In this document: in pieces, positions 1-64,000 of the stretch
How positions within the stretch are numbered: the stretch's first letter is position 1
Layout of the letters: every line of letters begins with the position of its first letter
NCBI GenBank assembly: GCA_963799775.1
Contig: CAWCYD010000003.1
Span: forward strand, 1,440,001 to 1,504,000
Direction: 5' to 3'
Origin: an uncultured archaeon
Lineage (GTDB): Archaea; Thermoproteota; Nitrososphaeria; Nitrososphaerales; Gagatemarchaeaceae
Length of the DNA: 64,000 bases
Made by a program: the position numbers and the translations under genes
The notes under the pieces: model-generated
What the model was told of the DNA's origin: nothing
What the model saw: the letters and a program-made list of their open reading frames with translations, nothing else
Databases searched by the model: none

Positions 1-475
1 ATATTTGGCGCCTGAGATACTCCCGAATAGAGTCGCTATCACAATAGCCTGACATCCAGCGAGCCAATCGCCGCTGCTCTCCCACTGGGGTCTAGATAAT
101 CGCCCTGAGCACAGAGACGGGATTTGCAAGAGCGCCGTTCCAAGTTGCGAATTGTGCAATATCGGCTATCGTGATCTCACCGACTAAGTATCCAACCGAC
201 CGCCGTGTCGTGCGGACTCTCCAGCATCCTTCGGTCAACGATGAAGAATGTGTCGCTGCACCCCTCGAATCCTCCCTTGGGGCGCTTATGGTTTCCTTTC
301 GCTTGCCGCCGCCACGCGTCGCCTCTGAGCTCACTACGTCTGACTGCTCGGGTTCCGTATTGAGGTTTGCACCACAAGTCATTATTAGCTTACGAGCCTC
401 CAAGTGAGGAAGCATACCTCATGGTGACTCGGAATCCATCGAGGCTGACTCACCAAAGAAGGTCGTAGAAAGGAA

Positions 476-970
476 ATGAGCGCCAGCGGGTCGGGCTTGA
501 TGCTTGGAGATGTCTTCGGGCTCATAGCAATCGCCCTGATCGGAGCCACGGCTGTCTTGATGCTCCTGAGGCGGGCGATCCTGAAGAGGTTCAAGAACCT
601 GGACATGTTGCGGAGGATCCACATCGCCGTCGCAGGATTGGCTGGCCTGTTTCTCGTACTCCATGTGGCATACTTCATAACGTATCCTCTCACCCTCGAG
701 ATCTCGCTTGGATATCTCTCCGCGGGTCTGGCCTTTGTCGTCTGGTTGACCGGGACGGCCTTCCTCGAGAGATTTCGTGACTCGCTCTACTTCCATGGGA
801 CGTTGTCCTTGAGTGCGATCTCACTGATGGTGATCCATTCATCTGCAGCGGGGCTCAACGTCCCCTTCGCCCTTGCCGAGGCGGTACTCGCAGGCACGAC
901 CGGGGTCGCGATCTTCAAGGCGTCACAATACGTCGGAAAGATGAAGGGCACGGGCGGGCTCAAGGGATGA
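476..970 (+). CDS. Di-haem cytochrome b-like / ferric-reductase-like transmembrane protein
   Basis: About 5 hydrophobic helices; two H-x13-H pairs (RIHIAVAGLAGLFLVLH, FHGTLSLSAISLMVIH); stop overlaps the start of the Rieske gene. Confidence 0.6.
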   Translation: MSASGSGLMLGDVFGLIAIALIGATAVLMLLRRAILKRFKNLDMLRRIHIAVAGLAGLFLVLHVAYFITYPLTLEISLGYLSAGLAFVVWLTGTAFLERFRDSLYFHGTLSLSAISLMVIHSSAAGLNVPFALAEAVLAGTTGVAIFKASQYVGKMKGTGGLKG

Positions 971-1956
971 GCCAGAAAGAGTCCTCCGCGGACTGGCTCG
1001 AGCAGGGCCTCCACGCGAGAATCCCTGTACTCTACCAGAAGGGGGCTGGCAAGGGATACAGGACCAAGACCGAGGCCCTAAGCGGGCTCCGCAGACTGCA
1101 GAGGTACGTCGGGTACATGATGCTCCTGTCCGCAGCAGTCGGCGTCTACCTTCTCGCGAGTGACCACTCCCTCTGGATCCTCGCGGTCTCGCACGCAGTG
1201 GGACTGGTAATCGTCGTGATCCTTGACGTCACTCTCGGTCTCTTGAACTACGCGGGGTCCAAGCGCGTCTACGTGGCGAGCCTTGCGGCCGCCCTGCTCG
1301 GGATCGTCCTCCAGCTGGGCGACATAGCCACGGCTCCGCAGTATGGGATGTCGATGTCGTATTTCGCGTCGTATCTCTTCGGCCTCGCGGCGTTTGACAT
1401 CCTCCTCGCGCTCCAAGCGCTGATCTTGGTGGTAGGGATAATGGGAAGGGCGAACGTCGAGTTCCTGGCACAACGGAGGAGGGTAGGCAGAGAGCTCAAC
1501 TATTCGCGAAGGTCCTTCCTGACTACCATAGTCGGCTTCGCCGCCCTCGTGGGGTTCGGGGTAGTCCTCGGGTCGGTCAAGATCCCTTCGACCTCCTCTT
1601 CACAGGCCGTCGGGGGCGTGCAAGCTGGACCCACGACGGCGATAACGAACACGAGCAACCTGCAGGTCAACTCGCCTGTCTACTTTGAGTATCCCTCCGG
1701 ATACCCGAACGTCCTCTTCAAGAAGAGCGACGGGACTTTGGTCGCGTACAGCATGCTTTGCACGCACGTCTGCTGCGAGGTCACGTACGAGGCCTCGTCG
1801 AACATCTTCTACTGCCCATGCCACGGCTCGGAGTTCGATTCCAACGGCCAGGTCATCGTGGGTCCGGCAGGGACGCCGCTCCCTTCGATCAGCCTGAACG
1901 TCGACAGCTCTGGGAACATCTTTCCCACCGGGACTGTTGGGTATACCCCTTGCTGA
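967..1956 (+). CDS. Rieske [2Fe-2S] protein with polytopic N-terminal membrane domain and internal twin-arginine motif
   Basis: CTHVCC and CPCHGS boxes; about 4 TM helices followed by SRRSFL plus a TM helix. Confidence 0.85.
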   Translation: MSQKESSADWLEQGLHARIPVLYQKGAGKGYRTKTEALSGLRRLQRYVGYMMLLSAAVGVYLLASDHSLWILAVSHAVGLVIVVILDVTLGLLNYAGSKRVYVASLAAALLGIVLQLGDIATAPQYGMSMSYFASYLFGLAAFDILLALQALILVVGIMGRANVEFLAQRRRVGRELNYSRRSFLTTIVGFAALVGFGVVLGSVKIPSTSSSQAVGGVQAGPTTAITNTSNLQVNSPVYFEYPSGYPNVLFKKSDGTLVAYSMLCTHVCCEVTYEASSNIFYCPCHGSEFDSNGQVIVGPAGTPLPSISLNVDSSGNIFPTGTVGYTPC

Positions 1957-2143
1957 CATCGATCCCAAAGGCAATCAAACAGTCCAGCAAGTTCATGCTG
2001 TTGTGGAGAGGTTTAACCGACAATTGGGGAGAGAGCTTTCGTCTTTGGGATCGCGTGCCGATGCCAGGAGCACCTTTCTCGCCAGTGGTCGAGTGACAAC
2101 CCTCCCTTCACACCTCAATCGAATCAATCCCCAATCGACTCGA

Positions 2144-2664
2144 TTGACCCCACTCAGCGCAAGATCCTGGAGTTCATCACCCTGCACCCAGGGGTCCATC
2201 TGCGGGAGATCTGTAGGTCGCTCGGCCTGGCGATGGGCGACGTCCAATACCACGTGCAGAGGCTTCAGAGGGATGGTAGGGTCACGGCGGCGCGCCGAGG
2301 ACTCTACAAGTTCTTCTATCCTGCAAACCTCTTCGGGCAACGGCAGCGAGATGTGCTCAGCATGATAAGCCTGGAAAGACCCCGCGAGATTCTTCTCAAC
2401 ATCATCGAGCACCCGGGGTGCACGCAGGAGACGCTTGCCCTGGCGACAGGTGTGTCGCAGCCGACTGTCTCATGGCACCTGAAGAGGCTGGTCGAGCTTG
2501 GAATAGTGGAGAGGAGGCAGGAGGGGAGAGTTGTGAGCTACACCGTTCCTGGAGGGCCTGAGATAGCGAGCTTCATTCGGACCTATCACCCGACGATCTG
2601 GGAGAGCTGGTCGAGCAGGCTCGCCGACATCTTCGTCGCCTACTCTGGTGAGGAGGCGAAGTGA
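2144..2664 (+). CDS. Double winged-HTH (ArsR-like) transcriptional regulator; start approximate, probable 1-nt deletion near 2150
   Basis: TQRKILEFITLHPGVHLREICRSLGLAMGDVQYH and a second HTH, HPGCTQETLALATGVSQPTVSWHLKRL. Confidence 0.8.
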
Positions 2665-2997
2665 ATGATGCTGGACGCGAGTTGGATGCATTCCCTGTTC
2701 TTCTCTCCTCTGGTAGACGTCGACGAAGGGTTTGAGACCGTTGAGGTGCTGGAGTTCGCCATCGCCGCGTTCGCGCTAGTCCTGTTGGCGCTCACGCTAT
2801 CCGCATACAGGAAGACTCACGTCAGAAGGCTCATCTTCGTGTCGGTCGCGTTTGGGCTCTTCGCTGTGGAGGTGGCGATAAGACAGGTGGACAGCTTCGT
2901 ATTCGAGGTTGGGTATCAGACGGACCAGATCTTGGTCGCGTTGATGGAGTTTGTCATCCTGTTACTGTTTTTCCTCGCGGTCGTCGTACGAGAATAG
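2665..2997 (+). CDS. Small 3-TM membrane protein, partner of the HTH regulator
   Basis: Three hydrophobic helices with an AYRKT..RRL loop; starts immediately after the HTH stop. Confidence 0.7.
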   Translation: MMLDASWMHSLFFSPLVDVDEGFETVEVLEFAIAAFALVLLALTLSAYRKTHVRRLIFVSVAFGLFAVEVAIRQVDSFVFEVGYQTDQILVALMEFVILLLFFLAVVVRE

Positions 2998-3081
2998 CAG
3001 GCATCCTGTTAGACAGTTGCACCAGACGCGTTATAAGGCGACCAGGGGTCGTCGAATCAGTCAGGAGGCAAGGTTGCGAGA

Positions 3082-3441
3082 ATGAAAAGCAAGCTTTCCT
3101 ATTACTCGGTGATGCTGCTCGTGGGTCTGGCTGTCGTCACAGTCCTCATCTTCGTCATTAACCCTTTCAACAGCCAGCCCGCAGGAGCGAACGCGGCGAC
3201 GCAGAATTCCACATCGGCGGGGTCGAGCAGTAGCGTGACGACAAGTCCCGGCGCATCAGCAACCTCGATTGGCCCTGGCTCGCTCATCCAAGGCGGGAGC
3301 GGATTGGGGAATGGTACGCAGCACTCGGGAGGTTCGTTCGACGGTGACCATCATCATGACGGTGGTCTCTACGGGTCGGGTGGCTCCGGTGGGGGGACCA
3401 TCACGACAACTACGAGTACCATCTACTCTCAAGACGAGTGA
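3082..3441 (+). CDS. Membrane-anchored Ser/Thr/Gly-rich protein with a DHHHD patch
   Basis: N-terminal hydrophobic anchor; TTATAA box and GGAGG upstream. Confidence 0.6.
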   Translation: MKSKLSYYSVMLLVGLAVVTVLIFVINPFNSQPAGANAATQNSTSAGSSSSVTTSPGASATSIGPGSLIQGGSGLGNGTQHSGGSFDGDHHHDGGLYGSGGSGGGTITTTTSTIYSQDE

Positions 3442-3496
3442 TGCCTGCGCCCGCGCTGGGAGCGACCGCAATCTGTTGGTTGGATGGTGCTGAATC

Positions 3497-4051
3497 GTGA
3501 ATAGGCGTGAGTTCATCAGGACATCAATCGCGACGACGGTCCTCGTCGCTGTCGGCGCCACTGGGGTCTTCGAGATAGCCAACAAAGCGCTGACGAACCA
3601 GAACGGAGGGCACCAAGCGCAACAGCTGCAATTGCCGCCCGCTGCCTCATCAAGCAACCAGTCGTCTTCGGCGGCGCAATCGTCGCCGTCTTCGTCACCC
3701 ACGCAATCGACGTCCCAATCGTCGCCAGTCGCTACGCCTGCTGGCTACATCCTTGTGGCGCCGCTGTCGAGCCTCAGCGGGAAGAGCTACGCCTACTTCA
3801 CGCACCCAACCCATGGAGAATCGATGCTCCTCAGCTTGAACGGGCAGTGGAAGGCCTTCAGCGCAACGTGCACGCACAGGCCGTGCACGGTCGAATACGC
3901 GAACTCCGAGATCTATTGCCCTTGCCACGGGGCGACATTCAGCGCGAGCGATGGGAGCGTGACGCGTGGGCCAGCGCAGGTCTCACTCGGGGAATATGGA
4001 GTCGTCGTCCAAGGCGGCGACGTCTTTGTCTCGGACTCTGTGATCAACTGA
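3497..4051 (+). CDS. Tat-exported Rieske [2Fe-2S] protein
   Basis: MNRREFI Tat signal; CTHRPC and CPCHGA boxes. Confidence 0.9.
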   Translation: MNRREFIRTSIATTVLVAVGATGVFEIANKALTNQNGGHQAQQLQLPPAASSSNQSSSAAQSSPSSSPTQSTSQSSPVATPAGYILVAPLSSLSGKSYAYFTHPTHGESMLLSLNGQWKAFSATCTHRPCTVEYANSEIYCPCHGATFSASDGSVTRGPAQVSLGEYGVVVQGGDVFVSDSVIN

Positions 4052-4153
4052 CGTCGGCGAGGTCTGAACGCTGAGTCAACCCTGGTCATTCCCAAGATTG
4101 AGAAACGTCGCGGACCGTTATATACGGCACGAGTCCACCGCTCGCCTAGATTC

Positions 4154-5116
4154 ATGCGAACCGGAAAGAGAGGAAGAACAGGCCTCACGACAGTTGAGGG
4201 TGGACTAATTGCGCTCGTGTTGATATTCGGGACGATGTCCCTAGCCTATCTGAGCGCGGTCAGAACAGACTCGGCAGAGTTGAACACTTTGCAGTCGGAG
4301 ATTGCTACTCAGACCACATCGCAGACCCAGACGAGCGGCGGCCAGACATCGGTCAACGCCACCAACCTTCCGGTGATGAATCAGCCGAACACAATAAGAC
4401 AGATCCGAGAGACTTGGTATCTATCTCCCGCTGCCGCACAGGACAGGTTCGACCCGGCCAGCATAGTCGTCAACCAAGGCGACACGATTGACCTGACTCT
4501 GATTGACAACGACACGGTAGCCCATGATTTCGTGATCGGCCCGCCTTACAACATCGTCATCAACGCGACTGTGCCAGGGTTGGTCAACGACATCACGCAC
4601 CAGAACTTCACCACGGCGGCGAAGAACAACTCTCCGGGCGTGGTCGTCAAGGGCACGCCGGGATCGGTCTCGGCGACCTATAGCTTTGTGGCGAAGTATG
4701 CAGGGATTTTCGAGTTCGTTTGCACCTACCATGCTGAGATTGGGATGATAGGGTACCTGACCGTTCTCCCTGACTCGGCTTACACAGGTAAGACGACCTC
4801 GCCTGGGCAGCCGGGCGGCTCGTCCCCCACCATCACACAGGTGAGCATCCTTTCAGGCTCAGGGGCGAATGCCTCCCTCCCGCAAACATACTCTCCGGCC
4901 CCTGTGACTGTGGTGATAGGCGTCAATAACACTGTGACTTGGACAAACGACGATAGCGCCCCGCACACGGTCACAGCCAACGACGGGAGTTTCGATTCTG
5001 GCAACATGGCCCCGACGGCCACATTCACCTACACGTTCACCACACCCGGAACATACACTTACCACTGCATCTACCATCCCTGGATGGTAGCCACCATCGT
5101 CGTGAAGTCTGGCTAG
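4154..5116 (+). CDS. Membrane-anchored tandem cupredoxin (two type-1 copper domains)
   Basis: AHDF...CTYHAEIGM and PHTVT...CIYHPWM ligand sets; N-terminal anchor. Confidence 0.85.
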   Translation: MRTGKRGRTGLTTVEGGLIALVLIFGTMSLAYLSAVRTDSAELNTLQSEIATQTTSQTQTSGGQTSVNATNLPVMNQPNTIRQIRETWYLSPAAAQDRFDPASIVVNQGDTIDLTLIDNDTVAHDFVIGPPYNIVINATVPGLVNDITHQNFTTAAKNNSPGVVVKGTPGSVSATYSFVAKYAGIFEFVCTYHAEIGMIGYLTVLPDSAYTGKTTSPGQPGGSSPTITQVSILSGSGANASLPQTYSPAPVTVVIGVNNTVTWTNDDSAPHTVTANDGSFDSGNMAPTATFTYTFTTPGTYTYHCIYHPWMVATIVVKSG

Positions 5117-5232
5117 TCCAGGCTGACGTCACCGCCGGCTCGACGCCCAGTGGGTTGGGTCGGCGGTGCAAAATCTCCTCATTCGGGCCGTTGGCAAAAG
5201 AATAACCTCGTGGGAGTAGGAGGAAGGAGACG

Positions 5233-6716
5233 ATGCGAGCGAAGTATCTGCTGGTGGGCGTCCTCGCCATCCTGCTCGCGGTGGGGGGTCTCTTGGTCTT
5301 TCTTCAGCCGTCGCAACCCTCAGGTTGCCCAGCGTTCCTCTCCAACAGCGTGCTTAGGACCCAGCTTACCCCCAAGAACTTCGGAGCCATCACCACCTTC
5401 TATCTCCCGGAGCCGCAGAGATGGCCTAACGCCGTCTCGGTGGCGCCGGACGGGTCGGTATGGTTTGGGGAGCAGGCCGTCCCCGCTCTGGCGCATTTCT
5501 ACGCGACTAATGGGACGCTCGTGGAATACACTCTCCCGGGCGCGTATCCCGTGAACTCAGCCCCGGGGTTCAGCTGCGCCGACAAGACGGACATCTGGGG
5601 AGTCGCTTCATGGGATGGGAGGGTCTGGGCCTCGGACTCTGCCCAGAACAGGCTCGTCGGCCTCAGCCCAGAGAACGCCACGTTCAGGGTCGTCTCGCTT
5701 GAAAAGAGCGATTCCGGTCCATACACGCTCACGCCGGGGCCGGGGAACACTCTCTGGTTCACGCAGATCGGGTCGGGCCAGATCGGGACTCTCTTCGGGA
5801 ACGGGACCGTCGCGGAGAACTCCGTGCACGTCCCGGAATATCTGAACGACACCCCGACCCCAGTGGAGGTGCAGGGAGTGCCGGCCCAGATAGCCTTCGC
5901 CAACAGCTCGGTGGGCTACTACGTCGACGCCTCCCCACTCATCAATGGCTCGCCCCTGTTCGAGTTCAATCCTCAGCACTTCTCCCCGCAACGAATCGGG
6001 GCCGCCAATCTGACCCTCTCCGACCCTGACAGCCTCTCGCTCGGGGACGGAGGGATATGGCTGGCGCAGCACGCGGATTCGAGCCTCGCCTTCTATGACA
6101 CGAGTGGTCACGCATGGGCTGTGTATCCGACGTCGACAGTCCCCTACATCGGGACGACGCTCCCGTATTTCGTCGAGACGAACGGGTCGTCGGTCTGGTT
6201 CAACGAGCATTATGGCAACAGGATCGCGGTGCTCGATCCTTCGACGCGGTCTCTGACGGAGTACAGCGTCTCCGACCCTCAAGCGAGCAACATGTCCCAG
6301 TTGGCCAACGTCCTGACTTTCGCGGCAGGCGGGGGAGGGCGTGGTTCACCGAGACGACTGGAAACGCAATCGGCTTTGTGGATGCTGCATACCAACCCTC
6401 GTTCGCCATATCCGAGAACGACTCGAGCCTCTCCCTCAAGCCCGGACAGAGCACCTCGCTCCAGGTCGAGCTCTCGGAGAACTCCTCAACCCCGCTCTCC
6501 ATCGGGCTCGCGTCTACAGGGCCTGGGGCCGCGAGGGCAGGGGGCATCACCCTCAATTCAAGTCAGAGGTCGTTGCCATCTTTCGGAGGCAGCAGCTTGG
6601 TGGTGACTGTCGATATCAGCGCCAACGCTTCGCCAGGGAGCTACACATTGATGGTGACTGCGGGCGACGGGTTGGTCTGGCGCTCGGTCTACGTCGATCT
6701 CACCGTGACTGTCTGA
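5233..6716 (+). CDS. Secreted Vgb (virginiamycin B lyase)-like beta-propeller with C-terminal Ig-like domain; frameshift near 6335
   Basis: Repeated PDGSVWFGE / GNTLWFTQ / GSSVWFNE / RAWFTE blades; reading continues in ORF 6114..6716. Confidence 0.75.
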
Positions 6717-6817
6717 ACCCTGCACCGGCCCGTCTCGTTGGTTCTCATGTCTGAGAATCGCCTAGGGGCTTAATACATCAGCGCGCTCGCGCTGACCATT
6801 CACCTAGGACTAGAAAA

Positions 6818-7051
6818 TTGATGGCGGAGACAACCAGAACCGAGTGGATTCAGCTGCCCGTCGATAATGTGTCCTACGACGTGAGGATCGATTGGTATGG
6901 CAAGTCGGGTTACGTGACCCCTCACCGCAGCGGGATCCCACTCGGCCTTCCGATGCCATGTAGGAGCGTGGAGCACGCGAAGTCACTCTCGAAGGAAAGG
7001 GTCCGCGACTTCCTCAGGACCGCCACGGATGTCTACTACAACCCCCGATGA
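6818..7051 (+). CDS. Small hypothetical protein
   Basis: Stand-alone ORF with plausible codon usage and TTAATA upstream. Confidence 0.45.
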   Translation: MMAETTRTEWIQLPVDNVSYDVRIDWYGKSGYVTPHRSGIPLGLPMPCRSVEHAKSLSKERVRDFLRTATDVYYNPR

Positions 7052-7095
7052 ATAGCCATTTGAAGCAGCGTGTTTCTCTGGCTCACGACGCTTGA

Positions 7096-7347
7096 ATGGC
7101 CGTCTGCGAGAACTGCAGGAAGAGAGAAGCCACCCTCGCATGCCTCCTCTGCCGAAGGAGCCTCTGCAACCAGTGCTTCGACGCGCACATCCTCCCGTTG
7201 ACCGATGACATGGACGAGGGGTTTGCGGGGGCCACTGAGGAAGAGGTTGTCAATGACCAGCCGGTGGTGTGCGAGGTCTGCGGGCAGAGGGTCGAGTCGA
7301 AGGACAAGGACGACCACCTCTTCGAGGCGCACGGAATCACGATCTAG
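7096..7347 (+). CDS. Small zinc-finger protein (B-box-like plus C2H2-like)
   Basis: CENC..CLLC..LCNQC..H and CEVC..H..H. Confidence 0.65.
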   Translation: MAVCENCRKREATLACLLCRRSLCNQCFDAHILPLTDDMDEGFAGATEEEVVNDQPVVCEVCGQRVESKDKDDHLFEAHGITI

Positions 7348-7450
7348 AGAGGCAGGGCCGCGCTGGGCTCAGAGCTTGACGGCTTCCATCACGAGGTTAG
7401 GGGCACTTCGAGGAACCCAGGGCGCTTTCAGTTGAATTGTCTGGCGCGTG

Positions 7451-7936
7451 TTACCTTCGGGCCGATTCCTTGTTCGTGAGCCTCCGGACTTCACCTCGCT
7501 CGTAGGGGAAGACGACCCAGCTCTCGACGACGCCGAGAGAGAAATCTGGGCGGACGGAGCTCCAGGGCTTCGTGAACAAGGCGGCTGTCTTGACTGATTC
7601 TGGGTCTTTCGTCACCAGGTACTCCGTGACGGTGCTCATCGTGTCGCCCTCGTCGACGATGTCATCGACGAGCAAGACCTTCTCGTCCTTGATGTCCTGT
7701 GTGACGGTGGTCAATATCTTGGGTCGCGTCCTCTTCCCGATCCCGTCGTAGGACTTCACGTTGATGAAGTCGACCCTGGCGCCGAGCCTGTCCGAGACGA
7801 CCATCGCGACAGGGAGCCCGCCCCTCGCAATCCCGATCACCAGGTCGAACTCGATGTGGCGCGCGGCCACCTTCTTGGCGAGCTTCTCGAGCAAGGCCCC
7901 GTACTCCGCCCACCCGAGGTAGCGAAGCTTGGGCAA
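7451..7936 (-). CDS. Purine (xanthine/hypoxanthine-guanine) phosphoribosyltransferase
   Basis: IARGG loop, VLLVDDIVDEGDT PRPP motif, WVVFPYE. Confidence 0.85.
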   Translation of the reverse strand: MPKLRYLGWAEYGALLEKLAKKVAARHIEFDLVIGIARGGLPVAMVVSDRLGARVDFINVKSYDGIGKRTRPKILTTVTQDIKDEKVLLVDDIVDEGDTMSTVTEYLVTKDPESVKTAALFTKPWSSVRPDFSLGVVESWVVFPYERGEVRRLTNKESARR

Positions 7937-8033
7937 CGGAAGTCCGCGAGTCAGGGTGGCGCTAAAAAGTCTTCAAGCGGACTCCGGCCGAATCGGTTCC
8001 CAATCGTTTAATATCCAAAACCGCCCGTCAACA

Positions 8034-8616
8034 CTCACGAAGAAGAAGGGCCGCCTGCTGATCTTCTGCGGCATCCCCGGTAGCGGCAAGACCACCATCG
8101 CTCGCCTCGTGGCCAAGAGACTGGGAGCGGCGGTCCACGTCCAGACCGACACGATAAGGTTCATGATAGCGGCGCCCGTATACAACTGGCCGGAGGCCCG
8201 GTTCGTCTACGAGTCAATGTTCTTGGTGGGTCGTGGGGGCCTGAAACGGGGATATGATGTCATACTGGACGGTGACCTTCCTCAAAGAGGACTACAGGAC
8301 GGAGGCGACGCACAAGCTCTCCCGCCACTACTCAGTGGCGGTCGTCGTCTGCGTCGTCTGCAAAGAGGACGTCGCCCGTGCCCGGAACGCGATGCGGAAC
8401 GCCGTCGTCCCAGAGGAGTCCTTCAAGAGGTTGAGCGCGTCATTCGAGATGCCCAAGAAGGGATTAGTCGTCCACTCCGATGAGATGTCCCAGGAGAGCG
8501 CCGCGGAGAACATCCTGGAGAGGCTGGAGAAGATCCGGGCCTGGAGGGCGAACGCCCCGGGGACTCCCATTGCGCAGGCCTCGACGACGCGATCGACGTG
8601 GCCGCGGAGTGCGTGA
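8034..8616 (+). CDS. P-loop nucleotide kinase (AAA_33-like); start approximate, frameshift near 8273
   Basis: GIPGSGKTT Walker A; VILDG(T)F; C-terminal half lies in ORF 8254..8616. Confidence 0.75.
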
Positions 8617-8723
8617 GGCGCCTCTCCACGAGGCGGAGACGAGGGCCTCGAGGGTGACGCTACGCCGCATGGCTTCGGCAGGAGCAGAGCGCCTAAATAA
8701 TCAGCATCGCTCGATTCGAACCG

Positions 8724-9362
8724 ATGCCCTACATCGCAGCCGTCGAAAGGCCCGCGCTAGACAAGAAGGTGGAAGCTCTCGCTGAAGAGCTCAGCAGCAC
8801 GCTGGCGCGCGGAGAGAACAAGGAGACGGAGGTCTCTGTCATCTACAAGCAGGCCTTCGTCGCCATCGGACGGGGACTGCTCCAGCTGGAGAGGGGCAAG
8901 TCGGTGAGGGCTCCAGGCCACTCGAAGAACCTGGTTATCGAGATATTCGGGAAGCCGGAGACCCAGGGCAGGGGCGCTTGGCTCGGCCGGCTCAACTACT
9001 CGGTGACGCGCCTGATCCAGGAGGTCTCCAAGAGCATGGTCGAGAAGGGGGTCTGGAAGGAAGAGTTTCGGTATTGGCTCTACGCCGTCACTGTCGGGGC
9101 GTTGACACGGGCGGCGATGGAGATCCACGACTCGGAGGGGGAGGGCTGGCCCATCGACGGGGTGGTCGGCGTTCTGATAGACGTCAAGGACGAGTACAAG
9201 CGGCGGGTCAACTCGGCGTATGAGACGGTCCAGATCAAAAAGGCCGGGGACTGCTACACCACCCCGTACAGGACCGAGCTCTCCGAGGTGAAGGACGGCG
9301 CGGGGAAGGTCGTGGGCTACACCGAAGTCATGAATGAACCTTCGAAGCAAGCGCTGACGTAG
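8724..9362 (+). CDS. Conserved hypothetical protein, DUF6899-like
   Basis: MPYI..R..LD start, GRLNYSVTRL, GVL..VKDEYKRRV...YE...K.GD.Y; family recognised from memory. Confidence 0.55.
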   Translation: MPYIAAVERPALDKKVEALAEELSSTLARGENKETEVSVIYKQAFVAIGRGLLQLERGKSVRAPGHSKNLVIEIFGKPETQGRGAWLGRLNYSVTRLIQEVSKSMVEKGVWKEEFRYWLYAVTVGALTRAAMEIHDSEGEGWPIDGVVGVLIDVKDEYKRRVNSAYETVQIKKAGDCYTTPYRTELSEVKDGAGKVVGYTEVMNEPSKQALT

Positions 9363-9368
9363 AGATTC

Positions 9369-10654
9369 TCAGCGAAGACGGGAGAGTCTTGAGACGACGA
9401 GCGGGATCATGAGCTCTCTCGGCGAGAGGCCCCCGTGATGGCCGCGCAGGTCGAACCTGTCTCCCCTGGCATACCTATACCACACGAGGTTGCTGTCCTT
9501 GGGAAGGACCATCAGGTTCCCGGTCCTCTCCATGAAGCGAGGGGTGGGCTTGTTCAAGCCGAAGACTCCCGCCTTCATGGCGTCGCTCGTCTGGAGCGTG
9601 ACCGCCTTGGGCCCGAGATGGCGCTCGAGATTGGACTCCACGCTTTCCAAGCTTCGCTCCTTGACGGAGAGGTAGACGTCGCGGGCGCTGCCCCATGGAG
9701 GGATCCTCCTTCCGGCCGGGCTGCGCTCTAGGGCCCTCATCAAAGGCCTCATCCCGTTGAGGTAGGTGGTCGACTCGGGGTCGACGGCAAGCTGTCCATG
9801 GTCGGCCGTGAGCAGGAGCAGGGTCTCGGAAGCGGCCCTCGGCGAGAGCCTTTCAACAAGCTCCGTCTGGAGGACATGGCTCAGGAGGGATATCTCGGAG
9901 ACCGACTCCTCGGAGCCAGGCCCGTAGACGTGGCCTATCGTGTCAACCCTCTCCCAGTACACGTGGAAGTATGTGCGCCGCTTCGCGGCCTCGATCCGTC
10001 TCCGAAGCGATGCCATCAGGTCGGACGAGGTGATGAAGGGGACGACCTCGCTCCCCGCAAGGGAGAGCTTGGAGTAGGCGGTTCTTGCGATCCCGGAGCT
10101 GACGAAGCTGACGCAGTCGACTCCGTTCTTGCGCAGGGCCCTCCGGATGCCCGTCCCTGTGAACAGCCTGCGGGGGTCGAGCTTCCCGACCAGTCTGTCC
10201 CTCCCCTTGTCACCGACCTCGGAGAAGGGCAATGTCGCGATGACCCGGTCGATCTCCTTCATGTAGACGAACCACTCTGGCAGCCCGTGCTCCTGCGGCG
10301 TGAGCCCCGTCGAGAGCGAGGTCAGCGCGGCCGCCGTGGTGGAAGGGAAGACGGATGTGATCGGGGCGAGGCTTCCTCGGTCCGCGGCGCGCTGGAAGAA
10401 GGCCATGTCGTCTAGCTGATCTTTGACGTCGTAGTAACCTAGGCCGTCCGCTATGAAGAGGACGATCTTCTCCGGTTCTCCTCGACGGCGAACTCCTTCC
10501 GCGGGATCGTCGGCCTCTTGGTCGGTACCCCGAACAGCGAGAGGATGGTGGAGGGGACGTTCGCGAGGTTGTAGTCCTCGTAGGATGGCCGCAGGAACTC
10601 GTCGAAGACCTTACGAGAGAGGAGCTTCTGTTCGACTTCTTGCCCTGGAGGCAA
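9369..10654 (-). CDS. Alkaline phosphatase superfamily / type I phosphodiesterase-nucleotide pyrophosphatase; frameshift near 10475
   Basis: ADGLG, SVFPSTT, DTIGH.YGP, TADHG and GHHGG motifs. Confidence 0.85.
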
Positions 10655-10665
10655 ACCTGCTCACT

Positions 10666-11398
10666 CTAGGGCGGGATCAAACGAGGCTTTGAGACGGCCT
10701 CGAATATCGCAAGGGCTCCTTTCGCTGCAAACGGCTCGAGCTCCTTAGCGGGCATGAGCGTGCCCTGCGATTTTATCACGAGGCTGTTGCTGAGCATGAG
10801 TAGGGCGGCCGTCTTGAAGCCTCTCATCAGGCCTAGAGTGAAGAGCGTAGCGCACTCCATCTCCACCGCGATGACGCCCCTGTGGACCCAACGCTCGAGG
10901 GATGCGAGTGGCCTGGGTGTAGAAGGAGTCGCTCGAGAAAACGAGCCCTTCGCGCGACCTGAGCTTCGCCTTCTTGCAAGCCTGAATCAGCCTGTAGGTC
11001 AGGTCGATGTCTGGGACCGCGGGAAGGAAGCCGTCGTCGACGTAGGCTTGCAGCGAGCCTCTGGGGTACGCGGCTCCAGTCGCAATCACGAAATCGCCTG
11101 TCCCAAGGCCCTTGACGAGCGCGCCCGCCGTCCCGAACCTGATTATCGTCTTCGCGCCTAACATGTGCAGCTCCTCGAAGACTATCGAGGCGGAAGGCCC
11201 TCCAATCCCATGCGCGGCGACGGTCAATCGCGTCTTGCCGTAGTAGCCCGTGTAGGTCGTGAAACCCCTGTTCGAGTTGACCAGCTTCGCGTCCTTCAGC
11301 AGCCTTGACAGCTGCTCGACCCTCTCGGGGTCGCCTGAGGTTATTGCTATCTCGGCGATGTCCCCTGGTCCTGCGAGGATGTGGGCCGGGAGATGCAC
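10666..11398 (-). CDS. Purine/uridine nucleoside phosphorylase (PNP_UDP_1); frameshift near 10909
   Basis: GDPERV, HGIGGPS, IIRFGTAG, SSDSFY and VEME motifs. Confidence 0.88.
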
Positions 11399-11560
11399 GC
11401 CGAGCGTGCCAGCGGTCGTGTAATAAATCGTGAAAGTCAACTTGTTTGCTGGAGGGGTCAGCCAAGGCTCAACTCCCTCGAGCGTCCTGGAGGGGCTCCC
11501 GATGGAGGAAGCGGTGGCCGTCGGATTCATAAGCTGAAAAGACCAAAGGAGGTCCCGAAG

Positions 11561-12430
11561 ATGGCGGCCACCAAGCAATCCAGGCCCCAGCGAGCGTCCG
11601 CGAAAGCGAAAGGGACCCCGGAGAAGAAGGGCCGGGAGATCAAGGTCGTCCTCTTCGACTACGGCGGGACGCTCTTCAAGTCCACAAGGCCGTGGCATCT
11701 GGTGAGGGCAGAGGGCCTGGCATCGGCGCACCGCCACCTGACCAAGAACGGCTTGACGATGAGCGTCGAGAAGTTCTCCGAGTTCGGCGACTCGGTATTC
11801 AAAAAGTACCAGGAGCTCGAGACGAAGGAGGACAGGGACATCTCAGACCTGATCAAGTACCAGGAGATAGTAGACGGGCTGCTCCCTCACCTTCCAAGAG
11901 GAACGAGGGCCAGACTTGCGCTGGAGGCGAACAGGGCCTTCTGGGAGACGGCGACCAAGCACTACCTCATACGGAAGGGCGCCCGCCGTGCGCTAGCGAA
12001 GCTAAAGTCCAAGGGGCTTCGGATGGGGGTCGTCTCGAACCACCACGACTACGAGTCTCTGATAAGCCACCTCGAGGCCTCGGGGATAAGGGGCCACTTC
12101 GAGGTCATCCTCGCCTCGGAGAAGGAGGGGGTCAGGAAGCCGAACAAGGCGATCTTTGTAAAGTCGCTGAAGGCGATGCGGGTCGAGAGCGAGCACGCGA
12201 TATTCGTGGGAGACTCTCCGAAGCACGACATAATGGGAGCCCGCGGGGCGGGGATCACCGCCATCCTGATAGACGACGGCGAGCACGGGGACAGGCGGGC
12301 CGCTCTCACGGCGCACAAGGAATCAGGGGAGAGGCCCGACTTTGTGATTGACGACCTGCTCGCACTTCAAGAGATCGTGGACCGGCTCAGAGGGAATTCC
12401 GAAGAGAAAGAGGCGACCGAACGGCAGTAA
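11561..12430 (+). CDS. HAD-superfamily hydrolase (subfamily IA)
   Basis: FDYGGTL, VVSN, RKP, FVGDSPKHDIMGA. Confidence 0.85.
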   Translation: MAATKQSRPQRASAKAKGTPEKKGREIKVVLFDYGGTLFKSTRPWHLVRAEGLASAHRHLTKNGLTMSVEKFSEFGDSVFKKYQELETKEDRDISDLIKYQEIVDGLLPHLPRGTRARLALEANRAFWETATKHYLIRKGARRALAKLKSKGLRMGVVSNHHDYESLISHLEASGIRGHFEVILASEKEGVRKPNKAIFVKSLKAMRVESEHAIFVGDSPKHDIMGARGAGITAILIDDGEHGDRRAALTAHKESGERPDFVIDDLLALQEIVDRLRGNSEEKEATERQ

Positions 12431-12432
12431 CT

Positions 12433-12452
12433 TGTGCCCATTTTCGGGCACA
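12433..12452. terminator. Hairpin just after the HAD stop codon
   Basis: TGTGCCC-ATTTTC-GGGCACA, a 7-bp stem between convergent genes. Confidence 0.4.
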
Positions 12453-12556
12453 TCTCAGACTTGAATTGCTCTTGTCTAAGATTGTTTCTGCCGTTCGTTC
12501 GGTGTATGAGCACGGCGGAGCTCTATTAGACTATGCGAAGATGGTTACCTAGCGAT

Positions 12557-12964
12557 TCAGAGATGGTCGCCGTATGAGCTCGTCGATTGCAGTCGCTGGC
12601 TGAGCTTGTTGCCCAGGGCCCACTTGAAGAAGAACGCCGTGGCCAGGTTGCCCAGCAACATGACCGCAACCACCGCGGCCCCCACCAGCAGCGGCATCCC
12701 CGAGGTGGCGGGGAGGAAGACCTCGATGATGTTCTTGATGCCGTTGTAGATGGGTATCGACTCGAGCGAGAAGCTCCCGAATATCGCGAAGACGACCGCG
12801 TACTGCACTCCCGAGAAGGTCCAGACCACAGCGGTCAGGATGGAAGTGAACTGGACGGGGGTGAACGGGAGCATCAGGAAGGCGAGCATCCCGCAAAAGA
12901 AGGTCCAATGCCTGGAGACGACCCGAGGCGGCTTGATCGCGACAATCGACCGCGACGACGCCAT
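12557..12964 (-). CDS. Hypothetical membrane protein
   Basis: Hydrophobic ORF with TTATAT box upstream. Confidence 0.6.
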   Translation of the reverse strand: MASSRSIVAIKPPRVVSRHWTFFCGMLAFLMLPFTPVQFTSILTAVVWTFSGVQYAVVFAIFGSFSLESIPIYNGIKNIIEVFLPATSGMPLLVGAAVVAVMLLGNLATAFFFKWALGNKLSQRLQSTSSYGDHL

Positions 12965-13108
12965 AGGAATCTACCTGTGAAGTGTTCTGACTCGATATAA
13001 GGCATGTGAAGGCAAACTTCCTGTCTCCAGGCCGAGAACCCATTCCTCAGGAGTCCTAGGGTCACGTCTGCCTGAATTCATATCAAAAATCGGGAGACGA
13101 ATCTGCTC

Positions 13109-13270
13109 ATGAGACTTGAGGCGAGGGGTCGGTCTGCTCTCTCAACTTCGTTTGGGGCGGCCATCGTGATAGCGGTCATCATCATAGTAGGGCTGGCCGT
13201 GTACGCCACACAGTCGGGGAATGGTGCGAGCGGCACTACGTCGTCGCACAGCAGGATCGAGGTCAGTCGT
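13109..13270 (+). pseudogene. Remnant 5' end of a gene with a class III-like signal peptide
   Basis: RGRSALSTSFGAAIVIAVIIIVGLAVY plus S/T linker, then runs into the antisense strand of the response regulator. Confidence 0.4.
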
Positions 13271-13779
13271 CAGAGAGATCTCGGCGGAGACGCCCAGCCT
13301 CCGTGCGTTGCGCCCTCTATGGCTCGGGCGAGCTCCGCTGAAGAGAACGGTTTTTGGAGGAAGCCGAGCCCTGCGGCGACTGCTTCGTCCCTTGCCGTGT
13401 CGTCCGCAGTGACGATGATCACCCTAGTCTCTGGCCCCAGACGGAGTATCTCTTGAGCCGCTTGGATCCCGTTCATCACGGGCATCCTATAGTCCATGAG
13501 CACTAGCTCCGGCCTGACCCCGCCTTCGCGGAAGGCCTTCACTATCTCTTCGCCATCGTGCGCCTGAAACTCGACGCGATGGCCCATGCTTACCACGAGG
13601 AGCGAGAGCAACGAGAGGAGCTCATCGTCATCCTCGACAATCGCTATCTCGCGTCCGTGATGTTGGGTCTCAGAGACCGTCCTTGCCTCGTTCCTCGGTC
13701 CGTCTCTGCGGGCTTCCGACGGGCCGCCGTCCCGTCCCCTGCGGACGGGATCCCTCGTCGGGGACCCGAGCACTGTCAT
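13270..13779 (-). CDS. Stand-alone response regulator receiver
   Basis: IVEDD, LMDYRMP.MNG, VTA, LQKPF; ATG overlaps the kinase TGA. Confidence 0.88.
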   Translation of the reverse strand: MTVLGSPTRDPVRRGRDGGPSEARRDGPRNEARTVSETQHHGREIAIVEDDDELLSLLSLLVVSMGHRVEFQAHDGEEIVKAFREGGVRPELVLMDYRMPVMNGIQAAQEILRLGPETRVIIVTADDTARDEAVAAGLGFLQKPFSSAELARAIEGATHGGWASPPRSL

Positions 13780-16096
13780 CAACCTTGAGGAAGCCATAGC
13801 TCTATCCTAGCCCCCTGTTTGTAGTCGCCTTCCACTCTGTCCGACATCTTCACCCGTCCGGCGTAGCGCTCCACCGCAAGCGCATAGACGATCGAGAGAC
13901 CGAGGCCTGTCCCGCTCGCTCCCTTCAGGTATCGTGTGAAGAGTTTGCCCTTGATAGTGTCAGGGACCCGCTTCCGTGGTCTGAAATCGATACCTTCCAG
14001 AATCGACCTGGCCTGTCCTCGAGCGACGCCGCCTCCACGCTCACTTCGAGCGGGACCTTCTTGCCCTCAGTGTGATTTATCGAGTTGGAGAGCACGTTCG
14101 TGAACACCTCCTCGAGCATCTCGTCGGCGACGACCCGCGCGTCCTTCTTCAGCACGAGCGAGGGCGCTATCGACTTTTCCGGATGGGCTGCGGTCATGAG
14201 CGCCATCGAATTCCTGATCGCCTCGCTCAGGTCGACTGATGCGAGATGGAGTTCCTCCTGCGACATTATCCTCCCTAGCTTCTTCGCCTTGTCCGTCAGC
14301 TTGCCCGAGCCTTCGGTCGCCTTTAGGATGGAGTCGATCAAGCCGTTCGCATCGCCGAGGGCCTTGAGGTCGGCGTCGAGCTCCGTCCTTGCGCGCTCGG
14401 CTCCGGCCTCGGCGTCGCTGGAAGCAGGGCGCGAACTCTCTATCGCCGAGAGCGCGTCCTCGACCCGGCTCACCTTCCCATCCAGGCTGCTCTTGAGAAG
14501 CTCGGCGCTCAGCTTTGAGATCTGGTTGTAGTTCCTGATGTCGTGCGCCAGGATGTCCTGCAAGAGCTCGGCGGTCCTTCTGCTCTTCTTCTCCCTGTGG
14601 AGCGCGTTCTCCAAAAGCGACTTGAGCTCTACCTCCTCCCACATTCGCTCGAAGAATCGAATGTTGGCCAAGACGGTGGAGTTCCGAGTGGAGAACGTCG
14701 CGTCGCCGATCGCGCTCTCGAACTCCGCCTGCGTCTGGTCCTTCTCTTCGACAACAAGGGAGGCCACCCTGTCGATGACCAAGATGGTGACCGTGTTCGG
14801 AATCACGGCCTCCGAGATGTTCCTGAATCTCAGGGGGGAACCGTCTATCGACGAGAGATCCTCCATCGCCGAGAGGGCCTTCGCCACCGATGGGTCCACC
14901 GGGGTGAGCACCCGGGCCCGGGCCCCATGGCTCAGCGCCTTCTCTATCGCGGCTATCGCGCCTATCTTCTCCAGTCTGTGGAAGGCGTTCGTCGTCGGAA
15001 GAAGAAGCAGGATCTCGCTCCTCGAATGGTCGATCTGCTCGAGGAACACCTCACGCACCCTAGACCTGTCCCTGAACACGCGCAACCTTGGAGGCTCGAT
15101 TCCGCTCTCGACCTGGGCTATAGCGTCTTCCAGCGGAACCGCGTTCTCCCAGAACATGTCGAAGACGGCAGCGACCCACTCCACCATCTGGACGTCGGTC
15201 GAGATCAGTCCGGACAAGGCCACCTCCACCGAGTCGGAGCCCGGGTTCTCGGGGTATTGCTCGATGAGTCCCATCCCTCTCCTGTCGTAGATTCCAATGG
15301 CGAGCTTGAAGCGTTCTCGAGAGGCGGGCCTTCGGACCTCCACGTCCTTCTTGTGCAGACGCCTCACGAGCTCGATTTCATCTCTGGAAAACCTCGCCAA
15401 GATCCTCGCCGTCGCGCTGACCGCCTGGGCTTTCGCAGCTACCCGCTCGAAGAACTCCATGTTCCGCTTCAACCCGTCTTCGGTGGGAACGAAGATGAGA
15501 GCCTCGTCCTTCATCTCTTTAACGAACTTGTTCGCGGACTCGAAGATCTCCCGGCTGCTGAAAGTGAGCCTAGTCTCTCCGGGTTGCATCTGTTTCTGCA
15601 GTTGCTTGAACCTGATTCTGGCCGGTATGCCCTTCTCCCAGAGGACGTCGAACATGAACTGGCTCTCGTCGACGATTTCAGGGATGTTGCTGTGGATGAT
15701 CTCAGGGATCTCGGAGCTCCTGGGACGAGACGAAGAGCTCCGGATGTAGTCGCCGTCGGTCACAGAGAAGTTCCCCCGGACGCTGTCAAGGTGCCTGATC
15801 TCGATTGGAAGGGACGTCAGATTTCGACAGAGGCCCGAGTTGCGCCCAGTGATCTCTGTGATCAGCCTGAGCCTCACACCCCGTGCGATGGCTGCTCGTG
15901 CAAGCTCGGGATACTCCCCTTGCCCGAACCGGGCCAGCGCGTCTGGCTCGACCAGCGAGGAGATGTGCTCCGTCGCTCTCTCGATCGAGTCCCTGACCAG
16001 GGCCCTCACTTCGTCTTGCCCACGGACGATCTCCGTGAGGCTGGCGCCGCCTGCTTGCTGCCTGCGAAGTTGCCCTCGATGACCTGCGCGTGGCAA
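13779..16096 (-). CDS. Cytoplasmic sensor histidine kinase with repeated TrmB-like input domains; frameshift near 13968
   Basis: H-box ILAHDIRN, N-box NVLSNS, DHGSG(V)P, GTGLGL in the shifted frame; repeated F..LW..A/G.P segments; no TM helix. Confidence 0.88.
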
Positions 16097-16377
16097 ACGC
16101 TTACGGTCCCCAGTCGCCCATTTGGCCTAATAAGGCCCTATAGAAGATTCTTCTGATTTTGCAATAAGTGTTCTTGGAAGGCGGGGCAGCCCTCAAGTCC
16201 CACGCCTCCGGAGAGGGCGAGAACACGCCCCTGTTTGTTGCGGCTACCATCGCGCAAATCACCGGTTGGGCCTTCATGCTCAAGTGGTTGCTCAACAAAT
16301 GACGGCTCTGACGGGGCACGCGCTCCTTCCCGAAAAGATTCATTAGCAGACCAAAGGTTCATCCGGCTGCCGGCGCA

Positions 16378-16918
16378 TTGATCCCAAAGCAACTCTTCCT
16401 CACAAAGGGCGTCGGCACACACAAGGAAAAGCTCCAGTCCTTCGAGCTCGCGCTGAGGGACGCGGGGATCCAGCACTGCAACCTCGTCCAGGTCTCGAGC
16501 ATCGTCCCCGTGGGCTGCAAGGTCATCCCGAAGGAGAAAGGGCGGGTGATGCTCACGCCAGGCGAGGTGACCTTCGTGATGCTAGCGAGGAACTCGACGC
16601 GCGAGCCGAACCGGCTGGTCGCGGCAGCGGTCGGGTTGGCCATCCCCTCGACGAAGACCTACGGCTATATCTCGGAACACCACGCCTTCGGACAGACGGA
16701 GGACACGGCCGGAGACTACGCCGATGGACCTGGCAGCGACCATGCTCGCCACCACGATGGGCATCCAGTTCAACCCGACGACGGCTCGGCGGGAGAGAGA
16801 GCAGCTCTTCAAGTCGAGCGGTATGATAATCAGGACGTCGCACGTGGCTCAATCCGCCGAGGGCGACAAGAACGGGCTTTGGACTTCGGTCGTCGCGGCC
16901 GCGGTGCTCATCCCGTAG
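16378..16918 (+). CDS. pdaD: Pyruvoyl-dependent arginine decarboxylase; frameshift at 16725
   Basis: [22 protein letters not shown] (Ser-Ser cleavage site), [17 protein letters not shown]. Confidence 0.88.
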
Positions 16919-16989
16919 AGTTCTTGTGGCTCAAACGCCGAACTCTCGCCAGGCTTAAATTGCTCAGCGGGGCCTGAAGGCCTCGCCCC

Positions 16990-17733
16990 TTGCTGCCTCT
17001 AGCCGCCTACTACGACGACTTTGTCCAGGTGGCCCTGACGGGGATCTCCGCAGCGATCCTCGTCGTCTCGGTCAACGCCTACCGGAGACGGCGCGAGGGG
17101 AGATACCTGCTCCTCATGCTCGCGTTCGCGTTCCTCTTCGTGGCCTCGCTGGGCACGACGGCCCTCTCCGTCTTTGCCGGGGCGAGGCCTGCGACCTTTC
17201 AGATGGTCGAGCTCTACGTCATCCCGTCCGTCGAGCTGCTGATGGGGGTGAGCTTCCTCGTCGCCCTCCTGTGGTCATCCGGGAAGAGGAGGAGGGCGGA
17301 GACGGCTTTCGCGGCCACCGTGGTCGCGGTGGTCCTCGTCGCCTCGATGGCCTACGTCTCAGGGCCGAGCTCGACTACGCTGGCGCCGCTTCCAGTCGGA
17401 TGCGCGAGGCCAGCCTCAGGTTTCCTCATCGTCGGGAGTTCGCTCGGCTACAACGACAGCATCCTGCACGGCGCTCCTACCAAGCCCTGGCCCATCCTCG
17501 ACGTCAACAAAGGGTCGGAGGTGACGATAACCGTCTGCAACGCGTACACGGCCCCGCTCGGCTTCCAGGTGGCGCACTACTTTGACGACAAGGTCGAGTC
17601 CATCAACCCTGGCCAGTCGATCACTGTGAGCTTCCTTGCAGACGAGACCGGGACTTTCCTCATCTACTGCTCCATCTTCTCTCCGATCCACACTTACCTC
17701 CAAGGCGGGCAGGTGAACGTCGTCCCCGCATGA
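16990..17733 (+). CDS. 4-TM membrane protein fused to a C-terminal cupredoxin-fold domain
   Basis: AYRRRREGRYLLL TM module; INPGQSITVSFLADETGTFLIYCSIFSPIH. Confidence 0.7.
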   Translation: MLPLAAYYDDFVQVALTGISAAILVVSVNAYRRRREGRYLLLMLAFAFLFVASLGTTALSVFAGARPATFQMVELYVIPSVELLMGVSFLVALLWSSGKRRRAETAFAATVVAVVLVASMAYVSGPSSTTLAPLPVGCARPASGFLIVGSSLGYNDSILHGAPTKPWPILDVNKGSEVTITVCNAYTAPLGFQVAHYFDDKVESINPGQSITVSFLADETGTFLIYCSIFSPIHTYLQGGQVNVVPA

Positions 17734-17749
17734 CGGAGACGAGACGGGC

Positions 17750-18263
17750 TTGAACCTGCAGAACCCCAACAGGGAGAGGGCGAAGATGATGGTCTCGCTC
17801 TCGCCCGGGATCCACCTTCGGAGGCTCCAGAAGCTGCTCGGGACGTCATTCAGCACGACACGATATCACGTGGAGAGCCTCCTCCGTGAGGGGGAGATCG
17901 TCTCCTCGAAGGAGGGGCGATACCAGAGGCTCTACCCCGTGGGGACGGCCGACGCGTCGAGGGCGACGTTCGCGGTCCTCCAGAGCAAGACGGCGAGGAA
18001 GGTCCATGGGAGCGCTCGCGGGCGCCCAGGGAGAGCTGAGGAACGGGAGCCTGTGCAAGGTCGTCAAGATGCCCAGGAGCACGGTCAGCGAGCACACCTC
18101 GCTGCTGAGCAGGGCGGGGCTCGTGACGCGCAGGATCAGCCCGGAGGGGTACGCCACCTATGGGATAGGGGACAGGCAGCAGACGTTGGAGCTCCTCGCC
18201 GTGTTCGAGAGGAACCTCCTCGAGATAGCGACCGACAGGTTCACGGACCTCTGGGACATCTAG
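17750..18263 (+). CDS. Double winged-HTH regulator, paralog of 2144..2664; frameshift at 18006
   Basis: SPGIHLRRLQKLLGTSFSTTRYH; PRSTVSEHTSLLSRAGLV. Confidence 0.8.
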
Positions 18264-18499
18264 GAAGGAGGCGGTCCCTTGGCGAGGAGCTCTGCGACCT
18301 CCTTGACCCACTGGCCCGTCTCCTTGGTCTCCCTGATCTTCCGCAGGTAGTCGCTCCACGCCATCTGGCCATAGGCCTCGCTCCACTTCTTGTAGCCCGA
18401 CTCGAGGTTGCGCTTCGCCGAGAGGTGGTAGGTGCAGAGGTCGGACGCGGGGGCTCGCTCCCTCTTGCAGAGGACGCAGGTGGACATGCGAGGGGTCAT
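18260..18499 (-). CDS. Small zinc-binding protein
   Basis: CVLC...LCTYH...W..AYG...W.DYL...TGQWV; coupled to the peptidase stop codon. Confidence 0.65.
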   Translation of the reverse strand: MTPRMSTCVLCKRERAPASDLCTYHLSAKRNLESGYKKWSEAYGQMAWSDYLRKIRETKETGQWVKEVAELLAKGPPPS

Positions 18500-19591
18500 C
18501 AGATCTCTATGAGATCCTTGGAGGCGCTCGTCAGCGGCCTGCAAGAGGTCTTCGTGACCACGACGTCGTCCTCTATCCTCACCCCGCCCTCTCCCGGGAG
18601 GTAGACCCCCGGCTCGACTGTCATCACCATGTTCCTCGCGAGCTTGGTCGTGCTCTTCAGTCCGAGGCCCGGCCCGTCGTGCACCTCCAGGCCAAGCGAG
18701 TGACCGAGCCCGTGGGTGAACCTTCCCTTGAACTCGCTCTTGTCGATGACCCTGGCAGCCACCATGTGGACGTCGCGGCCGCTGGCCCCCTCCCTGATGG
18801 CCCCGATCGCCTTGGTCTGGGCTTCGAGTACCTTGGAGTAGGCCCTTCTCTGCCTCTCTTTCGCGCGTCCGAAGAAGTATGTCCTTGTGATGTCTGAGCA
18901 GTAGAGGTGGAACCTGGCGCCGACGTCGACCAGGATGTTGTCTCCGATGTGCAGGCGCCTCTCGCCCGGAGTGTAATGCGGGAAGGCAGAGCTCTCGCCG
19001 AAGGCGACGATGCTCTCGAATGACGGCGAGTCGGCCCCTTTCTCCACGATGTCGTGGTCTATCTGGGCCTCCAGCGCCCTCTCTGTCATCCCCTCCTCCA
19101 CGAGTTCGGGGCACCTCGTCCACGACGTCCGAGATCATCCGCGAGGCCTCCGAGATTGCCCGGAGCTCGTCGGGGTCCTTGATCATCCTAGACTTCAGGA
19201 GCGCATCGGAGACGTCTACCAGCTCCTTGCCTCGGAGAAGCTCGCTGAGAGATTGGAAGTCCTTGTGCGTGACGCCGCCGAAGTTGACGCCGACCCGTCT
19301 CGTCCCCTTCAGGATCGAGGAGACCATCCGTCGGCGCTCCAGGCGGTCTTCGACCCTCTCGACGTGGACGACAAAGTCCTCCCTCTGCCGGGCCGCCTGC
19401 TCCTCGAGCGGGTTGGTCAGGACCTCGACGCGGGAGTCCGGGAAGAGGAAGAGGAGGTTGCGCTCGAAGAGGCCGCTCCTGTATCCGGAGACGTAGAAGA
19501 AGTTCGGGTCCGGGTGGTCCCCGTTCGCTATCACGACCGCGTCGAGCTCTCCCCGCGCGTTCGCGAATATCCGGCGCAGGCGGTTCTCCAA
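18499..19591 (-). CDS. Xaa-Pro peptidase (M24B); frameshift near 19110
   Basis: VDVGA, YCSDITRT, HGLGHSLGLEVHD, TVEPGVY, GGVRIEDD. Confidence 0.9.
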
Positions 19592-19599
19592 CTTTTTCC

Positions 19600-20364
19600 C
19601 TACTTCAGGTCTTCCATCTGGCTCCCTTCCCTCAGGAGGGACAAGAGGAGCTCGAGGTAGTCCACCAGCTTGTCGTGGAATGTCTCCTCGTCCCATTTGG
19701 TGTCTGCGTCTGTCAGGAACTCTTTGATCTCCTCGTACCTCTCCAGCGCCTTCCTCCCCATCTGCTCGCAGAGCTTCCTCTCCTTGGTCGCGATCTCCTT
19801 GGCGGAGGGGTCGCCCGTCTTGACGAGGTGGTGCCTCTCCATCGAGGCGACGGCGAAGGCGTTCCTCGCCAGCGCAGCGGCGTCGGCGAGTGGGTATCCA
19901 GACGGCGACTCTGTGAGCCAGCCCGAGAAGAAGCCCCTCGCCCTGATGCTCTCCGACTCCTCCATGGCCGCGAAGACGATGTCGTCGACCAGGACGTTCT
20001 GGAGGTGGTTGAAGCCCTCGACCAAGTATCCCGTCTCCCTCTCGTTGAGGCCCTCCCTCTTGCTGAACTCCGTGATTATCGCGTTAGTGACCTTGAACTT
20101 GTGCGAGGGCGAGCGCCTCTCGGTGTGGTAGATGTGGGCCAGTTCGTGGAAGAGGAGGCCGCCGAGCATGTCCGAGTGGAGGGCCCATTCCGCTATCACG
20201 ATGTGCTGGATGCCCTCCTCCTCGCTCGCGTACCCCATGATGTCCAGCTTGGGGTCGACGAGGAGGCGGACCTTCGAGCGGATCGGGTAGCCCGCCTTTG
20301 CCACCCGCGTCATGGCCCAGTCGAGCTCCTCCTGGAGCGAGCGGTCGCCTTTAGAGAGGGACAA
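19600..20364 (-). CDS. Putative zinc metalloprotease-like protein (DUF5781-like)
   Basis: HELAH (HEXXH) followed by SPSH and N...D...DD. Confidence 0.6.
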   Translation of the reverse strand: MSLSKGDRSLQEELDWAMTRVAKAGYPIRSKVRLLVDPKLDIMGYASEEEGIQHIVIAEWALHSDMLGGLLFHELAHIYHTERRSPSHKFKVTNAIITEFSKREGLNERETGYLVEGFNHLQNVLVDDIVFAAMEESESIRARGFFSGWLTESPSGYPLADAAALARNAFAVASMERHHLVKTGDPSAKEIATKERKLCEQMGRKALERYEEIKEFLTDADTKWDEETFHDKLVDYLELLLSLLREGSQMEDLK

Positions 20365-20388
20365 TCTGGGTGCGGTCCCTGGTGCGCT

Positions 20389-20785
20389 TTACTTTAGAGG
20401 GACGTAGAGACTCGAGCGGCTAGCGCCTATTCCAGGCGTGCCGTGGACTACTTTCTTGTTTGTGATCGCATATTCTCCGAGGTAGTGGCCGATCATCTCT
20501 GGCTTGACCAGGATGGGGAGGAACTCCTTGCCCGTGTAGACGCCGATCGTCGCGCCGATCATGACGGGGAGGACTATCATGTCCCTGGCGTGCGTCTTGA
20601 TTTGGCCCTCCAGATGTCCTTCCTTCTGGGCGCGGACGTCCTCGAGGACACTTCCTCTTGTCGTCGGAGATGCCCCTGTTCAGGGAGCGCCTAGCTCTCG
20701 ACGGGAGCAGCTCGAGGATGGCCTCGGTGCTCATCCCGTTGAGCTGCTCGACCGTGTATCCTCTGTAGTGGAACTCTTTCGGCAT
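20389..20785 (-). CDS. rps19: 30S ribosomal protein uS19; frameshift at 20650
   Basis: [45 protein letters not shown]. Confidence 0.95.
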
Positions 20786-20805
20786 GGGTCTCTTGGGTCT
20801 CCCCT

Positions 20806-21570
20806 CTACCTCTCCTTAACCTCGACGGTGGTCCTCGCCAGCCTCTTCCTGCCCGTCTTCCTGGGTGCGATGAGGCCCACCTTCCTGCCTGGGGGTGCGT
20901 TCCTCGAGGTGCTGGTCGACTTGCCGGGGTGCTGGTGCCTGCCCCCTCCGAACGGGTGGTAGACGACCGCCATGGCGATGCCTCTCATCCTCGGGTAGGG
21001 TCGCCCTTCCGCGCGCATCGCGTGGTGCCTGGGGCCTGCCCTGAGGAAGGGCTTCTCCTTCCTTCCGCCTCCGGCGATCTCGCCTATCGTCGCCCTGCAC
21101 TCCTCGTTAATCAGCATGCTCTTGCCGCTCGGGAGCCTGACTATCGCCTTGCCCTCCCCCTTTGAGAAGAGGACGGCGGAGCCGCCCGCGGCCCTGACGA
21201 GCCTCCCGCCGTCGCCTGCGGCGAGCTCGATGTTGGAGATCCTCGTGCCTTCTGGGATCTTCTTCAGAGGTAGGATGTTCCCGTTGGCGACCGCAGCGTC
21301 AGGCCCGAGATGGATCTCGGCCCCCACCGACATGCCTGAGACCGCCGGGATGTAGGAGACGGGCCCGTGCTCCCCGCCCGATTGGAGCTGTGCGAGGGGC
21401 GCGCTCCTCCCCTTCTCGTCCAGGAGCGCCTTGATCGTGAGGCTTCCGCCGTTCTTTGACCCCTGGGGGCTGATCATGGGGTAGCGGACCGGTGCGATCT
21501 TCCCCCTCGGGGAGACGCGCCACTGGATGCCGCCCTTGCCGCGTCTTCGCTGAAGGATTCTCTTTCCCAT
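20806..21570 (-). CDS. rpl2: 50S ribosomal protein uL2
   Basis: MGKRILQRRRGKG, HPFGGGRHQH, PPGRKVG. Confidence 0.97.
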   Translation of the reverse strand: MGKRILQRRRGKGGIQWRVSPRGKIAPVRYPMISPQGSKNGGSLTIKALLDEKGRSAPLAQLQSGGEHGPVSYIPAVSGMSVGAEIHLGPDAAVANGNILPLKKIPEGTRISNIELAAGDGGRLVRAAGGSAVLFSKGEGKAIVRLPSGKSMLINEECRATIGEIAGGGRKEKPFLRAGPRHHAMRAEGRPYPRMRGIAMAVVYHPFGGGRHQHPGKSTSTSRNAPPGRKVGLIAPRKTGRKRLARTTVEVKER

Positions 21571-21577
21571 TTCTATT

Positions 21578-21845
21578 CTACACCAATCCGAGCTTCGTCG
21601 CCAGTTCGGTGGCCGAGTTCTCTGGGACGAGGCGGACGAAGGCCTTCTTCCCGCCGATCCACCTCAGGGTGTTGACGTCTCTGACCTTGACGTCGTAGAG
21701 CGCCTCGACGGCGCTTGCGATCTGCGACTTGGACGCCTTGTCCTCGACTACGAAGCAGATCTTGTTCTCGCGGGCTATCTGGTCGAAGGTCCATCTCGGT
21801 GATGAAGGGCCTGACTATGAGCTTCTGTGCGTCCTCAAGCCTCAA
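21578..21845 (-). CDS. rpl23: 50S ribosomal protein uL23; frameshift at 21793
   Basis: Corrected frame: PFITERTFDQIARENKICFVVEDKASKSQIASAVEALYDVKVRDVNTL..GKKAFVRL. Confidence 0.92.
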
Positions 21846-22644
21846 CCTTCATTCCCTCCTTTGATCTTGCGCCGAGCAGCCCCAAGGCCGAGCTCGTCCA
21901 TATCGTGAGCCTTCCCGCGACCCCGCCGGGCGCCAGCGGGAGCACGCTGAGGCTGCCCACGTTGACTACCTCTACGCCGGGGATGGAAGACGCTGCCCTT
22001 CCCACGCCTCTGTCGTTGCTCACGACGATGAGAGGCCCGAGCTTCTTCCTCGTGGTCCTTCCGCGCATCCTCGGCGTGCCGGAGCGCCTCTTGACGCCCC
22101 CGTAGATGCGCTTGAGCTCTTCGGACAGGCCCAGGTCCGTGAGGAAGCCTTCCACCGCGGAAGTCTTCTCCAGCGCCTCGAGTTCGTCTGAGACGACTAT
22201 CGGGAACTTGGCCTTGCCGACCTTGTGCCCTCTCCACGAGACGGCGCTAGAGTCACCTGTGAACGCGATTGCTGTGTTGAGGGCGAGCTTCCTCTCCTTG
22301 ACGTTGATCTTCCTGTAAATCACCTTCTCGGACTTCGGCGGGTGCGGGAGCCTGCCCTTCACTGTGCTCGCGACGCCTCCTCCCTGGCCTGCCCTGATGT
22401 TCCCCGCGCCCTTTACCCTCGGGATCCTCGAGACGCCCCTGCCCGTCGGGGGGTTGCCCGTCTCTGCGCTGGTCCTCTCGCCTGCCATCGGGTCTCGGCC
22501 GTAGGGCTGGAGCCCGTGCGAGTGGATTATCCACCAGGCCCTCTGGACGATGTCTGGCCTGAGCGGCGTCGAGAAGACGCTGGGGAGCTCCACCGAGTCG
22601 CCCGGTTTGCCGTCCATGCCGATTACCTTCACAGAGTCAGCCAA
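21835..22644 (-). CDS. rpl4: 50S ribosomal protein uL4
   Basis: GRGVSRIPR, KINVKE, LAPGGVAGRLTIWT. Confidence 0.96.
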   Translation of the reverse strand: MADSVKVIGMDGKPGDSVELPSVFSTPLRPDIVQRAWWIIHSHGLQPYGRDPMAGERTSAETGNPPTGRGVSRIPRVKGAGNIRAGQGGGVASTVKGRLPHPPKSEKVIYRKINVKERKLALNTAIAFTGDSSAVSWRGHKVGKAKFPIVVSDELEALEKTSAVEGFLTDLGLSEELKRIYGGVKRRSGTPRMRGRTTRKKLGPLIVVSNDRGVGRAASSIPGVEVVNVGSLSVLPLAPGGVAGRLTIWTSSALGLLGARSKEGMKVEA

Positions 22645-22651
22645 GTGGTCT

Positions 22652-23656
22652 CTACTTCCTCGCGACTATCTTCGTGCTGACCTCTAAGACCTGGACCGGC
22701 GCCAAGTTCGCCTTGGGGTGCGGCCTCATCGGCTGCCTCACGACCACGACGCGCCTGTTGGTCCCGGGGACGCTACCGCGCACGAGCGCGTAGTCCGTCT
22801 TCAGGTCGCCAAAGTGCTCGAACCCGCCCTTCGGGGTGATCGGGGCGTCCTTTGCGTTTGATATGGTGAGGATCCTCTTGCCAGACTCGGTCCTCTGGTG
22901 GAAGCCGTGCTGCCCCGCCCTCGCGACCGTGTACATGACCGCCGCCGGGTGCCATGGGCCAATGACTCCCACCGCCCTCACGCTCTTCCTGGACTTGTGC
23001 TGCTTCCTCTTGATCCCCATCCTCGTGACAGGCCCTTCGTAGCCGTGGCCCTTTGTCACGCCGATGACGTCGACGTAGGAGCCTGCCTTGAATACCTCTG
23101 AGAACTTTACCGGCTTGCCCAGCGCCTTGCCTGCGTAGTCAAGCTGCGCTGCGATGTCGCCCCCTCCTACGCCCACCTCGAAGACTATGGGCTCCTTCTG
23201 CGAGAGGCCCGCGTCCCTCGGCGTCATCGAGACGACCGCCGCGATCCGCGTGATGCTCGAGAGCTTGGGCTTCCATGCCTCGATGAACTTCTCCGGCTCG
23301 ACGCCGGACTTCTTCACGACACCCTTTGGCACCGTCTTCGCGTAGACCTCGCCCACCGCCCTCTCTGCGCCGTTCTCCCTCGTGTAGAGCCTGAGTCCGA
23401 CGACCGCGGAGTCGGGGACTGCGAGGACGCTCGTGGGGTTGAACCTGGGCTTGCCGAAGTTCGGGGTCTTCGCCCTGTCGTCCATTGTTATCGTGTGGAT
23501 TGTGCTTACCTTGACGGCGGGCAACCCGAGCAGGTTCGGGGTTGCGCTCCTCATCTTGGGCCAGTTGTGGACCGTCGGGAAGAAGTCTCCGACCCTTCCT
23601 CTAGGGATGTATGCGAGACTTCCTCTGCGCGGTGCTGAGTGTTTCCTATGGCCCAT
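22652..23656 (-). CDS. rpl3: 50S ribosomal protein uL3
   Basis: MGHRKHSAPRRGSL, VTKGHG, ARAGQHGFHQRTE. Confidence 0.97.
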   Translation of the reverse strand: MGHRKHSAPRRGSLAYIPRGRVGDFFPTVHNWPKMRSATPNLLGLPAVKVSTIHTITMDDRAKTPNFGKPRFNPTSVLAVPDSAVVGLRLYTRENGAERAVGEVYAKTVPKGVVKKSGVEPEKFIEAWKPKLSSITRIAAVVSMTPRDAGLSQKEPIVFEVGVGGGDIAAQLDYAGKALGKPVKFSEVFKAGSYVDVIGVTKGHGYEGPVTRMGIKRKQHKSRKSVRAVGVIGPWHPAAVMYTVARAGQHGFHQRTESGKRILTISNAKDAPITPKGGFEHFGDLKTDYALVRGSVPGTNRRVVVVRQPMRPHPKANLAPVQVLEVSTKIVARK

Positions 23657-23730
23657 CCTAAGCTCACTTTGGAGTTTACCCGGATTTTTCTTTAGTCTTT
23701 AAGCTTTCGCGCTTTGGAAACTGCTGCGTT

Positions 23731-24714
23731 TCACTGATGGCCGCGAGCGCTCGAGCCGTGGCCAGAGGCCGCGTGGGTCCGCGCCTTCTCCACCTCGAGC
23801 TCGAACTGGAGGGCAGTCATCAGGACTGATGTGCCCTTCTTCCTGGAGAGGGTCCTGACAAGGTCCCTCTCGGTGATGAGGCCGATGCGGCCTGTGGGGA
23901 CGTCCTCCACCACGAGTCCTCCGACGCCGAAGATCATCATCTTCGACGCGGCGACGCGGATGTCGTCGTCCTGGCTCACAGTGATCACGTCTCTTGTCAT
24001 GAACTCGGCTATCGGGACGTCGAACTTTGTGGGCACGCTCCAGGCGGTGCTCCCCGGCTCGGCGGGCGGTCCCTTCGGTGCGAACTTCGATACGTGCCCC
24101 AGCGCGTCCTTGTTGGACAGGATCCCCTTTGGGAGCGGGTTGACGCCGGTCTGTGACGGCGCGACCACTGGCAGCCGCCTGACCCTGTGCTCAGACATGA
24201 GGCGGACGGCCTCCGAGAGGTAAGCGTCAGGCCCGATCGTCACGACGTTCGTGTTCATTATCTCGGAGACAGGGACGCCAATCTCTTCGGAGCTGGTGCC
24301 CATCAGGCCCACCAGGTCTCTGAGCGTGATTATGCCCCTCACGACCCCCTGCTCGTCGATCACGGGCATTCCGCCGAGGTTGTGGAACGTGATCTTCTTC
24401 GTTATCTCGGCGAGGCCGTCTCCCGGCTCGACGCAGATGCTGTTGAAGACCATAATCCTCTCGACGGGGATCTGGAGGGACTCGATGACCTCAGCTGTCG
24501 TGACCTCTGGCCTGGAGAAGACGAGGTTGAGCGAGTCGATGATGTCCTGGGCGGAGATCATCCCCATGATCTTCCCCTTGTCGTCGACGACGGGGAGGTG
24601 CCTGAAGTTCCTCCTGTGCATTATCATCGACGCGGTCAGGACGCTCTGCCTCGGGGTGACCTTGATCGTCTGGCGGGTGAATAGCCACCAGAGGTCTTCC
24701 GTCTTGCTCGGCAT
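23731..24714 (-). CDS. Four-CBS-domain protein
   Basis: FRHLPVVD, GGMPVID, VRRLPVV, GLITERD repeats. Confidence 0.9.
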   Translation of the reverse strand: MPSKTEDLWWLFTRQTIKVTPRQSVLTASMIMHRRNFRHLPVVDDKGKIMGMISAQDIIDSLNLVFSRPEVTTAEVIESLQIPVERIMVFNSICVEPGDGLAEITKKITFHNLGGMPVIDEQGVVRGIITLRDLVGLMGTSSEEIGVPVSEIMNTNVVTIGPDAYLSEAVRLMSEHRVRRLPVVAPSQTGVNPLPKGILSNKDALGHVSKFAPKGPPAEPGSTAWSVPTKFDVPIAEFMTRDVITVSQDDDIRVAASKMMIFGVGGLVVEDVPTGRIGLITERDLVRTLSRKKGTSVLMTALQFELEVEKARTHAASGHGSSARGHQ

Positions 24715-24755
24715 TGTCTCGTCCTCTATCTCTCTTGTATGCGCTGCATCCGCTG

Positions 24756-26921
24756 CTATTCTTCGACCGGGACTTCTTGGGGCGGGAGCGGGGTGGCGAC
24801 CTTCGCCTCGCCGGCGCGGAGTACCGTGAACTTGGAACTGAGGACTGTCTCGAGGAGGGAGTTGGGCAGGTTGAAGGCCCCGAAGAAGGCATCCAGCCTC
24901 CCCTTTAGGACCGCGAGGTCGGAGTCGTTCAGCTGCCTGTACTCGGAGATCAGGGGCTTTGTGTACTTGCTCGTGAAGAAGAGGAAGCGGACCCTCGCAA
25001 GGACGCTCGGAGGGAGCAGCGCCGCGAGATGCTTCTCGCTCGGGTAGTCGAGCTTCGAGATGCTCGCGAGGACCTCCTCGGAGATCTGGCCGTCGCGGGC
25101 CAGCGACCTGAGGAAGGCCATGATGTCCTCGGAGTGCGGTGGGAGGCCCATCTGTGTCGCGTGGACCTCTCCCCTGACGTAGATGGTCCCGCCGACGAGG
25201 CCCGTCGCGACGAACTTGCCCACCGGGTTATCGGAGTCCGCGAGGTTGAGTATCGCTATCACGCCGCCAGCCATGTACTCGCCGAGGTAGTCGTCTGCAG
25301 TCTCTCCGACGATTAGGGAGGGCTTCGCCTGCTTGTACTCGCGCATCTGGATCCCGGCCCTGTTCCCGATCGAGCCGCGGATCATCACGTGCCCGCCCTG
25401 AAGCGTCTGGCATGCCACGTCCCTGGCGCTCCCGTGCACGACCACCGACCCGGCGTGCATGGTGTCGGCCAGGTCGTCGGCGACGTTCCCGTGGATCTCG
25501 TAGGAGACCCCGTCGTTGAGGTTTGCGAGGCAGTTGCCCGGGTAGCCGTTGATCTCGACCTTGAAGTGGGAGCGCGTGCCGTCGGGCTGCTTCGTTGAGA
25601 GTCCTATCCCGATGTATCTCTGCCCTCCCAGGTTGTCCAGCCTCACGAGCGTCTTGCCGGTGCGGTAGGAGCGCTTCAGGAACTCGTTGATGTCGGAGAA
25701 GCCGACCCCCTTTGCGTCCAGGACAGCCTGGGCCTCAACGGGCGAGGGTGCGTGAGAGGCGTGGGTGGCGGCAGCCGAGGTGGAGACGGATGAGGAATAG
25801 ATCTTCTTCTTGGTCCCTGTCTCCAGGAGCCCCTCGTTGACGGAGGCCAGGAAGAATGACCCTGGCTCGGGCGCCCAGACGACGGCGTCCTTCGACAGGT
25901 TCCTGATCTGGACCTCCTCGCTGGCGACGTAGAAGCGCTCGTCGTCCTCGCCTATGAGCAGAGGACGGAACTTGGACCTGTCGGTCAGCGCGAGGATGTA
26001 GGTGTCCTTCCCGTCGGAGAAGCCAGCGACGACGGCGAACGGGCCGTCGAGCCTCGCGCCCCGGTATCTGGTGAGCAGCCTGCGCACCTCTGGGAGGAGG
26101 CGGGCGTCGAACGGGTTGGTCATCAGCGTGGCGGCCTGGTGTATCGAGAGGCCCTCCACGCGGACCAGGTGGTCGAGGAGGCGGGCGATCACCTCGCTGT
26201 CGGTCCCCACATGGCTGCGGAGGCCCCACGAGTTGAGCTGCTCCAGGTTGGCACCGAAAGAGCTGATGTCCCCGTTGTGGGCGATCGCGCAGTCCATCGA
26301 GGCGAATGGGTGAGACCAGATCGGGTAGCGGCCGGGGGAGTTGGTCGGTTGTCTCGTGTGAGCGATCCACGCGTCTGCCCTCATCGCCTCGACGTCGAGG
26401 CTGTATTCCTTGGCAACGTCCATCGGGTATCCGACGTCCTTGAAGACGTCGAGGTAACTCCCGTAGGAGAAGATCCTCCCGTCGATCTTTCCGCTCGAGA
26501 GGAGCACGCCGTTTATCCCGTCGATCGTCCTCTCAAGGTTGCGCCTGTCCGACGTGTCCACGTTCGCCTCCCAGACCCCGAACCTCGGCTTGTTGTCCAG
26601 CCTGGGAGGCTCGAGCACCTGGACGTCCCTCGGGGAGCTGATCGACGCCGTCAGCCTGTCCGTGAGGTCGTCGGCGACCTCCTTGTTCCTGACGAAGGCC
26701 TTCAGCCTGTGCGTGTTGGGGTCTGCTGTTAGCGAGGAATCGAAGAGGGCGAACCCTGCGCCGAGGTCGCTGCCCCTGTAGCTGATGCAGCTGATCCCTG
26801 CCAGCGTCGTCAGGTTCGAGACCTTGGGTGCGTCCTTCTTCCGGATGACCCCGAAGATCCCGCAGCCGTCCTTGTAGACCGGTTGCCCGTATCTCGTGTC
26901 GTAGGTCGGGTATTCGCTCAT
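24756..26921 (-). CDS. gltB: Glutamate synthase amidotransferase (Ntn) domain fused to the GXGXG C-terminal domain
   Basis: DG/CGIFG N-terminal nucleophile, AHTRQPTNS, HNGDI, TDSE, DGPF; GQRYIG, YLGEYMAGG. Confidence 0.88.
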   Translation of the reverse strand: MSEYPTYDTRYGQPVYKDGCGIFGVIRKKDAPKVSNLTTLAGISCISYRGSDLGAGFALFDSSLTADPNTHRLKAFVRNKEVADDLTDRLTASISSPRDVQVLEPPRLDNKPRFGVWEANVDTSDRRNLERTIDGINGVLLSSGKIDGRIFSYGSYLDVFKDVGYPMDVAKEYSLDVEAMRADAWIAHTRQPTNSPGRYPIWSHPFASMDCAIAHNGDISSFGANLEQLNSWGLRSHVGTDSEVIARLLDHLVRVEGLSIHQAATLMTNPFDARLLPEVRRLLTRYRGARLDGPFAVVAGFSDGKDTYILALTDRSKFRPLLIGEDDERFYVASEEVQIRNLSKDAVVWAPEPGSFFLASVNEGLLETGTKKKIYSSSVSTSAAATHASHAPSPVEAQAVLDAKGVGFSDINEFLKRSYRTGKTLVRLDNLGGQRYIGIGLSTKQPDGTRSHFKVEINGYPGNCLANLNDGVSYEIHGNVADDLADTMHAGSVVVHGSARDVACQTLQGGHVMIRGSIGNRAGIQMREYKQAKPSLIVGETADDYLGEYMAGGVIAILNLADSDNPVGKFVATGLVGGTIYVRGEVHATQMGLPPHSEDIMAFLRSLARDGQISEEVLASISKLDYPSEKHLAALLPPSVLARVRFLFFTSKYTKPLISEYRQLNDSDLAVLKGRLDAFFGAFNLPNSLLETVLSSKFTVLRAGEAKVATPLPPQEVPVEE

Positions 26922-26931
26922 CTTGTTGATC

Positions 26932-29219
26932 TCACGCTGCTCCGGCTGGCTTGATCCCCAGCTCCTTCCTGATCGAGGGGTCCAGCCCGACCGTCCTGAG
27001 GATCTCCCTGTTGCCCACGAGCGACGAGGCGACGCTGCTCATGCCTGCAGCGCCCGCGAGCAGCTTGATGTCGCGCTCGAAGGCTATCACCAGGTTCTCG
27101 AGGTGCTCTGTGAGCTTCTGGATCTCGACGACGACCTCCTTGTCCTCCTCGAAACCGACGGCGACGAGCGCTGCCGTCCCCAGGCCGACGCAATCGGCTC
27201 CCATCGCGATCAGCTTGAATATGTCCTCGGACCCGCGGACCATGTTCCCCTCTGCGAGGATGTCGAACTTCCACCTCGAGTCTGTCTCGATGAGGAGGCG
27301 GTCGAGCCTCGAGACGGATAGCTCGAGCTGGAGGTCGCTGTCCTCTTCGTCCTCGTCGACGATGAACCCCTGGAACCCGCTGAGGTTGACCAGGTTGGAG
27401 CGGACCCATTCCAGCGCCTTGGTGGAGGAGGCGATCCTCACGTAGACCGCGTCGGTGCGCCCAGCGGTCCCGTTGGAGGGCCTGGCGGAGTTCTTCATGT
27501 GCACGGAGCGGACCTTGTGGTGGGGCCCGTCCGTCGGGGAGATCGTCCTGTCGGCGTGCTTGCTCCCGACCAGCCTCTCGGTCATGTCGTCGTAGAGAAG
27601 GCCCATCGACTCTGCGGTGCGTGCGAAGGCCCCCTGACGTCGTCGGGACCCCCTCGGGCAGGTGGGTGAAGAAGAACGGGGCGGCCAGCCTGACACGGCC
27701 CTGGGCCAAGTATGAGACTATCTCGATCTCTTCCCTGTATGGGTCGATGCTGGGTCTCGTGACCTGGGCGCCGTCTGTTATCACCCAGTCTGTGAGGCGG
27801 ACGGGCACGTCGATGAAGGGAGGGCCAGATTGAGCCCATGCTCGAGATCTGCGCCTCGCCGGGCGACTTGCCCGTCGTGCCTGCCAGCTCCCAGAGGGCG
27901 GTGGACCTGGCCGCGTCCCAGAGATTCGACTCCCTTGGGGGCGTCCTCGGTGCGTGCGCGCTCGGGTGGGTCGAGACGACGCCGGCGCCCTCCATGTTCT
28001 CGACCCCGAGGATCTCGAGCGTCTCCGGATTGAGCGTCCCCTTGTGGTAGAGGAGCTCCCTGTGGGACCGGAGCTCGTCGAGCCTCGAGACGCCCATGAG
28101 CTCCATGATCAGCTTCATCTCCTCGGTCCAGCCCTTCACCATGTTGGAGAGCCAGGTGACCGACTGGTCGAAGGAGAGCGTCCTCGCCGGCGTGTCGGCG
28201 ATCTTGTTCGTGAGTATCGCGGGGCAGAACCCGAGGTGGCACTTGTGCACCATCAGGCAGCCGAGGGCGAGGAGAGCGCCCGTGCCGACGCTCGTGATGT
28301 CGGCTCCGAGCGCGATGAGCTTCAGCGAGTCCTCGGGGGTGCTCACCCTCCCTGCAGAGATTATCGTGAACCCGTCGCGGAGGCCCTCGCGCCTCAGCAT
28401 CGTGTCGACGGAGGCAGTGGCGAGCTCGATCGGGACGCCGACGTTGTTCTTGACGACCGACGGGGCCGCCCCTGTCCCGGCGCCCGCGCCGTCGATGATT
28501 ATGCCGGCCGCGCCCATCCTCGCCACCCCCGATGCGATGTAGGGGATGTAGTTGGTCGCGCCCACCTTTACGAAGACCGGCCTCTTGGTGGCCTCCTTGA
28601 GGCCGAGGATCCTCTGGCCGAGGTCCTCTATCGAGTAGATATCGTGATGGGGCGCGGGAGAGATCGCGTCCGTCCCCAGCGGGATCCTCCTCGTCTCGGA
28701 GATCGGGGTCGTCACCTTCACTCCCGGGAGGTGGCCGCCTATACCCGGCTTTGCGCCCTGTCCTATCTTGATCACTACCGCCTGGCCCTTTGAGAGCGAG
28801 TTCATGTCGACGCCGAACCTCGCGGAGGCCCACTGGACGGTTATCCTGCTGCACTCGGCGACCTCCTTCAGGAGGCCTCCCTCGCCCGTGCCCGCCATTA
28901 TCCCCGTGAGGTCCGCCGCCTTTGCGATCGAGGCGTTGGGGACGCCCGAGAGGGCGCCGAAGGACATGTCTCCCAGATACATCGGGGAGGAGAGCTTCAA
29001 CGGGTAACCGGCCGCGAACGGGATGGAGGTGTCGGCCGCGCCGACCTTGCCTCTGGAAGTGTTACGCTTCAGGAAGATCTGGTCGAGGGCGCGCCCCGTC
29101 CGCTCGCTCTCTGGGAGCCAGAGCTCGTCGGTGGCGTGCCCGGTCTCCGCCAGCTGCCTGATGTGGAGTATCTTCCACCTCGTCCAGAACTCTCTGGACT
29201 TTGAGGCCGGAAGGGGCAT
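26932..29219 (-). CDS. gltB: Glutamate synthase FMN/[3Fe-4S] subunit with a degenerate second FMN-barrel copy; frameshifts near 27827 and 27630-27650; start may lie up to about 29276
   Basis: MSFGALS, TGEGG, QWASARFGV, KIGQGAKPGIGGHLPG.KV, ISPAPHHDIYSIEDL, C-x5-C-x4-C; second RPSIDPYRE / KLIAMGAD region. Confidence 0.88.
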
Positions 29220-29332
29220 GTAGCTCTTGAGTTCGATTGTCTTTCTTTGCGCGAGGCTAGAGATTGCTCCTACCACCTGATACCTATAAAATGGAACGAG
29301 TGCGTAAATCTGAATAAAAACATTGCCTAGAC

Positions 29333-29358
29333 TGCGGAAAAAACGCCCGTTTTCCGCA
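29333..29358. promoter_or_regulatory. Inverted repeat upstream of the glutamate synthase promoter (operator or terminator)
   Basis: TGCGGAAAA-N8-TTTTCCGCA, perfect 9-bp arms. Confidence 0.45.
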
Positions 29359-29382
29359 AATCTTGTGGTGCCTGGTTTTGGG

Positions 29383-30226
29383 TCACGAGAAGGGCGGCAT
29401 CTCGGGGGAGGAGAAGAGTTCCACCAGGTAGAGCGTCGAGAAGAGCGCCTCCTCGGTGCGGACAGAGACGACGCGCTGCCCGGAGTAGAGGTTGACGACG
29501 TAGCTCGACCTGTCACGCAAGTCCTTCCCGAGCAGCTCGAAGAGGCCTCGGGATGGCGAGCCGAAGAGCAGCATGGCCCCCTGCGCGTTGTGGAGGTCGA
29601 TCCTCATCCGCTTGGCGACCTGGCCCAGCGGGTCTCCCTTGCGGGACGTCGCTATCTTGAGCGGGAACCTGTTCTCCTGGAGCGGGCTGCCCGGGGAGGA
29701 TTCGACAGTGTATCCCCAGTACTCGGGGACCTCGTGACGGCTGACGGGGGCCGCCTCGACCCTGGACTGGCTGGCCGACAGGATCCTGACGGTGATGCGC
29801 CTGTTCGGCGGCTCCTTCCTCCTGAGGAAGGCCGGGATCTCGAGCCCGATGTCCACCGTCTGTCCGTCGGCGAGGACGACACCCTCCCTGAACTCGCCGG
29901 GTCGGAGCTTCTCCGCGGGGATCTTGGGCTTGTGGGAAGGGATGCGGAGCGGAGGAAGGAGGCCTGCGAACCTGAGGTCTTCGCTCAGCGGGAAGAGCCG
30001 CCTCCTGAGGTACTGGGGGGTCTCCAGGTACTCGATGGACCTTCTTGATGAAGGCAGACTCCCCCCTTCCTCGTGGGTCGCGGAAGACCCTGACCTCGTC
30101 GACGCCGAAGATGGAGCAGTATCTGGCGATCTGCCCGAGCTTCGATGTCTTGTCGCGGATGGAGTCGTGCTCCTCGAGCACCGTGTCCGGGAAGGCCACG
30201 CAGATCCTCTTCCCGGCGAGCGTCAT
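29383..30226 (-). CDS. SPOUT-family RNA methyltransferase (DUF171/SPOUT1); frameshift at 30036
   Basis: KLGQIAR..SIFGV, LEYLETPQYLRRRLFP, GLLPPL, TSRKG, FGSPSRGL, VRTEEAL. Confidence 0.9.
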
Positions 30227-30283
30227 AGGTGATGGGCTGCTAGGGCTATCTTTTATGTGGTTGATGCGCCTAGCGCTTTGGCT

Positions 30284-30736
30284 ATGGGAGCCCCCGCGTC
30301 GTCCCCAGAGGACCAGAAGGCCAAGATAGAGTACGAGCTGCGCGGGAAGACGCTCAAGGTCTACCTCTACGTCCTGAAGTTGGGCAAGCCTGTGGGGGTG
30401 AGGGAGGTGCAGAGGGAGCTCGGGTTCTCCAGCCCTAGCGTCGCGTTCCACCACATCGAGAAGCTCACGAGGCTCGGGATAGTCGAGCAGGACGGCCTGG
30501 GTAACTACGTCCTGTCCAAGAAGGTCGACCCGGGGATCCTCCAGGCCTTCGTCAACGTCGGGAAGTTCAACCTCCCCAGGCTCGGGTTCTACGCCGTCTT
30601 CTTCACCAGTGTGGCGGTTGCCTACGTAGTCGAGGACTACAACTATCTGGACCTCTACGCTCTGGTCGGGACGGTGGGGGCGGCAGCAGCGTTCTGGTTC
30701 GAGGCCGTCAGGATATGGAGGAGGAAACCGTTCTAG
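30284..30736 (+). CDS. Winged-HTH regulator with two C-terminal TM helices
   Basis: LRGKTLKVYLYVL..PVGVREVQRELGFSSPSVAFHHIEKL; LPRLGFYAVFF. Confidence 0.8.
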   Translation: MGAPASSPEDQKAKIEYELRGKTLKVYLYVLKLGKPVGVREVQRELGFSSPSVAFHHIEKLTRLGIVEQDGLGNYVLSKKVDPGILQAFVNVGKFNLPRLGFYAVFFTSVAVAYVVEDYNYLDLYALVGTVGAAAAFWFEAVRIWRRKPF

Positions 30737-30777
30737 ATGTTGGGATTAAGTATCTCCGGGAGTGTGAGACCAGTCAG

Positions 30778-31266
30778 ATGACGCGCGGGATGGGCGGAAA
30801 GGGGTTTTTCGCGGGCGCCATTGGTGGGCTGGCCCTGGCGGTTCTCCTGGTGGGAGCCGTCACCCTGCTCCCCCAGACGAGCATCGCCTCGCGTGCTCCA
30901 GTGGCCAACTCGTTCGCGACGTCGACCACGTCCTCATGCTCTTCGTGCCTTGCGGAAGGAAATCCGTCGCAGACGAGCTCGCTATCCAGCGCGGCCCTCC
31001 CCTCCATCGCGTCGCAGGCTGCCCCGGGAGGCGCGGCCGCCATCTACGCCTCTTCGACGGCAAGCCAGACATCGAGCTCGATCACACCCGGCACGACGAC
31101 CACCAGTTCGCTTCAGGCGCAGCAGAGGCCAGCGTCTTTGCTTGGGGCGCTTCCTGGAGAGGGGGTCACCAACCTGATTGGGACCATCTCGCCGCTAATC
31201 GTCGGGTTGCTGGTCGCTGCGCTGGTCTATGCGGCCTACGTCAGGCGCCAGGACTGGTCATCCTAG
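30778..31266 (+). CDS. Two-TM protein with an S/T-rich loop containing CxxC
   Basis: Terminal hydrophobic helices; CSSC in the loop. Confidence 0.6.
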   Translation: MTRGMGGKGFFAGAIGGLALAVLLVGAVTLLPQTSIASRAPVANSFATSTTSSCSSCLAEGNPSQTSSLSSAALPSIASQAAPGGAAAIYASSTASQTSSSITPGTTTTSSLQAQQRPASLLGALPGEGVTNLIGTISPLIVGLLVAALVYAAYVRRQDWSS

Positions 31267-32837
31267 GAAACGACCGTCTGCGACTGCTCTCTTAGGAAGG
31301 TCAGCAGATAGCTGGGGCCGCCGATCCCCTTGCCCGTCGAGCCGCTCGCCTTCCAGCCGACGAATGACTGCGGGCCTGGCCAAGCGCCCGTCGTCGCGCC
31401 GCCGCTCCTGTTGGCGTAGACCACGCCGAACTGGATCTTGTCCATGAACTCCTTGACCTCCTTCTTGTCCTCGCTGAATATCCCCGCCGTCAGGCCGTAG
31501 TCGGTGTCGTTGGCCTCGCGGAGCGCCTCGTCGAGGGTCTTGAACTCGGCGACGGCGAGGAGCGGGACGAAGAGCTCCTTCTTGAAGAGCTCGTGGTCGA
31601 TCGGGAGGCCGGTCACGACGGTGGGCTGGACGTAGTAGCCGCGCTTGAAGGCGCCGCTCTTAATCACGTCTCCCCCGAAGACGACCTTGCCTCCGTCGCT
31701 CTTGGCCTGCTTCACCGCTCTGGTGAACGTCTCCACCGCTGCGGGGTTGATGATAGGCCCCATGAACGCGCTCTTCTCCCTGGGGTCGCTGACCGCGAGC
31801 TTGGAGAGCCTCTCCTTCAGCATCCCGAGGAACTCGTCCTTCACCTCTCTCTGGACGTAGACCCTCGAGTTGGCGCTGCACTTTTGTCCGCTGTAGCCGT
31901 ATGCCGCCCTCACGACTCCCTCGACCGCCTTCTTCAGGTCGGCCTTGGCCGTGATTATCGCGGGGTTCTTGCTGCCCAGCTCGAGGAGGACGGGCTTCAC
32001 GTATGGCTGCCGCGTGAGGAAGTCGCGGTAGAGGTTCATCCCCACGACCTTCGACCCGGTGAAGGTGATGCCCGCGACGTCGGGGTTCTCCGTGAACTCG
32101 GCGGAGAAGTTGGGGCCCTGGCCGGTCACGAAGTTGACCGCTCCCGCAGGGACCCCGCCGTCCCGGTAGACCTTGTAGAGCATCAGGCCCGTGAGGGGCG
32201 CCTCGCTTGTCGGCTTTAGGATGACCGTGTTGCCCGTCAACAGCGCGCCCGTGGCCATCCCGTTGGCGAGCATGAATGGGAAGTTGAAGGGCGAGATGAC
32301 GGGCCAGACGCCCAACGGTCTGGCGATTATTCTCCCGTGCTCCCCTGCGACCCCCTCCGTCTCCTTCGAGTATCCCTTGTTGTCCTCCATCACCTTGGCG
32401 TAGAGATTGATGGCGTCGATGGCCTCCCAGGCCTCGGCGAGGGCCTCGAGCCTGTTCTTCCCAACCTCGTAGGTTATCGCCGAAGCGATCTCGAACTTCC
32501 TCTCGTCGATCAGCTCTGCGACGCGCCTGAGGATCCTCACCCTCCCCCGCCAGGGCGTGGCGCTCCATCCTGGGAAGGCGCGCTTGGCTGCGTCTATCGC
32601 CTGCTTCGCGTGCTCCCTCTGCCCGACGGGGAAGTAGCTCACGACGATCGAGGTGTCGATGGGGCTCCTGTGCTCGAACTCGCCCGCATCGGAGGAGACC
32701 TCCTTGGAGCCGATGTGCATCTTGTGGTGCTTGCCGAGCTGGGAGGATGTGAACTTCTTGAGAGCAGCCTCGTACTTCGGATGTATGCTCTCGTCCGCGA
32801 AGAGCGTCGTGTAGGTGATCTTTGGGGGCTTCGGCAC
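31263..32837 (-). CDS. 1-pyrroline-5-carboxylate dehydrogenase-like aldehyde dehydrogenase
   Basis: ISPFNFP, FTGS, LELGSKN, GYSGQKCSA, ELFVP, TTGAWPG.QSFVGWKASG. Confidence 0.88.
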   Translation of the reverse strand: MPKPPKITYTTLFADESIHPKYEAALKKFTSSQLGKHHKMHIGSKEVSSDAGEFEHRSPIDTSIVVSYFPVGQREHAKQAIDAAKRAFPGWSATPWRGRVRILRRVAELIDERKFEIASAITYEVGKNRLEALAEAWEAIDAINLYAKVMEDNKGYSKETEGVAGEHGRIIARPLGVWPVISPFNFPFMLANGMATGALLTGNTVILKPTSEAPLTGLMLYKVYRDGGVPAGAVNFVTGQGPNFSAEFTENPDVAGITFTGSKVVGMNLYRDFLTRQPYVKPVLLELGSKNPAIITAKADLKKAVEGVVRAAYGYSGQKCSANSRVYVQREVKDEFLGMLKERLSKLAVSDPREKSAFMGPIINPAAVETFTRAVKQAKSDGGKVVFGGDVIKSGAFKRGYYVQPTVVTGLPIDHELFKKELFVPLLAVAEFKTLDEALREANDTDYGLTAGIFSEDKKEVKEFMDKIQFGVVYANRSGGATTGAWPGPQSFVGWKASGSTGKGIGGPSYLLTFLREQSQTVVS

Positions 32838-32865
32838 GAATTTTTTCGGCGTTCGAATGCTCTTC

Positions 32866-33270
32866 TTAATCTTTCCTCAGACTGATTTCCTGCGCCACGG
32901 CCTCTTCGGTCCTGAGGTTCGTCGTGACCCGTTGGGCCAGATCCGCTATCCTAAGCGGCTTCTTCAGGAAACGCTTGGGATCGACTTCGGGGAAGGCCTT
33001 GTTGAATTCTGAGCGGTACTCCTCGAACGCGGTGAAGAAGAGCACCTTGATCTTGTCGTCCCTCTTCTTGATCTCCCTGAATAGCTCGAACCCGTTAATC
33101 TTGGGCATCTTGATGTCTAGTATGGCCAGGTCGTAGACCCCGGGAGTGAACTTCGCCAGAGCCAACACCGGGTCGGTGAAGGTCTGAACATTGAGGTCGT
33201 ATTGCTCGAGCCCTTTCTTGATGACAGCCGTGATATCGGGTTCGTCGTCGACGACGAGGATGTTCCTCAT
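32866..33270 (-). CDS. Stand-alone response regulator receiver
   Basis: VVDDEPD, LDIKMPKINGFEL, FTA, KKP. Confidence 0.9.
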   Translation of the reverse strand: MRNILVVDDEPDITAVIKKGLEQYDLNVQTFTDPVLALAKFTPGVYDLAILDIKMPKINGFELFREIKKRDDKIKVLFFTAFEEYRSEFNKAFPEVDPKRFLKKPLRIADLAQRVTTNLRTEEAVAQEISLRKD

Positions 33271-33592
33271 CTAGCTGTCGGTCCTGTTATCCTCAGAGGT
33301 ATTTAGAAGTGCAAGGATTGATTCTACAGAAGATTGTTCGCGGTTGAGATACTGGGATGCAATGGCAACCATCGAGACTTGCCAGAACAGCCATAGAAGA
33401 ATCCACTTTGGGTCATTATAACCGTCTACAGATGACGTAGGTCGCTCGAATGTCCAGGCGTCTCGTCGAACGATCCTCGACAAGGAAGGCCATCACCTAC
33501 CTAGGATTCTTCTGCTTGTTAACTTCCGTGCCCCGATATGTGAGCATCATCGCATCCACTATTACAACGACGAATGGAATGGTCTGCTTACG

Positions 33593-33793
33593 ATGATGAG
33601 CCTGCAATCTGACAGCTTCACAGTCACACAGTCGGAAACCAAGGCGGTCAGGAAGTGTCCTTTCTGCGGCGGGCTCGTGGAGGACGCAGCAGGGAAGAAC
33701 ATCAATTTCATCGTTCATCTCGGGACACCGTCCGTCGAGCATCAACGAAAGCAGGAGTGGGCGGACTACCTAAGTTTCATGAACCGCATCTAG
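33593..33793 (+). CDS. Small Zn-finger-like hypothetical protein
   Basis: KCPFCG..H..H. Confidence 0.4.
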   Translation: MMSLQSDSFTVTQSETKAVRKCPFCGGLVEDAAGKNINFIVHLGTPSVEHQRKQEWADYLSFMNRI

Positions 33794-34203
33794 ATCCTGA
33801 GTTCCACATCCTTAAAGCGGACTACATGATTTGTAGACCGCCGGTATTCAGTTGTCAAGCCCAGGAAGCAACCCTACGTCCATCCGGCAAGGGGTTCCTC
33901 TTGCGACAGTGGAATATCGATATCTGGTTCATCTGAGAGCAAAGGAAGATTTCGTTGACCTGATGGCTCACAAGGGTATCCGCATCCCGACAACAGGTCA
34001 TGTGGTAGGGTTCACCACCCCGCTGGCTCTGGACATGAGAGGATACAAGGAGAGGCGATTGGTCTGGTCGTATGTCGTCGTCGACGCTAACGATGGCCGC
34101 CCCCTAGAGGAAGGCTAGGCAGACAGCCAATCGCTAGAGCTGACGACTTACCCAGCCGCCACGGTGAAGCTCGCGTCGCCTGCGCGACGGTCGTCTGGGC
34201 CCT

Positions 34204-34875
34204 CTAGATAGGGGAAGTCAAAGGCGATGGCCTGGGAACTCCCAGCTCGTCCACAGATTTCGACTCGAGCTGGACGTCGAAGACATCCGAGAAGTTCTTC
34301 ACGACCTTCTCCTTCACTGCTTGCATGCTGAATTGTCGGCTCGAGAGCTTTTCCATGGACGTCATCGCCTCGGGGTCGAGGCCGCACGGCTTGATGAGAC
34401 GGAAGTAGCTGAGGTCGGTGTTGACGTTGAGCGCGAACCCGTGGAAGGTCACCCAGTTCGTGACCGCGACCCCTATCGAGGCGAGCTTCTTCCCCCCTGA
34501 CCACACGCCGGTGTGGCCCTCCTTCCTACCCGCAGTGACTTCGAAATCAGTGGCAGTCCTGATGATGACCTCCTCTAGTTGCCTCACGAACTTGTGAACG
34601 TCTGGGTCGGCCAGCTTGATTATCGGATAGCCGACGAGCTGGCCCGGGCCGTGGAAAGTCGCGTTGCCACCTCTCTCCACTTGGAATACGGGGATGTCCT
34701 GGGGTCGGAAGTTCTCGGGGGTGGTCTTCCTGCCCAGCGTGATGACAGGCTCATGCTCCACGAGGACGAGCGTGTCCGAGATCTTGTCGGAGGCCCTTGC
34801 GGCGAGGAGCTGCTTCTGGATCTCCCAGACCTGGCCGTATTCCCGTCTCCCGAGGTCCAGCAGGTTGGCGACCAA
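34204..34875 (-). CDS. lipB: Octanoyltransferase
   Basis: EHEPVITLG, RGG..TFHGPGQLVGYPI, KLASIG, HGFALN, IKPCG. Confidence 0.92.
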   Translation of the reverse strand: MVANLLDLGRREYGQVWEIQKQLLAARASDKISDTLVLVEHEPVITLGRKTTPENFRPQDIPVFQVERGGNATFHGPGQLVGYPIIKLADPDVHKFVRQLEEVIIRTATDFEVTAGRKEGHTGVWSGGKKLASIGVAVTNWVTFHGFALNVNTDLSYFRLIKPCGLDPEAMTSMEKLSSRQFSMQAVKEKVVKNFSDVFDVQLESKSVDELGVPRPSPLTSPI

Positions 34876-34877
34876 GG

Positions 34878-36278
34878 CTAGAGCTTCACCTGGTGGATGG
34901 GCTTCCCGGCCGCGAGCTCCGCGGCTTCCATTATCGCCTCGGGCAGTGTCGGGTGCGGGTGCATCGTGAGCGCGAGATCCTCCACCGTCGCGCCCATCTC
35001 GATGGCGAGCGCAGCCTCGCTGATGAGGTTCGAGGCCTCGGGACCGACTATCTGGACCCCGACGACCACTCCCGTGTTCGAGTCGGAGACTATCCTCACG
35101 AAGCCGTCGGTCTCTCCCGAGGTAAGCGCTCGTCCGAGAGCTGCGAAGGAGAACCTGCTCCTCTTCACCTGCATCCCGGCCGCGGTGGCTGCGCTCTCCG
35201 TGAGCCCGACCCCGGCGATCTCCGGGTCTGTGAAGATAGCCCACGGGATGCTCTTCCAGTCGGCGGCGCTAGGCTTGCCGGCGATGACCTCGGCAGCGAC
35301 TATGCCCTCTTTCGATGCCTTGTGCGCGAGCAGCGGCTGGCCCCGGACGTCCCCGATGGCGTAGACGCCGGCCACGCTCGTCTTCATCTGCTCGTCGGTG
35401 ATGATGTAGCCCTTGGCGTCTGTCTTGACGCCGAGCTCGCTGAGCCTCATCCCCTGTGTGAGAGGCCCCCTTCCCACGCTGACGAGCACGAGGGTTGCCG
35501 CAATCTCCACGTCCCCGTCTCGCGTCGCGATCTTCGCTCTGACGCCCTTAGCGTCCTTTTGGAGCGAGGTCACTTTAGACTTTAGAAGCAACCGTGCGCC
35601 TCTCTTCTCCAGGTTCCTCTGCGCGAACCGCACGAGGTCGGGCTCTGTGCCGGGGAGGAGCTGGTCCGTGAGCTCGACGATCGTCACCTTGGTCCCGAGC
35701 TTCTGGTAGACGGTCGCGAGTTCTAGCCCGATGTAGCCGCCACCGATTACAAGCATGCTCTCGGGCACCTGCTCGAGAACTAACACTTCGGTCGAACTTA
35801 GGATGACCTTCCCATCGAATTCGATCCCGGGCAGCGGTAGAGCCCGCGAGCCTGTGGCAATAACAACGTTCTTCGTAACGACGTCCTCAATCCCCGAGCT
35901 GGTCGTCACCTTGACTCTCCTTGCGTCGATGACCTCGGCGGTTCCCTTGATGACCACTATCTTATTTGAACGACATAGGTTTGCGACTCCGCTTTCGAGG
36001 GTGGAGACAACGCCGTCCTTCCATCTTTGGAGGGCGGGCAAATCGACCCTGATTCCCTCGGCGATTATCCCAAAAGTAGCTCCCTCTTTCGCTTTCTCGT
36101 AGAGCTTGGTCATTGTGATCAGCGCCTTCGACGGGATGCAGCCCGACGCGACGCAGATTCCGCCTAGCGTTTCCCTTTCGATGAGAATTGTCTTGAGGCC
36201 TAGCTGGGCGCTTCTAATTGCACAAACGTAACCTCCAGGCCCTCCGCCTATTATCGTCACATCGGCGTCCCGCGTCAA
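34878..36278 (-). CDS. lpdA: Dihydrolipoamide dehydrogenase (E3)
   Basis: GGGPGGY, GGICVASGCIPSK, GGGYIGLE, HPHPTLPE. Confidence 0.95.
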   Translation of the reverse strand: MTRDADVTIIGGGPGGYVCAIRSAQLGLKTILIERETLGGICVASGCIPSKALITMTKLYEKAKEGATFGIIAEGIRVDLPALQRWKDGVVSTLESGVANLCRSNKIVVIKGTAEVIDARRVKVTTSSGIEDVVTKNVVIATGSRALPLPGIEFDGKVILSSTEVLVLEQVPESMLVIGGGYIGLELATVYQKLGTKVTIVELTDQLLPGTEPDLVRFAQRNLEKRGARLLLKSKVTSLQKDAKGVRAKIATRDGDVEIAATLVLVSVGRGPLTQGMRLSELGVKTDAKGYIITDEQMKTSVAGVYAIGDVRGQPLLAHKASKEGIVAAEVIAGKPSAADWKSIPWAIFTDPEIAGVGLTESAATAAGMQVKRSRFSFAALGRALTSGETDGFVRIVSDSNTGVVVGVQIVGPEASNLISEAALAIEMGATVEDLALTMHPHPTLPEAIMEAAELAAGKPIHQVKL

Positions 36279-36581
36279 GTTACCGTCTGCGGCGCAGAAA
36301 TTGAATCGCTTAAACCTTGCTCGATGACCCTAGCTTATCGGCTCCTAACCCAATTCCCGGCTCCGAATCTTGTCTTATGAGCCGAACAGAGGTTTTGTCG
36401 AGTTGTCATTCGGCCGAATGCAGCTCACGCTAGACCAAACGAAGACTGGACAGCACCGAAGAGACAACACTCGTCATTTTGTTGGAATCCCTCGACCTTA
36501 ACGACCTCGTCACTCTTCCCGAGAAGTGCCGCTCTTCAGAACATGGAACTTAAGCCCGAAATCAGCAAGAAAAGATTCAAT

Positions 36582-36722
36582 GTGGACGCTGCTCCCACTC
36601 ACAAGAAACGACGCAGACGGCTTGTTCTGGCGGTGGTGATTATTGCCGTGCTGGTAACAGAAGGTTACACAGCCGACTATATGAGAAGGCAAACTGTGGA
36701 CCCAAGACTGGAAGGGCCGTAA
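36582..36722 (+). pseudogene. Short signal-anchor ORF (46 aa), probably a remnant
   Basis: MDAAPTHKKRRRRLVLAVVIIAVLVTEGY..., then an early stop. Confidence 0.3.
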
Positions 36723-36978
36723 CGGAACGGGTTTTGAGTTTGCTTCCATCGGATCTCTCGATTGGCATCCTACGAGTTCTCGAGGTAAATTGGTTGCCAA
36801 GAGGGTGAAGCTATGATTTTGGACTTTGGCAACTACTTAGCAACCATAACTTGAGCCTTCTTGCCCCGCGTTCTTCCATAATAGAGTCGCCTATTACAGG
36901 GTATATCGTGAAGCATCGACACCCTTAGCAACCATCCGACGCAACGAAAGATGATTGCGGGACGGAATATATCTCTGT

Positions 36979-37809
36979 CTAACCTGCAGCGTCGACTTCG
37001 AAATGCAGAAGCACTGATTGACCCCATTCATCGTCAACGGCCACCGTGTACACTCCTGGGACAAATAGAGTGGTGGAAGGCGGGTGCGTATAACCTGGGG
37101 CGATGATAATTGCGGGGTTCATCTGCGCGGCGCTAGCAGTAAGGTTCCAGTAGCCGGTTGCTGTGTAAGTGTTCGATAGTTGATACGGACCATTTGTCTG
37201 ATTACTTGGTCGAGGGGAAGCAAGGGAGTCTGTAATTCCAGTAACGTTTGCGATCGAGCTTTCTGACTGAAAAATAACATGGTCCATTACGCCTGCGCCG
37301 TCGTAACAGAGCTGGGAGGGAATGAATACATTCGCAATGTTCGATATATTCTCGATTGTGTAGTATCCTTTAAGGACAGCCACGTCGGCAGGAGTGGTCA
37401 GGAAATATACAGTCCTATTGCCTCCGGGATTGCTCACTACATCTGAATTGGTGGCCAAACAATCGGGCCAGAGGGCAACAGGAATACCTCGAAACAACCA
37501 ATGAGCAGATGTTGGGATGCTATTGAGTCGGTCCAGAGTATTGTAGACTGTGACGTTGAATTCGAGAGATTGCCCCACTCTAACTAGCGTCGAATTGATG
37601 GACAACGAAAGTTCGACTCCATTCGAGCCCGTTGTCGAGTTACTTGTTGATAGTTGTGACAATGAAGACATTGTTACTGTGGAGGAATACTCACCACTCG
37701 TCGAACTAGTCGTCGCAGAATAGAGTTGTCCTATTTCGAACCCCACCAAGGCAGTGACGATGACGGCGGCGATAACGCCGGCCATTATCTGTCGTGAATA
37801 CTCTGACAC
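36979..37809 (-). CDS. Membrane-anchored extracellular protein with an Ig-like fold
   Basis: N-terminal TM, S/T linker, LSLSINST..GQSL.FNV.VYN, PGVYTVAVDDEWGQ. Confidence 0.75.
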   Translation of the reverse strand: MSEYSRQIMAGVIAAVIVTALVGFEIGQLYSATTSSTSGEYSSTVTMSSLSQLSTSNSTTGSNGVELSLSINSTLVRVGQSLEFNVTVYNTLDRLNSIPTSAHWLFRGIPVALWPDCLATNSDVVSNPGGNRTVYFLTTPADVAVLKGYYTIENISNIANVFIPSQLCYDGAGVMDHVIFQSESSIANVTGITDSLASPRPSNQTNGPYQLSNTYTATGYWNLTASAAQMNPAIIIAPGYTHPPSTTLFVPGVYTVAVDDEWGQSVLLHFEVDAAG

Positions 37810-37977
37810 ATTTCGTCAATCATGATTTATCGGTCGTGGTTATATTGCTACGTTTTATCACACCCGTTCCTACAAATTTATTCATAATTTATCTTTGATA
37901 TCGATAGTTTCTATCCGAAAACCTATCCATCCGAACCGCTCGAATCCACAGAAACGGAGTAGGGTTGTCAATTCGAT

Positions 37978-38389
37978 TCAGATGCTTTCCCTAAGTGATG
38001 TAGATGTCTGAAATAGCGAAACTGTTAGTGACGCAACCAAGGTCAGAATCGAAAAGACATAGGAACCGTTCATTGCGGCCGGCCTGAGAACGGTCAGAAG
38101 CAGGGCGAGAGACGTCGCCAGAAAAGCAGAGAAAGTTGCCCATAGAGGTATGACTGTTCTTCTAATTCTTATCATGTTTTCGAACAACGTCCTGTCCGCC
38201 GTGAAGCCGTCACTTCCCTCACGAATCAGGCCAGAAAGGAGTAGCTTCTGCAAATGGTATTCGGCTACCGACGAGGAACTCATATTGAGCTCTCTCCTAA
38301 TATCAGACAAATTGATAGGCACCTCGTCTGTAAACGAGACGATAGACCCTAAGTGTGGTTCCTGAAAGAGAGATGCGCTTCGGCGGCAA
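37978..38389 (-). CDS. Winged-HTH plus 2-TM regulator, paralog of 30284..30736; frameshift at 38321
   Basis: LSGTTLRVYRLVYRRG-PINLSDIRRELNMSSSSVAEYHLQKL; C-terminal TM helices. Confidence 0.75.
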
Positions 38390-38457
38390 GCAGTAGTTCC
38401 GGAGCGGTCAGTTAGTAATGAGTTTTGGGTTCGAGTTTGGGGCTATTCAAGCATGTA

Positions 38458-39648
38458 TCAGTAGCCTCCTGCATTCTCATAGTTAATGTCGAAGTCTCCC
38501 GAACTCACGCTTCCCGGGCAGACGTTTACGTTATACGTATTGCCCAGGCAGCTCGCGGAGCCTGCATAAGTGCCATTGTAATCAAGGTAGTACGCGTTAT
38601 CGCTGCTCCCGGCAGCGCCGATCGTAACGAAGTTGTTGTAGTTGGAGTCATAATAGTACGCACCCGAGACTGAAATACTGCCGAAGTCGGGGAGACCGTA
38701 CCCTGGACTGCCGGGAGGCACTTCAGACATATACGTAGAATAATACGTTGAACTTGTGGAGAAACCGCTTGGAGAATTGGCTGAACAACCACTGCTCAAC
38801 GAGTAGTCATAGATGGAGGTAGTATAGGAGGGCGCAGTACTTCCATTGTATGTCGTATCAGCGCCTATTTGGTCGCCCCCACTTGCTGCGGAGCACTCAT
38901 TGGGGGCGCCGGAACCATTGTAGAACTCGTACCAATAGTCATAGTGGTAGTAATGCGAACTATTGCACAACGTGGAACAATATGCATCGGTGCCAGTTTG
39001 AGCGATGTAGCTACCAGTGGGCGACAAACCGACCCACATGGATATGAGGCACCAGTCATTGAGGTAGTCGCTGCAATTGTCCGAGGCCCCGCTGATAGAT
39101 GGAATATACCAATCTGCGCCCACTTCGTTAACAGCAGTGCCGTAGCTGCTGTAGTATTGGTACCCCGCCCATTTTACGCTAGAGGCAACATTAGGACCGG
39201 TTCGCGGGATATCTTGGTACACGTTCGTGCTCAATACAGAAGTTAGGGAAGGATCCTCGGCAACCTGAAGCACATAGGTAGCTCCGTTCGCCCCCTTGAG
39301 GTCATAGTCGACAGTCACTTCGACGATGGATATTGCACAGCTCATGTTCCAAGTTGTGCTGTAGAATACACTATCGAACGATTCTGAGTTGTATTCAGAA
39401 GAATACGATGCAGCAGTTGATGCCGCGAGGTCTTGGGCTGCGGACTGGTTTATGCCCGTCTCTGCAACCCTAGTCTCCCCAGTAAGCAACCTTGGGGGAC
39501 AGGTCGAAGGCGAAGTCGGCCCCTGATTGGATGTGGCCGCGTTTGATAATGGAATCCTTCCAAAGACCAATAGAGCCAGTATTCCGAGCATCACGGCCAC
39601 GTCCAAGTAGGATTTTGAGCTGTGAGGACTTCCTAAATCGAACTTCAT
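38458..39648 (-). CDS. Secreted G1-family glutamic (eqolisin-like) peptidase with N-terminal prodomain
   Basis: KWAGY, WYIP, SMWVGL..IAQTG (catalytic Q), WYEFY, YMSE (catalytic E), LPDFGSI. Confidence 0.75.
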   Translation of the reverse strand: MKFDLGSPHSSKSYLDVAVMLGILALLVFGRIPLSNAATSNQGPTSPSTCPPRLLTGETRVAETGINQSAAQDLAASTAASYSSEYNSESFDSVFYSTTWNMSCAISIVEVTVDYDLKGANGATYVLQVAEDPSLTSVLSTNVYQDIPRTGPNVASSVKWAGYQYYSSYGTAVNEVGADWYIPSISGASDNCSDYLNDWCLISMWVGLSPTGSYIAQTGTDAYCSTLCNSSHYYHYDYWYEFYNGSGAPNECSAASGGDQIGADTTYNGSTAPSYTTSIYDYSLSSGCSANSPSGFSTSSTYYSTYMSEVPPGSPGYGLPDFGSISVSGAYYYDSNYNNFVTIGAAGSSDNAYYLDYNGTYAGSASCLGNTYNVNVCPGSVSSGDFDINYENAGGY

Positions 39649-39698
39649 ATTCCTTCTCTCACCATTTCTGGCGTGGTTTCTTCGTATTTATGCCCTGA

Positions 39699-39887
39699 TT
39701 GCAATTGCGTATGTAATTACATGGTAGAAGCCTACAGAACCCGATTCCATCTTCACGGCTCCTCCTCAACTTGATGCCTCTTGAGCATATGGTCGATCAT
39801 GTCAAGCGTCGATTGATTCCTTATGCTGAACCTGTAGAGCTTTCGCTTCGTCTTCCCGCTCTCCGTTTCCCTTTGCTCTATCAATCC
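39699..39887. repeat. 189-bp direct repeat, copy 1
   Basis: Closely matches 41765..41953 with scattered substitutions; contains the ATGTAATTACAT palindrome and the regulator 3' end. Confidence 0.92.
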
Positions 39888-39890
39888 CAT
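39753..39890 (-). pseudogene. N-terminally truncated copy of the EarA-like regulator (open 45-aa ORF)
   Basis: MGLIEQRETESGKTKRKLYRFSIRNQSTLDMIDHMLKRHQVEEEP matches the C-terminus of 41819..42172. Confidence 0.75.
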
Positions 39891-39900
39891 TGCTCTGAAT

Positions 39901-40449
39901 CTAAGGAGAAAAAACTCCCGCGACGGCTAGGCATCCATTGGATGGCGTCTCCTGTAGGCTAATGCAACCGGAGAAACTCTCACCCACTGTAGGGATGACG
40001 GAGCCTCCACCAAATGCATCCGAAGGAAACGACGCAATAAGTGTTGCATTGCTTCCATCATTTGGTATGTAGTTCGCAGGTGTCACCAGGCATCCCGTCG
40101 CTGCACTTGTCGCCGAGTTGTCACTACTGCCATAACGAATCACCAAGCATGAGAGTCCGGTGTAAATCGTGACCGGTCCTGTGAGAGGTTGTGAGACAGG
40201 TGAGGATACACTCACAATGAAAAAGCTGCAGGTCTTGTTGCTTAGACTACATCCATGTGAGTACACCCCGTAAGAAGGAGCGACATCCACCGTAGTCACA
40301 CTGGGTGGAATCGAGATCGAAGTTGACACAGTGGTAGAAGTGACTGTCTTCATGGAAACTCCTGTGGTCAACGCGACAGACAAAGCGAGCACTGCTCCTA
40401 TTATTATTCCAACAACCAACATCCCCAAGCTTGACTTTTCGAGTCTCAA
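39901..40449 (-). CDS. Membrane-anchored Cys-containing extracellular protein
   Basis: N-terminal TM, S/T linker, six Cys. Confidence 0.65.
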   Translation of the reverse strand: MRLEKSSLGMLVVGIIIGAVLALSVALTTGVSMKTVTSTTVSTSISIPPSVTTVDVAPSYGVYSHGCSLSNKTCSFFIVSVSSPVSQPLTGPVTIYTGLSCLVIRYGSSDNSATSAATGCLVTPANYIPNDGSNATLIASFPSDAFGGGSVIPTVGESFSGCISLQETPSNGCLAVAGVFSP

Positions 40450-40535
40450 TTTTGATAGACCTTAGCATCTCTAGGAAGGATTTGATTAAGTATTACGCGA
40501 ATCTGTAACTCGCTCGAATCGCGCCGGTTGCCCTT

Positions 40536-41727
40536 CTAAGTACTACTGGAATACGTCACAGAGAAGGTACCGTAACTATACCCCGTGGGTTCAGTCATGG
40601 TAGAGGTTGTTGTAGTTCCGAAGCCGTCGTCCATGTTACTACCTAGTCCCCAGTTGTTGAGGTAATTGGGATACTGGTCAAGTTTCAATCCGCTCCCTGC
40701 TGCCATCTCAAGATCGGTGAATGTAACCGACGAGAAATTAGCCAACTCCTGGTTGCCATTGTGCGGATTTTCGACCACCGTGTCCGCGTAATGCGGCGCA
40801 CCCTCCGGACTATAGTTGTCGTTTGTGCACGCTTCATTGTTGGTCATATCCCTTACGACTACATCGTAATTGCTTCCAGACAAACCCATCTGCGAGTTCG
40901 ACCCAACCTGAGCATAGATATGGTCGCCTTGGCTTATTGATGTTGTGCCGCAAAATTGCATGCCACTATCGGAGTGAGGGTAATAGACGTGTTCAGTGAA
41001 CGCAGAGTAGGTCTTTACGCAGACAAGTGCGGTGCAGGTAATATTCCCTTGTATGCCGCCTTGAATAAGAACGTTGGTACCTGACCAAGGAATATACCCA
41101 ATGTACGTATTGTTCTGCAAACCAGTCCACACAACCACCAGGCACTGTGTTGAGCTGTCGGGGCCGCTTGTTCTGCAGTTCGTTGACCCCGTGTTAAGGG
41201 GAGGAGTAGTCCAATATGCGGCGCTATAGGTCACATCCTCACCGGTTGGTGTAGAGGCGTTTGCCACATAGTATCCGCTATTGAATTTGACAGTGGTAAG
41301 AGAAATGCCGGCGGTTGAATACCCATGTCTGGTAACGCTGTATATTACCCCCAATACGGGATTCACTGCCATTGTAAGGATGTAAAGTGGCTGACCGTCC
41401 TTTTGAAGCAGGAAATTGACAGCTGCATCCCGCCAGGTGACAGTACAGTTTGTTGGATTCGTTATCCAGTCATTGTCAAAACCAGTAAATGATGAATTAT
41501 AACCAGAAACCTCGTTTCTATAATCTGCAGAACTTGTTGCAAAATTCTGAACAGATGAGGAACTGATCGTACCTTGACCCCATCTCTGTCGCGAGTTTGA
41601 GAGACGTGCATGAAGTTGAGGTAGTTGCAGCAACTCCTGATGACGCTAGAATCGCGACGGGCGAAATCACCAAGAGAAAGAGCAATGAAAGAGCAGCCGA
41701 GCCGCTTCCAACAGCCCAGATTTTCAT
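40536..41727 (-). CDS. Second secreted G1-family peptidase-like protein; frameshift near 41580
   Basis: Signal peptide in ORF 41518..41727; WTTP, VWTGL..LIQGG, AFTE, ISQGD, TVVENP, LANFSSVTFTD. Confidence 0.72.
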
Positions 41728-41764
41728 ACATTGTTCTTGTGGGGATTCTGTATATAATATCTAG

Positions 41765-41953
41765 TTGCAATTGCGTATGTAATTACATGGTAGAAGCCTA
41801 CAGAACCAGACTCCATCTTCACGGCTCCTCCTCAACTTGATACCTCTTGAGAATGTGGTCAATCATGTCAAGCGTCGATTGATTCTGTGCGCTAAACCTG
41901 TAGGCCCTTCGCTTCGTCTTCCCGCTCCCTGTTTCCCTTTGCTCTATCAATCC
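41765..41953. repeat. 189-bp direct repeat, copy 2
   Basis: See copy 1 at 39699..39887. Confidence 0.92.
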
Positions 41954-42172
41954 TAGGCTCAGCAGGGATAGCTCGGGATTGTACCTTCCTCGCGATCCTC
42001 GGATGACTCCCGACACTTGACCCAGGGGCAATTTCACGATACTAGAGACCTCCGCCTGCGCAAGCCAGCTGCTCGGTCTTTTCCGAAACACCTGGAGCAC
42101 TACGCGCCTGTCTCGACTACTAAGAGCCTCCCTCAGTCTCGATAACCTGATGTCCCGCTCATCAGATGTCAC
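41819..42172 (-). CDS. Winged-helix regulator, EarA/DUF1495-like
   Basis: L.S..RR.VL, AEVS..V....QV.G.IRG..GRYN.ELSLL.LGLIE, as in the EarA family. Confidence 0.65.
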   Translation of the reverse strand: MTSDERDIRLSRLREALSSRDRRVVLQVFRKRPSSWLAQAEVSSIVKLPLGQVSGVIRGSRGRYNPELSLLSLGLIEQRETGSGKTKRRAYRFSAQNQSTLDMIDHILKRYQVEEEP

Positions 42173-42608
42173 GATGCTTCAGTCATGCGGAGTGTTTTTG
42201 GGTCGGGGAGATATTTGCGCATTTGAGCATTCTCACGAAAATTGCTGTGTAATTTTCTTCTAATATCCAAGATTTTGACTTCTTCCACTCCCCGGCATGA
42301 CCAGTCAGGGAAGTGAACGCGGCGAGTCACATCCCCTAAGAAGGAAATCTGAACTCCACTTGCCATGGTCGACTAGCGGTTGCGTCCTCGCTGAGAGGGG
42401 TCGACCAAGCTCGAATTTGGTTGTTCTTTTGACCTGTCGGTGGATAAAGGGGGCTGTCAAGCACCGGGTGATGAAATGAAGGTTCTGCTTGTCGCGGTAG
42501 TAGCGATTGCCTTGATTCTGCTTCCGTCCGTCTTTTGCCGCCTTGCACAAGGAAATGTTCTAAGGTATAGAACTATTAAGATAAATCCAGCAATGACAGG
42601 ATGATAAC

Positions 42609-43157
42609 ATGCTGTCCCAGCACAATCGCGACAAGACCATTCCTATCGCCATTGTTGTTATCGCCGCTCTCATAGTTGGTGCAGTAAGCCTTGTCTTGCT
42701 TGCCCCACAGTCAAACAGATCAGCGTCATCCAGCTCGTCAACTACGGGCACAAGCTATGCGACGTGCGCGGTAAACTTCATGGGCAATGGCACATTCCTG
42801 CAAATCATCTCGGAATCGACTCAACAACCACTGACGGGCGTCTCGCTTCATGTGTCACCTGTGGCTAACGGTGACTGTTACGTTGCACAGAATCCTGCCA
42901 CGTACAACACGAACTCGTCTGGATGGGTTTCTCTGGGAGCCCTACCAGGTGGCGCCCACTTTCTGGTGTCGTTGGAATATGCAGGCACAAGCTACAACTT
43001 CTCGATACCGCAGCAATCCCTCGATGTATCTTATGCTACGCTCAGACTGCCTTCGGGAAACCTCAGTGTGACATTGTGCCTGACACTCGATACACCCCCC
43101 AGCTTTGAACCCTACAATCAGACGGGAATCGTTTCGACAACCACTGGGGTGAAGTGA
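42609..43157 (+). CDS. Membrane-anchored extracellular protein (carboxypeptidase-regulatory/transthyretin-like fold)
   Basis: N-terminal TM, S/T linker, QPLTGVSL..YNTNSSGWV..LRLPSG. Confidence 0.65.
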   Translation: MLSQHNRDKTIPIAIVVIAALIVGAVSLVLLAPQSNRSASSSSSTTGTSYATCAVNFMGNGTFLQIISESTQQPLTGVSLHVSPVANGDCYVAQNPATYNTNSSGWVSLGALPGGAHFLVSLEYAGTSYNFSIPQQSLDVSYATLRLPSGNLSVTLCLTLDTPPSFEPYNQTGIVSTTTGVK

Positions 43158-43237
43158 AGTTTCTGCTCATTATTGGAATGGCGATTCTCTCGGTACGAGC
43201 TGACATGAGGTGAATCTCAGACGATAATCTCTAGTGA

Positions 43238-43597
43238 CTAGCCGAGCTTGGCTTCAATTCTTTCCATCATTGCCCTGATGTCGGCGATGTCCCGCCCTTG
43301 ATTCAAGAGGGCCACGGCCACGACCTCCCGTCTGACTTCTCTGACCTCGCCGATGATTCTGTCCATTCCGCTCTCAATCCCTCCGATCAGTTTGTCCGAC
43401 CTATAGACTCCCATGTCAAGCTTCCCCATTCCTTTCTCGAGGTGCTCTATTCCCTTCTCCATTCTTGACATGCTGATGCCCCGCCGGTGCAGTAGGAGCA
43501 CAGTCAGGTCTTGTGAGGTCAACTTCTTTTTCGAGGCTATCCTCTGAACGCCTTTGGAGATGCGGTCCGAAACCGGTTCTTCTTTCAAGTCTGCCAT
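43238..43597 (-). CDS. Coiled-coil hypothetical protein
   Basis: Heptad repeats MEKGIEH/LEKGMGK/LDMGVYR/IESGMDR. Confidence 0.55.
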   Translation of the reverse strand: MADLKEEPVSDRISKGVQRIASKKKLTSQDLTVLLLHRRGISMSRMEKGIEHLEKGMGKLDMGVYRSDKLIGGIESGMDRIIGEVREVRREVVAVALLNQGRDIADIRAMMERIEAKLG

Positions 43598-43607
43598 CTT
43601 CCCGCGC

Positions 43608-43979
43608 CTACCCTCGCGTGAAAGCGTATTCGATGAATCTTGCAGGTTCTAGCTTCTGCGTCACTGGGTTGACCTTCAACCTGAAAATCTCGAGCGTTGT
43701 GAGACCCAAGAGCGGTTCCTCGCCATCTGGCCCAATCATTAGAGGAATTGTGTTCTCGAATCCATTTAGTTCCGCGACGGCTTCAGATACTTCACGTTCA
43801 ATGACCCTCCCATCAGCCAACTCTACTTCGGCCTTGTAGCGGGATTTGATGCCGATCTTTGTTGCTGCGGACGAAGGTATCTTCGTCAGCGTCGAACCCG
43901 TATCGACGAGCATCTCGATTTCGGCGTCGCCTTTTGGACCGAGAAGTCGCAGAGAAACGCGTGTCTCGCCCATCTTCAT
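43608..43979 (-). CDS. Retropepsin-like aspartic protease (clan AA)
   Basis: LVDTGST, LADG, PLLG.T.LE, VNPV...L. Confidence 0.88.
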   Translation of the reverse strand: MKMGETRVSLRLLGPKGDAEIEMLVDTGSTLTKIPSSAATKIGIKSRYKAEVELADGRVIEREVSEAVAELNGFENTIPLMIGPDGEEPLLGLTTLEIFRLKVNPVTQKLEPARFIEYAFTRG

Positions 43980-44042
43980 TATCCGCGTAGAAGATTGACG
44001 GCTGATATAAGCGACTCCGTCGGAACTACACCGCTACAGCCG

Positions 44043-44996
44043 CTATGCCCTCTCTGCGGTGGTGTAGATCGACGGCGTGCTCGCGTAGGAGAGCCAAGGC
44101 TCGTACTTGGCGATCTTCCCGTGGATCGCGTCCAAGTAGGTCTGCTGGATCTTCCTCGTAATCGGGTACTTGCCGTTGCCTATCATCCTGTTGTCGACCT
44201 CCCTGATGGGCGTCACGTTCGCCGCGGTGCCGCAGAGGAAGAGCTCGTCTGCAGTGAACATGTCCTCACGCAGAAAGTCCTCTTCCTTGAACGGGATGCC
44301 GTTGTCCTTTGCTATCTGGATTATCGATTCCCTCGTGATTCCCTCTAGGACGCCTGCTGCCTTTGTGGGGGTCGTTAGGATGCCGTCCTTGACCCTGAAG
44401 ATGTTTTCCCCAGAGCCCTCGGCCACCAGGCCCCCTGTCGTCAGGAGTATCGCCTCGTCGAAGCCGGCAGAGAGCGCGTCCATCTTCGCGAGGATGGAGT
44501 TCGCGTAGTTGGCCGAGCACTTTGCATGTGGAGGAAGCGTCCTCGGGTCAATCCTGGACCAGCTGGAGACCGTGCACCTGATGCCCTTGTCCATGCCCTC
44601 GTCTCCAAGGTAGGAGCCCCACTCCCAGGCGCTTATCGCGCCGATGACCTTGTTCTTGAGCGGGTTCACGCCCATCTCGCCATAGGAGCTGAACACGATG
44701 GGGCGCACGTAGCAGTCTTTGAGGCCGTTCTCCTTCACCAAGTTCAGGCACGCCTGGACGAGCTGCTCCTCGGTGTACGGGAGATGCATCCTGTATGCCT
44801 TGGCTCCGTTCGCAAGGCGCTTGATGTGCTCCTTTAAGCGGAATATCGCAGGTTCCTTTGGCGTCGAGTTGCACCTTATTCCCTCGAAGATGGCGTAACC
44901 ATAGTGGAGGGCGTGGGTCAGGACGTGGACGTTTGCCTCGTCCCAGTCCACCAGCGCGCCGTCAAACCATATTTTCTTGGTCGGTTTCAATGCCAT
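44043..44996 (-). CDS. ilvE: Branched-chain amino acid aminotransferase
   Basis: HALHYG..FEGIR, AK..ANY, EGSGENIF, LEGITR, GTAA. Confidence 0.95.
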   Translation of the reverse strand: MALKPTKKIWFDGALVDWDEANVHVLTHALHYGYAIFEGIRCNSTPKEPAIFRLKEHIKRLANGAKAYRMHLPYTEEQLVQACLNLVKENGLKDCYVRPIVFSSYGEMGVNPLKNKVIGAISAWEWGSYLGDEGMDKGIRCTVSSWSRIDPRTLPPHAKCSANYANSILAKMDALSAGFDEAILLTTGGLVAEGSGENIFRVKDGILTTPTKAAGVLEGITRESIIQIAKDNGIPFKEEDFLREDMFTADELFLCGTAANVTPIREVDNRMIGNGKYPITRKIQQTYLDAIHGKIAKYEPWLSYASTPSIYTTAERA

Positions 44997-45039
44997 CTAC
45001 AGTCAGCTCGAGAGGCGTGGAAAAGGCCCTAGTAGGCTA

Positions 45040-46085
45040 TTAGCGTATCGCTTCTGAGATGGCCCTTGCCACTTGGGTAGTAGTGGCCTTGCCCCCGAGG
45101 TCCGGCGTCCTTGTCCCCTTGCTGAGCACTTCGTTCACCGCCTCCCTCACTGCGGCAGCCCCTCTAGAGCAGCGGGCGACGTCCCTCGTCTTCGCAAGCC
45201 AATCCAGCATCATGGCGACTGTGAGGATCATCGCTACTGGGTTCGCAATCCCCTTCCCGGCGATGTCCGGGGCCGCCCCGTGGACGGGCTCGAATAGGGC
45301 GAAGCGCTCACCAATGTTGGCGGAAGGCGTCATGCCCAGCCCACCCACGAGCTGGGCGGCCTCGTCGGAGAGGATGTCCCCGTAGAGGTTGGTCGTGACT
45401 ATGACGTCGAAGGATAGCGGGTGCCCTGATCAGGTTCATCGCCGCCGAGTCCACCAGCATCTCGCTGAAGGAGACCTTCGGGTAGCCCTTGGAAACGTCT
45501 CTGCAAACCTGCGCAAACAGGCCGTCGCTCTTCCTGAGGACGTTCGACTTGTGGACTGCGACGACCTTTCGAGCGCCTGCCCTCTGCATGGCCATCTCGA
45601 ACGCGTACTTTGCTATCCTCTCGGAGGCTGCCTTGGTTATCGTTCTGAGTGCGACCACCCCGCCCGGGAAGTCGAACTCCTGCCCCTTGTAGAGGTCCAT
45701 CGGTGTTCTCCCTCACGATCACCATGTCGATGCCCGGCTTGAGCGAAGGGACGTTGGGAAGGCTCTTCGCAGGCCTGATGTTGGCGTAGAGGTCGAGCAT
45801 CTGCCTGAGCTTCACGATGACGTCCGCAGCCGTCTCCCCCACGGGGGCCTTGAGGCAGGCGTCAGATTCGCGGATTGATTTCAATGAGGAATCAGGAAGT
45901 GGGACTCCGGTCTTCTTCTTGCAGTTGTCTCCGGCAGGGGACTCGACGACTGAGAACCCGAGGCCCAGCTTGTCCTCGAGCGCGTCGAGGACGAGGAGCG
46001 AGGCCTTGGATATCTCGGGGCCTACACCGTCCCCCTCGATGAGGGCGATGGAGTACTTTTTCTTCGAGCCTTGCTGCTTTGGCAA
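45040..46085 (-). CDS. leuB: 3-isopropylmalate dehydrogenase; frameshifts near 45699 and 45420
   Basis: [52 protein letters not shown]; located in the leu operon. Confidence 0.9.
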
Positions 46086-46091
46086 GCCGTT

Positions 46092-46625
46092 CTAAGAAGA
46101 GGCCCTCATCGGCACAGCTTTTAGCTTCTGCCGGAGTCTCTCCTTGACCATCCCGAGGAACCCGCCCCTGTTCATCGACTCGATGGCCGCGTCAGTCGCG
46201 ACGATCGGATATTCGAGCCCTGTGGTGACGTCTTTGAGATTCCTCGCCTCGAGGTCTATCAGGAGCTCGTCGCCGACAGCGATCTTGCTCGTGTCGCTCA
46301 CCTGGATCGGCAGCAGGCCGTTGTTGAGGCAGTTTCGGAAGAATATGTCGGGGAAGCTCTGGGCCACGACGGCGACGACGTTGTTGTATTTTATCGCGTA
46401 GACCGCCTGCTCCCTCGAGCTGCCGCAGCCGAAGTTGTTCGCCCCCACGACGATGCTCTCCTTGTTCGCCCTGCAGGTCGGCCCGAAGGTCGGGTCGTAG
46501 CCCTCGAACGCATGGTCGGCGAAGAACTGCTTGTCCCAGCTCTCCTGGAGGATGTAGGCGGGGATGATGTAGTCGGTGTTGATGTCGTCCCCGAACTTCT
46601 TGGCCACTTTTCCCCTCATCTGCAA
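46092..46625 (-). CDS. leuD: 3-isopropylmalate dehydratase small subunit
   Basis: DDINTDYIIP, NFGCGSSREQA, IFFRNCLNNG. Confidence 0.93.
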   Translation of the reverse strand: MQMRGKVAKKFGDDINTDYIIPAYILQESWDKQFFADHAFEGYDPTFGPTCRANKESIVVGANNFGCGSSREQAVYAIKYNNVVAVVAQSFPDIFFRNCLNNGLLPIQVSDTSKIAVGDELLIDLEARNLKDVTTGLEYPIVATDAAIESMNRGGFLGMVKERLRQKLKAVPMRASS

Positions 46626-46628
46626 GTC

Positions 46629-47957
46629 TCAGTTCACACCTGATGGCAGATACTTCCTCGGGTCTGCGATCCTCCCCTCGATGGCCGTCGCGGCGGCCAG
46701 GGCGGGGACCACGAGATAGATGAAAGCCTCCGGCGAGCCCATCCTCCCCTTGTAGTTGCGGTTGCTCGTGCTCAGGCACCTGTCGCCGGGGGCGAGGATG
46801 CCCATGTGCTTGCCGAAGCAAGGGCCGCAGTTGGAGGACTCGATGTTCGCGCCCGCGTCGGCGAAGACCTTCAGGAGCCCGTTGTCCATCGCCCAGTTGT
46901 AGACGCGCCTGCTGGCGGGGATGACGATGAGGTTCGTGTTCGGGCTGACCTTCCTCCCCTTCAGGATCTTCGCGGCTATAGTGAGGTCCGCCTCGCGCGC
47001 GTTGGCACAGGAACCCAGGAAGACCGTGCTTATCGGGTCGCTCACCTCTGAGACGGGCTTTGCGTTCGCAGGGGAGTGGGGCAGGGAGACCGTGGGCTCC
47101 ACCGCGGAGGCGTCGATCTCGACGATCCTAGAGAAGTTGGCGTCGGCGTCGCTCTTGGCCATCATCCCTCGCATCTCGTCTGTCATCGGCATGCGCCTTC
47201 GCGCGAGCGCCTCGTTGACGTAAGAGAGCGTCGTGGCGTCCGGGTTGATTATCGCAGTCCTCGCGCTCATCTCCACGGAGAGGTTGCAGATCGTGAACCT
47301 CCCCTCCATGTCGAGGGCATCGATGGTCGGCCCCGTGTATTCGGCGACGCGCTTCGATGACCCGCCCTCGCCCATCATCCCGAGGATGTGTAGGACGAGG
47401 TAGTTGGCGTAGACGCCTCTCTGGAACTTGCCGCTCACCTTGAACTTGATCGTCTCCGGGACTGTAAACGAGTAGAGCTCGCCCGTCGCCAGGAGGTTCT
47501 CGCCCTCTGTGGTCCCAATCCCGAAGGCGAGGGAGCCTAGGGCGCCCTGGGTGCAGGTGTGCGAGTCGGTCGCGACAGCGATCTCCCCGGGAAGGACGAA
47601 CGCCTCCTCGGAGGCTATGGTGTGCTCGATCCCGTCGCCCTCCTTGTACATGGCTATCCCCTGGTCCTTCGCAAAGTCGGCCATCAGGCGGATGCCCTGG
47701 CTCACCTTGATGGAGCAGGAGGGGACCGTGTGGTCGGGCATGAATGCTATCCTCGAGGGGTTGAAGACCTGCATCTTCTTCCCGGACTCTGTGAAGACGT
47801 CCTCAAAGTCCTTCTCGAAGTTGAGGATGGCTGGTGGGCCTATTACCTCGTTGAAGTAGAGCTTGTCGACTGGAAGGGCCTCGATTACGTCCCCGGCCTT
47901 CGCCTTCTTCCCGATCGCACGGGAGACTATCTTCTCGGTGATGGTCGCGCCTGGCAT
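46629..47957 (-). CDS. leuC: 3-isopropylmalate dehydratase large subunit
   Basis: DH, DSHTCT, GSC.N, CGPCFG, STSNRNYKGRMG. Confidence 0.93.
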   Translation of the reverse strand: MPGATITEKIVSRAIGKKAKAGDVIEALPVDKLYFNEVIGPPAILNFEKDFEDVFTESGKKMQVFNPSRIAFMPDHTVPSCSIKVSQGIRLMADFAKDQGIAMYKEGDGIEHTIASEEAFVLPGEIAVATDSHTCTQGALGSLAFGIGTTEGENLLATGELYSFTVPETIKFKVSGKFQRGVYANYLVLHILGMMGEGGSSKRVAEYTGPTIDALDMEGRFTICNLSVEMSARTAIINPDATTLSYVNEALARRRMPMTDEMRGMMAKSDADANFSRIVEIDASAVEPTVSLPHSPANAKPVSEVSDPISTVFLGSCANAREADLTIAAKILKGRKVSPNTNLIVIPASRRVYNWAMDNGLLKVFADAGANIESSNCGPCFGKHMGILAPGDRCLSTSNRNYKGRMGSPEAFIYLVVPALAAATAIEGRIADPRKYLPSGVN

Positions 47958-47978
47958 GAGATTCTTTCCTCTTTTCGC

Positions 47979-49538
47979 CTAGACCCCTTCCACCGCTGTC
48001 TGCTCTCCCTTGGCGGCGAAGGAGGTCGACGGCTGGGCCTGGAGTTTCATCGCCATGAGCGCGTTTATTCCGTTCACTATGGCTTCGACGCTGGCTACGA
48101 CGATGTCCCTCTTCAACCCGCGCCCAGAGGCGACCAAACCAGTGCTGTCCTCGACCTTGACGGAGACGTCGGCGACGGCTTGGGAGTCGCCTGTAAGCGC
48201 CTCGAGCCTGTATTCCTTGAGCTTCACTATGTCGATCGTGCTGAATATCTTCTGGATGGCGTTCACCGCGGCGTCGACAGGCCCTGACCCGACGTCCGTC
48301 GCCTCGTGCAGCTGGCCTCTGATGAGGAGCTTCACGGTGGCGCTAGGGAGGCGCTTTATCCCGGTGACGACCTCGAGGCCCTCGAGCTCGACGATGTCCG
48401 CCGTCTCTGCCTTGCCACCGCCCATTATCTGAATTGCGAGCTGGTAGAGGTCGCTGTCGGTAGTGCTCCTCCCCTGGTCGCCCATCTCCTTCACCTTCTC
48501 CACGATGAGCCTCAGGCTGTCCTCCTTCGGCTTCAGGCCCATCCCTCTCAGCTGGTAGGCGATCCCGTGCCTCCCAGCGTGCTTGCCGGCCTGGAGCCAC
48601 CTTGTCCTGCCCACCATCGCCGGGTCGAAGGGCTCGTAGGTGGACGGGTTGCTGAGTATCCCATGGGTGTGGATCCCGGACTCATGCCCGAAAGCGTTGT
48701 CGCCGACTATGGCCTTGTTCGGCTGGATCATGACGCCCGTCAGGGTTGAGACCAGACGCGACGTCTCGTAGAGAAGCGAGTAGTTGATGTTCGTCCTCAG
48801 CGCGTAGAGGTTGAAGCACCCCATCACGAACTCCTCGAGCGAGGTATTCCCCGACCTCTCGCCGATGCCGTTTATCGTGAGGTGCGCCTGGTCTGCCCCC
48901 GCGACGACACCGGCCAGGCTGTTCGCGACTGCCAGACCGTAGTCATTGTGGCAGTGGACGCTGATCATCGCGTCGGAGACGGAGCGTGCGGCCTGGACGT
49001 ATTCCGTTATCTTCTGGGGCGTCGCTATCCCGACGGTGTCGGGGATGTCGAAGCGGTCGATCCCAGCGTCGGTGACGGTCTTTACGACCTGCTTGAAGAA
49101 CGGGATCTCCGTGCGCGTCGCGTCCTCTGCAGAGAACTCGACCTTGACGCCGAAAGTCTTCGCGTAGCGGACCATGTCCGCCGACTGCTTGAGCATCTGC
49201 TCCCTCGTCATGTGGAGCTTGTGTTGGAGGTGGATGTCTGAGGATGCGAGGAAGACGTGGACGCCCTTCACGCCGCAGTTGATCGCCGTGTCGATGTCGA
49301 GCTTCTCGGCCCTTGCCAGGCCCGAGACCTCCGCCTTGAGGCCTGCCTTCGCTATCCTTCGGACGCCCTCCTGCTCGCCCTTCGATGTGATAGGGAAACC
49401 TGCCTCTATGACGTCGACGCCGAGCTTGTCGAGGGCCTCCGCTATCTCCAGCTTCTCGTCGGGTGTCAGCGAGACTCCGGGAGTCTGCTCCCCGTCTCGG
49501 AGCGTCGTGTCGAGCACGCGGATTATCCTCTCGGTCAT
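47979..49538 (-). CDS. leuA: 2-isopropylmalate synthase
   Basis: DTTLRDGEQ, HCHND, GIGERSGN, HESGIH, G.GPVDA regulatory domain. Confidence 0.92.
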   Translation of the reverse strand: MTERIIRVLDTTLRDGEQTPGVSLTPDEKLEIAEALDKLGVDVIEAGFPITSKGEQEGVRRIAKAGLKAEVSGLARAEKLDIDTAINCGVKGVHVFLASSDIHLQHKLHMTREQMLKQSADMVRYAKTFGVKVEFSAEDATRTEIPFFKQVVKTVTDAGIDRFDIPDTVGIATPQKITEYVQAARSVSDAMISVHCHNDYGLAVANSLAGVVAGADQAHLTINGIGERSGNTSLEEFVMGCFNLYALRTNINYSLLYETSRLVSTLTGVMIQPNKAIVGDNAFGHESGIHTHGILSNPSTYEPFDPAMVGRTRWLQAGKHAGRHGIAYQLRGMGLKPKEDSLRLIVEKVKEMGDQGRSTTDSDLYQLAIQIMGGGKAETADIVELEGLEVVTGIKRLPSATVKLLIRGQLHEATDVGSGPVDAAVNAIQKIFSTIDIVKLKEYRLEALTGDSQAVADVSVKVEDSTGLVASGRGLKRDIVVASVEAIVNGINALMAMKLQAQPSTSFAAKGEQTAVEGV

Positions 49539-50012
49539 CGCAACGCGCTCTCCTTTGGTAGGGCAGCCGTGCCGGTTCTCGCGATGTCGAGGACGTTCAC
49601 CCCCAACCTGTCCACGAACTCGTCAATCTGCTTGACGGACCCTACTATCTCGGCTACCACGGAGTGCTGAGACGAGTCTACTATCCTGCAACCCGAGTTC
49701 CTTTGGATCTCCGCAACGGAAATCTTGTCCGTGTTTATCTTCACAAGCGCGAGCTCTCTCGCTGTGACCTCCTCGGGGCCATAGGTGTGCGCCTCGAGGA
49801 TGTCTATGACTTTCATCAACTGCCTGGCCACGTGCTCGACGGCGGCGTCGTCCCCGCTGAGGGTCATGGTCATCCGGCATTCCTTGCCTCCGCTGCTCAC
49901 GCCTAGCGTGAGGCCCTCGATGTTGAGGCGCATCAGCCTCACTAGGTGCACCACCCGGAAAAGAGTCCCGGGCTTGTTCTCAACCAAGGCAGATAGGACT
50001 TTCGAGGAGCAT
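49535..50012 (-). CDS. ilvN: Acetohydroxyacid synthase small (ACT) subunit; start uncertain
   Basis: VENKPGTLFRV, NIEGL, RELALVKI, IARTG. Confidence 0.88.
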
Positions 50013-50014
50013 CG

Positions 50015-51742
50015 TCAAAAGACCGCCATCTCCTTTGGCGAGCCGTAGACGGTGTCCTTGATCCCCTTGCCTGGAGGGAGGAATGGGAAGACGTCCTCCT
50101 CGGGCGATACGGGGCACTCGATCACCATCGGACCGTCGAGCGTGAGGCCCTCGCGCATCGCCTTTGCGAACTCGTCGAGCGACCCCACCGTCTTCGCGTG
50201 GGCGCCGTAGGCCTCGGAGAGCTTGACAAAGTCCGGGATGTTCGGGAACTTTATCCCGATGTAGCGCCTGTTGTACATGATCCTCTGCCACTGCTCGACC
50301 ATCCCCAAGCTCCTGTCGTTGATGATCACCGAGATTATCGGGAGGTGGTGCTCTACCGCTGTCGCGAGGGCCTGCTCCGTCATGACGAAGCTCCCGTCGC
50401 CGTCGAAGTCGACCACTGGGACGTCGGGCCTGGCGAACTTGGCGCCCACTGCTGCGGGAAGACCGAACCCCATCGTCCCCAGCCCCGTGGAAGTGATCCA
50501 CGTCCTCGGCCTCAGCACCTTGTAGTGGATCTCGCACCACATCTGGTGCCTGCCGACGCCCGTGGTGAGGATGGCCTCGGGAGGCAGGATGTCCCTGAGC
50601 TTCTTGACTATCGTTGGGCCTGAGAGGTCCGCGTAGGTGTTCTTGTAGGCGGGGATCCCCTTCATCTCCTCCCTCACCTCGTTGACGCGCTTCAACCACG
50701 GGTTGTTGTTCGGGTCACTTGCTCTTGGACAGTCGCCTCGCGACCGAGTCGAAGAGCATCCCCATGACTATGTTTGCGTCGCCCAGTATCGAGAGGTCCA
50801 CCACCTTGTTCTTGTTGAACTCGGTCGGGTCGGCGTCGATGTGGATTATCTTGGCGCCAGGGGCGAACTCGGCGAAGTTCCCGGTCGAGCGGTCGGAGAA
50901 CCTCACGCCCACCGCGACCAGGAGGTCGCACTCTGAGACGAGCTTGTTCGCCTCGGCCCTCCCGTGCATCCCGATGGGGCCCAGTGAGAGCGGATGATCC
51001 TCTGGGAAGTCGCCCTTGCCTTGGAGCGTCGTGATGACGGGCGCCATCAGAAGCTCGGCGAGCGCCCCGAAGGGCTGGGCCGCGTCCGCGATCCTCACCC
51101 CGCCTCCGCCCCACAGGATGGGCCTCTCTGCCTTGACAATCATCTCGGCCGCGCGCTCCACGTCCGTCGCGTCCACGGGGACGTTGGGCCTGTAGGCGCG
51201 GACGGTGACTGAGTCGGGGAAGGTCATCTCCGCCTCTTCCTGCTGGACGTCCTTCGGAAGGTCCACGAGGACGGGTCCGGGCCGCCCGGTAGTCGCGATG
51301 TAGAAGGCCTCCTTAACGGCGAAGGGGCACTTCCGCGGGGGAGAGGGGCTGTAGAGTGTACTTGGTGACAGGCGTGGCTATCCCGATGACGTCGGTCTCT
51401 TGGAAGGCGTTCTTACCTGTCATCGCCTTGGGCACCTGGCCTGTGATCGCCACCATCGGGGAGGAGTCGGCGTACGCGGTCGCTATCCCTGTGATGAGGT
51501 TCGTCGCGCCAGGCCCTGAAGTCGCCGTGCAGACTCCCGCCTTGCGTGAGACCCTGCCGTAGGCGTCGGCCATGTGGGCGGCCAGCTGCTCGTGCCTCGT
51601 CAGGATGTGCTTGATCTTCGAGTCCCAGAGCGCGTCGTAGAGAGGAAGGCTCGCGCCTCCGGGCATGCCGAAGATGTACTCTACCTTCTCCCTCTCGAGG
51701 GGCCTCCACCGTAGCCCGTGCGCCAGACATCTTGCTTGCCAT
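50015..51742 (-). CDS. ilvB: Acetohydroxyacid synthase large subunit; frameshifts near 51700, 51325 and 50717
   Basis: [46 protein letters not shown]. Confidence 0.94.
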
Positions 51743-51773
51743 TCTATGCAATCACCAGAAATTCGAAACGCTT

Positions 51774-51811
51774 GTTGCCTCGCAAACACAAAACACCGTG
51801 TGGCGAGGAAC
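51774..51811 (-). promoter_or_regulatory. Hairpin between the leader ORF stop and the ilvB ribosome-binding site
   Basis: Minus strand GTT-CCTCGC-CACA...TGTG-TTT-GCGAGG-C-AAC. Confidence 0.6.
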
Positions 51812-51895
51812 CTAGACTAAAACTAAGAATGCAACTGTCGAGTTGTCGAGTGAGATGCCTCCTTGACTCGAACCGAGAGTGCTAATTCGTTGCAT
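51812..51895 (-). CDS. Putative ilv-leu leader peptide [27 protein letters not shown]
   Basis: ATG 21-32 nt downstream of the TTAAATATAAG box (51916-51927); ends GTT GCA TTC TTA GTT TTA GTC TAG. Confidence 0.55.
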
Positions 51896-51959
51896 TTAAT
51901 TCCCTGCAACCCAGACTTATATTTAAGAGTTGGTCGGCGACCGACGTAGCGACGTCAAC

Positions 51960-52313
51960 GTGACCGTGAACCTTGCAGAAGTCATCCGCCCTTGGGGGAG
52001 CTTCCGCATCATCGGTCAGTTCTCGGGCCGGATCACGGTGAAGATTGTGAAGATCAACCCGCACGGCCGGCTAAGTCTTCAGAGGCACCACAACAGGGAC
52101 GAGGAGTGGACCGTCCTCAGCGGCCAAGTCACCGCAACCGTCGGCGACAGGGTGTACCACTTGCACGTGGGGGACAGGACGACCGCTTATCGCACCTGGG
52201 TGCACAGATTGGAGAGCGACGTCGGGGCCGAGCTCCTCGAGGTCTCGTACGGGGAGTTCGACGAGGACGACATAGTCCGCCTCAGCGACGACTACGGGCG
52301 GAAGACCCCTTGA
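51960..52313 (+). CDS. Mannose-6-phosphate isomerase type II C-terminal cupin
   Basis: RPWG, LSLQRHHNRDEEW, HRLE, EDDIVRLSDDYGR. Confidence 0.88.
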   Translation: MTVNLAEVIRPWGSFRIIGQFSGRITVKIVKINPHGRLSLQRHHNRDEEWTVLSGQVTATVGDRVYHLHVGDRTTAYRTWVHRLESDVGAELLEVSYGEFDEDDIVRLSDDYGRKTP

Positions 52314-52352
52314 AATTAGAACTTCCGGATTCTGTAAAGTCTGTTGCACGGC

Positions 52353-52586
52353 CTAGGGGATGAAAAACCACTTGATAGTTTGTGGATTGCAACCAAGATG
52401 CCACCCGAAGTGCGGTGCATACACCTCTCCCAATCCAACAGTTGCACAGCCTGCGGAGCGGTAAACCGGCGACGGGGGCCCGAAGCCCGCCGAAATGTTC
52501 ACCCAAAACAGGACGGGAGCAAGGAAGAAGGCGACAATTAGGATGCACGCGATTCCCGCCAGCGCGACCTTTCTCCTTGTCTGCAT
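52353..52586 (-). CDS. Small membrane-anchored hypothetical protein
   Basis: RRK plus TM helix; YRSAGC..G.G. Confidence 0.5.
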   Translation of the reverse strand: MQTRRKVALAGIACILIVAFFLAPVLFWVNISAGFGPPSPVYRSAGCATVGLGEVYAPHFGWHLGCNPQTIKWFFIP

Positions 52587-52784
52587 CGCTTTTTCAGAGT
52601 GGAAGATTGCCTTAACTCTTGAGGGTCTTCTGAATCCCCTGGTCCCATTCCTCTTAGGTAATCAGGCGCTTCTCTTCGAGTAGGTCCGCTGGCGAAGTTA
52701 TCCTTCTCGTGCCTCACGCAAAAAACTTTGCGGAATCGACCTTCCGTCTGCCTTAAATATAACGGCCTAATATTGAGTGCCTAC

Positions 52785-53209
52785 TTGATCCACCCCTACG
52801 AAATAGTGTCAAAGTCAGCGCTTCCCGCGTTCAGGGCGATGGTCTCGAAGAGGCTCACAGAAGACTACGACATGACGCAGCAAGAGGTCGCGACGAGGCT
52901 GGGGTGACGCAGGCCTCCGTCAGCAACTACGCCAGGAAGGCCAGGGGGATGATGCTCGACCTCGAGGTCGACGACAACATCGCGAGGGCGGCGGACAAGG
53001 TCGCCGAGCTCCTCGCCTCAGAGAAGCCTGATCAAAGAGAGGCGCTGCGCCTGATGACCGAGGTCTGTGACTATGTAAGATTCAACCACACCCTCTGCTC
53101 TCTCCACCAGCACCTCGAGCCGGGCTTCAAGACGGAAGGGTGCTTCGCCTGCCTCGGGAGCCTCCCGCCAGAGAGCGGGACGATAAGGCTCTCCGCAGCT
53201 GTCAGTTAA
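52785..53209 (+). CDS. COG2522-like HTH regulator with C-terminal Cys/His metal site; frameshift near 52903
   Basis: PYEIVSKSALPAFRAMV, MTQQEVATRLG(V)TQASVSNY; C..C.LH..CFAC. Confidence 0.8.
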
Positions 53210-53248
53210 GCTCAATAGCCATTCCGCAGAGGGGCATAGCAAATCGCC

Positions 53249-54160
53249 TTGATGCAACCCAAGCCCGAGTGGCTCACTGTCTTTCCCGCCACAGCGGTAG
53301 ACAAGGGCGAGAACTATCGCAGATTGAAGGGGCTCTTCAGGGAGCTCGGGCTGCACACGGTCTGCGAGGAGGCCCACTGCCCCAACGTCTCAGAGTGCTG
53401 GGGGAGCGGGACCGCGACGCTGATGCTCATGGGCGATGTCTGCTCGAGGGCGTGCAGGTTCTGCATGGTCACTCCGGGCAGGCCTACGGGCGCACCCGAC
53501 CCGCTCGAGCCCGAGAACGTTGCCCTGACGTTATCGCAGATGGAGCTCTCCTACGTGGTGCTGACATCCGTGGACAGGGACGACCTGCCCGACCAAGGGG
53601 CCGGACACTTTGCAAAGACCATCCGTGCGACGAAGGAGATGAACCCGGGGACGAGGGTCGAGGTCATCATCCCCGATTTCCAGAACGACATCGAGGCGAT
53701 CAGGACCGTGGTCGAGGCGAGGCCAGACGTGGTCGCTCACAACATCGAGACGACGATGTTCCTGAGCCAGAGGGTGAGGGGCCCGCGAGCAGGATACTGG
53801 CAGTCGCTCTCGGTCCTGAAGAACATCAAGAGGCTCGACCACTCGATGCCGACGAAGTCGTCCATCATGCTGGGGCTGGGCGAGGGGGAGGAAGAGGTGA
53901 GGCTCGCGATGATGCACTTGAGGGACGCAGGCGTGGACTTCCTCACGCTCGGGCAATATCTCAGGCCATCCATGAGGCACCTGCCAGTGCAGGAGTATGT
54001 CGCTCCAGACGTCTTCGACCACCTTAAGCGCGTGGGCGAGGAAGAGTATGGTTTCGATTACGTGGCCTCCGGCCCGCTCGTGAGGTCGAGCTACCGCGCC
54101 GGAGAGATGTTCATCGCGGCGACGTTAAAAAACAAACAACAATCAACGAAGTTTCAATAG
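53249..54160 (+). CDS. lipA: Lipoyl synthase
   Basis: CEEAHCPNVSEC, CSRACRFC, VRSSY. Confidence 0.96.
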   Translation: MMQPKPEWLTVFPATAVDKGENYRRLKGLFRELGLHTVCEEAHCPNVSECWGSGTATLMLMGDVCSRACRFCMVTPGRPTGAPDPLEPENVALTLSQMELSYVVLTSVDRDDLPDQGAGHFAKTIRATKEMNPGTRVEVIIPDFQNDIEAIRTVVEARPDVVAHNIETTMFLSQRVRGPRAGYWQSLSVLKNIKRLDHSMPTKSSIMLGLGEGEEEVRLAMMHLRDAGVDFLTLGQYLRPSMRHLPVQEYVAPDVFDHLKRVGEEEYGFDYVASGPLVRSSYRAGEMFIAATLKNKQQSTKFQ

Positions 54161-54223
54161 AATACTCAGAAACTCTTATTTGTCCGAGAAAAGTTCGCTG
54201 AATCTAGCCGAGCTCGACCAAGT

Positions 54224-55314
54224 GTGGAAATGCTCCAGGTGATAAGGGCGGATGGCGAATTTGATCCTAAAGTCGAACCAGACCTAAGTCACGAGGATCT
54301 CCTCCGCATGCAGCGATACATGCTCACCGTGAGGAGGTTCAACGAGAAGGGGATGTCCCTGCAGAGACAGGGGAGGATCGGTTTCTTCATGGAGTCGACG
54401 GGGCAGGAGGCATGCCAGATCGGGATGTCTTACACCCTCACAGCGAACGACTGGGCGTTCCCGTCCTACAGGGACCCAGGCACGTGCCTCGTCAGAGGGT
54501 CCCACTCACAGCGCTCTTCGACCAGATAATGGGGAACTCTGCCGACGAGAGCAAGGGGAGGCAGATGCCCGTTCACTGGGGGTTCAGAGACTACAAGATT
54601 GTCTCGCTATCAAGCCCGATCGGCTCGAAGCTCCTACATGCGGTCGGGGTCGCGTACGCGGCGAAGTTCAGAGGCGAGAGGTCTGTCGCTCTCGCTTCTT
54701 TCGGTGAGGGAGCGACCTCCCAGGGTGAGTTCCACGCGGCGATGAACTTCGCTGGAGTGTGGAAGACTCCCGTCGTCTTCTTCTGCGAGAACAACCAGTA
54801 CGCCATCTCGTTGCCGGTCAGGCGATCGACTGCCTCAGAGAGCATCGCGATAAAGGCGGAGGCCTATGGTTTCGAGGGCGTCCAGATTGACGGGAACGAC
54901 ATCTTAGCTGTCTACAAGGCAACAAAGTCCGCGGTCGACAAGGCCCGCTCAGGCGGGGGCCCTACGCTCATCGAGGCGATCACATACAGGATGGGAGGCC
55001 ATTCCACCTCCGACGACCCCTCGATTTACAGGAGCCAGGACGAGGTCGAGATGTGGAAGAGGAGGGACCCGTTAACGAGGTTCACGGCGTACCTCATCAA
55101 GAAGGGGATAATCACGGAACAGGAGAACCAGAAGATGATGTCCGAGATAGACGCGGAGTTGGCGCGCGTGGTGAAGGAGAGAGAGGCGATCCCTCCCCCA
55201 GACCCATCGACCCTCTTCACTGAGGTCTACTCCGAGATGCCCTGGCACCTTCGGGAGGAGGCAGAGGAGTTCATGCGGGATGAAGGTAACGCCGGCCCGA
55301 GAAACGGGGAATAG
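54224..55314 (+). CDS. pdhA: 2-oxoacid (pyruvate/branched-chain) dehydrogenase E1 alpha; frameshift near 54498
   Basis: QRQGRIGF, GQEA, GRQMPVH, GEGATS..NNQYAIS, HSTSDD. Confidence 0.9.
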
Positions 55315-55341
55315 ACGAAGGAGATTGGTGGCTAGATCCCG

Positions 55342-56318
55342 TTGGCGGTCTCCAACATCGTCCAGAGCGTCAACGAGACGCTAAGGACCGAGATGCGGAG
55401 GAACGGCAACGTCGTCCTCCTAGGCGAGGATATCGGCAGAAACGGGGGCGTCTTCAGGGCGACGGCCGGACTGCTCAACGAGTTCGGGCCTGAGAGGGTC
55501 ATCGACACGCCCATCGCCGAGGACGGGATAATCGGGACGGCCATCGGCATGGCGATAAACGGGCTAGAACCCGTGGTCGAGATCCAGTTCCTCGACTTCA
55601 TCTATCCGGGGTTCAACCAGATAGTCAGCGAGCTCGCGAAACTCAGATACAGGTCGGCTGGTCGTTACCCTGCCCACGTAGTGATAAGGGCTCCGAGCGG
55701 CGGAGGGATCAAGGGAGGCCTCTACCACTCGCAGAGCACCGAGGCCTACTTCACGCACACACCCGGTCTCTACGTGGCGGTGCCCTCGACGCCGACCGAC
55801 ACGATGGGGCTGCTCAGGACGGCGATACGCGGCTCCGACCCGGTCGTATTCTTGGAGCCGAAGAGGGTCTACCGGACCGTGAAGGAGCAGCTTCCCTCCG
55901 ACGAGAGCTTCGAGATCCCGTTCGGCAAGGCGAAGGTCATGCGCGAAGGGACCGACGTGACGCTCATCAGCTGGGCCGCGATGGTCCATACGTGCAAGGC
56001 GGCGGTGGAGCTGGCGGCGAAGGAGGACATCTCGGTGGAGCTCATCGACATGAGGACCTGATGCCGTTCGACATCGAGACCATCCTCGCCTCGGTGAAGA
56101 AGACGGGCAGGGTCGTCATCGCCCACGAGGCGACGAAGATATCCGGGTTCGGCGGGGAAATAGCAGCTCAGATAGCGGAGCGCGCGATAGACTCGCTGCA
56201 GGCCCCGATAGTGAGACTGGGCGGGTTCGACACGCCCTTCCCCTACGCTCTGGAGAACACGTATCTTCCCAACCCGGAAAGGGTACTCAGGGCAATCAAG
56301 AAGGCCACGAGCTACTAG
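55342..56318 (+). CDS. pdhB: 2-oxoacid dehydrogenase E1 beta; frameshift near 56058
   Basis: GEDIG.NGGVFR, DTPIAE, EIQF, HSQS, EPK. Confidence 0.92.
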
Positions 56319-56396
56319 TCCTAGTCTGTCGCTTCCAAGTCTTGACTGTCCGTGGATTTCTTTTAAGCACCCTCGGAGTCCCTCTGGCGTAAGAAA

Positions 56397-57620
56397 TTGG
56401 ATCTACGGTTGCCGGACATCGGCGAGGGAATAGCAGAGGGTGAGATTTTGAAGTGGTTAGTGAAACAAGGTGACAAGGTCTCAGAAGAACAGCCGCTCGT
56501 GGAGGTAATGACCGACAAGGTCAACGTCCAGATCCCGTCCCCATGGACAGGAACAGTTTCCAAAGTACTCGTGAAGGAAGGGGACATAGTGAAGGTGGGA
56601 CAGGTGATCGTGACGATCGACTCGGAGGGAGGCTCGAGCAGGCCTGCGATGGCGCAGACCAAGAGCGAGAGGCCCGCACCCACCGGTCCTCAGCAATCGA
56701 CGATGGCAGTTCCCCCGCAGCAGTCGAAGATTGGAGCCGAGTCCGTCATGGCCACGCCCGCGACACGCAGACTGGCCCGGGAGATGGGAGTGGACATCAC
56801 TCGCGTGCAAGGTTCGGGGCCGGCGGGAAGGATAACCGAGGAGGATGTCAAGATGGCAGCGGGTCAGGGCGCGTCGGCAAGGCCAGGGACCACGGTCAGC
56901 GTCTCGATGGCGAAACCGAACGAGGAGAGGGTCCCGGTGAGAGGCCTCAGGAAGATAGTCGCAGAGAGGATGTCAAAGTCTATCCACACGACGGCCCAGG
57001 TTACGCATGTGGACGAGGTTGACATGACGGAGCTCGTCCAACTTCGGGAGTCGATGAAGGCCGAGGGGGAGGAGCGCGGGGTCAAGCTCACCTTCCTTCC
57101 GCTCATCGTCAAGGCCGTGATTCCCGCCCTGAAGGAGTTCCCGTATGTCAACGCGTCATTGGACGACCAGGCGGGGGAGATCATCCTGAAGAAGAGCTAC
57201 AACATCGGGATCGCGACAGACACGGAGAACGGGCTCGTCGTCCCCGTGCTTAAGGACGTCGACAAGAAGGACGTCTTCCAGATCGCCTCTGAGATCCAGC
57301 AGCTGGCCGCAAAGGCGAGGTCAGGTCAGCTCACGCTCGAGGACGTCCACGGCTCGACTTTCACGATAACGAACCAGGGGTCGGTGGGTGGCCTGTTCGC
57401 CACCCCGATAATCAACTACCCAGAGTCCGCGATTCTAGGGACGCACAGGATCTCAAAGAGGCCCGTCGTCAGAGATGGGAAGATCGAGATCCGCGACGTG
57501 ATGTTCCTCTCGCTGAGCTTCGACCACAGGATCCTCGACGGGGCTTACGCGGCGAGGTTCGTCAACAAGCTGATGTCGGTGTTGCAGGACGCGAACCTTC
57601 TTCGCGCTGAATTGCAGTAG
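56397..57620 (+). CDS. pdhC: Dihydrolipoamide acyltransferase (E2), single lipoyl domain
   Basis: VMTDKV lipoyl Lys, PSBD ATPATRRLARE, FDHRILDG. Confidence 0.93.
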   Translation: MDLRLPDIGEGIAEGEILKWLVKQGDKVSEEQPLVEVMTDKVNVQIPSPWTGTVSKVLVKEGDIVKVGQVIVTIDSEGGSSRPAMAQTKSERPAPTGPQQSTMAVPPQQSKIGAESVMATPATRRLAREMGVDITRVQGSGPAGRITEEDVKMAAGQGASARPGTTVSVSMAKPNEERVPVRGLRKIVAERMSKSIHTTAQVTHVDEVDMTELVQLRESMKAEGEERGVKLTFLPLIVKAVIPALKEFPYVNASLDDQAGEIILKKSYNIGIATDTENGLVVPVLKDVDKKDVFQIASEIQQLAAKARSGQLTLEDVHGSTFTITNQGSVGGLFATPIINYPESAILGTHRISKRPVVRDGKIEIRDVMFLSLSFDHRILDGAYAARFVNKLMSVLQDANLLRAELQ

Positions 57621-57626
57621 TTAGCT

Positions 57627-57851
57627 TCAGCCTTCGACCAGGGTCTCGGTGCTGCGGACACCGTTGATCTCGTTGATGAGCTCAGAGATCTTCCGAATCT
57701 CGGGATAGCCGGGTGCCTCTCCGAACGCGATGATGTCGTAGCGTCCGTAGCCGAGGAATGCTTTCCTTACCCCCTTTACCTTCCGGGTCTTCAGGAGGAC
57801 ATCGTCCGCTTCTAGTGGGGTGGTCTTGATCAGGATGCAGGTGTTCAGCAA
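57627..57851 (-). CDS. Stand-alone Lrp/AsnC ligand-binding (RAM) domain
   Basis: GRYDII, GVRSTETL; no HTH. Confidence 0.85.
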   Translation of the reverse strand: MLNTCILIKTTPLEADDVLLKTRKVKGVRKAFLGYGRYDIIAFGEAPGYPEIRKISELINEINGVRSTETLVEG

Positions 57852-57852
57852 T

Positions 57853-58083
57853 TCACTGCTCGACCTCCGGGAGCGTCTCGGTGAACACGACGCCGCCGAG
57901 CCTCATCGTCTTGGTGACCGCGCGGGCCAGCTGCTTGCTGTTGGCGGCCTCGACATCGGCGACGATGTCGTATCGACCAAGGACGGGGAACGCCCTCTTG
58001 ATCTCAGGGATCTGTCTGAGCTTCTTTGCGAGCTCCTCCATCCTTCCTCGCTCTGTCCTGATCAGGATGCAGGCGGAGATCAA
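57853..58083 (-). CDS. Stand-alone Lrp/AsnC ligand-binding (RAM) domain
   Basis: GRYDIV, GVVFTETL; no HTH. Confidence 0.85.
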   Translation of the reverse strand: MISACILIRTERGRMEELAKKLRQIPEIKRAFPVLGRYDIVADVEAANSKQLARAVTKTMRLGGVVFTETLPEVEQ

Positions 58084-58265
58084 ATTCGAAGCAGGCGCAG
58101 GGAGGGTGCTCTAGTGTAATAAAGCGTTCTCGCCCATAACAGCCGAATCGACCCACCAAATCTCGTATCCATTCGGGGGCAATTCACTAACCATTGGGGT
58201 CGTTCTTGCAAATTCGATATTACTCGACCCGCTTGTTGTCTTCTCAAGGAGGTGAAAACGAAAAG

Positions 58266-58517
58266 ATGAGTCTCAAACTGGGGAGCAACAAGAGGAACAT
58301 CCTCGCGTTCGCGATCCTTGCGATCTCGGTCGTCGCGGCGCTGACATCTGTGGGAGCCGTCTTCGCTCAGACTACGACGACAACCTCGACGAGTTCTAGC
58401 CAGAGCTCCAGCACCGCTGGTTCGCAATCGAGCACGTCGGGGTCGAGCGCCAACTGCCCCAACATGGCTGCAGCCTACGGGTCAGCGACGCAATCGGCGA
58501 CGCAAGGATCAGCATAG
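58266..58517 (+). CDS. Small secreted S/T-rich protein with a CPNM motif
   Basis: GGAGGTGA ribosome-binding site; signal peptide ending VFA. Confidence 0.65.
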   Translation: MSLKLGSNKRNILAFAILAISVVAALTSVGAVFAQTTTTTSTSSSQSSSTAGSQSSTSGSSANCPNMAAAYGSATQSATQGSA

Positions 58518-58616
58518 ATGAGCTAGCAGAGTGGCAGGCCCTGAGAGGGCCTGTCGCTCTTACCTGCTCTCCTAGAAGGGCACCGCCGCCTCACCCATAA
58601 TAACAAGCCCGACGCC

Positions 58617-59171
58617 GTGGGCGTCATGAGCGTGGGTGCGCCTGCTTCCGCCAATCGCGGGAGGCTGGTCCGCGTCGCCGTCGTGATGACATGCACCCTG
58701 ATCGTCCTGGCGGGGATCTTCGTCTTCACCCTTCAGAGCAACGCTGCCACCGCCTCCGTCACTTCTCAAGTCCACGATGCGTACGCCAAACACGCCTCTG
58801 ATTTTGCGTCAGGGAACTTGACGGTCTTGATGGGCGACTATGGTCCCGCCGCCACGGTCCTTTGGACAGGCGACACAAGGAATTGGGGAGGCGAATTCTC
58901 CAACTCGAGCGGCATACAAGCGTTCTTCACCCGCTTCTTGTCGGTGTATCCGACGATTTCTCTCCAGAACGTCACCTATTCCGTAATGTCGCAGGGTAAC
59001 GGGGCGACCGTCGAAGGCTCTGCGACCCTAATCGGCCTGAACGTCTCGAACCAGTCGCTGCGTGCCCCGATCTTGACGCAGACCGTCTACACGCGTGACA
59101 ACGGCGTGTGGGTGATCTCGAGCGAGACGTGGTCCTTCCAGAACTTCTTCATCCTGCAACCCTTCGATTGA
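58617..59171 (+). CDS. Membrane-anchored NTF2/SnoaL-like protein
   Basis: TM helix; F.SGN...LM.DY...[12 protein letters not shown]. Confidence 0.65.
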
Positions 59172-59201
59172 AAGAGGGAATTGTAATCCGCCCGATGACG
59201 T

Positions 59202-60204
59202 CTATGTGACCTGGTCGTTGGGCCACATCATGCTTCGCAGCTTCTTTCCGACCTTCTCGATCTGGTGGGCCTCGAGGGCGTCCATGTATTTCTGGAACGA
59301 CTTTTGCCCTTCCTTCTCGTAGACGCTGACCCACTCCTTCGCGAAGGTCCCCGTCCTGGATCTCCTTCAGGTCCTTCTTCATCGCCTTCTTCACCTCCGG
59401 GCCTATGGCCCTCTTCCCTCTCGTAAGGCCCCCATACCGGGCCGTCTCGCTCACCCTCCGATACATCCCTGAGATCCCATACTTTTGGACCAGGTCGACT
59501 ATCAGCTTCAGCTCGTGGAGCGTCTCGAAGTACGCAATCTCCGGCTGGTAGCCGGCTTCCACAAGAGTCTCGAACGCGTTCTTCACCATGCTCTCGACCC
59601 CTCCGCAGAGGTCCACCTGCTCGCCGAACCAGTCGCTCTCCACCTCTTCCTTGAAGGTGGTCTGCAAGATGCCAGGCCGGGTCGAGCCGATGCCCTTTGC
59701 AATCGCTAGGACGCGGTCCCATGCCCTCTTCGAGTAGTCCTGCTGGACTGCGACTAGCGACGGGGTCCCGAAGTTCTCGAGATAGAGCTCCCTCACCCTT
59801 TGCCCGGGAGACTTGGGTGCGACCATGATGACGTCGGATTTCTTTGGCGGGACGATCCACTTCCAGTGGATGGCAGCGCCGTGCGAGAACGAGAGCGCGG
59901 CTCCCTTTTGGAAGTTCGGGGCTATCTCCTCCTTGTAGACCCGGGCCTGCTCCATGTCCGGAATCAGGACGTGGACAATCTGGGCCTTCTTGACCGCGTC
60001 GGGGACGGTCGCCACTTTGTGCCCCTCGTTCTTCGCCTTCTTCCAGCTCTTTCCTCCCTCACGGAGGCCAACGACCACCTTCAGGCCAGAGTCCCTCAGG
60101 TTGCTCGCCTGGGCCGCTCCCTGGATGCCATAACCAATCACCGCTATCGTCTCGCCCTTTATCGGGTCTAGACTGACGTCGTCATCGTGCCACATCTTCG
60201 CCAT
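59202..60204 (-). CDS. ilvC: Ketol-acid reductoisomerase; frameshift near 59350
   Basis: [39 protein letters not shown]. Confidence 0.95.
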
Positions 60205-60327
60205 GTTTCGCTACGCGCCGTCCACGCCACATGATATAAGTTTGGAAGCTGAGCTTGGAGTTGACAGCGTCCCAGAGTCTTCTGGGGATGAGATGATGAA
60301 AAAGCGGCTTTCTGAACGATAAATACT

Positions 60328-60349
60328 TTTGTCCAAACGTTCGGACAAA
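60328..60349. promoter_or_regulatory. Near-perfect 22-bp palindrome, putative operator
   Basis: TTTGTCCAAAC|GTTCGGACAAA (10 of 11 match) immediately after ATAAATA. Confidence 0.55.
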
Positions 60350-60382
60350 TCCTCATCTCAAAAGGCGCTCCTCACTACGACC

Positions 60383-62447
60383 ATGAACTCCAGAAGGGGT
60401 GTCGGACGTGACGTGGCTGTCTTCGCAGTCGTAATCGTGCTTGTGCTCGGCGGGTTGGCGGTCCTCGCGGTCCCGTTCAGCAGTCCACCGAACAAGGGCA
60501 GCGCCACCGCACCGCCTGTCGCTCCACCTGGAGTGGTCACTTCCACCACGCAGCCGATTGTCTCGACGAGTAACAGTGATCCTCTGGCAATCCTGAATGC
60601 GACCCCAGGGACTCTTAGCTCCTTCCAGACCTTCTCAGAACTCAACGGCTTCATCACTGCGAACGCAAAGAGCGCGCAGCCGCAGAACAGGAACTACCCT
60701 GGAGTCGTCTTCGGGGGCACCACAACGGTGATGGCGGGAGGAATGGCGACCGAAACAATGACCACCACCGTCTCCTCGGTGACTTTCGCAGCGTCAACGA
60801 CAGTGAACGGGGCTGAGGCGGCAGCGTCAACATCGACGAACGGGCCTTCGTTCACGACCACCAACAACCAAGTCCAAGGGGTCGATGAGCTCGACAAGGT
60901 GAAGACGGACGGGACTTATCTCTATGTCGCGACCTCCCAATCGGTCTCGATAATCAGGGCCTACCCGGTGAACTCGACCTCGGTCGTCTCCAGGATCAGC
61001 CTGCCCGGGCTCGGCATCCTTGGGATCAGTCTCGCTCCCCAACGGCTCGCCGTCATCGGGCAGAGCGACCAGAACGCCTCCGTGGAGCTCCTTCTCTACA
61101 ACGTCTCGAACCCTGGAGCCCCCGCGCTCTTGAACTCGATACGTGAGAACGGGGATTACGTCGGCGCGAGGGTCACGCAGGGATACTTCTACTTGGTCGT
61201 CCAGCAGCCATCGTACACGGTCAACGGATACGGGAACGTGACGGCCGCCTACCCGACGGTCGTCGAGGACGGCGTCTCGTCGGTGCTTTCTCCCGGGTCG
61301 ACGTATTACACTCCCAACAGGAGCCAGATCAGCGTCTACACTATGGTCTCTAGCATGTCGATGTCGACAGGGTCAGAGCGCGCGGTGGCCGTTCTGACCG
61401 GGCCATCATCGACCATCTACGTCTCGGCCTCTAACATCTACGTGGTCTACTCGAACTTCTACTCTTGGTATGCTGACGGGATAGCGGGCGACGTCTACAA
61501 CGGCGGAGTCGTCACGAGCTATGGATACCAGGGGCCGCAGCAGAACAGCACCGTCTTCCGCGTCGCCTACGCCTCGGGGAACATCACGGTGGCGGCGGCG
61601 GGCTCGTTCCCCGGCGGCGTCCTCAACCAGTACTCGATGGACGAGTATGACGGCTACTTCAGGGTCGCGACGAGCCGCACAGGCGACGTCAACGGGAGCA
61701 CGATGCGGGTCGACGACGTCTACGTCCTCGACCAGAACCTGACCCAGGTGGGAGTCATCCGCAACATCGCCCCGGGTGAGAACATCTATTCGGTGAGGTT
61801 CGAGGGAGACAAGGGATACGTCGTCACATTCGAGCAGGTGGACCCGCTCTTCACGATATCCTTCGCCGACCCGACACACCCTGTAATCCTCAGCGCGCTC
61901 ACGGTGACCGGGTTCTCAGACTACCTCTACCCGTTCGGGAGCAACTACCTCATAGGGATCGGGAAGGACACGGTCCAAGCGACCAACGGGAACTACTCCT
62001 TCTACCTGGGCCTGAAGCTCTCGCTCTTCCAGCTCACGCCCGACGGGAACTCGAGCGAGGTGGCAAGATATGCGATAGGCGACAGAGGGACGGACTCGGC
62101 GGTCCTCAACGACCCGCTGGCCTTCACCTTCGACTCGGCAACGAACACGACGGTGATCCCGGTCGACCTATACACGATCTCCAGCAGCCAGAGCCCGTAC
62201 CCGGGAAGCCCGCCTCCGTTCGGGCAGTTCGTCTGGCAGGGCGTCTACGTCTTCAACGTCTCGCCGAGCGGGTTCAATCTCCTGGGGACGGTGTCAGCAG
62301 GACCTGCCTGGCCAGAGCCCCGGGGCCCATGAGGTCGACAGGAGCGTCATCATCGGGAACGTGCTCTACACCATCTCGCAGGACGAGGTGATGGCGAGCA
62401 GCCTCTCGGACTTTGGCACTCTGGCGACGGTCCAACTCACTCCGTAA
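60383..62447 (+). CDS. Secreted beta-propeller domain protein (Beta_propel family); frameshift near 62297
   Basis: TNNQVQGVDELD.VKTDG, LNQYSMDEY.GYFRVAT, APGE.IYSVRF, VTF.QVDPLF. Confidence 0.88.
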
Positions 62448-62654
62448 CCCAGGTCGAAGGCGAAATTACGATTCCCCTCCTCGGCACATCGGGGCTCATA
62501 GCCGAGGCGAGTTTGGATAACAGCGGCAGCATGAAGAACCTATACAGGTTAATATCGGCTCTATCTGGTTCTAACGAGTTATTCATAGCCTCTTTTGGCG
62601 TAGAAAGCCTAATATTAGCCCCGTTACCATTAGAACAAAGGAGTTTAGGCTGAA

Positions 62655-63275
62655 TTGAAGCGTTCTGGAATGATGATGCAAATGTCGATAGTCGTCTCGT
62701 TGACCGCCCTTATCGCACTGGGCGCGGGAGGCCTCTACACTTACAGCGTCACGGGCTCGACCGCATTGAATTCGGCGCCGACGAGCAACCTGACCGCTGC
62801 ACAGACTGCGGCGAATTCCAAGGCCGACCCTGGCGGAAAGTTTCTCGGTTTCATCCCAGCTGGGTACACCGTCGCGTCCCTTCTCCCCAACGCCGCCACC
62901 TATCCATGTCCGCCCGGATCAACCGCGGCGCAGTGCGCTCAGTTCAAGGCGTCTTGCGGCAACGGTGTCTGCGACCCCAACGAGACATGCGGCACGTGCC
63001 CGATAGACTGTGGGACTCCACAAGGCCTGTCTTGCGACCCATACACAGGCAGGGCCTCTGGTCTAGGAGGCATCTGTGAGATTACAATCCCGTACACGAA
63101 CGTGAACCCATCAGAGACCAACATCAATACGCCGCCGCCGACCCCTGGTCAGGCCACTCAGGGCCCTGACCAGAGCCCACTAGTCAGGCAGGGCATCGAA
63201 CCCCAGCGTAGCCTTCGAGTCTCGGCTAGTCGGCACGACTACGCTTATAACAAACCGAGAGTCGCCGGGCCCTAA
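62655..63275 (+). CDS. Secreted Cys-rich protein
   Basis: Signal anchor; CGNGVCDPNETCGTCPIDCG. Confidence 0.65.
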   Translation: MKRSGMMMQMSIVVSLTALIALGAGGLYTYSVTGSTALNSAPTSNLTAAQTAANSKADPGGKFLGFIPAGYTVASLLPNAATYPCPPGSTAAQCAQFKASCGNGVCDPNETCGTCPIDCGTPQGLSCDPYTGRASGLGGICEITIPYTNVNPSETNINTPPPTPGQATQGPDQSPLVRQGIEPQRSLRVSASRHDYAYNKPRVAGP

Positions 63276-63277
63276 TC

Positions 63278-64000
63278 TTGCAAAGGACTAAGTCGCATCC
63301 TGCCAAACTGACCGCCGGGATCGACAGACCCCCCAGCGCGCAATGCTCCGCGCGATAGGCCTGACGGACGAGGACTTTGAAAAGCCGATAATCGGGATCG
63401 CCAACACCTGGGTCGAGGCCCAGCCCTGTAACTACGACCTGAGAGAGCTCGCCATCGAGGTGAAGAAGGGAGTGAGGGACGCGGGCGGGACGCCCCTGGA
63501 GTTCAACACGATAGCGATCAACGACGCCATGGCGATGGGCCATGAGGGGATGAAGGCCTCGCTCATCAGCCGCGAGGTCATCGCGGACTCCATCGAGCTG
63601 AGCGCTTCGGGGTACCAGTTCGACGGGCTCGTCACGATCGGAGGATGCGACAAGACGCAGCCAGCCTCGGCGATGGCTCTCGCGCGCGTCAACATCCCCG
63701 GAGTCTACCTCTACGGCGGGAGCATCCCGCCAGGAGAGTGGAACGGGAAGGAGGTGACGATACAGGACGTCTTCGAGGCGATGGGGCAGGTCTCCAGGGG
63801 GACGATGACCGTCGCGCAGCTCAATGGACCTCGAGTGCAACGCGTGTCCCACTTTCGGCGCATGCGGAGGGATGTTCACGGCCAACACGATGGCATCGGC
63901 GCTAGAGGCGATAGGCCTCACTGTCCCGAACTGCGCCGCGCCTGTGGCCCCGAGCGAGGCGAGGAAGAAGGTGGCGTACGACACCGGCTGGGCCGTCATG
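63278..64000 (+). CDS. ilvD: Dihydroxy-acid dehydratase, 5' part (runs off the window); frameshifts near 63327 and 63825
   Basis: [36 protein letters not shown]. Confidence 0.93.

Follow-up and report, generated by a model that had tools for sequence, protein, structure and literature searches.

We consider it rather likely that an 84-nt open reading frame (ORF) lying ahead of the ilvBN-leuACDB-ilvE operon of this archaeon is a translated, leaderless leader peptide which senses the supply of Leu- and Val-tRNA through ribosome stalling. The anatomy of the leader, its conservation, its codon bias, its specificity for the ilvB operon and the start of the transcript in a relative are established, and from these we infer stalling itself and an effector step. 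In the model we propose, the leader ORF would be the first cistron of the operon transcript and, since transcription starts at, or a few nucleotides from, the leader ATG, ribosomes would load onto a 5′ end that has no leader of its own. They would then meet a final 7–10 codons that are nearly all Leu or Val (or Ile) and that are the rarest codons in a GC-rich genus. If charged Leu- or Val-tRNA were scarce, the ribosome would stall in this tail, against the hairpin 3′ of the stop codon; given an ample supply it would reach the stop and depart, such that its position in the tail would set the level of operon expression.

The elements that an initial annotation had placed on the minus strand of the window (the whole 64,000-nt stretch of DNA analysed here), namely a TATA box, a 27-codon ORF ending V-A-F-L-V-L-V, a hairpin beside its stop, GGTGA and the ilvB ATG, were all recovered at their predicted coordinates (Table 1). 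The leader ORF uses TTA twice and GTT twice, Leu and Val account for five of its seven final codons, and its length and frame equal those in eight close relatives. NCBIfam matches agree with the proposed seven-gene operon, in the order ilvB-ilvN-leuA-leuC-leuD-leuB-ilvE, and with a cupin gene as the divergent neighbour. In relatives ilvB is unbroken and encodes 576–578 aa, and its frameshifts in the window are probably assembly errors; the spread of this gene over three frames by 1-nt insertions marks the assembly as indel-prone. The architecture is particular to this operon: across five genomes, neither a branched-chain amino acid (BCAA) leader nor a short ORF (sORF) precedes ilvC, ilvD or a leuA paralogue, all of them simply leaderless, and ilvC and ilvD, in contrast to ilvB, have no Shine-Dalgarno sequence.

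Table 1. Features of the ilvB leader and its operon in the window
Feature	Position	Strand	Remarks
TATA box CTTAAATATAAG	51916–51927	−	promoter of the ilv leader; close to a palindrome; possibly shared with the divergent cupin gene
Leader ORF	51812–51895	−	27 codons, ATG at 51895, TAG at 51814–51812; predicted leaderless first cistron
Putative sensor tail GTT GCA TTC TTA GTT TTA GTC (V-A-F-L-V-L-V)	51815–51835	−	rare U-rich codons
Element A AATGCAAC	51889–51896	−	spans start codon; complementary to element B
Element B GTTGCATT	51828–51835	−	first tail codons; 3′ strand of leader-internal helix A:B
Inner hairpin TCGAGT ... ACTCGA	51846–51871	−	inside leader ORF; RNAalifold, 6 pairs
Stop-adjacent hairpin, core CCUCGC/GCGAGG	51774–51811	−	38 nt, directly after TAG; MFE fold
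Shine-Dalgarno GGTGA for ilvB	51751–51755	−	8 nt (51750–51743) before ilvB ATG at 51742
ilvB, acetolactate synthase large subunit	50015–51742	−	three frames; 1-nt insertions at 51702, 51341, 50717
ilvN, leuA, leuC, leuD, leuB (frame-broken), ilvE	44043–49987	−	NCBIfam matches

Alignment with relatives bore out the expectation of a shared upstream ORF with an I/L/V tail, in 18 of 18 genus loci and in most families. Within the genus the helices are nearly invariant. At all 18 evaluable same-genus loci the ORF is open with its start and stop register unchanged, and a 3-nt indel in one leader (L008) is in-frame. Frame openness alone is weak evidence here, given that the +2 frame is likewise stop-free in 17 of the 18 genus sequences. 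When the stop was required to lie 30–110 nt upstream of ilvB, at least six I/L/V codons among the eight before the stop were found at 46 of 79 Nitrososphaerales loci vs 2 of the 79 reverse complements (shuffle mean for this order-wide count, 3.07), and outside Nitrososphaerales the tail was present at 1 of 51 loci. Most families of the order have it, and the ammonia oxidisers that carry the element include Nitrosotalea, Nitrosotenuis, Nitrososphaera, Nitrosarchaeum and Nitrosopumilus; tails of the Nitrosocosmicus type are weak, and a clear tail was seen in none of three loci from one family (f9). Among the final 10 residues of 45 leaders (450 positions) there are 182 L, 108 V and 43 I, and order-wide the I/L/V occupancy is highest at codons −2 to −5.

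It is quite unlikely, in our view, that translation or conservation of the ORF serves some other end, the product being a small hydrophobic peptide with a function of its own or the leader acting as an RNA element (hairpins that stabilise or insulate, or the binding site of an Lrp-type regulator) whose U-rich sequence reads as Leu/Val by accident. Sequences of the genus show conservation of tail and helices at first, second and third codon positions alike, and this nucleotide-level invariance could reflect an RNA constraint instead of a coding constraint. Such a reading would also fit the open +2 frame, and archaeal BCAA genes are frequently under the control of Lrp-family regulators. Between families, however, peptide sequence and length (14–40 codons) vary and the I/L/V composition beside the stop alone is kept, and a hydrophobic run of 7–10 residues falls short of the length of a membrane helix. 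An RNA element would, moreover, lack any rationale for a U at each second codon position, in frame with a stop and with an ATG at leaderless distance. The element precedes the acetolactate synthase and leuA operon, not other BCAA genes, and is rare in the remainder of the genome, and the covariance models of Rfam 15 gave no match within 51742–51927 at E ≤ 10. The sole Rfam match in 50000–54000 was a sub-threshold, SNORD35-like one at 52601–52656.

The claim that the codons of the tail are rare could be put into numbers against genome-wide shares counted in ORFs of at least 250 aa. In the genus tails TTA makes up 24 of 50 Leu codons vs 1.2% genome-wide, GTT 21 of 43 Val codons vs 12.8%, and ATT all 8 Ile codons vs 12%, and the last four codons include TTA in each of the 18 genus leaders. 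ARAGORN reported just 18 tRNAs across the genome, so that the missing tRNA-Leu(UAA) carries no information. The ilvB leader is not a chance ORF, and we give next to no weight to its being one that arose in an AT-rich intergenic region. The lower GC content there (0.49 vs 0.59 for the genome) would favour TTA and GTT triplets, but this does not account for conservation across the order despite diverged sequences, for the composition-matched controls, or for the rarity of the arrangement in the genome. Scanning the 2.47 Mb for ATG-initiated sORFs of at most 50 codons with at least 5 of 8 I/L/V codons before the stop and a TATA-like 8-mer (at least 7/8 A/T) at leaderless distance returned five; two of these precede an ORF of at least 100 aa, the ilvB leader being one of the two. 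At the thresholds used, no leaders for other amino acids (His, Trp, Thr, Phe and others) were found genome-wide.

Two readings that would have been awkward for a leaderless leader were checked, namely that the TATA box serves only the cupin gene or that transcription starts downstream of the leader ATG, and both checks favoured the leader, the second of them in a relative. The distance from TTAAATA to the leader ATG is fixed at 29–31 nt in all 18 genus loci whilst the sequence between them varies, and in several relatives the divergent neighbour is another gene, served by a TATA box of its own some 100 nt further upstream. Order-wide, 29 of 45 leaders have an 8-mer of 8/8 A/T that begins 28–39 nt ahead of the leader ATG, vs 6 of 45 at the same distance before ilvB itself. 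Raw RNA-seq reads (run X23) from a relative within Nitrososphaeraceae that shares this architecture (G173) begin at the leader ATG and enter ilvB: depth is 0 across 841–980, the onset falls in the bin with the leader ATG (981), and 25 molecule ends lie at 987, with coverage unbroken into ilvB. We therefore predict that the sORF begins at the 5′ end of the transcript in the window as well, on the strength of the TATA spacing in the genus and the start mapped in this relative. Runs X22 and X24 gave zero reads over the leader. A 4833-nt RNA contig from a further run (X1) extends even over intergenic DNA where the raw reads show no signal, and is uninformative on transcript ends. RNA-seq depth was also seen to rise inside ilvB; since dips within conserved genes do not count as a finding, we give no weight to this rise or to the lack of 5′ reads in X22 and X24.

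The same reads report on what happens at the hairpin. In X23, 21 adapter read-throughs stop at 1087, a possible 3′ end 8 nt past the hairpin stem, and depth falls at this step from ~290 to ~230. Comparable adapter pile-ups occur at 1188, 1340 and 1360, and the majority of transcripts pass the hairpin into ilvB.

In secondary structure prediction the whole leader of the window is not unusually stable (z = 0.17, 200 shuffles). Within the first genus subgroup element A, the inner hairpin (RNAalifold) and GGTGA are each identical in 9 of 9 sequences, the second subgroup forms a counterpart of helix A:B, 8 bp long (CAACGCUA/UAGCGUUG), and the core of the stop-adjacent hairpin is kept throughout the genus. 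Being invariant, the inner hairpin offers no covariation to test, and RNAalifold found 3 compensatory pairs per subgroup with a covariation term near zero; given this near-invariance we relied instead on comparison across families. There, hairpins with different, family-specific stems are found at the same place, and stop-adjacent hairpins are enriched, those of 29 of 65 leaders beating 95% of control positions. The initial annotation had proposed that the first tail codons may pair in two alternative ways. Pairing of GTTGCATT with AATGCAAC stands, in that the two are complementary, whereas that of GTTGC with GCAAC is specific to the window, where GCAAC comes after the 3′ arm of the stop-adjacent hairpin; relatives read GCAAT or GCATT at this position. 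At ≤0.05, 10 of 43 leaders (~2 expected) have a tail more complementary to upstream sequence than its codon-shuffled versions, and complementarity to the downstream spacer or ribosome-binding site (RBS) shows no excess (0 of 43 at ≤0.05).

We folded 45 leaders with the ribosome footprint as a constraint, a test that reports on equilibrium folding only. The probability of the hairpin was 0.51 in the free leader, 0.50 with a ribosome at codon −5, 0.40 at −2 and 0.13 at the stop, so a ribosome at −5 leaves it unchanged, and the hairpin is lost in silico only when the ribosome occupies the last codons or the stop. The same constraint folding revealed no antiterminator-type alternative fold across families. 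A U-tract after the hairpin is not general either (T-run of at least 4 in 4 of 41; mean U 4.4 vs 3.9 expected), and in the genus there is none immediately 3′ of the stem; the canonical terminator U-tract was accordingly rejected as a general feature.

How the position of the ribosome might be read out is a matter of graded preference. Our tentative choice of effector is conditional premature 3′-end formation right after the stop-adjacent hairpin; a ribosome occupying the last codons would impede this hairpin either by occlusion or by a steric clash with RNA polymerase. Simple occlusion would require extra assumptions, given that stalling at the earliest hungry codons (−8 to −6) would keep the ribosome clear of the hairpin. 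It is also conceivable, if unlikely, that the same sensor acts through a termination factor, with the U-rich, unstructured tail forming an aCPSF1/FttA loading site that the stalled ribosome masks. In this GC-rich genus no other part of the leader is as rich in U as the tail UUAGUUUUAGUC, and the weakness of the U-tracts after the hairpin, too slight for a bacterial-type terminator, together with the failure to see an antiterminator fold, would sit well with such a factor. In the available text of a short review, the case is made that archaeal factor-dependent termination requires the ribosome and RNA polymerase to be uncoupled, and that of another has nucleases of the aCPSF1/FttA family working at U-rich signals. 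Against this, a U4 run is present in the tail of only 12 of 18 genus sequences and is missing in many other families, as in a leader whose tail reads CUG GUC CUG UUG CUA CUU (L080).

A translational effector, in which the stalled ribosome opens a structure hiding the ilvB RBS or in which ribosomes reinitiate at ilvB, appears very unlikely. The layout does match that of the mycobacterial poly-Cys sORFs as far as these are described in the accessible part of the source, with a leaderless first cistron, cognate codons and a next gene led by a Shine-Dalgarno sequence (10.1101/834739), and the predominance of read-through into ilvB in X23 would be consistent with it. Across the 45 leaders, however, the ilvB RBS is predicted to be unpaired to the same extent in all four ribosome states (fractions of 0.50, 0.49, 0.50 and 0.50), and given this equality and the absence of any excess of tail-to-downstream complementarity, RBS unmasking was rejected. 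Reinitiation after fast termination would have the wrong sign, giving more enzyme when Leu and Val are plentiful.

Leader-peptide attenuation is the textbook regulatory use of coupled transcription and translation and is viewed as bacterial. To our knowledge, archaea have a eukaryote-like RNA polymerase, no Rho and no canonical intrinsic terminators. In open-access papers and on bioRxiv we found no archaeal leader-peptide attenuator described, and a review of termination signals from 2026, in whose available text archaea come up 62 times, does not once use the word stem "attenuat". It is possible, although we would not yet bet on it, that the element is the first archaeal amino-acid-sensing, ribosome-mediated attenuator, ancestral to Nitrososphaerales, globally abundant ammonia oxidisers included, and with an effector that has no bacterial counterpart (a stop-adjacent hairpin or an aCPSF1/FttA site blocked, sterically or by occlusion, by a ribosome stalled on the last codons). 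If so, archaea would share the bacterial sensing logic, whether newly evolved or retained, and would join it to another read-out, and transcription-translation coupling in archaea would serve gene regulation directly. Since cultivable ammonia oxidisers carry the element, direct testing is feasible. It would also provide a short, defined cis element from which to build archaeal switches that respond to amino acids, and in these genomes it points to a gene ahead of ilvB that has gone unannotated. Our analysis supports the ribosome-stalling interpretation put forward initially, with a response to Leu/Val supply as its inferred part.

Two of the closest known systems are compared here on the accessible part of their literature. 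The leader peptide of the Corynebacterium glutamicum ilvBNC attenuator, also the subject of Morbach et al. 2000, is reportedly made without a ribosome-binding site (PMC11857589). Like the archaeal leader, this system controls ilvB through an apparently leaderless BCAA leader peptide; unlike it, it is bacterial and follows a three-hairpin terminator/antiterminator model. The mycobacterial poly-Cys sORFs are described as the leaderless first cistron of a biosynthetic operon whose cognate codons are sensed by ribosome pausing, with the stalled ribosome unmasking a downstream RBS (10.1101/834739). The leaderless first cistron and the run of cognate codons are shared with our leader, whereas RBS masking is not seen in the folding here, and the two systems belong to different domains of life and sense different amino acids.

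The leader-peptide attenuators of bacterial branched-chain operons, represented in E. coli by ivbL/ilvBN, ilvL/ilvGMEDA and leuL, also resemble the archaeal element. In both, the 5′ leader of a BCAA biosynthetic operon contains a short ORF with a stretch of cognate codons (Leu > Val > Ile in our leaders), rare ones being chosen as in leuL, and a hairpin separates this ORF from the first enzyme gene. The Leu/Val bias of the E. coli ilvBN leader is alike to that of the archaeal tails. The systems differ in that our leader is archaeal, its ORF is leaderless, its hungry codons reach the stop, its hairpin abuts that stop, and neither an antiterminator alternative nor a general U-tract was detected. 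The hungry codons also tend to be the 3′ arm of an upstream helix and not the 5′ arm of a downstream one. With respect to the position of the ribosome, E. coli tnaC offers a further parallel. There, free tryptophan is sensed through the nascent peptide and Rho is blocked, the stalled ribosome masking a Rho site beside the stop. In both cases the regulatory ribosome would sit at the extreme end of the leader ORF, covering what adjoins the stop. Unlike tnaC, the archaeal leader would respond to the charging of tRNA, and if a factor takes part it would be aCPSF1/FttA.

The leader region has the layout that the initial annotation gave it, with TATA box, ORF, hairpin, GGTGA and ilvB ATG all in place (table below), and NCBIfam matches identify the downstream genes as ilvB, ilvN, leuA, leuC, leuD, leuB and ilvE and the divergent neighbour as a cupin gene. 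The supposed rarity of TTA and GTT also holds, with TTA making up 1.2% of all Leu codons, and GTT 12.8% of those for Val, in ORFs of at least 250 aa across the 2.47 Mb genome (GC 0.588).

Coordinates of the leader region and ilv genes in the window, and of the matching ilvB locus (L241) of the relative G173
Feature	Position	Strand	Remark
TATA box, CTTAAATATAAG	51927-51916	-	ATG 31 nt downstream
Leader ORF, 27 codons	ATG 51895, TAG 51814-51812	-	from sequence
Stop-adjacent hairpin, 38 nt, core CCUCGC/GCGAGG	51811-51774	-	begins at first base past TAG (fold)
GGTGA	51755-51751	-	ahead of ilvB
ilvB ATG	51742	-	from sequence
ilvC	59344-60162	-	own TATA, looks plain leaderless; outside the putatively leader-controlled operon
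ilvD	63331 onward	+	own TATA, looks plain leaderless; outside the putatively leader-controlled operon
L241 TATA	949-960		
L241 leader ATG	981		
L241 leader stop	1047-1049		
L241 hairpin	1050-1079		
L241 GGTGA	1093-1097		
L241 ilvB ATG	1109		

When 40 relatives were searched with the C-terminal third of ilvB, 19 same-genus loci were retrieved, from which L016 (truncated where its contig ends) and L020 (beginning within ilvB) were left out. Aligning ilvB upstream regions, a check suggested at the outset, revealed the I/L/V-tailed leader in all 17 remaining loci as well as in the window. These leaders form two subgroups, of 27 codons (26 in L008, which carries an in-frame 3-nt deletion) and of 21-22 codons, and every one starts with ATG-CA 29-31 nt past TTAAATA, with tails such as VALLVLV, VALIVLL and LALAVLV. 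In the tails, 24 of 50 Leu codons are TTA, 21 of 43 Val codons are GTT and all 8 Ile codons are ATT, and TTA lies among the last four codons in 18/18 leaders, although these are kin sequences and the counts are not independent. Openness of the frame alone is weak evidence, since 17 of the 18 sequences have no stop in the +2 frame either. The TATA box might have served only the cupin gene, but several relatives have a different divergent gene with its own TATA some 100 nt further upstream, and the ilv TATA is therefore more than the cupin's promoter.

The element extends across the order, which named records identify as Nitrososphaerales and in which ilvB is present in 159 of 201 genomes (a tally that includes one unpublished genome, G132, which supplied no data here). 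Upstream regions of 60 more loci covered the other families, and 79 of 90 loci could be scored; besides L016 and L020, nine more fell out for anchor-pattern mismatch, irrespective of content. In 46/79 loci, compared with 2/79 reverse complements, at least six of the eight codons preceding a stop located 30-110 nt ahead of ilvB encode I, L or V, and dinucleotide-shuffled controls had a mean tail score of 3.07. Among 65 leaders with a tail score of at least 5, 29 had a perfect stem within 6 nt of the stop that no more than 5% of control positions equalled, where about three would be expected. An 8/8 A/T octamer starts 28-39 nt ahead of 29/45 leader ATGs but only 6/45 ilvB ATGs (17/27 versus 1/27 where GC is at least 0.40), the leader figure being somewhat inflated because the ATG with the best TATA was picked among several in frame. 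Tails of 6 or more occur in one or more loci of 15 of the 19 family-level groups; the maximum in f2, f3 and f10 is 5, and the count for f9 is 0/3. Apart from the tail (LLLLVVLLD, VLSLLVIIIA, NVLLVVLL, KILVLLLLA or VLPLVVLL before the stop), no peptide sequence is common to different families, and the hairpin stems are family-specific (CCUGCA/UGCAGG, GCCCACA/UGUGGGU, CCCAGCG/CGCUGGG, GCCUAC/GUAGGU, GCAAAC/GUUUGC and others). The element is found in Nitrosotalea devanaterra (MTKVDSTSISSILLQVELVL-stop), Nitrososphaera (MPRADREHNVHVLVLLKLA-stop), Nitrosotenuis, Nitrosarchaeum and Nitrosopumilus, and Nitrosocosmicus-type tails are weak. Five Nitrosopumilaceae loci (L052, L054, L056, L057 and L059) share a conserved TTAAAATTATGGAG between leader stop and ilvB, some 32 nt ahead of the ilvB ATG; this TATA-like spacing for a leaderless ilvB may mean that a second promoter follows the leader in that family.

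Outside the order, 51 ilvB upstream regions were scored, drawn from 20 other families of the phylum; one has a tail of at least 6/8, which does not exceed the result for their reverse complements. This exception comes from family f38 and has, in addition, a perfect hairpin next to its stop. Two f38 loci, the only out-of-order ilvB regions with the element, read …PSLVIVVILK-stop (L110) and …VNVVILK-stop (L117), each followed by a GCGCCUUAAG…CUUAAGGCGC hairpin, which could reflect a sister lineage or transfer.

Within the window's genome, an 8/8 A/T octamer lies at leaderless distance from only 111 ATG-initiated sORFs (10-50 codons), of which just four combine a stop-adjacent hairpin with an ORF of at least 100 aa downstream. 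Looser TATA and tail criteria gave five sORFs genome-wide, two with a long ORF downstream, including the window's leader. Its sole companion, MKFLLVLRLSP-stop, lies on the minus strand of contig C3 (1434062 on the reverse complement) at leaderless distance from a TATA, has an I/L/V-rich end and precedes a 282-aa ORF with a hydrophobic N-terminus. The sORF scan found no leaders rich in other amino acids in this genome. The window's genome was compared with two from Nitrososphaeraceae and two from Nitrosopumilaceae. In all five, no I/L/V sORF precedes ilvC, ilvD or the leuA paralogue, which are ordinary leaderless genes with a TATA 25-30 nt before the ATG, and ilvB-ilvN-leuA adjacency is kept.

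The window's organism is an uncultured MAG, and RNA evidence comes from G173, a complete Nitrososphaeraceae genome whose locus L241 has the window's layout and is covered by 20 RNA runs from five studies (raw-read runs X22, X23 and X24). In X23, ilvB-strand depth is 0 over 841-980, 60.8 in the bin 981-1000 and 290 at 1061-1080, then remains at 226-264 across the spacer and into the initial 90 nt of ilvB; 25 molecule ends fall at 987. Transcription in G173 therefore starts at the leader ATG or at most 6 nt from it, rather than further downstream, and leader and ilvB are co-transcribed. At 1087, 8 nt past the stem, 21 reads enter adapter and depth falls by about 20%, which fits a minor leader RNA of about 100 nt but is only suggestive, because comparable pile-ups occur at 1188, 1340 and 1360. 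Reads in X22 and X24 begin only at about 1254, and in X23 depth climbs 4-5-fold inside ilvB (1220-1380); an internal start or processing could account for this, as could an artefact of read filtering, and dips in conserved genes are unreliable.

In the window, ilvB (50015-51742, minus strand) is spread over three frames: compared with an intact relative it has three frame-breaking single-base insertions, two of them in C4/C5 runs. The genes leuB (45040-46085, minus) and ilvD (63331-64000, plus) are likewise split over several frames. Gene decay is the alternative, but these breaks look like homopolymer indel errors of assembly rather than pseudogenes, because two of the ilvB insertions lie in C runs and the assembly has three contigs yet a completeness score of 82%. 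Leader length and register are identical in eight close relatives. ARAGORN reports only 18 tRNA genes in this genome, tRNA-Leu(UAA) not among them, and intron-containing or indel-hit tRNA genes were probably missed. At 52601-52656 (plus) the SNORD35 model gives a weak C/D-box snoRNA-like match (E 1.5; 18.5 bits, short of the gathering score), which may be noise or an archaeal C/D sRNA.

Turning to mechanism, 45 leaders (tail of at least 6, ATG start) were folded with an imposed ribosome footprint. The probability of the stop-adjacent hairpin was 0.51 without a ribosome, 0.50 and 0.40 with the A-site at codons -5 and -2 (counted back from the stop) and 0.13 with the ribosome at the stop codon, and the unpaired fraction of the ilvB RBS was 0.50, 0.49, 0.50 and 0.50, respectively. 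Across these 45 leaders there was no unmasking of the ilvB RBS and no antiterminator-type switch. From codon -2 back to codon -5, I/L/V occupancy is 0.98, 0.93, 0.84 and 0.93; it is 0.67 at -1 and still 0.40-0.49 at -9 to -12, beyond the codons used for selection. Pairing between the tail and a leader segment upstream of it exceeds that of codon-shuffled tails in 10 of 43 leaders (at 0.05 or below), including all four f4 leaders (for example ACAACUAGC/GCUAGUUGU), and excess pairing with the downstream spacer was found in 0/43. In the genus, the upstream helix is AAUGCAAC/GUUGCRUU, start codon included, or CAACGCUA/UAGCGUUG. U-tracts after the hairpin are weak.

By sequence comparison, a role for the leader as sensor, in whose tail ribosomes would stall under Leu/Val shortage, is well supported; the effector is not. 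Given weak U-tracts, neither antiterminator nor RBS unmasking, and tail pairing upstream only, we favour conditional 3'-end formation past the hairpin, which a ribosome parked on the last codons would hinder. Masking of a factor site by the ribosome would rank second and translational control third.

Full-text searches of open-access papers and bioRxiv gave no archaeal leader-peptide attenuator, and the initial annotation had likewise known of none. The leader shares its logic with bacterial BCAA leader peptides, and is predicted to be leaderless like the mycobacterial poly-Cys sORFs (10.1101/834739) and, apparently, the leader peptide of Corynebacterium ilvBNC (PMC11857589). Of the defining features of the classical attenuator it shows no antiterminator and seems to lack the U-tract, and it differs from the mycobacterial type in RBS masking. 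The leader is thus best classed as probably working like classical and mycobacterial attenuators rather than as a member of either.
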